DNA of 16,032 bases from Elusimicrobiota bacterium (lineage in GTDB: Bacteria > Elusimicrobiota > Elusimicrobia > UBA1565 > UBA9628), in contig DAHVNA010000023.1 in the NCBI GenBank assembly GCA_027319565.1, forward strand, positions 1-16,032, read 5' to 3'. How positions within the stretch are numbered: the first letter of the stretch is position 1; the number at the start of each line of letters is the position of its first letter. Shown here one piece after another: positions 1 through 16,032 of this stretch. The position numbers were made by a program, and so were the translations under genes. Under the pieces are notes generated by a model. That model ran no database searches and was not told the origin of the DNA. It was given only the letters and a program-made list of their open reading frames with translations.

Positions 1-342
1 TCCCAAACCCCGGTGATTCCCTCAAACCCTGTCGTGCAAAACGCCCAACAGGTTCAAAAGAGCAAGGTGGACTTGAAAAAAGTTCAGAAGAGCGAAATTA
101 AAACCTTGGCGGATATCCAGAAAGCGGAAGATCATGATCTTAATTCCGTGCGAAAAGATACCAGCCTCAGCTCTTCGGCGCGTCAGAAAGCGATTGCCCA
201 GATTCGCGCGAAATACGATCAGATGAGAAAAGACGCGCGCTTGGCCGCCAACAAAGCCGGAAAAATGGATTACAAAAACGAGCAGAAAGCTAAAGCCAAG
301 GAATTAAAAGCCGAGAAATCCCAGACCCCTGTCGGTCAGTAA
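1..342 (+). CDS. Hypothetical Lys/Gln/Ala-rich helical protein, probably 5'-truncated by the window edge
   Basis: Frame is open from base 1 (TCC CAA ACC CCG GTG...) to TAA 340-342 and is followed by hairpins. No family recognised. Confidence 0.65.
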   Translation, partial: SQTPVIPSNPVVQNAQQVQKSKVDLKKVQKSEIKTLADIQKAEDHDLNSVRKDTSLSSSARQKAIAQIRAKYDQMRKDARLAANKAGKMDYKNEQKAKAKELKAEKSQTPVGQ

Positions 343-374
343 AAATTAGCGGGAAACTTTCCCGTTTGTCTTTC

Positions 375-409
375 AGAGCCCCCTGTGCGCGTAGGGGGCT
401 CTCCTTTTT
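375..409 (+). terminator. Rho-independent terminator
   Basis: Perfect 10-bp stem AGAGCCCCCT (375-384) / AGGGGGCTCT (393-402), then CCTTTTT, about 30 nt after the stop codon at 342. Confidence 0.8.
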
Positions 410-421
410 GGGTTTCTGTTA

Positions 422-427
422 TACAAT
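422..427 (+). promoter_or_regulatory. Putative -10 element for a leaderless rhodanese-mutM transcript
   Basis: TACAAT at 422-427 lies 6 nt before ATG 434, with no clear SD. No good -35 element. Confidence 0.5.
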
Positions 428-433
428 ATAGGT

Positions 434-754
434 ATGAATATCCCTTGTATGACCGCCGCGCAGTTAAAAGCTCGCATTGAGCGCGGCGAGAAACTATTGA
501 TTTTAGACGTTCGTCAGGAGTCGGAGAGAAAAAGATCGCATATTCAAGGTTCGCGGTTTATTCCGCTGGACCGCTTGCCCGAGCGTTGCCATGAGTTGGA
601 TAAATCTTCCGAAATCGTGGTTTATTGTCATCTGGGCGGGCGCTCGGCCCGGGCCGCGGCGTTTCTCATTCAGAACGGATATAAGGCCGTCAATCTCGAG
701 GGAGGCATTACGGCCTGGGTTGATTGCGGACATCACGCTCCTCCGGGAGAATGA
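434..754 (+). CDS. Single-domain rhodanese-like sulfurtransferase
   Basis: ILDVR-x-x-x-E, HIQGS-x-x-IP, active-site loop VVYCHLGGRS and C-terminal NLEGGITAW are the typical rhodanese motifs. Confidence 0.92.
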   Translation: MNIPCMTAAQLKARIERGEKLLILDVRQESERKRSHIQGSRFIPLDRLPERCHELDKSSEIVVYCHLGGRSARAAAFLIQNGYKAVNLEGGITAWVDCGHHAPPGE

Positions 755-760
755 ACTAGA

Positions 761-1540
761 TTGCCGGAATTGCCGGAGGTTGAAACTGTTCGGCGTGTCC
801 TGGAAGAAACAATTTCGGGACAGACTTTTCTCTCCTACCGCCTTGGAGTGCCCACTTTTTACCGCTGTCCGGATGAGGCGCTTCTCGGAAATCTCAAAGG
901 CCTTAAAATACTCGGCGTCTCTCGACGCGGGAAATACCTGATATTAAAATTTCAAAATAACCGTGAACTGATTTTGCATTTGGGAATGTCGGGGAGAATT
1001 CATTTTAACGAGCGCTCTTTACAGGCGAGAATCAGCCTTCATTTTTCCAAGACGACCGTCTATTTTCAAGACACGCGCAGGTTCGGCCGCGTGATGGGCC
1101 GTCTGCCTCTTTTGGGGCCGGAACCCCTCTCTCAAGATTTTAGCGCCGACTATCTGTCTTCTGTTTTGAAAAATAAAAAAGCCGCGATTAAATCCGCCTT
1201 GATGGACCAGTCAATCGTGGCCGGTCTTGGCAATATTTACGCGACCGAGGCTCTTTATCTGGCCGGAATTCGCCCTGGGCGCCAAGCCTGCCGCGCGCGT
1301 TGCGATGAAATTAAAAGAGTCGTGTCTTTAGTGCAAGAGTTATTGCAAAAGTCTATTTCAAGCGGGGGAACGACCTTGCCGGATGAGTCTTATCTCGATC
1401 CATTAGGGCGTCCGGGCCGTTTTCAAAATCAATTGAAAATTTATGGAAAGACCCTCTGCCCCGAGGGGCACGCTATTTCAAGGACTAAACGCCTGATTGC
1501 CGGCCGCCGCGCTTATTACTGCAGTTTTTGCCAGAGATAG
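761..1540 (+). CDS. mutM: Formamidopyrimidine-DNA glycosylase/AP lyase (Fpg/Nei family)
   Basis: N-terminal PELPEVE (TTG start), RRGKYL, HLGMSG, DTRRFG, LGPEPL, H2TH motif LMDQSIVAGLGNIYATEAL, GGTT and a C-terminal zinc finger. Confidence 0.95.
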   Translation: MPELPEVETVRRVLEETISGQTFLSYRLGVPTFYRCPDEALLGNLKGLKILGVSRRGKYLILKFQNNRELILHLGMSGRIHFNERSLQARISLHFSKTTVYFQDTRRFGRVMGRLPLLGPEPLSQDFSADYLSSVLKNKKAAIKSALMDQSIVAGLGNIYATEALYLAGIRPGRQACRARCDEIKRVVSLVQELLQKSISSGGTTLPDESYLDPLGRPGRFQNQLKIYGKTLCPEGHAISRTKRLIAGRRAYYCSFCQR

Positions 1541-1552
1541 AGACGGTCGATC

Positions 1553-2011
1553 TTATTGAATTTGCCGGACCGAGACGTTTTCTCCGTTTGAGCTCGCTAA
1601 ATGAGGGTTTTTAGGATCGGTCATTTTTTTCCCATCCACCACGAAAAGATACTGACATCTTCCCTTGGGAAGAGGCAAAAACACGCTCCACTCCCCGGAT
1701 TCTTTCTTCATCATCTTAATCGTCTTGGACGCCCAATGATTGAAATTTCCTATCAAGTAAACTTCCTTGGCTTCGGGAGCTCGAATCTTGAATTCGACAA
1801 AGGACAGCCGCGGTTTGAAAGAAACATTTTTGTGAAGGTCCTCCGGAATCATATTGTCCCCGGTTTGTTTTAAGACCCCGGGGTCGATTCCGGAAAAGAA
1901 ATCGCGGTATTCGCGAATTTTTTCAAGGAAAAATGTGGAGGGAACCAGGAGAAGCAGTCCGATCAAGAACATTAAAAACACGACAATCTTATTTCGCTTA
2001 CTTTCTTCCAT
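1553..2011 (-). CDS. Membrane-anchored glycogen-binding (CBM48/AMPK-beta-like, early-set) domain protein
   Basis: N-terminal TM (IVVFLMFLIGLLLLVP), then VEF-x-x-x-APEAKEVYLIGNFNHW...GEWSVFLPLPKGRCQYLFVVDG...DP-x-N, which matches the CBM48 pattern. Confidence 0.85.
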   Translation of the reverse strand: MEESKRNKIVVFLMFLIGLLLLVPSTFFLEKIREYRDFFSGIDPGVLKQTGDNMIPEDLHKNVSFKPRLSFVEFKIRAPEAKEVYLIGNFNHWASKTIKMMKKESGEWSVFLPLPKGRCQYLFVVDGKKMTDPKNPHLASSNGENVSVRQIQ

Positions 2012-2017
2012 ACTGTG

Positions 2018-2026
2018 ATATTACCA
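2018..2026 (-). promoter_or_regulatory. Extended -10 promoter for the CBM48 gene (leaderless)
   Basis: Minus strand reads TGG-TAATAT-CACAGT-ATG, i.e. TGn plus -10 element 6 nt before the start codon. Confidence 0.6.
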
Positions 2027-2070
2027 TTATTTCCATTTGGTAAAAATATGGTAAAAAAACTGGGTTTGCC

Positions 2071-2099
2071 TTGACAAAAAAGAGAAGAGGGGCTACACT
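2071..2099 (+). promoter_or_regulatory. Sigma70 promoter (leaderless mRNA)
   Basis: TTGACA (2071-2076)-N17-TACACT (2094-2099), 6 nt before ATG 2106. Confidence 0.85.
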
Positions 2100-2105
2100 C
2101 AAAGT

Positions 2106-3098
2106 ATGGCCTTCGTTATTAAACAACAAGCCGATCCCTTCAAAAAATATTGGTGGTTGATTCTTTTAGTCTTCGGCTTAGTGGGGCTTTGGGTTTGTTA
2201 CCCCGCCTTTAACTCTTCTTCCAACGCCTCCTTAGCCGGGGCCGAATCGGGCCTTCATCCCGTTAATCAAAGTCTTGATTCCACCCAAAATCCCAATGGG
2301 GCGCCCGGAGGGCCGGTGGATCTGTCCATGAAATCCTTTGAGGCCTATGGAAAAAAGGCGCTAGTTGACCCCTTTGCTTCTCTTCTTTTCTCTCCGCCGC
2401 CTTCGGCTCCCGTGGCGAGCGCGTCTTCATCCAAGAAATCGGGAAAGAAATCTTCCCAGTGGGCAGATGCCTTGGCCAGTTTGGCTTCTCAAGGCCAGTC
2501 CCCAGCCGCCGCAACGGCCGCTCCGGTTTTATCCGCCGCATTTCCTAAGGGAAATTTTTCGAGTCTTTCCGGCCTTAGCGGAAGCGAGAGTTCAAACGCA
2601 TTTGCCCCCGCGGGAGCGGGAAATTCTCCCGGCGGGCTCAGCGGTTTTGGGGCGCATACGCCAAAGATTGGAATTAGTTACGCCCATGGAACTTCAGATT
2701 CGGGTCCGTCTCAAGCCAACGGCGGGGGCGCGATGGGAGCTTTAAAAAATACTGCGGCCCAGATGAAATCGGCGGCTTTGGCTCTCAATGGAACGCAGTC
2801 GAGCGCGCTGGCGGCTCAGGCTTTTGACGGTGGAGCGATAGGCCGCGGGCTTATTAATGATCCTAAGGGAATGTCTTCGGCTGTTGGGATCGGGCAAGGG
2901 ACTCCCATGAATCTCAAAGCCAATGATCCCAATTTAAATCAGTCAAAGCCGAATGCGGTTCCGGCGATGCCCCCGATGATGAATCAGCAGCCGAGCATGA
3001 TGCAGCAGATCATGCAGATGCTGATGATGGCGGTTGTCGGTGGGCTTGCCGGCGGAGTTGTCAAGGGAGTTTTGGGGGCCATTGGGTTAGCCGCTTGA
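2106..3098 (+). CDS. Hypothetical Ala/Gly/Ser-rich membrane protein with N-terminal TM and C-terminal glycine-zipper helix
   Basis: KKYWWLILLVFGLVGLWVCYP TM, long low-complexity region, M/Q-rich tract, C-terminal AVVGGLAGGVVKGVLGAIGLAA. A strong promoter lies directly upstream. Confidence 0.8.
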   Translation: MAFVIKQQADPFKKYWWLILLVFGLVGLWVCYPAFNSSSNASLAGAESGLHPVNQSLDSTQNPNGAPGGPVDLSMKSFEAYGKKALVDPFASLLFSPPPSAPVASASSSKKSGKKSSQWADALASLASQGQSPAAATAAPVLSAAFPKGNFSSLSGLSGSESSNAFAPAGAGNSPGGLSGFGAHTPKIGISYAHGTSDSGPSQANGGGAMGALKNTAAQMKSAALALNGTQSSALAAQAFDGGAIGRGLINDPKGMSSAVGIGQGTPMNLKANDPNLNQSKPNAVPAMPPMMNQQPSMMQQIMQMLMMAVVGGLAGGVVKGVLGAIGLAA

Positions 3099-3114
3099 TT
3101 TGAGAGGTATTTTT

Positions 3115-4581
3115 ATGGAAACAAAACAAAACGGTCCTAAAATTAACAAAGGTGAAAAAACGGGACTGGCTGGAATTCTCAGCGCCTTGGGCTGGAACGC
3201 AGCGGAGGGAGAAGCTGTCTCCGGCGGTTTGGGGGGAATGATTGACGCGGCAACCTCTGGCGGGCTTTTGGCGACCAAGGCCGGAATCGTGGGACTTGTT
3301 TTGGCGGGAACGACTGTGGCCGGAGGCGTGGGTTGGCTGGGATACAAAGTTTTGGGCCCCGGGCCTGGAGACAAGGCGCATGCCCATTTTCAGGTTTTTC
3401 AACCAAGGCCGGCGCAATCCGCTTCGGGACAATCTCAAGGTGGCGGCAATTCTCCAAACTCCGGTCAGTCTTCCTTGGGAGATCTTAGTCAGGCCAATCA
3501 AGGGGCGATGGGAGAAGCGGCCGCTTCATTAAACTCTGCTCCGGCTGCTTCCGCGGCCATTGGGGCCGCCCCCAAATCTCCCAATGTCGGTAAGGTTTTT
3601 GGCGGTAAAGCTTCTAAGGTGATGCCGAAATTAGCCGGAGCCGCTAAAATCGGTCAACTTTCTAATCTCAACGCCGCGGGTCCCGCCGCGGCCGCGAAAC
3701 CCGCCGCGGCAAAACCCATGGCGGTGGGGGCGCTGCCCGGTGGCGCTGGAGCGGGAGCTCCGCATGGCGCGGTGGCGGGACGGGGATTTGGCGGATCATC
3801 GGGTGGCGGCGGCGGTGGTTTTCGAGCGATGAACGGCGCTGGAACGGGTTATGGCGGACTTGGTCCCAACAATGTTCCTGGAAATGCTCTTTTCGATGGG
3901 ACTCATGCCTCTGGTATCGGTACCCCTAGCGGTTCTGGGTTGGGAGGAGTAGGAAGCGGAGCTCCCACCCAGTTTCCAGCCGCGTCCAGTTACGGCGGTC
4001 AATTTTCTCCTCAAGGCGGGAACCAAATGCCCTACACTGGCAACGGCACGGACGTGACCCCTTGGCAGGGCGCGATCAATCTGGCGATCATGCTGTCTCT
4101 TTTGGCTGGTGCGCTTATGTATGCGGCTTTCGCATTGTCGAAGTCACAAACTCTGAGCGTTGGTACTCTCAAGGCGATTTTGGCAGTTCTTGGAGTTGTT
4201 ATTGCCGCAGTTGGAGGATTTATCGCCTATCTTGGCAGCCAAATTGCGGGAGGGCAATTCGGCCAATCATTCCAGGGCGGAGCCTTTACCTTGGCGGGAA
4301 CATTTATCGCCATGTCTGGTATGGCTATTGCGGCAGGGGGGGCTGCAGGGGATTTTACTAAGGCAGGTTTTGGTGGTACGACGTCTATGGTTTTCATGGC
4401 TTGTGGGGCCGTGGGATTATTGAGCGCCATGGCGGGCTATCTTGTTCCCGGTCAGCAGTATCCTTCGACGATGTTCTACGGGAACCCTCCTGACTGGACC
4501 AACCCTAATGCCCAGGTCAACCCCAATCCCTATCAATACAATCCCTACTATGGTGGCTCTAGTATGGGAGGTATCCCGTAA
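3115..4581 (+). CDS. Hypothetical Gly/Ala-rich membrane protein with about 4 C-terminal hydrophobic helices
   Basis: ATG 3115 preceded by GAGG (3104-3107) is preferred over TTG 3100. Gly-rich hydrophobic N-terminal segment, low-complexity linker, hydrophobic bundle after VTPWQ, and an N/P/Y-rich tail. Confidence 0.8.
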   Translation: METKQNGPKINKGEKTGLAGILSALGWNAAEGEAVSGGLGGMIDAATSGGLLATKAGIVGLVLAGTTVAGGVGWLGYKVLGPGPGDKAHAHFQVFQPRPAQSASGQSQGGGNSPNSGQSSLGDLSQANQGAMGEAAASLNSAPAASAAIGAAPKSPNVGKVFGGKASKVMPKLAGAAKIGQLSNLNAAGPAAAAKPAAAKPMAVGALPGGAGAGAPHGAVAGRGFGGSSGGGGGGFRAMNGAGTGYGGLGPNNVPGNALFDGTHASGIGTPSGSGLGGVGSGAPTQFPAASSYGGQFSPQGGNQMPYTGNGTDVTPWQGAINLAIMLSLLAGALMYAAFALSKSQTLSVGTLKAILAVLGVVIAAVGGFIAYLGSQIAGGQFGQSFQGGAFTLAGTFIAMSGMAIAAGGAAGDFTKAGFGGTTSMVFMACGAVGLLSAMAGYLVPGQQYPSTMFYGNPPDWTNPNAQVNPNPYQYNPYYGGSSMGGIP

Positions 4582-4607
4582 TCATAGCGCTCATAACTCC
4601 TAGGGTC

Positions 4608-4635
4608 TTGACAAAGTCAGTATTTCTGTTACACT
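4608..4635 (+). promoter_or_regulatory. Sigma70 promoter driving a ~200-nt structured leader
   Basis: TTGACA (4608-4613)-N16-TACACT (4630-4635), with extended -10 TG at 4627-4628. Confidence 0.8.
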
Positions 4636-4710
4636 TCTAAGGACGTATCCCGTATAGTTTATTCGCGGTCGAGGGGGCAAAAAAAACCGCGAGAATTTTC
4701 TCTATGCGGG

Positions 4711-4835
4711 CGATAAAGGCAAACCCGTGCCGAAAGGCACGCGGCTTCCTAGTCTTCGTATAAGACAGGGATTCCGCGCCGTAAGGCGGGGGCGCAAAGC
4801 CGTGACTCCTTTCGAGGAGCGTCAGGCTGCCGAAA
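4711..4835 (+). ncRNA. Cyclic di-GMP-I (GEMM-I)-like riboswitch aptamer with expanded P2
   Basis: Hallmark segments in the right order: CG-ATAAA-GGCAAACC (4711-4725), GGGGCGCAAAGCC (4789-4801), GGCTGCCGAA (4825-4834). Equivalents of Vc2 G20, A47 and C92 are G4718, A4796 and C4830. It lies between a promoter and ATG 4839. Confidence 0.8.
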
Positions 4836-4838
4836 TGA

Positions 4839-6452
4839 ATGGCCCAAGCTAAGGCGAGAGGCCTGTCGTTTTATAGACAGGCGCGTATTGCCGCAGGGAG
4901 AATTCTCTCTGCGGGGTTTCTTGTTTTCTTTTCCGTGCCCGCCTTTTCCCAACTCCTCTCTCAAAGCGCGATTGGAGGTCTCCCTGGGAATTTTCTTCTC
5001 TACGGCGTTGGCGCGAAGGCCTTGGCCATGGGCGGAGCTTTCTACGGCTTGTCTAATGACGCGACCGCGGGCAACTGGAACCCGGCGGGACTCGCGCAGC
5101 TTCAGAGAAAGCAATTGACCTTTATGGACGGAGCCTTGCCCCAGCAGACAAGCCTTGATTATCTCGCCTATGCACAGCCGCTTAAAGGCGGCAGCACTTT
5201 TGCCGGGTCTTTTACGAAACTTTCCGCCGGCGGATTTCAAAATGAGACCGCCACCTACAATCCACAGGGAACTCTGACCGGACTGACCTCCGAGGGCTCT
5301 TTTACCAATGCGCAACAAGCCATTAGCTTTTCCTGGGCGAAAAGCCTGACCAAGACGACCTCTTTTGGCGCGACGGTTCAGGAAGTTTCAAACAGCTTGG
5401 CCGGATACTCGAGCAACACCCAAGCCCTTAACATCGGAATGCTCAAGACCTTCGGGTTCTATCATCTGGGATTAGGCGTTCAAAACGCTTTTTCAAGAAC
5501 CGCCGGCGCGACCAGCGATCAATATCCGGTCATCGTCAGAATGGGAAACGCCATCGAACTTTTCCATGATCGCCTGATTTTGGATATGGATTTAAATAAG
5601 CCCTTGACCCCGGGGCTTGACGTCAATTTCGGCGGAGAGTATCATCTTTCTCAATGGTTCGCGTTTCGCTTTGGTCTCATGGGAATTCCTCAAATTCAGG
5701 AAACCGATTTCGGATTCGGACTGGATTTCCAAACTTTCCAGGTGGATGTTGCCGAGGGAATTGGAAACCTTGGGACCAGCACAAAAATCTCTCTAGGGTT
5801 TAAGTTTGGCGAGAGTAAAACCGCCAACACTAATGCCAAGGTCAAAGCGGTTTTAAAATCCGCCTTTGAGGCTCTTCAGGAGGGAAATTTCACCTTGGCC
5901 CAGGCCCGCTTTAAAGAAGCTCTTTATATCCAGCCGGGAAATAACAAAATTCAGCAAATGATTGATCGTCTTAAAACTGTCACCGATCATGTGCCCCAAG
6001 CGACCGGAGGGGAGGAGTTTCAGACCTTTGTGCGCAAAGGCGCGGTCCTGTTTGTTGACGGCAATGACTTGCGGGGATCCGTCAACGCCTTGAGATACGC
6101 TTACAACAAAAATCCAAAAGACGAGAAATTGCTGCTTCTTTTAAACGCGGTTGAGAAGGCGGCCCATGTCACCGAGCTGACTCGCCGGGTTGGAGGGCCG
6201 GAGCAGTTTACCTGGGTGGATCAAAAAGTGTATGACGCCCGGCAGTCGGTCTATGAGGGACACTATGACGCCGCGATAAGGCGGGCGCAAGACGTTTTGG
6301 ATTTGGAACCCAATAACGTGACCGCCCTTGAGATTCTTGGCAGCGCGTTTTATCTGATGGACCAAAAACAAAAAGCGATCGCGGTCTGGAAAAGAGTTTT
6401 AGAGCTTGATCCGCATAATAAAGAAGTTCGCCAGTTCATGCAGGCAAAATAA
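4839..6452 (+). CDS. PorV/PorQ (UPF0164, FadL-like) family outer-membrane beta-barrel with C-terminal TPR domains
   Basis: Signal-peptide-like FLVFFSVPAFS|Q; family motif GVGAKALAMGGAFYGLSNDATAGNWNPAGLA; amphipathic strands ending ISLGFKFG (~5810); TPRs (AFEALQEGNF...ALYIQPGN; LDLEPNN...AIAVWKRVLELDPHN). Confidence 0.8.
   Translation: MAQAKARGLSFYRQARIAAGRILSAGFLVFFSVPAFSQLLSQSAIGGLPGNFLLYGVGAKALAMGGAFYGLSNDATAGNWNPAGLAQLQRKQLTFMDGALPQQTSLDYLAYAQPLKGGSTFAGSFTKLSAGGFQNETATYNPQGTLTGLTSEGSFTNAQQAISFSWAKSLTKTTSFGATVQEVSNSLAGYSSNTQALNIGMLKTFGFYHLGLGVQNAFSRTAGATSDQYPVIVRMGNAIELFHDRLILDMDLNKPLTPGLDVNFGGEYHLSQWFAFRFGLMGIPQIQETDFGFGLDFQTFQVDVAEGIGNLGTSTKISLGFKFGESKTANTNAKVKAVLKSAFEALQEGNFTLAQARFKEALYIQPGNNKIQQMIDRLKTVTDHVPQATGGEEFQTFVRKGAVLFVDGNDLRGSVNALRYAYNKNPKDEKLLLLLNAVEKAAHVTELTRRVGGPEQFTWVDQKVYDARQSVYEGHYDAAIRRAQDVLDLEPNNVTALEILGSAFYLMDQKQKAIAVWKRVLELDPHNKEVRQFMQAK
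4891..4932 (+). terminator. Terminator-like hairpin inside the first codons of the barrel gene (candidate riboswitch expression platform)
   Basis: CCGCAGGGAG-AATT-CTCTCTGCGG (10 bp, one G-U pair), then GG and TTTCTTGTTTTCTTTT. The U-richness could simply reflect Phe/Leu/Val codons of the signal peptide. Confidence 0.4.
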
Positions 6453-6473
6453 GATATGGAACATTTTAAAGAC

Positions 6474-6502
6474 TTGAAAATGTCATCAGGAGTGCCTACA
6501 CT
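6474..6502 (+). promoter_or_regulatory. Internal sigma70 promoter upstream of the motor genes
   Basis: TTGAAA (6474-6479)-N17-TACACT (6497-6502), the same -10 hexamer as at 2094 and 4630. Confidence 0.7.
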
Positions 6503-6542
6503 TATGTCGAAGGCTCAAGGAACCTATTTTAACGCTTCTCAA

Positions 6543-8507
6543 ATGAAAAAAATCGCCTTTCTCCTGATTTTTATTGTCGCGGCGGTCAAAGCGCTTCAAG
6601 CCGCTCCGCTAGTCGCGCCCGATATTGACCTTCTGAAAGAGCAGAATCAAATTAAGTTGGAGTCGGAAAAAAAGATTCAAGATGAAATTCTCGATCCCAT
6701 CCTGGGGCCGGGAGAAGCCGTCGCTTTTGTCGATGTAGAAATGTCGGTCAAGGTCGAAAGCGAAAGACTCAAGAGAAAGGGGGTGGGCGAGGCGCAGAAA
6801 TACCACCAGAAAAATAACAATGACAACAGCGCCAACATGAACACGAATTTCGTCATGCCCGGAATTCCTAAGCCGACGGCCATTACCGCGGGCGGCCCCA
6901 AAACTCCGCCCAATTCCGCTTCCGCCCAAGCCGCTCAGGAGTCTAAGGGAATTCAACAAGAGACCTATGCCGTAAACCCTATTTTTAAGAAGCTGACGGT
7001 GACCGTCATTCATGACCAAAATGTGCTCAAAGATAAAAATCAGATAGAGATGGTTCGCAGCCGCATTGTCGACGCGATGGGGCAATATCATCTGGCGCCG
7101 GAAAATATTTTCTTTCGGGCCACGCCTTTTGCCCATATCAAGAATGATTGGAAGGAAGATCTTAAAAAACCTTCCGTCTATTTGCCGCTTCTCTACGCTT
7201 TTCTTTTGCTCCTTCTCTTGTCCTTTTTATTCGGGCCGTTGCGGAAGTTTTTAAAAGCTTATATTCAGGCCTTGATGGAAAAGCCGCAATCAGAGGTTGA
7301 GGTGACAGGAGAAGAGGGTGGAGGAGACGATGAAAACGACGGAGAAGATGACAATGCCTTAAGTCAGGAAGGGAAATTGGACATTAATTTTACGAGAAAG
7401 CCCGATGAACCCCCGCCCCCGCCGGTGGATGAGGAGGATGAAATGAAAAAATTCGAGCCGTTCGCTTATATTAACGACGAAAACGTTAAACGCTTGGCCT
7501 ATATGTTTATTCTAAGGAAAGAAGAACCCTGGGTCGTTGCGGTCGTGGCCAGCTATCTCAAGCCCGATTTAGCCCGGCAGCTCTTGACTTCTCTTCCGGT
7601 TGATTTGCAGGCCAAGGTCGCTCTTGAGGCCTTGACTGTCCGGCAAGTGACTCGGGACCAGGTGATCGCGATAGACGGGGATGTGAAGGAAAACGTGGAT
7701 TTTGTGGTCGGCGGAATTGAGCGCTTGGTCGTGTTGCTCGATGAATCTGATTCCGCGACTCGCGCCAATATTTTAAATTACCTCAAAAATGAGAAGCCGC
7801 TGGTTTACGAGGCGGTCAGAAAGCATATTCTTATTTTTGAGGATATCGCTTCTTTCCCGGATCGCGATATGCAGACGATTGTTCGCGAATTAAAGACCGA
7901 TTTGATGGCGCGGGCGCTCACCGGAGCCCCGCCCGAGGTTCTCAATAAGTTTCTCAGCAGCATGTCGGCGGGAGCGGCGAGCTTGCTTAAGGAAACAATG
8001 GAATATACCCAGGGGCTCAACCCAAATCAAATCGAGGATGAGAGAACAAAGGTTATGGATTTAATTAAAGCTCTTGAGAAAGACGGGAAAATCTCCGTTC
8101 GCAAGCAAGGACAACAAGGGTATGACATGGTGGAAGGAATGCAGGAAGAATTAAGCGCCATGGAAAGACGCCAGAAAAGATTTCAAAGTGCCAGACAGAA
8201 AAATCAACCGGAGACTCCCTCTATTTCCGCCGATCCGGCCAAGGCGCAGGCCTACTTTGACGCCGCGGTTTCGCAGTATCAGGCGGGGCAGGCGGACGCC
8301 GCAGTTTCGTATTTTGAAGCGGCTTTAACTCTCAATCCTTCTCTTTGGCAGGCCCATCAATATTTAGGGACGCTGCTCTATCAAAAGGGAGACGTTCAAG
8401 GGGCTCTAGCCCATTATGAAAAGGTTTTGGAAATAAATCCGGACCCCCAACTAAAAGTTTGGGTGGACGGCTTTAAATCACAGGTAGGAGGAAACCTCAA
8501 TGGCTGA
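6543..8507 (+). CDS. FliF C-terminal ring domain (RBM3)-TM-FliG middle/C-terminal-TPR fusion protein
   Basis: Start placed at ATG 6543 (signal peptide MKKIAFLLIFIVAAVKALQA, downstream of the internal promoter). FliF_C-like: ESEKKIQDEILDPILGPGEAVAFVDVEM...FKKLTVTVIHD...RIVDAMG. TM: LPLLYAFLLLLLLSFLFGPL. FliG-M: EEPWVVAVVASYL...LP. FliG-C: GGIERL...IFEDI...DRDMQTIVRE...ALTGA...KFLSSMS...ALEKDGKI. C-terminal TPRs. Confidence 0.85.
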   Translation: MKKIAFLLIFIVAAVKALQAAPLVAPDIDLLKEQNQIKLESEKKIQDEILDPILGPGEAVAFVDVEMSVKVESERLKRKGVGEAQKYHQKNNNDNSANMNTNFVMPGIPKPTAITAGGPKTPPNSASAQAAQESKGIQQETYAVNPIFKKLTVTVIHDQNVLKDKNQIEMVRSRIVDAMGQYHLAPENIFFRATPFAHIKNDWKEDLKKPSVYLPLLYAFLLLLLLSFLFGPLRKFLKAYIQALMEKPQSEVEVTGEEGGGDDENDGEDDNALSQEGKLDINFTRKPDEPPPPPVDEEDEMKKFEPFAYINDENVKRLAYMFILRKEEPWVVAVVASYLKPDLARQLLTSLPVDLQAKVALEALTVRQVTRDQVIAIDGDVKENVDFVVGGIERLVVLLDESDSATRANILNYLKNEKPLVYEAVRKHILIFEDIASFPDRDMQTIVRELKTDLMARALTGAPPEVLNKFLSSMSAGAASLLKETMEYTQGLNPNQIEDERTKVMDLIKALEKDGKISVRKQGQQGYDMVEGMQEELSAMERRQKRFQSARQKNQPETPSISADPAKAQAYFDAAVSQYQAGQADAAVSYFEAALTLNPSLWQAHQYLGTLLYQKGDVQGALAHYEKVLEINPDPQLKVWVDGFKSQVGGNLNG

Positions 8508-11184
8508 AGAAAATAAAGATCCTAGGAATTTCCCGCCGCCTTTGCCGGGCTCCCCCATGGATCCCGGCGCGGCGCAGAGAGACGCTTCTTTTCCGGGCCT
8601 TCCGCCTTTTTTGCCGCCGGATGCATTGCAGCCGTCTAAATCCCTTCCGCCCCTGCCCGGTCTTCCCCCAGCTAAAAATGCGTCTTTGCCTGGGCTTCCG
8701 CCCCTTCCATCTTTGCCGATGGCAAGACCAAACCCAAGCTCTCAGGCCGCTCCTCAAGAACAGGTGAATATCGAGAAAAAAATATCGGAATTAGAGAAAA
8801 AGCTTCAAGAGGAACGAGAAAAGGTCTTGATGGCGCAGCTTAAAAATCAGCAGGAAGCCGTGACTTCCGCCAAGGTCGAATCCTCGCTTAAGGAACTCCA
8901 GGAGAAAATTAGGCGAGAAAGGCGAGATCAGGAAACCGAAGAATCCCGCCTGCGCCTTGAAAATAAACTCCGAGAAATGGAGGCGCGTTTGGCGCAAGAG
9001 AGGGAGACCTGGGTTTCGACCCTTAAATCTCAAATGCAGTCCCGCGAATCTCAGGATAAAGATATCGAGACTCAGTTTGTGGGCCGCATCCAGGAGATGG
9101 AAAAGCGCTGGATGGAAGAGAAAATGCAATGGCAGAAAGCTTTGTCCGCTAAAGAAGAGGAAGCGCGCAATTGGCGGATGGTGGCTGAAAAATTAAGGGC
9201 TTCTGAAATCGAGCTAGGCAAAGTCTTAATTGAGAAAAAATCCACTGAAGAGAAAATCAAGGAAATTGAAAAGAAAAATCTGGAATTGGAAAATAAATAC
9301 GACTTTTCCAACGGCAATCTAGTCGAGAGGGAAAAAGAATTAGCCCAAATTAAAGCCGAGCTTACTCTTGAGCGGGAAACCGCTAAGAGGGAAATCGAGA
9401 ATTTGGGGAAATCGCTTAAGGCCCAAGAGGAAAGAGAAAAGCATCTTCTCGGCGAGATGGAAATTCTCAAAAAAGAATTCCTGCTAAAAACTGAAGCCAT
9501 TGTCCGCGAGAAAGACGACAAAATAAAAGAAATCACTCGCGATAAAGATATCGGCCTTGAACGCCTTCAGGCTTCTTATGAAAAACAGATAGGAGCGATC
9601 AAAAATTCTCTTAAAGAGGCGGAAGAAAAATACGCGGCCAGTCTTGAGAAAATGCGTTTGGAAAAGAAAGCGGAAATTCAATCTCTTAAAGACGGCTTTC
9701 AAAAAGAGTTGGAAGCCGCTTTGAAATCGGAAAAGGAAAAAGAAAAGCGGTTGCAGGATGAAATTTCCCGCCTCAAAGAAGAGATGAGTGAAGTGGAATC
9801 GCGGGCCTCTGAGAAAAAAGAAAAAGCTCTTGGTGATCTTAGAGTGCAATTTCAGGAAAAAATTCTCGATTTGGGCGCTCAATCTAAAAAACGAGAAAAT
9901 GAGCTTGATTTTGAAATTCAGAGGCTAAAAAGCGAGTTGGAGCGTGCCAACGAGCCCTTTCTTCAAGCTAAAGCAGAACATGAAACTGAAATTCAAAAAC
10001 TTAAAGCCGCGTTCCGCATGGAATTAGATGCCGTTCGGTCCGAGAATTCCCTAAGAGAAGCCAAATTGCTGTCTGAAAATTCAGTCTTGAAGACAAATCT
10101 ATCCGCAATTGAGTCCATCAAGGCGCGTATGGAAGAGGAATTATTGCGGTTGCAAAATGAGCGCGATCGGACGATCGAACAATCCGAGGCAAAGTTGCGG
10201 GATGAAATTGCGCGTCTTCAGGCGGGTTTTAGGCTCCAAATAGAAGCCTTTAGAGAATCCAACCAATCTAAAGAAGAGAAGCTTAAGGCCGATATTTCAG
10301 CCCTAAGAAAAGAGAAAGAAGAGATAATTGAGGAATATCAGTCTCAGCACGAGTTAGAATTGAGGAATAGACGTTTGGAAATAGAGACGGAGATTAGACG
10401 CTATCAGGAGAAAGCCGAGCGCGAGAAGAAAGAGGAAGTTGAAAGATCGGTTGCTTCTAGGGTGTTTGCCATCGCTAAAGAGATTGAGGAGAAAACTCGG
10501 AAAGAAAAAGAAAGGGAATTCGGGAGCTTAAGACTCGCGGCGGCGCTGGAACAAAAAAAACATCAAGAGAAAGAAAAGCAATATCAGCAAGACCTCTCTG
10601 AGTATCAGAATCGGCTGCTTGAACTAGAGAAAAAAATAAAAGAGCTTACAGATAGAGAGGATGCCTACAAAAAACAGATGACGGATGTGAAAATTCAAAT
10701 GGCTTCAGCGCAGGCGGAAAAAATAAGCGCGGCTAAAAGAGAAGAACGTCTTCACGCAGCTTTGGCGGTCGTGCGCGGCAAGTGGGAAAAAGAACTAGAG
10801 GCGCAGGTCCTCAAGAAAACGGAAGAAATCCTTGGAATTGAGAAGACTCGTCTTCAAGCGCGGTTCCAACAGGAGGTCGAGCAGAAAGTGGAAGAGATCC
10901 TCCAAAACCGTCGGCTTAAAATGGAACAGGAAATGAGGCTAGAAAAAGACAAAATAGTGGAAGAACAGCGGAGAAAGATAGAAAACGAAATTGCTAGACT
11001 CAAGGAAGAATCTCGGAAGGAACGGGCAGATTTGGAAGAGGCTGTGGCGGCTTATTTGGAAATGAAAAGCAGGAAGGAAGAGGCCGAAAGGCTTTGCTCG
11101 GCTCAGGGGGCACAGCTTGCTTTTGTTAGAAAAGAGGTGGAAAATCTTCAGCAGCAGGTGCGCCAGAGGCTCGCCAAAAAATAG
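8500..11184 (+). CDS. Large Glu/Lys-rich coiled-coil protein with proline-rich N-terminus
   Basis: SD AGGAGG at 8486-8491; 8-nt overlap with the upstream gene; about 800 aa of heptad-like sequence. No Walker motif, TM or signal peptide seen. Confidence 0.88.
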   Translation: MAEENKDPRNFPPPLPGSPMDPGAAQRDASFPGLPPFLPPDALQPSKSLPPLPGLPPAKNASLPGLPPLPSLPMARPNPSSQAAPQEQVNIEKKISELEKKLQEEREKVLMAQLKNQQEAVTSAKVESSLKELQEKIRRERRDQETEESRLRLENKLREMEARLAQERETWVSTLKSQMQSRESQDKDIETQFVGRIQEMEKRWMEEKMQWQKALSAKEEEARNWRMVAEKLRASEIELGKVLIEKKSTEEKIKEIEKKNLELENKYDFSNGNLVEREKELAQIKAELTLERETAKREIENLGKSLKAQEEREKHLLGEMEILKKEFLLKTEAIVREKDDKIKEITRDKDIGLERLQASYEKQIGAIKNSLKEAEEKYAASLEKMRLEKKAEIQSLKDGFQKELEAALKSEKEKEKRLQDEISRLKEEMSEVESRASEKKEKALGDLRVQFQEKILDLGAQSKKRENELDFEIQRLKSELERANEPFLQAKAEHETEIQKLKAAFRMELDAVRSENSLREAKLLSENSVLKTNLSAIESIKARMEEELLRLQNERDRTIEQSEAKLRDEIARLQAGFRLQIEAFRESNQSKEEKLKADISALRKEKEEIIEEYQSQHELELRNRRLEIETEIRRYQEKAEREKKEEVERSVASRVFAIAKEIEEKTRKEKEREFGSLRLAAALEQKKHQEKEKQYQQDLSEYQNRLLELEKKIKELTDREDAYKKQMTDVKIQMASAQAEKISAAKREERLHAALAVVRGKWEKELEAQVLKKTEEILGIEKTRLQARFQQEVEQKVEEILQNRRLKMEQEMRLEKDKIVEEQRRKIENEIARLKEESRKERADLEEAVAAYLEMKSRKEEAERLCSAQGAQLAFVRKEVENLQQQVRQRLAKK
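8530..8718 (+). repeat. Imperfect proline-rich peptide repeats (LPGLPP)
   Basis: FPPPLPGSP, ASFPGLPPFLPP, SLPPLPGLPP, ASLPGLPPLPSLP. Confidence 0.75.
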
Positions 11185-11196
11185 AGGGTTAAATTA

Positions 11197-11427
11197 GTGA
11201 TCTCAGTCCACAAACTTAATGGTCAAGAGGTTTTTATCAATGCGGAATTGATTGAATGTCTTGAGAAAGGACAAGAGACAATCGTTTGTCTTGCCACTGG
11301 CAATCGCTTTTTGGTTAAGGAAAATGTGGAGGAAGTCGTTCAAAAAGTGATTGACTATCGTAAGAAGGTCAATTCGGATTCCAAAGTCGCCAACCCGATC
11401 GCGGGTTTTGAGAGAAAGAATCCTTAA
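11197..11427 (+). CDS. flbD: FlbD/SwrD family protein
   Basis: MI-x-V-x-KLNG-x-x-x-x-INAELIE...ETIV-x-L-x-TG-x-x-FLVKE-x-x-EEV-x-x-KVIDYRKK fits the FlbD consensus; it lies directly upstream of motA as is usual. Confidence 0.92.
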   Translation: MISVHKLNGQEVFINAELIECLEKGQETIVCLATGNRFLVKENVEEVVQKVIDYRKKVNSDSKVANPIAGFERKNP

Positions 11428-11439
11428 GGAGATAAATCG

Positions 11440-12222
11440 ATGGATATAGCGACGGTGCTGGGAATACTGGTTTTCTTGGGGTTGGCCGTCATAACGATTT
11501 TCTTGTCGGAAGGCTGGGTTGGATTTAAGCCTTTCTTTAACATGGAAGCTTTTTTGATGGTCATGGGGGGAACTTTTTGCGCGACCTTGGTCAATTACCC
11601 GCTTTCCCAGGTGGTCGGTCTTGGGCGCATTGTCCGCAAGGTCTTGTTTTCCGCGCCCGAGGATACTCCCGATATCGTGGCGACCTTTGTCAGCCTTTCC
11701 CAGAAGGCTAAAAAAGAAGGATTTTTAGCCCTTCAAGCCGATGTGAAATCCATTCAAAATGATTTCCTGCGCCGGGCGATTCAATTGGTTATTGACGGCG
11801 CGGATCAGGAGTTTATCCGCAATATGTTAGAAACGGAAATCGGCTTTATTCGGGAAAGGCATAAAGTGGGACAGGAAATTTTCAACGCGATGGGGACCTA
11901 TGCGCCGGCTTTTGGAATTATCGGCACGGTTTTGGGAATGATTTTGATGTTGTCGACAATCGAAGATGTCACCCAAGTGCCCCGGCGTATGGCGGTCGCC
12001 TTGGCTTCGGCTTATTTCGGCCTGGGCTCGGGCTATCTTATTTTTCTTCCGATGGGCGGAAAATTGCGCCGGAGATCTGAAGAAGAGCTTCTGGTCAAGG
12101 AAATCATTATCCGCGGAGTTCTCCTCCTTCAAAGCGGCGCGACCCCGAGCGTGGTTGAGGCCAATTTAAAGGCTTATCTTGAGCCGGCCAAACGCGGGGC
12201 CATCAAAACCCAGACTGCTTAA
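11440..12222 (+). CDS. motA: Stator A subunit (MotA/PomA family)
   Basis: MD-x-AT-x-LG, V-x-GGT, AKKEGFLAL, FL-x-x-x-x-QLVIDG, APAFGIIGTVLG, MAVAL, FLPMGGKL; SD AAGGAG at 11426-11431. Confidence 0.95.
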   Translation: MDIATVLGILVFLGLAVITIFLSEGWVGFKPFFNMEAFLMVMGGTFCATLVNYPLSQVVGLGRIVRKVLFSAPEDTPDIVATFVSLSQKAKKEGFLALQADVKSIQNDFLRRAIQLVIDGADQEFIRNMLETEIGFIRERHKVGQEIFNAMGTYAPAFGIIGTVLGMILMLSTIEDVTQVPRRMAVALASAYFGLGSGYLIFLPMGGKLRRRSEEELLVKEIIIRGVLLLQSGATPSVVEANLKAYLEPAKRGAIKTQTA

Positions 12223-12228
12223 ATTTTT

Positions 12229-12966
12229 ATGCCTCTCAAACCGCCAAAAGGTTTTATCGACGAATCCGATCCCAAGGTGGCCCAGATCGGCCATCCGGCC
12301 CCGCCATGGCTGGTCAATTATGCGGACCTCATGACCGAGATTGCCTGTTTTTTTATCATTCTCTATGCCCTTTCGACTTCTTTAAATAAACAGGTTCAAC
12401 AGGCGGTCGAGGATGTTCAAAAGATGGTGAATACCAAACAGATTAGCGGCACGGTTGCAGTCGACCGTGAGGGATTAAAAATTACGCTCAACGAAGAAGG
12501 CCATGTTTCTTTCTTTAAAAGCGGAGAGGCGGACACCACCCCTGCCATGGATGCGATGATCGCCAAACTCGTGCCGACCCTTCGGAAATTGGCCGTAGAT
12601 CACGATATTATCGTTGAAGGCCATACCGACAACCGTAAAATCTCCAACCAATATTTCGACTCGAACTGGGAACTCTCGACGGCGCGGGCGACGATGGTCG
12701 TCAGGCTTCTTAAAAATAAATACGGGCTTCCGCCGAATCGTTTGGGCGCTTTAGGATACGGCCAATATCGCCCGATTGCCTCGAACAATACCCCCGAGGG
12801 CCGCGCGGAAAACCGTCGTGTCGTTTTTTGGGTTAAGAATCTTTCTCCCTCGGACAAGAAAATTGTTTCGGGTTCCGGAGGGGCAAAAGCCAAGGCTTTG
12901 ACTGCCCATCCCCCAGCGTCCGTGCCTGAGAAAAAAGAGAATCAGCCGAATATAAAAGGGCTATAA
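12229..12966 (+). CDS. motB: Stator B subunit (MotB family) with OmpA-like peptidoglycan-binding domain
   Basis: TM WLVNYADLMT...FFIILYA with the conserved Asp; EGHTDN, SNWELSTARA, GYGQYRP, NRRV. Confidence 0.95.
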   Translation: MPLKPPKGFIDESDPKVAQIGHPAPPWLVNYADLMTEIACFFIILYALSTSLNKQVQQAVEDVQKMVNTKQISGTVAVDREGLKITLNEEGHVSFFKSGEADTTPAMDAMIAKLVPTLRKLAVDHDIIVEGHTDNRKISNQYFDSNWELSTARATMVVRLLKNKYGLPPNRLGALGYGQYRPIASNNTPEGRAENRRVVFWVKNLSPSDKKIVSGSGGAKAKALTAHPPASVPEKKENQPNIKGL

Positions 12967-14561
12967 TGAGTTTAATGTTGGATTTAAAAAAGACATTGTG
13001 TCTGTTGGGCTTGGGATTTACTTTTGCGTGCGCCACTCTTCCCAAGGGCGTTCCAACGCCTTTGCCTTTAAAGCCTCTTCCCGTCGCGTTTCAAGCGCCT
13101 CCTTTGTTTAGCCGCGCGGATCTTAACGCTTTTTCTTGGAAGGCCCCCGTGGGACGCCCACCTTTTCCACACCTCAGGTTAACGCTGCTTCCCACTCAAA
13201 ATTCTCAAAACTCCGAAATTTTTGTTGCCCAGATTCTTAAGTGGCTTTCCAATCACGAGGGGCCTTTAAGCGGCGAGATGTCTCCGGGAACGGTTTTCTC
13301 TCAGGTTCAAGAACTTTTTAAGGACAATTTCGAGGCGGCCTCTCAAGATTTAGAGGGCGCGGATATCCAAACCGATGTGGACTGGTCTCTCGCTCTCCCG
13401 GTTTTAGAAGGTCGCTATGAGCAAAATAAAATTGAGATGAATCTTGCGGTTGCCTTCATGACGCCGGAGGGCAAACAAATTGAAGCCATTAAAGTTCACT
13501 CCTCTGAATCAATGGGCGCGAAAGATTGTTCCCGATATGTGAGTCTTGCCCATGAAGAAGGTTTTCCCGCTTCTCAAACCCAGTGTTTTGAAAGAGGGTT
13601 TCTTGTGGCTTTAAGCGATTTGTTGGGGCGTTTAGAGTCTTCTCTGATTCATTCAAAAGCCTTAGGGCTTTACCAATCACAGCTGGTCTCCCATCAGGCG
13701 GCAGAAGAGCCCATCCCGCCCAATGTCTTTAATTCTCAAAAGACGGCAGAGGCTTTGAAGCCTTCCGCGGCATCTTCCCATTCTCTTCACTCGGATGTGG
13801 ATTCTCCGACCTATGCTTTGAGCGCCGCGCGAGACAATTACGCGGTGGTGGTGGGCATCCAGAAATATGAGAATGTCGCGAACGCTGAGTTCGCCGTCAA
13901 TGACGCGCGGGCGATGAGGCGCCATTTATTGGCCTTGGGCTTTCCCGAGCAAAATATCGCTTTTTTAACCGACAGCCAAGCGACCAAAAGCGGGATTGAT
14001 AAGTATGTGGCCAGTTGGCTGCCCAATCATTCTTCCAAGCAGTCTAAAATATTTTTTTACTTTTCCGGACATGGGGCTAACGATCCAGTATCTCACCAGG
14101 CGTATTTGGTGCCTTGGGACGGGGACCCCGCATTTTTGAGCGCCACCGGATATTCCATCGCCCATTTATACCGGCAAATCAATAAAATTAAGGCGGGGCG
14201 CTTAATCGTCGTTTTAGATTCCTGCTTTTCAGGGCAAGGACCGCGCTCGGTGATGGCCAAGGGGCTTCGCCCCTTAGTAGAAAAAGTGGATATGGGACCG
14301 GCGAGTTTGGGAAAAATCGCCGGGTTAGCCGCCGCGGGCCCCGAGCAAGTGGAGGGCGTCATCCCGGAGGAAGGGCACGGAATTTTGACCTACTACCTTT
14401 TAAAGGGGCTTAACCGCTCTCAAGGCCTTGGCAAACTGAACGAAATTTATCATTATATGGAACCGCGAGTAGAAGATGTCGCGCGCAGCGAGGGGAGAGT
14501 TCAGACCCCTCAACTCATGGGGAAAAACACCCTGATTACGTTAGGAGGCATTTTAAAATGA
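12966..14561 (+). CDS. Lipoprotein with C-terminal caspase-like (peptidase C14) domain
   Basis: Lipobox-like TFA|C; YAVVVGIQKY; catalytic His in FYFSGHG and Cys in LDSCFSG; HGILTYYLLKGL; QTPQ. TAATG overlap with motB. Confidence 0.88.
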   Translation: MSLMLDLKKTLCLLGLGFTFACATLPKGVPTPLPLKPLPVAFQAPPLFSRADLNAFSWKAPVGRPPFPHLRLTLLPTQNSQNSEIFVAQILKWLSNHEGPLSGEMSPGTVFSQVQELFKDNFEAASQDLEGADIQTDVDWSLALPVLEGRYEQNKIEMNLAVAFMTPEGKQIEAIKVHSSESMGAKDCSRYVSLAHEEGFPASQTQCFERGFLVALSDLLGRLESSLIHSKALGLYQSQLVSHQAAEEPIPPNVFNSQKTAEALKPSAASSHSLHSDVDSPTYALSAARDNYAVVVGIQKYENVANAEFAVNDARAMRRHLLALGFPEQNIAFLTDSQATKSGIDKYVASWLPNHSSKQSKIFFYFSGHGANDPVSHQAYLVPWDGDPAFLSATGYSIAHLYRQINKIKAGRLIVVLDSCFSGQGPRSVMAKGLRPLVEKVDMGPASLGKIAGLAAAGPEQVEGVIPEEGHGILTYYLLKGLNRSQGLGKLNEIYHYMEPRVEDVARSEGRVQTPQLMGKNTLITLGGILK

Positions 14562-14716
14562 AAACTTTAATTCTGGTTTTTGCCGGCGCCGCCGGTGTCG
14601 TGGCTTTCGCTTTCGGTTGCGCTCCTAAAACGGGCAATTATCATATGGTTCATTCAGATTCAAAGAACGCTCAGCAGGATCTCAATCAGGCGATTTTAAA
14701 CCATCCGCTCCAATGA
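14558..14716 (+). CDS. Small 52-aa lipoprotein (not in the ORF track)
   Basis: SD AGGAGG at 14543-14548; ATGA overlap with the upstream stop; MKTLILVFAGAAGVVAFAFG|CAPKTGNYHMVHSDSKNAQQDLNQAILNHPLQ; fills the intergenic gap. Confidence 0.85.
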   Translation: MKTLILVFAGAAGVVAFAFGCAPKTGNYHMVHSDSKNAQQDLNQAILNHPLQ

Positions 14717-14735
14717 AGGGAGTTTCTTTAAAAAT

Positions 14736-15734
14736 ATGAGAAAATTTCTTTGGTCCGCGGCCGCTCTAAGTTTTATCTTGGCATGCCACGCGACGAAAAC
14801 TCCTAATTATGCCGCGATTAAAGCCGATGCGGCCAAGGCCGAGGCGGAATTGCCGTCCGGCTCATCTAATAATATCAAGGGTTCTTCTCAAACCGATTCT
14901 TCTTCCGGAAACGGAAGTTCTAACGTAGTTGATGATTCTCTCAACGCAAAAATTACCGGCCGCAGCAAGCGGATGAAATGCACCTGGGTTGAGTCCCAAG
15001 GGGTGGCCGATGTCACTAACTCGATGAGCCCGGAACAGGCAAAGGCGATGGCGATATCGGAAGCTCGCCGCATGGCTCTTGAAAAGGTTTTGGGGGTGCG
15101 CGTTCGCGCCCGCGATTTAGTCTTTCAGCAGTCCGGCTTGGAAGGCAATGACAGCATGATTCAGAGCCTGGTCCAGACCATGAGACAAGGAAGAATTATT
15201 GACGAAAAGGTGGGCAAAAACGGTTATGTTGCATCTTCCCAATGTCCCTATTGCCGCTATCAAGCCGAAGTTTCCGACTGCGTCAAGCCCTTTCCGCGAA
15301 AATCCGATCAGAATTTTTGGGTTCGCATTAATCTTTCCAAACAGCATCTGGTGAGCGGAGAATCAGAACAGGTGAATGTTTCGGCCTCCACGCGCTGTTA
15401 CGTCTATCTCTACGACCAGGCGATGGACGGCTCTCTTTCCCTGATTGTCCCCAATGACTATGTTTCTCATCTCAAGGTAGGGCCCAATAGCCCGCTCATT
15501 TATCCCGATCCCAATAAAGCGGAAGAAGAAGGCTTGGCCTTGGTCGCCGAAATTCCTTCAGGGCAAAAAATGTCGGCTGAGACCATTTCGGTCATCGCCT
15601 CAAAAGAACCTTTGCCCAAGTCTTTTTACGAAGTTCGCAAGGACGACGACTATTTTTCCCTTCTTAAACGCTTAAACGCTTCCCGCTATGACTGGACTGA
15701 TGACGCCGAACCCTATTTTATTTACGCCCACTGA
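14736..15734 (+). CDS. Lipoprotein with FlgT_N/LPP20-like domain and DUF4384-like C-terminal domain
   Basis: Lipobox ILA|C; Ser-rich linker; WVESQGVA...EQAKAMAISEARRMALEKVLGVRV (FlgT_N/LPP20-like); GE-x-x-x-VNVSASTRCYVYLY...DGSLSLIVPN (DUF4384-like). Confidence 0.75.
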   Translation: MRKFLWSAAALSFILACHATKTPNYAAIKADAAKAEAELPSGSSNNIKGSSQTDSSSGNGSSNVVDDSLNAKITGRSKRMKCTWVESQGVADVTNSMSPEQAKAMAISEARRMALEKVLGVRVRARDLVFQQSGLEGNDSMIQSLVQTMRQGRIIDEKVGKNGYVASSQCPYCRYQAEVSDCVKPFPRKSDQNFWVRINLSKQHLVSGESEQVNVSASTRCYVYLYDQAMDGSLSLIVPNDYVSHLKVGPNSPLIYPDPNKAEEEGLALVAEIPSGQKMSAETISVIASKEPLPKSFYEVRKDDDYFSLLKRLNASRYDWTDDAEPYFIYAH

Positions 15735-16032
15735 GAAGCCCGCTTCGCTGCGTGTTTATACCGATGGCGCCTGTTCCGGCAATCCCGGTCCCGGAGGCTG
15801 GGCCGCCGTTATTGCCGAAAAAGATTCGATTCGATGGGAAATAGGCGGTTTTGAAGCGCACACGACTAATAACCGGATGGAGATCTTGGCGGCTATAGAG
15901 GCTTTAAAATTTCTTCAAGATTGGCCTGTCGCTTCAATTGAGATATTGACGGACTCGAAATATCTTTTGGGGGGAGCCGAGTCTTGGATGAAGAACTGGA
16001 AGCGAAAGGGCTGGAAGACCGCTCAAGGCTCT
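15700..16032 (+). CDS. rnhA: Ribonuclease HI, 3'-truncated by the window edge
   Basis: VYTDGACSGNPGPGGWAA, TTNNRMEI-x-AAIEAL, TDSKY, W-x-x-NWKRKGWKT. Start is ATG 15700 or 15688, overlapping the upstream gene. Confidence 0.93.
   Translation, partial: MTPNPILFTPTEKPASLRVYTDGACSGNPGPGGWAAVIAEKDSIRWEIGGFEAHTTNNRMEILAAIEALKFLQDWPVASIEILTDSKYLLGGAESWMKNWKRKGWKTAQGS

Follow-up and report, generated by a model that had tools for sequence, protein, structure and literature searches.

A c-di-GMP-I riboswitch of Elusimicrobiota with a two-hairpin insert and a predicted four-way junction in its P2 arm

The stretch of DNA analysed here (the window, 16,032 nt) carries, upstream of envelope- and motility-type genes, what is probably a GYRA-subtype c-di-GMP-I riboswitch with two hairpins in the 5′ strand of P2, in which the arm and the ligand pocket would be rebuilt by stacking and which would act as an OFF switch. 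In the architecture itself, a two-hairpin insert that turns P2 into a four-way junction, we have very high confidence. The element probably represents a known sensor in a tolerated form, apparently undescribed so far, and not a new sensor or ligand class. A literature search of titles and the beginnings of abstracts found no description of the variant, and the accessible portion of McCown 2017 (PMC5473149) contains nothing on a junction variant; the supplements of the primary papers and the Rfam full alignment may contain such sequences.

The aptamer and the junction in its P2 arm

The Rfam covariance model for c-di-GMP-I aptamers (RF01051) matched positions 4708..4834 of the forward strand, on which all features described here lie, with 42.3 bits (cut-off 35, E 1.6e-5), leaving 57 nt of P2 unaligned. 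A first-pass annotation of this DNA had read the element as a c-di-GMP-I riboswitch in which P2 forms a four-way junction, and had proposed RF01051 as a check on the native sequence; the score above the cut-off and the MFE fold of the arm both bear out its description, and its coordinates for the core positions, the CCC/GGG stem and three helices without unpaired junction bases all agree with the sequence. The ligand-contact positions are intact: G4718 (G20), A4796 (A47), and C4830 (C92), as well as G4712 and G4719. By position numbering, we take A4796 to be A47 of the AAA linker. P1 consists of 2 bp (4711-4712 paired with 4831-4832). P3 (4799..4827; pair probability 0.98) belongs to the GYRA subtype: it has a bulge of 2 nt and lacks the 11-nt receptor, a form shared by insert-free orthologues; its UUCG loop is closed by a U-A pair and is not conserved among orthologues. 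Two insert-free RF01051 copies are present elsewhere in the genome, scoring 65.1 and 60.2 bits.

When the arm is folded, its distal part (4724..4790) forms a junction of four helices without a single unpaired base between them. The proximal stem, CCC/GGG (4724-4726 with 4788-4790), follows from the sequence and the arm fold. It encloses helix A, 5 bp with a GAAA loop at 4732-4735 (4727..4740, from the arm fold and a comparison within the genus), helix B, irregular and of about 15 bp (4741..4777, from the genus alignment), and a 3-bp helix, GCC-GUAA-GGC (4778..4787), whose GYRA loop (4781-4784) is the predicted docking loop, as judged from the correlation between loop and receptor described below. 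The first-pass annotation had P2 replaced by three helices. Rather, helices A and B form a 51-nt insert of two hairpins (4727-4777) within the 5′ strand of a 6-bp P2 stem, and the third helix is the ancestral tip of P2, aligning with the tips of insert-free orthologues. The consensus arm (a 2-bp stem, an internal loop, 6 bp, and a GNRA cap) is found here as 3+3 bp across the junction, with the continuous helix absent.

The insert is not an assembly error, as contigs from runs of three studies cross it (X2, X4, X5). Some DNA contigs have joints that skip 4728-4783, with different letters between and short flanks; these were read as insert-free paralogous switches. As far as the GYRA subtype of RF01051 is covered in the accessible text of PMC1950547, it shares with the window copy the ligand contacts, the 2-bp stem and internal loop, the AAA linker, the 6-bp GYRA-capped arm, the bulged P3, and the 5′ position before envelope or motility genes, whereas in the window two inserted helices divide this stem of 6 bp into 3+3. 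In the same accessible text, Weinberg 2007 describes the arm as 2- and 6-bp stems, with a supplementary table without modular stems, and the supplement includes one borderline Myxococcus match with "extra insertions in P1" (PMC1950547).

Folded alone, 4724-4790 yielded the perfect four-way junction as both MFE and centroid structure (-33.8 kcal/mol, 50% of the ensemble), with a z-score of -3.81 and none of 200 shuffles as low. In a nearest-neighbour model of the whole aptamer, the pair probability of CCC/GGG was just 0.16, and the MFE was a different fold, with imposing the junction costing 0.4 kcal/mol; across 53 examples of two-helix inserts, the median cost was 2.9 kcal/mol. Such alternative folds, equally or more stable in the model, and the lower Rfam score would suit an insert that damages the aptamer and leaves a decaying, mostly misfolded riboswitch. 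We consider this extremely unlikely, as the core nucleotides are all invariant among the four members of the genus, changes are concentrated in helix B and mostly retain its pairing, and other lineages keep both the 6-bp total and the match between loop and receptor. Helix A shows a single U-A to U-G change among these four sequences; in helix B, 90% of the alignment cells are paired, with two pairs changed on both sides and three on one side. The covariation among homologues suggested as a check in the first-pass annotation did not materialize in this four-sequence alignment, where two compensatory pairs were found, not above the shuffle control.

A perfect four-helix junction permits two coaxial stacks, which are not possible in a perfect three-helix one. 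A natural example of a perfect four-helix RNA junction, with helices able to stack in pairs, is that of the hairpin ribozyme; the window shares its four abutting helices and differs in that its junction interrupts a length-critical riboswitch helix, in a register that varies between lineages. In the window, the GCC-GUAA-GGC tip likely stacks on CCC/GGG. We infer that stacking of the proximal on the GUAA-capped distal stem runs through the continuous 3′ strand, and that helix A stacks on helix B. Stacking of the proximal stem and the GUAA tip across the junction would rebuild the normal 6-bp arm and the ligand pocket. Coaxial stacking is favoured by short linkers, according to the accessible part of PMC3258123.

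Gain, loss, and recurrence of the insert

The first gene downstream of the riboswitch was present in 48 of the 61 genomes searched, and RF01051 was found directly upstream of it in 46 of these; in the other two, the gene is cut by a contig end. An ordinary arm of 6 bp and a tetraloop was found in 39 of the 46 orthologous switches, and a two-hairpin insert in seven: four of the window's genus, and those of genomes G014, G016, and G053. An eighth insert at the orthologous locus is that of G327, which belongs to another family and has the register 2+4 (base pairs in the proximal and distal stem, respectively). A clean indel of 60 nt at the junction, between 5′-strand base pairs 3 and 4, sets G014 apart from its congeners G026 and G031 and identifies the GNRA-capped third helix as the ancestral one. 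In a tree built from 44 N-terminal protein fragments, five gains or losses were required, four of them forced by well-supported branches, with bootstrap support not fully settled; since the genera of the window and of G014 are sisters, a gain together with a precise loss would explain the pattern there no less well than two gains. As 39 of the 46 switches do without the insert, it is most likely tolerated rather than needed.

In total, at least 53 distinct two-hairpin inserts with unrelated sequences were found, in the registers 1+5, 2+4, 3+3, and 4+2; examples are related within clades, so that the counts overstate independence. The Elusimicrobiota genomes yielded 29 distinct aptamers with a long P2, every one of which can be read as carrying two inserted helices; 27 have no unpaired junction base, and in 28 the proximal and distal stems total 6 bp. 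Five of the 29 came from a pattern with fixed spacing. The other 24 were found through Rfam, synteny, or a pattern without a spacing constraint, and the total is 6 bp in 23 of these and 7 bp in the remaining one (L046). A loose pattern run across the phylum gave mostly chance matches, from which only riboswitch-like rows were kept; one of these, locus L255, then failed the filter. A metagenome scan gave at least 120 stretches, reduced to 35 candidates by removing ordinary riboswitches and non-riboswitch matches. Among the matches listed, 24 of the 35 candidates are two-helix junctions with at most two unpaired bases, five are looser two-helix arrangements, two parse with one helix, and four remained unparsed. 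Their 6-nt spacing is no evidence for a 6-bp rule, as it was set by the search pattern. Shuffled inserts gave a two-helix layout in 266 of 6000 cases and a perfect one in 31 of 6000.

The most conserved arm of a well-studied riboswitch appears to act as a length ruler, accepting a two-helix graft in several registers if the 6-bp total is kept. The graft point in P2 could give RNA sensors a natural insertion site that can be tested, and it allows four-way-junction stacking to be probed directly within an RNA that binds a ligand. By eye, no single-hairpin insert was seen in the 150 matches inspected (of 155 listed), in which 18-40 nt separate the anchors and which come from 101 genomes of the order; one doubtful single-hairpin row in this order-wide search lacks the riboswitch flanks. 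The one clear three-way case, the metagenomic locus L179, has three unpaired bases, in a search whose pattern disfavoured short inserts. Both the absence of single-hairpin inserts and the unpaired bases of L179 fit the stacking rule for four- and three-helix junctions. Another metagenomic stretch, L177, carries a tandem pair of junction-type c-di-GMP-I aptamers with near-identical inserts (1200-1540).

The window's junction can slide: the registers 2+4, 3+3, and 4+2 are all fully paired, at -46.1 each with coaxial stacking, and always total 6 bp. Such branch migration with an unchanged total, the perfect junctions kept despite great differences in sequence (47 of the 64 rows that were parsed or attempted), and the minimum of four to five gains or losses at the orthologous locus could point to a junction that is itself a selected functional module, with the A/B stack or the sliding register adjusting affinity, the rate of folding, or the binding of proteins, and the insert thereby altering the response of the switch. 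However, one-step migration is feasible in only 17 of the 53 examples, neither the sequence, nor the length (28-60 nt), nor the loops of the insert are conserved, most orthologous switches lack it, and a perfect geometry would be demanded equally by mere tolerance. We regard a selected module as unlikely, and favour an insert that is tolerated.

Twenty junction-bearing loci were scored against RF01051. Six gave no match at the cut-off, and five of the 14 matches were short (74-96 nt) and partial, suggesting that Rfam under-counts junction-type switches in uncultured lineages (6 of the 20 tested loci missed). The first-pass annotation suggested that covariance models may score the variant poorly; this holds for those loci, but the window copy was found by Rfam.

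A possible source of inserts was seen in two other genomes, G327 and G384, which contain 92 and 51 copies, respectively, of CCGCCA...TGGCGG palindromes (controls 8 and 6), labelled REP-like by resemblance, and 27 and 13 abutting CCGCC...GGCGG hairpin pairs (controls 0 and 1). The inserts of G327, G384, and several metagenome loci resemble abutting palindrome pairs, and a ready-made hairpin doublet would yield a four-way junction in one step. A REP-like origin is not supported for the window's insert, which is single-copy in a genome without any doublet; among the genomic inserts, the likeness to palindrome doublets is limited to those of G327 and G384. In these two genomes, REP-like hairpin copies also sit in riboswitch P3 (L094, L092, L264, L265). 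Six metagenome examples precede proteins with similar N-termini, and the two that were scanned match the REP-associated tyrosine transposase family, below the cut-off. At L126, L170, L191, L192, L201, and L204, the sequence after the junction-type riboswitch contains a terminator-like hairpin and a gene similar to those for REP-associated tyrosine transposases.

The docking loop and the ligand

Across the 53 two-helix examples, whose relatives are not independent, a receptor-like P3 motif accompanied 17 of 26 distal GAAA loops and none of 27 distal GYRA loops. GNRA loops on the inserted helices are rare (8 of 53 for helix A and 6 of 53 for helix B). As the receptor tracks the distal loop and the loops of A and B are seldom GNRA, the distal loop behaves as the docking loop. 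According to the accessible text of Weinberg 2007, GAAA loops usually come with the receptor, GYRA loops almost never (PMC1950547). The window, with its GUAA loop and no receptor, conforms to this pairing. The missing CCUAA-type receptor, listed as an oddity in the first-pass annotation, is therefore normal for a GUAA loop, given the GYRA rule and the absence of the motif from all 27 such examples, and the insert-free orthologues share this P3. GUAA loops bind plain helical receptors, as far as the accessible part of PMC7913685 covers them, and the GUAA loop of the window probably docks in the minor groove of P3. The two GNRA loops highlighted in the same annotation are both present in the sequence, but they are not equivalent. 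The GAAA loop of helix A was considered as a docking loop and rejected: GNRA loops are rare at this position, the length of the helix is variable, and P3 lacks a receptor.

According to the accessible text of PMC6140456, G20 and C92 are the bases that recognize the two c-di-GMP guanines, while A20 marks cGAMP switches, and wild-type Vc2 binds cGAMP with a Kd of 10 uM as opposed to a picomolar one for c-di-GMP. The window copy has G at position 20 (G4718), and thereby differs from GEMM-Ib, which has the same scaffold with an A at this position. At the Watson-Crick-reading position, which is Ser or Thr in Hypr cGAMP synthases, each of the genome's four GGDEF matches has Asp; no Hypr-type GGDEF was found among them in this genome, which is 92% complete, in a search that covered GGDEF proteins. 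These findings agree with the first-pass reading of G20, and we predict from them, with high confidence, that the ligand of the window's switch is c-di-GMP. A20 occurs in 6 of 42 orthologous switches (G045, G047, G037, G039, G053, and G038; loci L028, L032, L071, L074, L079, and L080), showing that the locus tolerates A20 in other lineages, which would leave room for 3′,3′-cGAMP, or both dinucleotides, as the ligand. Given the G20 of the window copy, the weak binding of cGAMP by wild-type Vc2 (PMC6140456, in its accessible text), and the lack of a Hypr-type match, we judge this highly unlikely.

The leader, the start codon, and the downstream operon

A sigma-70-type promoter-like site (TTGACA, 16 nt, TACACT; 10 of 12 consensus matches) is located at 4608..4635, and an equivalent site was found upstream in all 43 orthologues examined. 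Counts of 43, like the tree above, omit from the 46 orthologues G041 as well as G017 and G018, in which no match to the frame motif was obtained, and those of 42 also omit G060. With this site upstream and envelope- and motility-type genes downstream, the aptamer occupies a 5′ regulatory position. Further upstream of the promoter-like site are two low-complexity, membrane-anchored ORFs rich in Gly, Ala, and Ser, without Pfam matches (2106-4581).

A leader hairpin, named P0 (4649..4710, -21.8 kcal/mol), lies flush against P1 and has a G-run in its loop (4673-4677); it has no match in Rfam. In 33 of 42 orthologous leaders, a hairpin of -15 kcal/mol or lower ends 0-1 nt before P1, and GGGG is unpaired in 23 of 42. 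The leader hairpin may stack on the 2-bp P1, and it would sequester 4708-4710, which mispair with the C92 region when the aptamer is modelled in isolation. A leader hairpin adjoining P1 was likewise seen at L001 (1317-1574), where one of the two ordinary switches of this genome precedes a large secreted-looking protein without a Pfam match; the other, at L002 (1501-2106), precedes a small secreted-looking protein.

The start codon, ATG at 4839, is 4 nt past the end of the aptamer. In all 43 orthologues, an in-frame ATG or GTG is positioned 1-6 nt past the conserved 3′ end of the aptamer, in all three phases. A Shine-Dalgarno motif (GGAG, GAGG, or AGGA at the usual distance) was found in none of these 43, compared with 174 of 668 long ORFs of the genome, for which start calls are rough. 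In the window's genus, an out-of-frame ATG at 4835 overlaps the start region. The first codons contain a small hairpin (4861..4882), as judged from sequence and fold, followed within the signal-peptide codons by a terminator-like hairpin (4891-4914) and a U-rich tract (together 4891..4932). A terminator-like hairpin of -10 kcal/mol or lower was found in 36 of 43 orthologues, compared with 594 of 1290 GC3-matched synonymous controls (46%) and 3 of 43 in the mature part of the protein; an earlier, cruder scoring gave 81% versus 60%. The arrangement of start codon, missing Shine-Dalgarno site, and terminator-like hairpin keeps its position throughout the order.

A start codon fixed next to the aptamer, together with a terminator-like hairpin in the signal-peptide codons, suggests translational OFF control. 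In this model, the c-di-GMP-bound aptamer would extend over roughly -7 to -40 ahead of the start codon, which lacks a Shine-Dalgarno site; the bound ligand would lock the landing site of the ribosome and turn translation off. On the untranslated message, the terminator-like hairpin in the signal-peptide codons would then form, leading to termination. Vibrio cholerae Vc2, which is a translational OFF switch according to the accessible part of PMC9262584, shares the G20 and C92 equivalents and likely this logic (PMC6140456, PMC9262584, each as far as accessible). The P2 of Vc2 is simple, and its GAAA loop comes with a receptor of its own; the window copy instead shows GUAA and no such receptor, its 2-bp P1 directly adjoins a leader hairpin, and 4 nt separate the aptamer from the start codon. 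Translational-OFF-like cases were also predicted in note 3 of the 2007 supplement, within the accessible text of PMC1950547. On balance, we lean towards translational OFF control of the operon described below.

Alternatively, with the architecture as described, control could be transcriptional or of the ON type, with the ligand preventing hairpin 4891-4914, for example via the leader G-run. Many class-I switches use terminators (PMC1950547, in its accessible text), a terminator-like hairpin recurs among the orthologues, and leaders with a G-run go together with ATG(G)CC starts (28 of 34, versus 1 of 8 without a G-run, that one being a leader missed by the pattern). A pseudoknot pairing the leader G-run with bases that follow the start codon was nevertheless rejected: it showed no covariation, and cognate loop/start pairs did no better than permuted ones, 1847 of 2000 permutations being as low. 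No base-paired antiterminator was found either: in the energy model, hairpin 4891-4914 forms in both the free and the aptamer-forced fold. With the start codon fixed beside the aptamer as well, we consider transcriptional or ON-type control rather unlikely, and retain translational OFF control as the working model. For the full leader, the free MFE breaks the aptamer and lies 7.5-10.4 kcal/mol below the forced fold; in this modelled free state, the start region is not open, and opening it still costs about 13 kcal/mol. Contigs from one RNA run, from a single study and without information on ends, strand, or level, cover 4775-5041, and none cover most of the gene; they carry no weight here as evidence of expression.

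The genes between 4839 and 12966 are tightly spaced on the same strand and form one apparent operon. The first (4839..6452) encodes a protein with a signal peptide, a barrel resembling the PorV/PorQ family (NF033709, 88.7 bits, just under the cut-off of 90), and TPR repeats. It is followed by genes for a protein with FliG middle and C-terminal domains and TPR repeats (6456..8507; PF01706, PF14841), a charged protein of 894 aa that is probably a coiled coil, as judged from its sequence, without Pfam or NCBIfam matches (8500..11184), an FlbD-family protein (11197..11427; PF06289, 72.7 bits), and homologues of MotA (11440-12222) and MotB (12229-12966; for the pair, PF01618, PF13677, and PF00691). 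Matches of the latter two to NCBIfam motor-protein families were below their cut-offs. The remark of the first-pass annotation that such switches often control motility or surface genes fits these PorV-like, FliG-domain, FlbD, and MotAB genes. Searches of the genome (92% complete) gave no match to the flagellin, FlhA, or FliF families. In the accessible part of a preprint (bioRxiv 10.1101/2022.07.08.499144), motAB, flbD, and fliG are reported without flagellar structural genes in most free-living Elusimicrobiota, and their role is called unclear. The operon may encode a non-flagellar, ion-driven envelope motor under c-di-GMP control. For the Elusimicrobiota, c-di-GMP would be tied to a conserved PorV-like/FliG-like/FlbD/MotAB operon in a genome in which no flagellar core gene was found.

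A bolder combination of these elements would make the junction a recurrently acquired, selected plug-in: mobile doublets would land where stacking keeps the 6-bp ruler, sliding would tune the response, and a start codon without a Shine-Dalgarno site would be blocked, exposing the terminator and controlling a flagellum-less MotAB/FliG machine. We consider this scenario unlikely. Near-duplicates of the first gene (98% protein identity) and of a GGDEF gene were observed on the short contigs C80 and C85 of the window's own genome (G000), and are probably strain variants in the assembly.

Follow-up and report, generated by a model that had tools for sequence, protein, structure and literature searches.

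To our knowledge, MotAB has been found to turn FliG rings solely in flagella. The flagellar motor contains a full FliF, with two membrane helices and the domains RBM1–3, and a separate FliG with an N-terminal domain. Stators of flagellated bacteria also act in mechanosensing. The RBM fold occurs outside the flagellum in the SpoIIIAG ring and in the inner-membrane rings of injectisomes (SctJ/PrgK), which are static and have neither a FliG torque domain nor a stator. In the Agl-Glt machinery of Myxococcus, a MotAB-family motor and a cytoplasmic coiled-coil protein go together with TPR proteins, barrels in the outer membrane and a surface adhesin; the machinery is not known to contain FliG or a FliF-type ring. 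Its AglRQS motor has been placed in the ExbBD/TolQR-like group (PMC12505986). In Flavobacterium, according to the accessible text of one report, a dedicated carrier barrel ties an adhesin to a motor-driven track (PMC12635249).

The FliF-FliG fusions in print, as far as the available part of the source describes them, are engineered, full-length and flagellar (PMC10941966). Rotor genes were found in 11% of non-motile species, and the accessible portion of that work asks about another function for them (PMC12199754). For free-living Elusimicrobiota, motAB, flbD and fliG have been reported without structural flagellar genes, and their role was called "enigmatic" (10.1101/2022.07.08.499144). The text available from that study labels FlbD a transcription activator, contains no occurrence of PorV, leaves open how flagellum-free, magnetosome-bearing Elusimicrobiota move, and does not describe a FliF-FliG fusion, an operon, a barrel, a coiled coil or a riboswitch. 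The literature we searched yielded no published description of the fusion or the operon. The genes of that study are almost certainly the same as those of the operon analyzed here.

We analyzed a window of 16,032 nucleotides from an uncultured Elusimicrobiota bacterium (GCA_027319565.1, contig DAHVNA010000023.1; genome 91.65% complete), in which an earlier note had seen a packed, co-directional gene cluster (4839..15734) for a candidate non-flagellar rotary machine. This arrangement was confirmed. The nine ORFs are where the note had placed them, every one on the + strand like all other window features described below, and overlaps are present at 8500-8507, 12966 and 14558-14561. Six genes behind a c-di-GMP-I riboswitch form the core and encode a barrel-TPR protein, a FliF(RBM3)-FliG fusion, a coiled-coil protein, FlbD/SwrD, MotA and MotB. 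No other flagellar gene was found among the ORFs of the window. The linkage in related genomes that the note had called for was upheld for the core across the phylum. The barrel gene immediately precedes the rotor gene in 41 of 44 loci, the coiled-coil gene follows the rotor gene in 42/44, and FlbD-MotAB is separated from the rotor genes in 16/44. Barrel and rotor orthologues were found together in 40 of 41 genomes, in either direction. All six core genes showed dN/dS values of 0–0.15 when compared with two relatives. Two upstream Gly-rich genes were considered as core members and rejected on locus comparison.

The rotor gene (6456..8507) encodes 683 aa with a signal peptide, a FliF RBM3/collar domain, one membrane helix, an acidic linker, FliG middle and C-terminal domains and TPR. 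Translation probably starts at Met30 (6543), because the rotors of close relatives (653–654 aa) lack the first 29 residues. FliG_M (E 4e-9), FliG_C (7e-24) and TPR were matched, and domain match and alignment place the FliG part at 7455..8114. The FliF part alone gave a weak match (E 0.023); YscJ_FliF_C was matched by 34 of 47 rotor family members at E<=0.1, and a rotor-family profile ranked FliF and SpoIIIAG first among PDB sequences. Profile and model place a FliF-RBM3-like ring domain, periplasmic and carrying a conserved PG motif, at 6615..7151. The model resembles the FliF RBM3/collar (top 18 Foldseek rows; VIA Z 11.9, rmsd 2.1, 97 aligned), with low confidence in the collar (residues 67–99, pLDDT <50). 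SpoIIIAG and injectisome rings match as well (5wc3, E 7.5e-4; Z 8.6–9.3). Of 72 full-length database representatives bearing an N-terminal RBM3 domain, 69 had FliG domains too. The minimal rotor proposed earlier, a FliF-like ring fused to FliG, thus stands as a fusion with FliG_M and FliG_C, but its FliF part is a single ring domain, RBM3. With a signal peptide at its start and a single membrane helix, the protein lacks FliF TM1, RBM1, RBM2 and FliG_N.

The FliG domains combine retained and lost features. The Gly-Gly hinge and Glu513, the equivalent of Asp288, are kept in 40/40 orthologues and the F-E/D-D motif is near-invariant; the EHPQ motif, which has a role in FliM binding, reads EEPW in the rotor. 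The equivalents of Arg281 and Arg297 are lost in all 40 orthologues. These two residues are among the FliG torque residues in E. coli, and FliG/MotA torque charges are not critical in Vibrio (10.1101/2021.01.07.425829). Compared with the flagellar motor core, the locus shares the RBM3/collar fold, the FliG middle and C-terminal domains, flagellar-type MotA/MotB (plug, Asp, OmpA) and the order flbD-motA-motB. It differs in that a single natural polypeptide carries a signal peptide, one membrane helix and an added TPR, in that the two arginines are lost, and in the linkage of these genes with genes for a PorV-like barrel and for a coiled coil. RBM1/RBM2, FliG_N, FliM/N, export gate, rod and filament are absent here.

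The stator assignment of the earlier note was borne out. The cassette encodes a FlbD/SwrD family protein (11197..11427, 76 aa; Pfam PF06289, 72.7 bits), a MotA of the flagellar (PomA/MotP-like) type (11440..12222, 260 aa) and a MotB with a plug, the ion-binding Asp33 and an OmpA-like peptidoglycan-binding domain (12229..12966, 245 aa), the latter two identified by profile and alignment. MotA aligns with flagellar stators over its full length. Asp33 is present in 24 of 25 aligned MotB rows, the exception being a fragment truncated by the locus edge. The plug and OmpA domain set MotB apart from the ExbBD/TolQR/AglRQS type, which by the criteria of PMC12505986 lacks both in its B subunit and has a condensed cytoplasmic domain in its A subunit. 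In MotA, the equivalent of R90 is kept; that of E98 is Gln in 16 and Glu in 6 of 22 operon MotAs, and both TM4 threonines are lost in 21/22. Together with the lost FliG arginines, the missing threonines suggest that stator–rotor coupling and ion use may differ here. Co-loss of the MotA Glu98/FliG Arg281 charge pair was considered as a diagnostic and rejected: three of the four flagellar MotAs of the phylum carry Gln, and three flagellar FliGs keep Arg. The operon MotA clade groups with the MotA of a flgE-linked flagellar locus (99/96), which suggests that the stator cassette is flagellar in origin; the direction of origin is not proven by this tree, which has 35 rows, long branches and no true outgroup.

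The first core gene (4839..6452, 537 aa) encodes, by profile and model, a PorV/FadL-type outer-membrane barrel (about residues 47–323) with a C-terminal TPR domain. PorV_fam matched at 88.7 bits, slightly below the cut-off of 90, and TPR was matched too; the best structural matches of the model were the T9SS PorV chains 8gl6_F and 6h3i_F, with FadL channels next, in agreement with the initial reading of a PorV-like barrel. The predicted complex of the barrel-TPR protein with a single copy of the ring domain scored 0.21 against a mark of 0.32. The coiled-coil protein (8500..11184, 894 aa) has a Pro-rich N-terminus and a conserved block at about residues 90–230, with no family match in profile searches and no Atlas match at or above 0.9. 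A reading as an envelope-spanning shaft is not supported: the protein has no signal peptide or membrane helix, and none of 35 orthologues has a hydrophobic segment, which points to a cytoplasmic location.

Upstream of the barrel gene, the c-di-GMP-like riboswitch of the earlier note was recovered as a c-di-GMP-I aptamer with a long insertion (4708..4834; Rfam RF01051, 42.3 bits against a gathering threshold of 35), and in 26 of 31 orthologous loci an RF01051 match lies ahead of the barrel gene. A sigma-70-type promoter-like site (4608..4635; 10/12 with an extended -10, a consensus match only) has both hexamers unchanged in all four aligned close relatives. A terminator-like hairpin with a T-rich tail (4891..4914; 10 pairs, 7 G-C), lying among the barrel gene's leader codons, retains its stem in the same number of close relatives (4/4) and is a candidate expression platform. 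Among 40 other riboswitches inspected, 14 are followed, within the first four genes, by one for a tagged or PorV-like protein. The link between riboswitch and surface genes is not specific to the motor, since another genome (G110) has nine riboswitches and no MotA match.

Three lipoprotein genes lie downstream of motB: a caspase (C14)-family lipoprotein (12966..14561, 531 aa; profile), a 52-aa lipoprotein-like ORF (14558..14716; lipobox assessed by eye) and a lipoprotein with FlgT_N-like and DUF4384 domains (14736..15734, 332 aa; profile). They had been counted as machine parts. However, they follow motB in just 3 of 21 loci, the same three for all, and are better described as adjacent, not core. 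The C14 protein is one of six matches in the genome, and full-length matches are confined to the same genus.

A flagellar core elsewhere in the genome, for which the earlier note had proposed a search, was looked for with five families and not found in this 91.65% complete assembly. FlhA, FliP, rod/hook proteins and flagellin gave no match, with positive controls, and FliM/FliN gave none. Among 151 Elusimicrobiota genomes, MotA was found in 58 (1–4 per genome), FlhA in four and FliM/N in four. Fifty-four carry MotA together with a FliG-type rotor match (E<=1.2e-16), 52 of them without FlhA and two with it. Of these two, the one examined closely (G062) has a full flagellum and carries its own flagellar fliF, fliG and motAB in addition to two loci for the fusion; neither there nor in the source genome was a flagellar set found to depend on the fused genes. 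The claim of a flagellum-derived rotor–stator pair outside the flagellum therefore came through both tests named for it, conserved linkage and independence from a flagellar set, and lost its lipoproteins; rotation and output are inferred. The system may also occur beyond Elusimicrobiota, for example in Bdellovibrionota and other phyla, according to an Atlas lead.

Sequence comparison and structure models establish the parts, their predicted topology, their linkage and their independence from the flagellum. They make it very probable that the operon encodes a working non-flagellar rotor–stator machine. We tentatively favor, at somewhat short of an even chance, a stand-alone ion-driven ring motor in the envelope that moves or pulls surface adhesins, in gliding-like motility or powered attachment. 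The fusion protein would assemble into a ring by means of its RBM3 domain in the periplasm and its FliG domains in the cytoplasm. MotAB, held to the peptidoglycan and passing ions at Asp33, would rotate this ring. As FliM/FliN, and with them a CheY switch, are missing, the ring would probably turn in one direction. Force from its periplasmic collar may reach the barrel through the TPR domain, and the barrel would hold a T9SS-type tagged surface protein; the coiled coil may place the motors from the cytoplasmic side, and c-di-GMP would set operon expression alongside other surface genes. Agl-Glt is similar in motor family, TPR, barrel, coiled coil and adhesin.

The genomic setting of the barrel recalls the T9SS and gliding machinery of Bacteroidota, with which the system shares the PorV fold, a SprA-like gene, tagged cargo often beside its own barrel gene and a 5:2 ion motor by a ring. 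A SprA-like gene, below the family cut-off, occurs in 141 of 151 genomes, and T9SS-type tags (type A C-terminal sorting) in 105/151. In the source genome the SprA-like protein (1,918 aa) has partial TIGR04189 matches (E 1.3e-15) far below cut-off and no match among PDB sequences, and there are five TIGR04183 matches, with five to seven tagged proteins encoded in all. In many loci a tagged protein of about 1,600–2,200 aa is encoded immediately upstream of the barrel gene; no tagged adhesin gene lies upstream of the window's own operon. The differences are the SprA match under cut-off, the lack of a conserved cysteine for the Flavobacterium-type disulfide link, and MotAB with FliF-FliG in place of GldLM with GldKN: GldM was found in none of 41 genomes and GldL and GldN not in the source genome, in searches without a positive control. 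The motor might thus energize T9SS-like export, replacing the GldLM motor and GldKN ring to eject carrier–cargo complexes from a SprA-like translocon, as a c-di-GMP-I riboswitch before the SprA-like gene of the source genome would also fit. Yet such shared riboswitch control was rejected as a general rule, being present in just two, perhaps three, genomes among the matches listed. Moreover, family f4 keeps the SprA-like gene in 44/45 genomes and family f12 keeps it, like tagged proteins, in 35/44, and MotA occurs in 0/89 of the two. Several paralogous motors per genome (1–4 MotA) also suit dedicated cargo more than a single shared translocon. We consider the export role unlikely.

A second operon copy in the same genome carries a 2,777-aa tagged protein at its head, which fits the adhesin reading, and shares a single reading frame with a histidine kinase. 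The kinase is consistent with a load sensor, in which a ring connected by way of the barrel to a surface protein would engage stators under load and so signal surface contact. Control by c-di-GMP fits as well, as does the tie of FlbD/SwrD to high-load torque in Bacillus described in the accessible text of PMC13740483. On the other hand, the window operon contains no kinase or other signaling gene and none was recognized in orthologous loci, where only window homologues were labelled, which makes this reading rather doubtful. To a similar degree we doubt a fixed scaffold ring with an ExbBD/TolQR-like MotAB, serving outer-membrane upkeep, uptake by way of a FadL-like barrel, or the shaping of the cell, in which case the coiled coil would act as cytoskeleton. 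The loss of both FliG arginines, the existence of RBM rings without rotation (profile match 5wc3) and the FadL channels ranking next after PorV would agree with it, whereas the flagellar-type plug and OmpA domain argue against an ExbBD/TolQR type (PMC12505986), and the hinge, the F-E/D-D motif and the Asp288-equivalent are as near-invariant as expected if the FliG domain still meets MotA.

Four full PilT genes in the source genome mean that surface motility could be explained by twitching without the motor. They also bring in a motor that rotates or positions type IV or Tad pili, a possibility raised in the accessible text of 10.1101/2022.07.08.499144; four pilin-like genes (one with a weak Pfam match) and one PilT-like gene follow riboswitches among the 40 inspected. 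The window operon, however, has no pilus gene, and symbiotic lineages retain pilus genes (10.1101/2022.07.08.499144, in its available part) whereas the motor is missing from two large families, so that a pilus function appears very unlikely. The incomplete genome and the apparent flagellar origin of the stator might also suggest that the operon is a relic left in decay after the loss of a flagellum, or the sole fliF/fliG/motAB of an unassembled flagellar system, but this is highly improbable and already contradicted, as far as genome comparison goes, by phylum-wide conservation in 1–4 copies with low dN/dS, coexistence with the full flagellar set of G062 and the lack of FlhA in most carriers.

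Returning to the adhesin-moving ring motor, this locus may, with chances close to balanced though not quite even, represent a second kind of machine built on the flagellar rotor–stator pair, in which MotAB turns a ring rotor encoded by one gene and so powers a T9SS-like adhesin system. To the questions left by earlier work it offers a concrete answer of six genes, with a single rotor polypeptide, a single stator and a defined partner in the outer membrane. If true, surface motility or traction in Elusimicrobiota would be distinct from flagella, pili, and Gld and Agl-Glt gliding, T9SS-like surface display would extend far outside Bacteroidota, and a natural minimal rotor without a filament would become available for studies of how motors work mechanically and how they evolved.

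The core operon lies in the first 16 kb of contig DAHVNA010000023.1, within a 2.03-Mb genome (G000) that is 91.65% complete. Rechecking of the ORF positions confirmed the nine co-directional ORFs and the overlaps described in the earlier note. These ORFs are preceded by a promoter-like site (4608–4635) and a c-di-GMP-I riboswitch (4708–4834), and the opening codons of the barrel gene (4839–6452) contain a terminator-like hairpin (4891–4914). Two genes encoding membrane proteins that are rich in Gly/Ala and fit no known family (2106–4581) lie 5' of the riboswitch and are found at that place in the closest relatives only. At the other end, an RNase H-like gene recognized by eye (15688–16032) shares 47 bases with the last lipoprotein gene and continues beyond the end of the window.

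The rotor protein (6456–8507) opens with a stretch resembling a signal peptide, followed by a periplasmic domain, a single membrane helix (residues 239–263), FliG middle and C-terminal domains, and TPR. YscJ_FliF_C was matched by 34 of 47 rotor-family members, a profile search with the periplasmic domain found FliF at E 1.4e-5 as well as SpoIIIAG, and FliF ranked first in both of two structure searches. Judged from sequence and model, the periplasmic domain is a FliF RBM3 whose collar is shortened. Of the 150 top-ranking database representatives, 72 were at least 400 aa long with an N-terminal RBM3 domain; FliG domains were present in 69 of these 72, which marks the RBM3–FliG fusion, at the sequence level, as a family trait. 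All taxon-bearing loci of rotor-gene relatives (10/14) belong to Elusimicrobia, and the other four are titled 'bacterium' only. The FliG part keeps the Gly-Gly hinge and the Asp288 equivalent in 40/40 orthologues, and the Arg281 and Arg297 equivalents are lost in the same 40/40; the His of EHPQ is gone too.

The barrel protein scored 88.7 bits against PorV_fam (cut-off 90). Its model (pLDDT 81) showed a barrel with a plug and, after it, TPR helices; in a structure search, T9SS translocon PorV chains matched it ahead of FadL channels. In the model the TPR begins only after the barrel has ended, from which we infer that it is periplasmic. The coiled-coil protein (8500–11184) had no match in family searches; as 35 orthologues contained no hydrophobic segment, it is cytoplasmic. 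In more distant families (L056–L067, L075), the rotor gene and the window-type coiled coil are separated by a gene for a second, larger coiled-coil protein of 1,170–1,850 aa, often TPR-ending. A coiled-coil-core homologue (G054:C14:74979-75335, E 3.8e-20) also occurs in one genome of a motor-less family.

FlbD (11197–11427), MotA (11440–12222) and MotB (12229–12966) are of the flagellar type. MotB Asp33 is kept in 24/25 rows, and the Arg90 position of MotA is still basic, with the TM4 threonines lost in 21/22. The MotA Glu98 position is Gln in 16/22; this was rejected as a diagnostic mark because three of four flagellar MotAs have Gln as well. According to the accessible part of 10.1101/2021.01.07.425829, stator/rotor charges matter in E. 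coli and are not critical in Vibrio. The operon MotA clade (100/98) grouped with MotA of a flgE-linked locus (99/96) in an unrooted tree of small size.

The components that the earlier note had joined into one machine proved to be linked in relatives. Among 54 loci examined, 47 held a window-type orthologue, or 44 once three duplicates were removed. The barrel gene lies directly upstream of the rotor gene in 41/44 (the rest being two contig edges and one moved gene), the coiled-coil gene lies downstream in 42/44 (five assigned by inspection), and flbD–motA comes next in 24, is cut off in four and sits elsewhere in 16. Full-length orthologues of barrel and rotor were co-present in 40/41 genomes, each way. 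The three lipoproteins (12966–14561, 14558–14716, 14736–15734), also counted as machine parts, did not hold up: of the 21 loci whose sequence extends past motB, 3 have them after that gene, and all three come from very close relatives. The caspase-like lipoprotein is a member of a large and scattered protein family; the window's family shows a strong expansion of caspase (C14)-family envelope proteins, with at most 31 matches per genome.

The non-flagellar reading was borne out genome-wide: none of five families (FlhA, FliP, flagellin, rod, FliM/N) matched in G000, with positive controls, and its only two FliG_C matches are the window fusion and a paralogue on contig C33. Across 151 phylum genomes, counts that include related genomes and are thus non-independent, FlhA and FliM/N occurred in the same four, MotA in 58 and FliG-type matches in 55 (E≤1.2e-16; weaker matches, mostly TPR, left out); FliG-type and MotA matches coincided in 54, 52 of which lack FlhA. 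One genome (G062) carries two fusion loci besides its own flagellar fliF, fliG and motAB. MotA had no match in two families (f4, f12; 89 mostly small genomes), which may be host-associated, given their small size and a symbiont remark in the accessible part of 10.1101/2022.07.08.499144. That text reports motAB, flbD and fliG in flagellum-free Elusimicrobiota, calls their role enigmatic, and was alone in touching these genes in a full-text literature search outside which most subscription papers lie. As far as their accessible text goes, PMC12199754 brings up other possible roles of orphan rotor genes, the fusion in PMC10941966 is engineered, and PMC12505986, PMC13277936 and PMC13740483 do not mention Elusimicrobiota. 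The commonest phyla among Atlas look-alike clusters include Bdellovibrionota and Cloacimonadota (scores 0.90–0.92), a lead only.

A second copy on C33 (G000:C33:12695-28839, L089) encodes, in order, a giant surface protein (2,777 aa) tagged with a T9SS-type C-terminal sorting signal, barrel-TPR, kinase/rotor, coiled coil, MotA and, at the contig end, MotB. Its histidine kinase and rotor paralogue are in frame with each other; as a signal-peptide-like stretch separates them, they may be two genes with no intervening stop codon. Another barrel-TPR gene, on a 1.6-kb contig (G000:C80:1-1622; 98% protein and ~92% DNA identity to the window's), probably represents a co-assembled strain or a recent duplicate.

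G000 also encodes an SprA-like protein (1,918 aa; family match below cut-off) from a single gene (G000:C20:15445-21458; L088 7446-13202, minus strand) behind a c-di-GMP-I riboswitch. SprA-like genes occur in 141/151 genomes, which suggests that a T9SS-like translocon is spread throughout the phylum, and no Gld motor was detected: GldL and GldN had no match in G000 and GldM none in 41 genomes, in searches that had no positive control. Five to seven G000 proteins carry T9SS-type tags. A tagged protein of 1,600–2,200 aa is encoded just upstream in many orthologous loci and is absent there in the window itself.

Among the matches listed, a riboswitch lies 5' of the barrel gene in 26/31 loci; of the other five, one belongs to a genome without a match and four may have theirs among 24 further matches outside the listing. 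G000 has three such riboswitches: one stands before the motor operon, another before the SprA-like gene and the third before a large secreted-protein operon. Of the 40 best-scoring riboswitches among the matches listed, excluding motor-operon ones already placed, two lead further barrel-TPR genes, eight a tagged protein with its own PorV-like gene, three other PorV-like genes, ten an ORF of at least 1,200 aa, four a pilin-like gene (by eye; one weak Pfam match) and one a PilT-like gene; one has a tagged gene in fourth place, and 11 fall in none of these classes. The regulon is thus surface-oriented, but it is not motor-specific, because genome G110 has riboswitches and no MotA match. At L101, L107, L110, L114, L115, L132, L136 and L138, a tagged cargo gene is followed by its own PorV-like barrel gene; this pairing is reminiscent of the rule that type B T9SS cargo has a dedicated carrier, even though the tags themselves resemble type A. 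The 2-Mb G000 genome also holds four full-length PilT genes (C36, C41, C45, C67) and several PilB/PulE-like ATPases, alongside one chemoreceptor match and four GGDEF matches.

Most likely, the fusion protein would form a membrane ring, which peptidoglycan-anchored MotAB would turn in one direction; the ring collar, through a presumed contact with the TPR, would hand force to the barrel-TPR protein, and the latter would carry a tagged adhesin as its putative cargo, by analogy with the SprF–SprB carrier of Flavobacterium described in the accessible part of PMC12635249. Rivals to this rotary adhesin carrier would make the operon a load sensor, a static scaffold or a pilus accessory. The proposal that the motor energises T9SS-like export is weakened, because most of the 89 genomes without the motor retain the SprA-like gene. 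It is very unlikely that the operon is a decaying remnant; dN/dS against two relatives was 0–0.15 for the six core genes. The operon is predicted to work like the flagellar rotor–stator core, yet it falls outside that family. It is neither a flagellum nor a canonical T9SS, and the system is real, conserved and under selection.

Follow-up and report, generated by a model that had tools for sequence, protein, structure and literature searches.

A natural FliF–FliG fusion in Elusimicrobiota, encoded beside stator genes and an outer-membrane barrel, probably builds a non-flagellar rotary motor

In a 16,032-nucleotide stretch of an Elusimicrobiota genome (the window), two flagellar proteins are fused in a single gene: FliF, represented by its ring-building part, and FliG, by the part that receives torque. 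This gene (positions 6543–8507; all features given here lie on the forward strand) encodes a FliF(RBM3)–TM–FliG(M,C)–TPR fusion of 654 amino acids, as delineated by Pfam, an AlphaFold2 model, and structure and profile matches. Judging from gene content, the fusion probably forms a rotary motor of a kind not yet described, with an output other than a flagellum: its operon, in bacteria mostly without flagella, also encodes stator proteins and an outer-membrane barrel. Sequence comparisons and structure models establish how the domains and the operon are laid out, that the flagellar-type stator is intact, and that the other flagellar genes searched for are absent; the component families are all known, and what is new is the assembled machine, whose function we infer.

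The periplasmic part of the fusion resembles a reduced FliF. An in-frame ATG at 6456 would add 29 residues upstream, an extension without Pfam match, and 6543 is the likelier start since the fusions of close relatives are mostly 653–654 aa long. Hydropathy yielded only two segments, an N-terminal signal-type one and a transmembrane (TM) segment at residues ~210–232. By inspection, the former is a Sec-type signal peptide (6543–6602) with a basic N-terminus and hydrophobic core, similar in orthologues, and it stands in place of the missing FliF TM1; the latter (7170–7238) is a single TM helix equivalent to FliF TM2, with the FliF alignment extending up to residue 471. Residues 28–193 (6624–7121) are predicted to fold as a split ring-building motif corresponding to FliF RBM3 with its collar insert. 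Among 48,161 chains compared with VIA-align, the best matches were FliF RBM3 (8z5v; Z 12.0, rmsd 1.9 Å, 94 aligned) and FliF 6scn (Z 11.6), followed by PrgK (9.6) and SpoIIIAG (9.0), and Foldseek gave a match at E 3e-5. A profile of 56 genome-derived sequences (31 from the TPR-bearing clade and 25 paralogues) matched Salmonella FliF 240–471 at E 4e-10, while the single-sequence Pfam YscJ_FliF_C match (E 0.021) fell under the cut-off. The first-pass annotation, made from the letters alone, had proposed exactly this layout of a signal peptide, a single RBM3-like domain, and one TM, and its RBM assignment is borne out by fold and profile. It had also considered RBM1/RBM2, which house the export gate in FliF, absent, in agreement with the mere 27 residues that precede RBM3 and with PF01514, which was not found in the source genome but was detected in four control genomes.

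The collar insert carries a hydrophobic-Pro-Gly loop (6852–6863; Pro106 invariant) with the top conservation among periplasmic residues (Pro in 56/56 rows, Gly in 55/56). This loop aligns to the rod-gripping loop of FliF, i.e., within Salmonella FliF 309–314 and to a Pro-Gly in Vibrio, an alignment that depends on a short motif in an insert of low confidence in both structure models. The matching FliF loop binds the flagellar rod (PMC11528121) and its mutation detaches the rod under load (PMC11739650), while isolated FliF RBM3 is reported to assemble into rings (PMC11739650; 10.1101/2021.09.23.461508). Given that rod-gripping residues are kept, yet no rod gene was found, the ring of the fusion probably holds another shaft in place of the rod.

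On the cytoplasmic side, an acidic, Gly- and Pro-containing disordered linker (7281–7442), present as originally quoted, replaces FliF-C and FliG-N, with pLDDT < 50 at residues 248–285 and a length of 46–74 aa across the 56 rows. It leads into a FliG helix-NM remnant, middle domain, and helix MC (7452–7700; PF14841 and alignment to T. maritima FliG) and the FliG C-terminal, stator-contact domain (7782–8099; PF01706). Pfam matches above cut-off comprise FliG_M at residues 323–377 (E 3.6e-9), FliG_C at 414–518 (E 6.7e-24), and two TPRs, so the earlier assignment of these three domain types stands, and the modelled FliG-C superposes on 1qc7 and 8ucs with an rmsd of 1.2–1.3 Å over 88–89 residues. 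The suspected loss of FliG-N is likewise supported: the structural match to Salmonella FliG begins at residue 97–104, the weak PF14842 match sits on the M domain, and TIGR00207 scored 91 bits against a cut-off of 227. Domain, fold, and profile matches thus agree on a natural FliF(RBM3)–FliG(M,C) fusion. The two cytoplasmic TPRs and their capping helix (8235–8444; Pfam TPR_1/TPR_2 and the model) are accessory, as they are confined to one clade (31/56 rows).

Within the FliG part, both switch-related and torque-related motifs are altered. The FliM-binding motif EHPQ reads EEPW at 7521–7532, as first noted; across the TPR clade its E (31/31) and P (29/31) are kept while H and Q vary, and no row (0/56) has H at the second position. 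The fusion carries Glu at the position of Vibrio H145, where the H145E change abolishes flagellar motility in a motor that needs FliM (PMC6290876). The MFxF motif does read ILIF at 7827–7838, but the motif is hardly lost, since the final F is invariant in 31/31 TPR-clade rows and so is the D that follows two positions later. The Gly-Gly hinge is also retained (G391 in 56/56 rows, G390 in 55/56), and the span from EHPQ to GG is 5 residues shorter than in a canonical FliG of the phylum and 7 shorter than in T. maritima. Torque residues were numbered through the T. maritima FliG alignment, using what we take to be the position of the torque motif. The R281-equivalent is Gly477 in the source fusion and never basic in the TPR clade (Gly 22, Asn 8, and Ser 1 of 31), with Lys in 2/25 paralogues. 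The D288-equivalent (Glu484) is acidic throughout the clade (Glu 31/31), and the D289-equivalent is Glu in 20/31 and Thr in the source fusion.

The fusion is not limited to one genome or one assembly: a single match covering at least residues 31–642 was found in 50/201 genomes of the phylum, at 29–88% identity and with 1–6 FliG_C matches per positive genome, which disposes of the assembly artefact that the first-pass annotation had named as a possible refutation. Four DNA runs gave contigs across the operon (30, 30, 30, and 29 of 30 bins), and no contig spans the whole fusion gene. A misjoin at the contig joint at 7210–7371 was not accepted, as the short side measures only 30 letters and the loose end resembles a relative's TM-coding sequence. 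The fusion clade is separate from the true flagellar FliG of the phylum, and in two relatives (G064 and G121) the fusion is present alongside a flagellar gene set. All named matches in a check outside the phylum were Elusimicrobiota, and for 20 distant representatives looked up, the four clusters with a taxon were three Elusimicrobiota and one labelled Nitrospirae; a genome-collection scan with a single periplasmic sequence as query reached 6 close relatives only.

The fusion had been thought to form a self-contained rotor, which the gene neighborhood contradicts: it belongs to a conserved operon ordered c-di-GMP riboswitch, PorV-like barrel-TPR, fusion, coiled coil, SwrD/FlbD, MotA, and MotB. 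A candidate sigma-70-like promoter (4608–4635), proposed from consensus match only (10/12 positions, with TG before the −10 box), precedes a c-di-GMP-I riboswitch in the leader (4708–4834; Rfam RF01051, 42.3 bits vs a cut-off of 35) that also occurs in 11/12 TPR-clade loci scanned. The first gene (4839–6452) encodes a PorV/PorQ-like outer-membrane barrel (NF033709, E 5e-25, 88.7 bits vs a cut-off of 90) with a conserved C-terminal TPR domain of ~210 aa (TPR Pfam), located directly upstream of the fusion in 44/60 loci. The gene after the fusion (8500–11184) encodes an 894-aa protein with a Pro-rich N-terminus and a long coiled coil, without TM, signal peptide, or Pfam/NCBIfam family; residues ~90–230 form a block conserved in TPR-clade loci, and a search of the ESM Atlas with residues 80–260 gave no match at ≥0.9. 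Across the 60 fetched loci, we detected PorV-like genes in 53, MotA in 38, MotB in 38, T9SS-tail proteins in 34, and coiled coils in 28; MotA/MotB were unseen within the fetched region for 22/60 loci, some of which end before reaching them. A giant T9SS-tailed protein gene often lies ahead of the operon in relatives, while the operon in the window contains none and a similar one lies on another contig of the source genome.

Toward its 3′ end, the operon encodes a complete set of stator parts. SwrD/FlbD (76 aa; 11197–11427; PF06289, E 1.7e-20), detected in 14/64 loci searched, all from the TPR clade, belongs to a family that enhances flagellar motor torque in B. subtilis (PMC13740483). MotA (11440–12222) is of the flagellar type, with flagellar MotA/PomA as best PDB matches (E 2e-48); in the alignment its R90-equivalent is Lys91 and its E98-equivalent Gln99, and the R90-equivalent is basic in 35/41 sequences. 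MotB (12229–12966; PF13677, PF00691) has a plug, an OmpA-like peptidoglycan-binding domain, and the TM residue Asp33. This Asp is kept in 18/18 stand-alone MotBs, and one copy lacks it in 8/19 tandem MotB pairs. The pair thus combines the features of flagellar-type stators (FIT, PMC12505986), i.e., the MotA torque domain and the MotB plug, OmpA-like domain, and TM Asp. We dropped the idea that FliG R281→Gly is charge-compensated by MotA E98→Gln, as Gln also occurs in two flagellar MotAs of the phylum whose FliG retains Arg.

Paralogous operons within one genome each have their own PorV-TPR, and 8/8 pairs shared 26–34% inside the genome vs 51–90% with the best match elsewhere. Divergence of the fusion correlated with that of MotA (Mantel rho 0.73, n = 34) and of PorV-TPR (rho 0.86, n = 41), as shared inheritance alone would lead one to expect, and these correlations are no sign of binding. 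Complex prediction for the periplasmic domain (171 aa) and the PorV TPR (212 aa) gave a median of 0.17 against a mark of 0.32 (runs 0.13, 0.38, and 0.17; 39-row alignments), a result that counts neither for nor against a contact. Many paralogous operons contain histidine kinase genes, in-frame with the fusion in the second copy of the source genome. That the rotor would probably not switch, as the annotation supposed, is a reasonable reading, and a Che cluster is present in the source genome.

FlhA, FliM/N, and flagellin were detected in only 5/201 genomes, and these families and the rod families were not found in the source genome (92% complete), with positive controls, in line with the annotation's prediction of a rotor without an export gate. 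Searches with the flagellar ORFs of relative G064 recovered nothing there beyond FliG, MotA/B-type, ATPase, and sigma genes, and no bushing or shaft gene was identified. The source genome does encode type IX-like components, with a SprA-like gene outside the operon, roughly a dozen genes for PorV-like barrels, and several cargo proteins with tails, all below family cut-offs (TIGR04189 97 bits vs 200, NF033709 88.7 vs 90, TIGR04183 20.8 vs 23). PF14349 missed this SprA-like gene, which was found with relatives' sequences, so SprA counts are lower bounds. GldM was found in 0/201 genomes and GldL and GldN in 0/1 (the source genome), in searches where no control genome was positive.

From these elements, we propose that the fusion protein would be the whole rotor of a flagellum-derived, ion-driven motor, with no export gate, rod, filament, or switch. 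After Sec export, RBM3 domains would form an S-ring with collar, in the manner of isolated FliF RBM3 (the ring of FliF itself has about 34 subunits); a FliG-M/C ring would be suspended below it by the single TM and linker, as in the Salmonella deletion-fusion motor; and peptidoglycan-anchored MotA5B2, aided by SwrD, would turn this ring, probably one way only given the lack of FliM/FliN. We consider these three steps, taken together, likely. The Pro-Gly collar loop would then grip an axial periplasmic partner instead of a rod, most plausibly the PorV-TPR domain or a protein bound there, and the barrel would hold a giant surface protein with a T9SS tail that reaches the outside through the SprA-like translocon. 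In turning, the rotor would then move an adhesin, under c-di-GMP control, and thereby serve surface motility or attachment. The complete chain, a proton-driven, probably one-way rotor moving a PorV-anchored surface protein, is plausible at slightly less than an even chance. In its favor we count the RBM3 homology and the rings of isolated FliF RBM3, the FliG start at the deletion-fusion site, the hinge, the acidic D288-equivalent, the MotA/MotB residues, the retention of SwrD, the recurring operon neighbors with a matched PorV-TPR for each paralogous operon, the match of the collar loop to the rod-binding loop of FliF, and the type IX-like genes; against it stand the lost R281 charge, for which the MotA Gln is no specific compensation, the H145E-type change, the lack of an identified bushing or shaft gene, the absence of a tailed gene from the operon in the window, the low-confidence collar insert, and the loci in which MotA/MotB were not seen. 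Moreover, a rotating link would have to cross the peptidoglycan, and pairs of PorV and tailed proteins are common in the genome, so they need not be mechanical partners.

Other uses of the same parts can be envisioned. The rotary ring might replace the PorLM motor and PorKN ring and work in secretion, pulling giant tailed proteins off the SprA-like translocon or loading a dedicated PorV. SprA-like, PorV-like, and tailed cargo genes are indeed present, GldL, GldM, and GldN went undetected (albeit without positive control), tailed genes occur in 34/60 loci, and in the T9SS of Bacteroidota a 5:2 motor provides the drive by working on a ring (PMC13104615). However, the SprA-like gene is not part of the operon, and in one family (f12, 63 genomes) secretion genes persist without the rotor (SprA-like in at least 15/63 and PorV-like in 32/63, with FliG_C in 1/63, a canonical FliG), which leaves this reading unlikely. 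Somewhat less probable, the ring may not spin freely and would instead serve as a stationary scaffold or load sensor, recruiting stators and relaying contact with a surface, via a tethered adhesin, to histidine kinases or c-di-GMP signalling. Loss of the R281 charge, the kinase genes of paralogous operons, the riboswitch, and the Asp-lacking MotB copies would all fit such a sensor, but kinase genes are lacking in the window's operon, which has retained the whole proton-conducting stator together with SwrD, the acidic torque residue, and the loop matching the rod grip of FliF.

A cytoplasmic output has a similarly small probability: the TPR or FliG face would drive long coiled-coil protein(s), e.g., an internal track or shape-forming filament, with the periplasmic ring anchored to the outer membrane through PorV-TPR. 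In TPR-clade operons there is almost always a gene or two for coiled-coil proteins that lack TM segments, measure from several hundred to 2100 aa, and have a conserved N-terminal block, and TPR and long coiled coil tend to co-occur; yet many paralogous operons without TPR or detected coiled coil keep PorV-TPR, the Pro-Gly loop, and MotAB, so the core function needs neither. That the fusion is a relic in decay, left over from a flagellum since lost, or a product of mis-assembly is extremely improbable. Its altered switch and torque motifs and the lack of a contig spanning the gene could be read this way, but the breadth of its conservation as an intact, full-length gene already refutes it, and its separation from flagellar FliG and its coexistence with flagellar gene sets also count against it.

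Compared to the flagellar motor core (FliF MS-ring, FliG, and MotA5B2), the proposed motor shares RBM3 and collar, TM2, FliG-M/C with the Gly-Gly hinge, MotA, MotB with plug, Asp, and OmpA domain, and SwrD; it differs in being one polypeptide with a signal peptide in place of TM1, without RBM1/2, FliF-C, or FliG-N, with the R281-equivalent lost, and with neither FliM/N nor any export gate, rod, hook, or filament gene detected. Its anatomy closely mirrors a Salmonella deletion-fusion mutant (fliFG d-f) lacking FliF-C and FliG 1–94. As the annotation had noted, this mutant rotates; its C ring is smaller and its rotation strongly biased to CW (PMC6445934). In this mutant and in the engineered Vibrio FliFG (PDB 8z4d), TM2 is joined to FliG from residue ~95–100 as in the fusion, but both keep TM1, RBM1/2, FliM/N, and a whole flagellum, whereas the Elusimicrobiota fusion is natural, phylum-wide, and without these. 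The modelled FliG part lies closer to the clockwise state (rmsd 3.9–4.3 Å over 214–217 residues) than to the counter-clockwise one (14–15 Å), a hint (pTM 0.43, no control FliG folded) that would fit the CW bias of the mutant. Chlamydiaceae also have a natural FliF–FliG fusion in bacteria without flagellum (PMC4768692), but of complementary anatomy: two TMs, RBM2, and FliG-M only, no RBM3, with FlhA and an injectisome, whereas RBM3, FliG-M, and FliG-C are kept here and accompanied by a stator. The Bacteroidota type IX/gliding system (SprA, PorV, tailed cargo, GldLM, GldKN) shares SprA-like, PorV-like, and tailed proteins, all with scores below family cut-offs, while here the linked motor consists of flagellar MotAB and FliG, and a TPR domain is attached to the barrel. 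The SpoIIIAG ring of the sporulation channel shares a stand-alone split RBM3 (Z 9.0, profile E 3e-5), with FliF scoring higher on both tests; SpoIIIAG is not known to have a FliG part or a stator.

We know of no characterised system with a FliG ring and MotAB outside the flagellum, and a literature search found none. In this search, which covered mostly open papers, no description of the fusion turned up, and the only related record was a preprint's mention of orphan motAB/flbD/fliG genes of unclear role in this phylum (10.1101/2022.07.08.499144). The main text of a groundwater Elusimicrobia preprint (10.1101/765248) contains no FliG, MotA, or PorV, and those of PMC12505986, PMC13277936, and PMC13740483 do not mention the phylum. 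More tentatively than the chain itself, free-living Elusimicrobiota may possess envelope rotary machines of a class of their own, in which a flagellar rotor encoded by one gene and driven by MotAB has exchanged the T3SS-built rod and filament for a shaft that ends in a PorV-type barrel with giant adhesin. Such a flagellar motor/type IX hybrid would provide a new mode of surface motility. If the operon does rotate, it would represent a natural minimal motor of one rotor gene plus stator, in which the need for FliM/FliN, RBM1/2, or the R281 charge in generating torque can be tested. It would also imply, with consequences for views of how flagella evolved, that the flagellar motor is detachable from the export apparatus and can drive something else. 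Both the orphan motAB/flbD/fliG genes and the question of how free-living and magnetotactic Elusimicrobiota move, brought up in 10.1101/2022.07.08.499144, would then have an explanation.

The fusion ORF (6543-8507) encodes a 654-aa protein in which FliG_M (residues 323-377), FliG_C (residues 414-518) and TPRs scored above their Pfam cut-offs and YscJ_FliF_C (residues 50-180) below; hydropathy picks out a signal-type stretch at the N-terminus and a single TM (about 210-232). This agrees with the first-pass annotation, which had proposed a signal peptide, a single TM, FliG-M, FliG-C and TPRs, and whose quoted motifs, EEPW (7521-7532) and ILIF, lie where it placed them. It had read EHPQ as EEPW and MFxF as ILIF: H and Q of the former are indeed gone, with E and P kept, and the latter is better called conserved. 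In an AlphaFold2 model (116-row alignment, mean pLDDT 81, pTM 0.43) and a separate model of residues 28-198, the periplasmic part folds as helix-strand-(insert)-strand-helix-strand. The single RBM3-like domain proposed in the first-pass annotation was borne out: FliF RBM3 provided the top three matches among 48,161 solved chains (Z 12.0, 11.6 and 10.7), with PrgK and SpoIIIAG ranking below; FliF or MS-ring entries made up all of the first 19 Foldseek rows; and a 56-row profile of this part matched Salmonella FliF 240-471 (E 4e-10). Since the structural match of the cytoplasmic part to Salmonella FliG begins only at residue 97-104, FliG-N is absent, again as proposed.

Across 201 sampled Elusimicrobiota genomes, 50 (including that of the window) had one match covering at least residues 31-642 of the fusion, at 29-88% identity in the others, and named relatives were Elusimicrobiota. 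FliG_C was present in 72 genomes, while FlhA, FliM/N and flagellin each exceeded the cut-off in the same 5. The remaining 67 carry a FliG_C match without them; one (G123) has a canonical FliG with a canonical-looking FliF beside it, both on a short contig. FliG_C was nearly missing from two large families (f4, 0/58; f12, 1/63), which we infer to be animal-associated from their genome sizes and from 10.1101/2022.07.08.499144. Searches of the window's genome (92% complete) for FlhA, FliM/N, flagellin, rod and RBM1/2 gave no match. For flagellar ORFs of a relative (G064), among them presumed FliE, FlgB, FlgC, FliP and FlhB as named by position, the only matches there were to FliG, MotA/B-type, ATPase and sigma genes. 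Our literature search for an earlier description of the fusion, with preprint supplements and most subscription journals outside its scope, returned only 10.1101/2022.07.08.499144, whose passages covered report motAB, flbD and fliG in non-flagellated Elusimicrobiota, call their role unclear, and make no mention of the fusion or operon.

A tree of 60 FliG-M/C segments placed the window fusion inside a supported 31-row clade, every member of which has a long TPR-type tail, and three canonical FliGs in a clade of their own; deep branching was not resolved. The phylum's true flagellar FliF (L103:11913-13487, L105:8157-9701) has a short collar and lacks a Pro-Gly loop kept in the fusion, which makes it an unlikely ancestor of the fusion. 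Contig C33 of the window's genome holds a second copy of the fusion. There (L121:11011-13524) the copy and a histidine kinase upstream of it lie in one reading frame, separated by a signal-like stretch, and three relatives (L085, L087, L090) have this long frame too.

The fusion lies in a same-strand run: c-di-GMP-I riboswitch, a PorV-like outer-membrane barrel with a C-terminal TPR domain (PorV-TPR), fusion, 894-aa coiled-coil protein, SwrD/FlbD, MotA, MotB. We compared 60 loci, none longer than 20 kb, hand-picked from genome matches to the fusion (32 TPR-type, 28 paralogues); several have their genome in common with another locus, and some stop short of the operon end. Overall, PorV-like genes occurred in 53/60 and PorV-TPR directly upstream of the fusion in 44/60, MotA and MotB each in 38/60, a protein carrying a C-terminal tail of T9SS/FlgD-like type in 34/60, and a detected coiled coil in 28/60; some of the tailed proteins are giants, at 2200-2800 aa. 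A scan of 12 TPR-clade loci picked up the riboswitch in 11; in the C33 paralogue locus it found none.

Most likely, by analogy with a Salmonella deletion-fusion motor in which the same two regions are missing and which still rotates, with CW bias (PMC6445934), the fusion would form a ring turned by MotAB. Such a rotor would have no switching of a known kind, since FliM/N are missing from the genome and EHPQR is the FliM site (PMC6290876). The fusion and MotAB would resemble the flagellar rotor-stator core in working; on the features tested, however, the fusion belongs with neither FliF, FliG nor the flagellum, and the Chlamydia FliF-FliG fusion retains other parts (PMC4768692). The genome also has a Che cluster (L123; contig C37:13938-24041) of CheW, CheA, MCP, CheR and response regulators. 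Found in a genome that lacks FliM, this cluster also includes a 733-aa FtsA/PilM-like actin-family protein.

The best solved relatives of the operon MotA were flagellar MotA/PomA, and the window MotB retains plug, Asp and OmpA domain. MotA R90/E98 and FliG R281/D288 are both named as stator contacts in PMC12505986 and PMC6445934. In the window MotA, the R90-equivalent is Lys (basic in 35/41 operon MotAs) and the E98-equivalent Gln (26/41), which two of the phylum's flagellar MotAs likewise have; on the rotor side, the D288-equivalent is Glu in 31/31 TPR-clade rows and the R281-equivalent Gly, Asn or Ser. As judged from these residues, half of the electrostatic rotor-stator interface is lost, the R281-equivalent being uncharged and the D288-equivalent acidic, and this loss weighs most heavily against a torque mechanism of the conventional kind. 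Because the window MotA lacks the TM4 threonine pair typical of sodium stators, protons are the more likely driving ion for the TPR-clade stator. Two MotB genes stand in tandem at 19 loci (L061, L065, L067-L075, L077-L079, L082, L083, L088, L091, L092; L044 was left out, its two copies belonging to two operons), and in 8 of these the channel Asp is missing from one copy, replaced by Asn (7 loci) or Gly (1 locus), which suggests an asymmetric stator.

The most conserved periplasmic positions of the fusion are Pro106 (56/56), Gly107 (55/56) and the preceding Leu (52/56; Met in the window), all in an insert otherwise modelled with low confidence. In the profile alignment this loop falls inside residues 309-314 of Salmonella FliF and opposite the Pro-Gly in Vibrio FliF. 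FliF 309-331 is reported to contribute loops that bind the rod and transmit torque (PMC11528121); N318T in this rod-binding loop is reported to release the rod under load, and RBM3 by itself to form S-ring and collar (PMC11739650). That the loop is kept although the rod is lost suggests that the ring may still grip an axial partner; the loop could alternatively plug the ring or make self-contacts. The barrel TPR domain, whose columns average 41% identity over 39 loci, is the only conserved periplasmic partner candidate in the operon.

The motor's output has several possible readings. We tentatively favor transmission via PorV-TPR to a giant surface protein. PorV-like genes number about a dozen in the genome, and of its several tailed proteins one exceeds 6000 aa: an open frame of >6093 aa (L122:1-18279, contig C24), cut by the contig start, ends in the C-terminal tail shared with giant genes heading the operon in relatives. 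The genome also encodes a 1918-aa SprA/Sov-like translocon (L120:7449-13202, contig C20), and SprA-like genes occur in at least 46/201 genomes, although descriptions of the T9SS usually confine it to Bacteroidota. That the motor instead powers secretion is unlikely, and weakened by family f12, where SprA-like and PorV-like genes persist in the absence of the rotor. Somewhat less probable still, and equally so, are a ring serving as a fixed sensor and a cytoplasmic output acting on the coiled coils.

Several further features accompany these loci. A 1622-bp contig (C80) carries the PorV-TPR gene (window 4825-6445) again at 92% identity, either from a variant strain or as a second gene copy. Two Gly/Ala/Ser-rich membrane proteins of no Pfam family (window 2106-3098 and 3100-4581), with their own promoter-like site upstream, were seen only in two same-genus loci of the 60. 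A caspase-domain gene (12966-14561; five paralogues in the genome) abuts motB, and a FlgT_N-like/DUF4384 gene lies at 14736-15734; elsewhere, both adjoin the operon only in one locus of the same genus. In L046-L056, an extra coiled-coil protein of 1550-2100 aa, ending in TPR-like repeats where checked, separates the fusion from the usual coiled coil, and most of these loci have a stand-alone tail-only gene of 120-160 aa ahead of the barrel.
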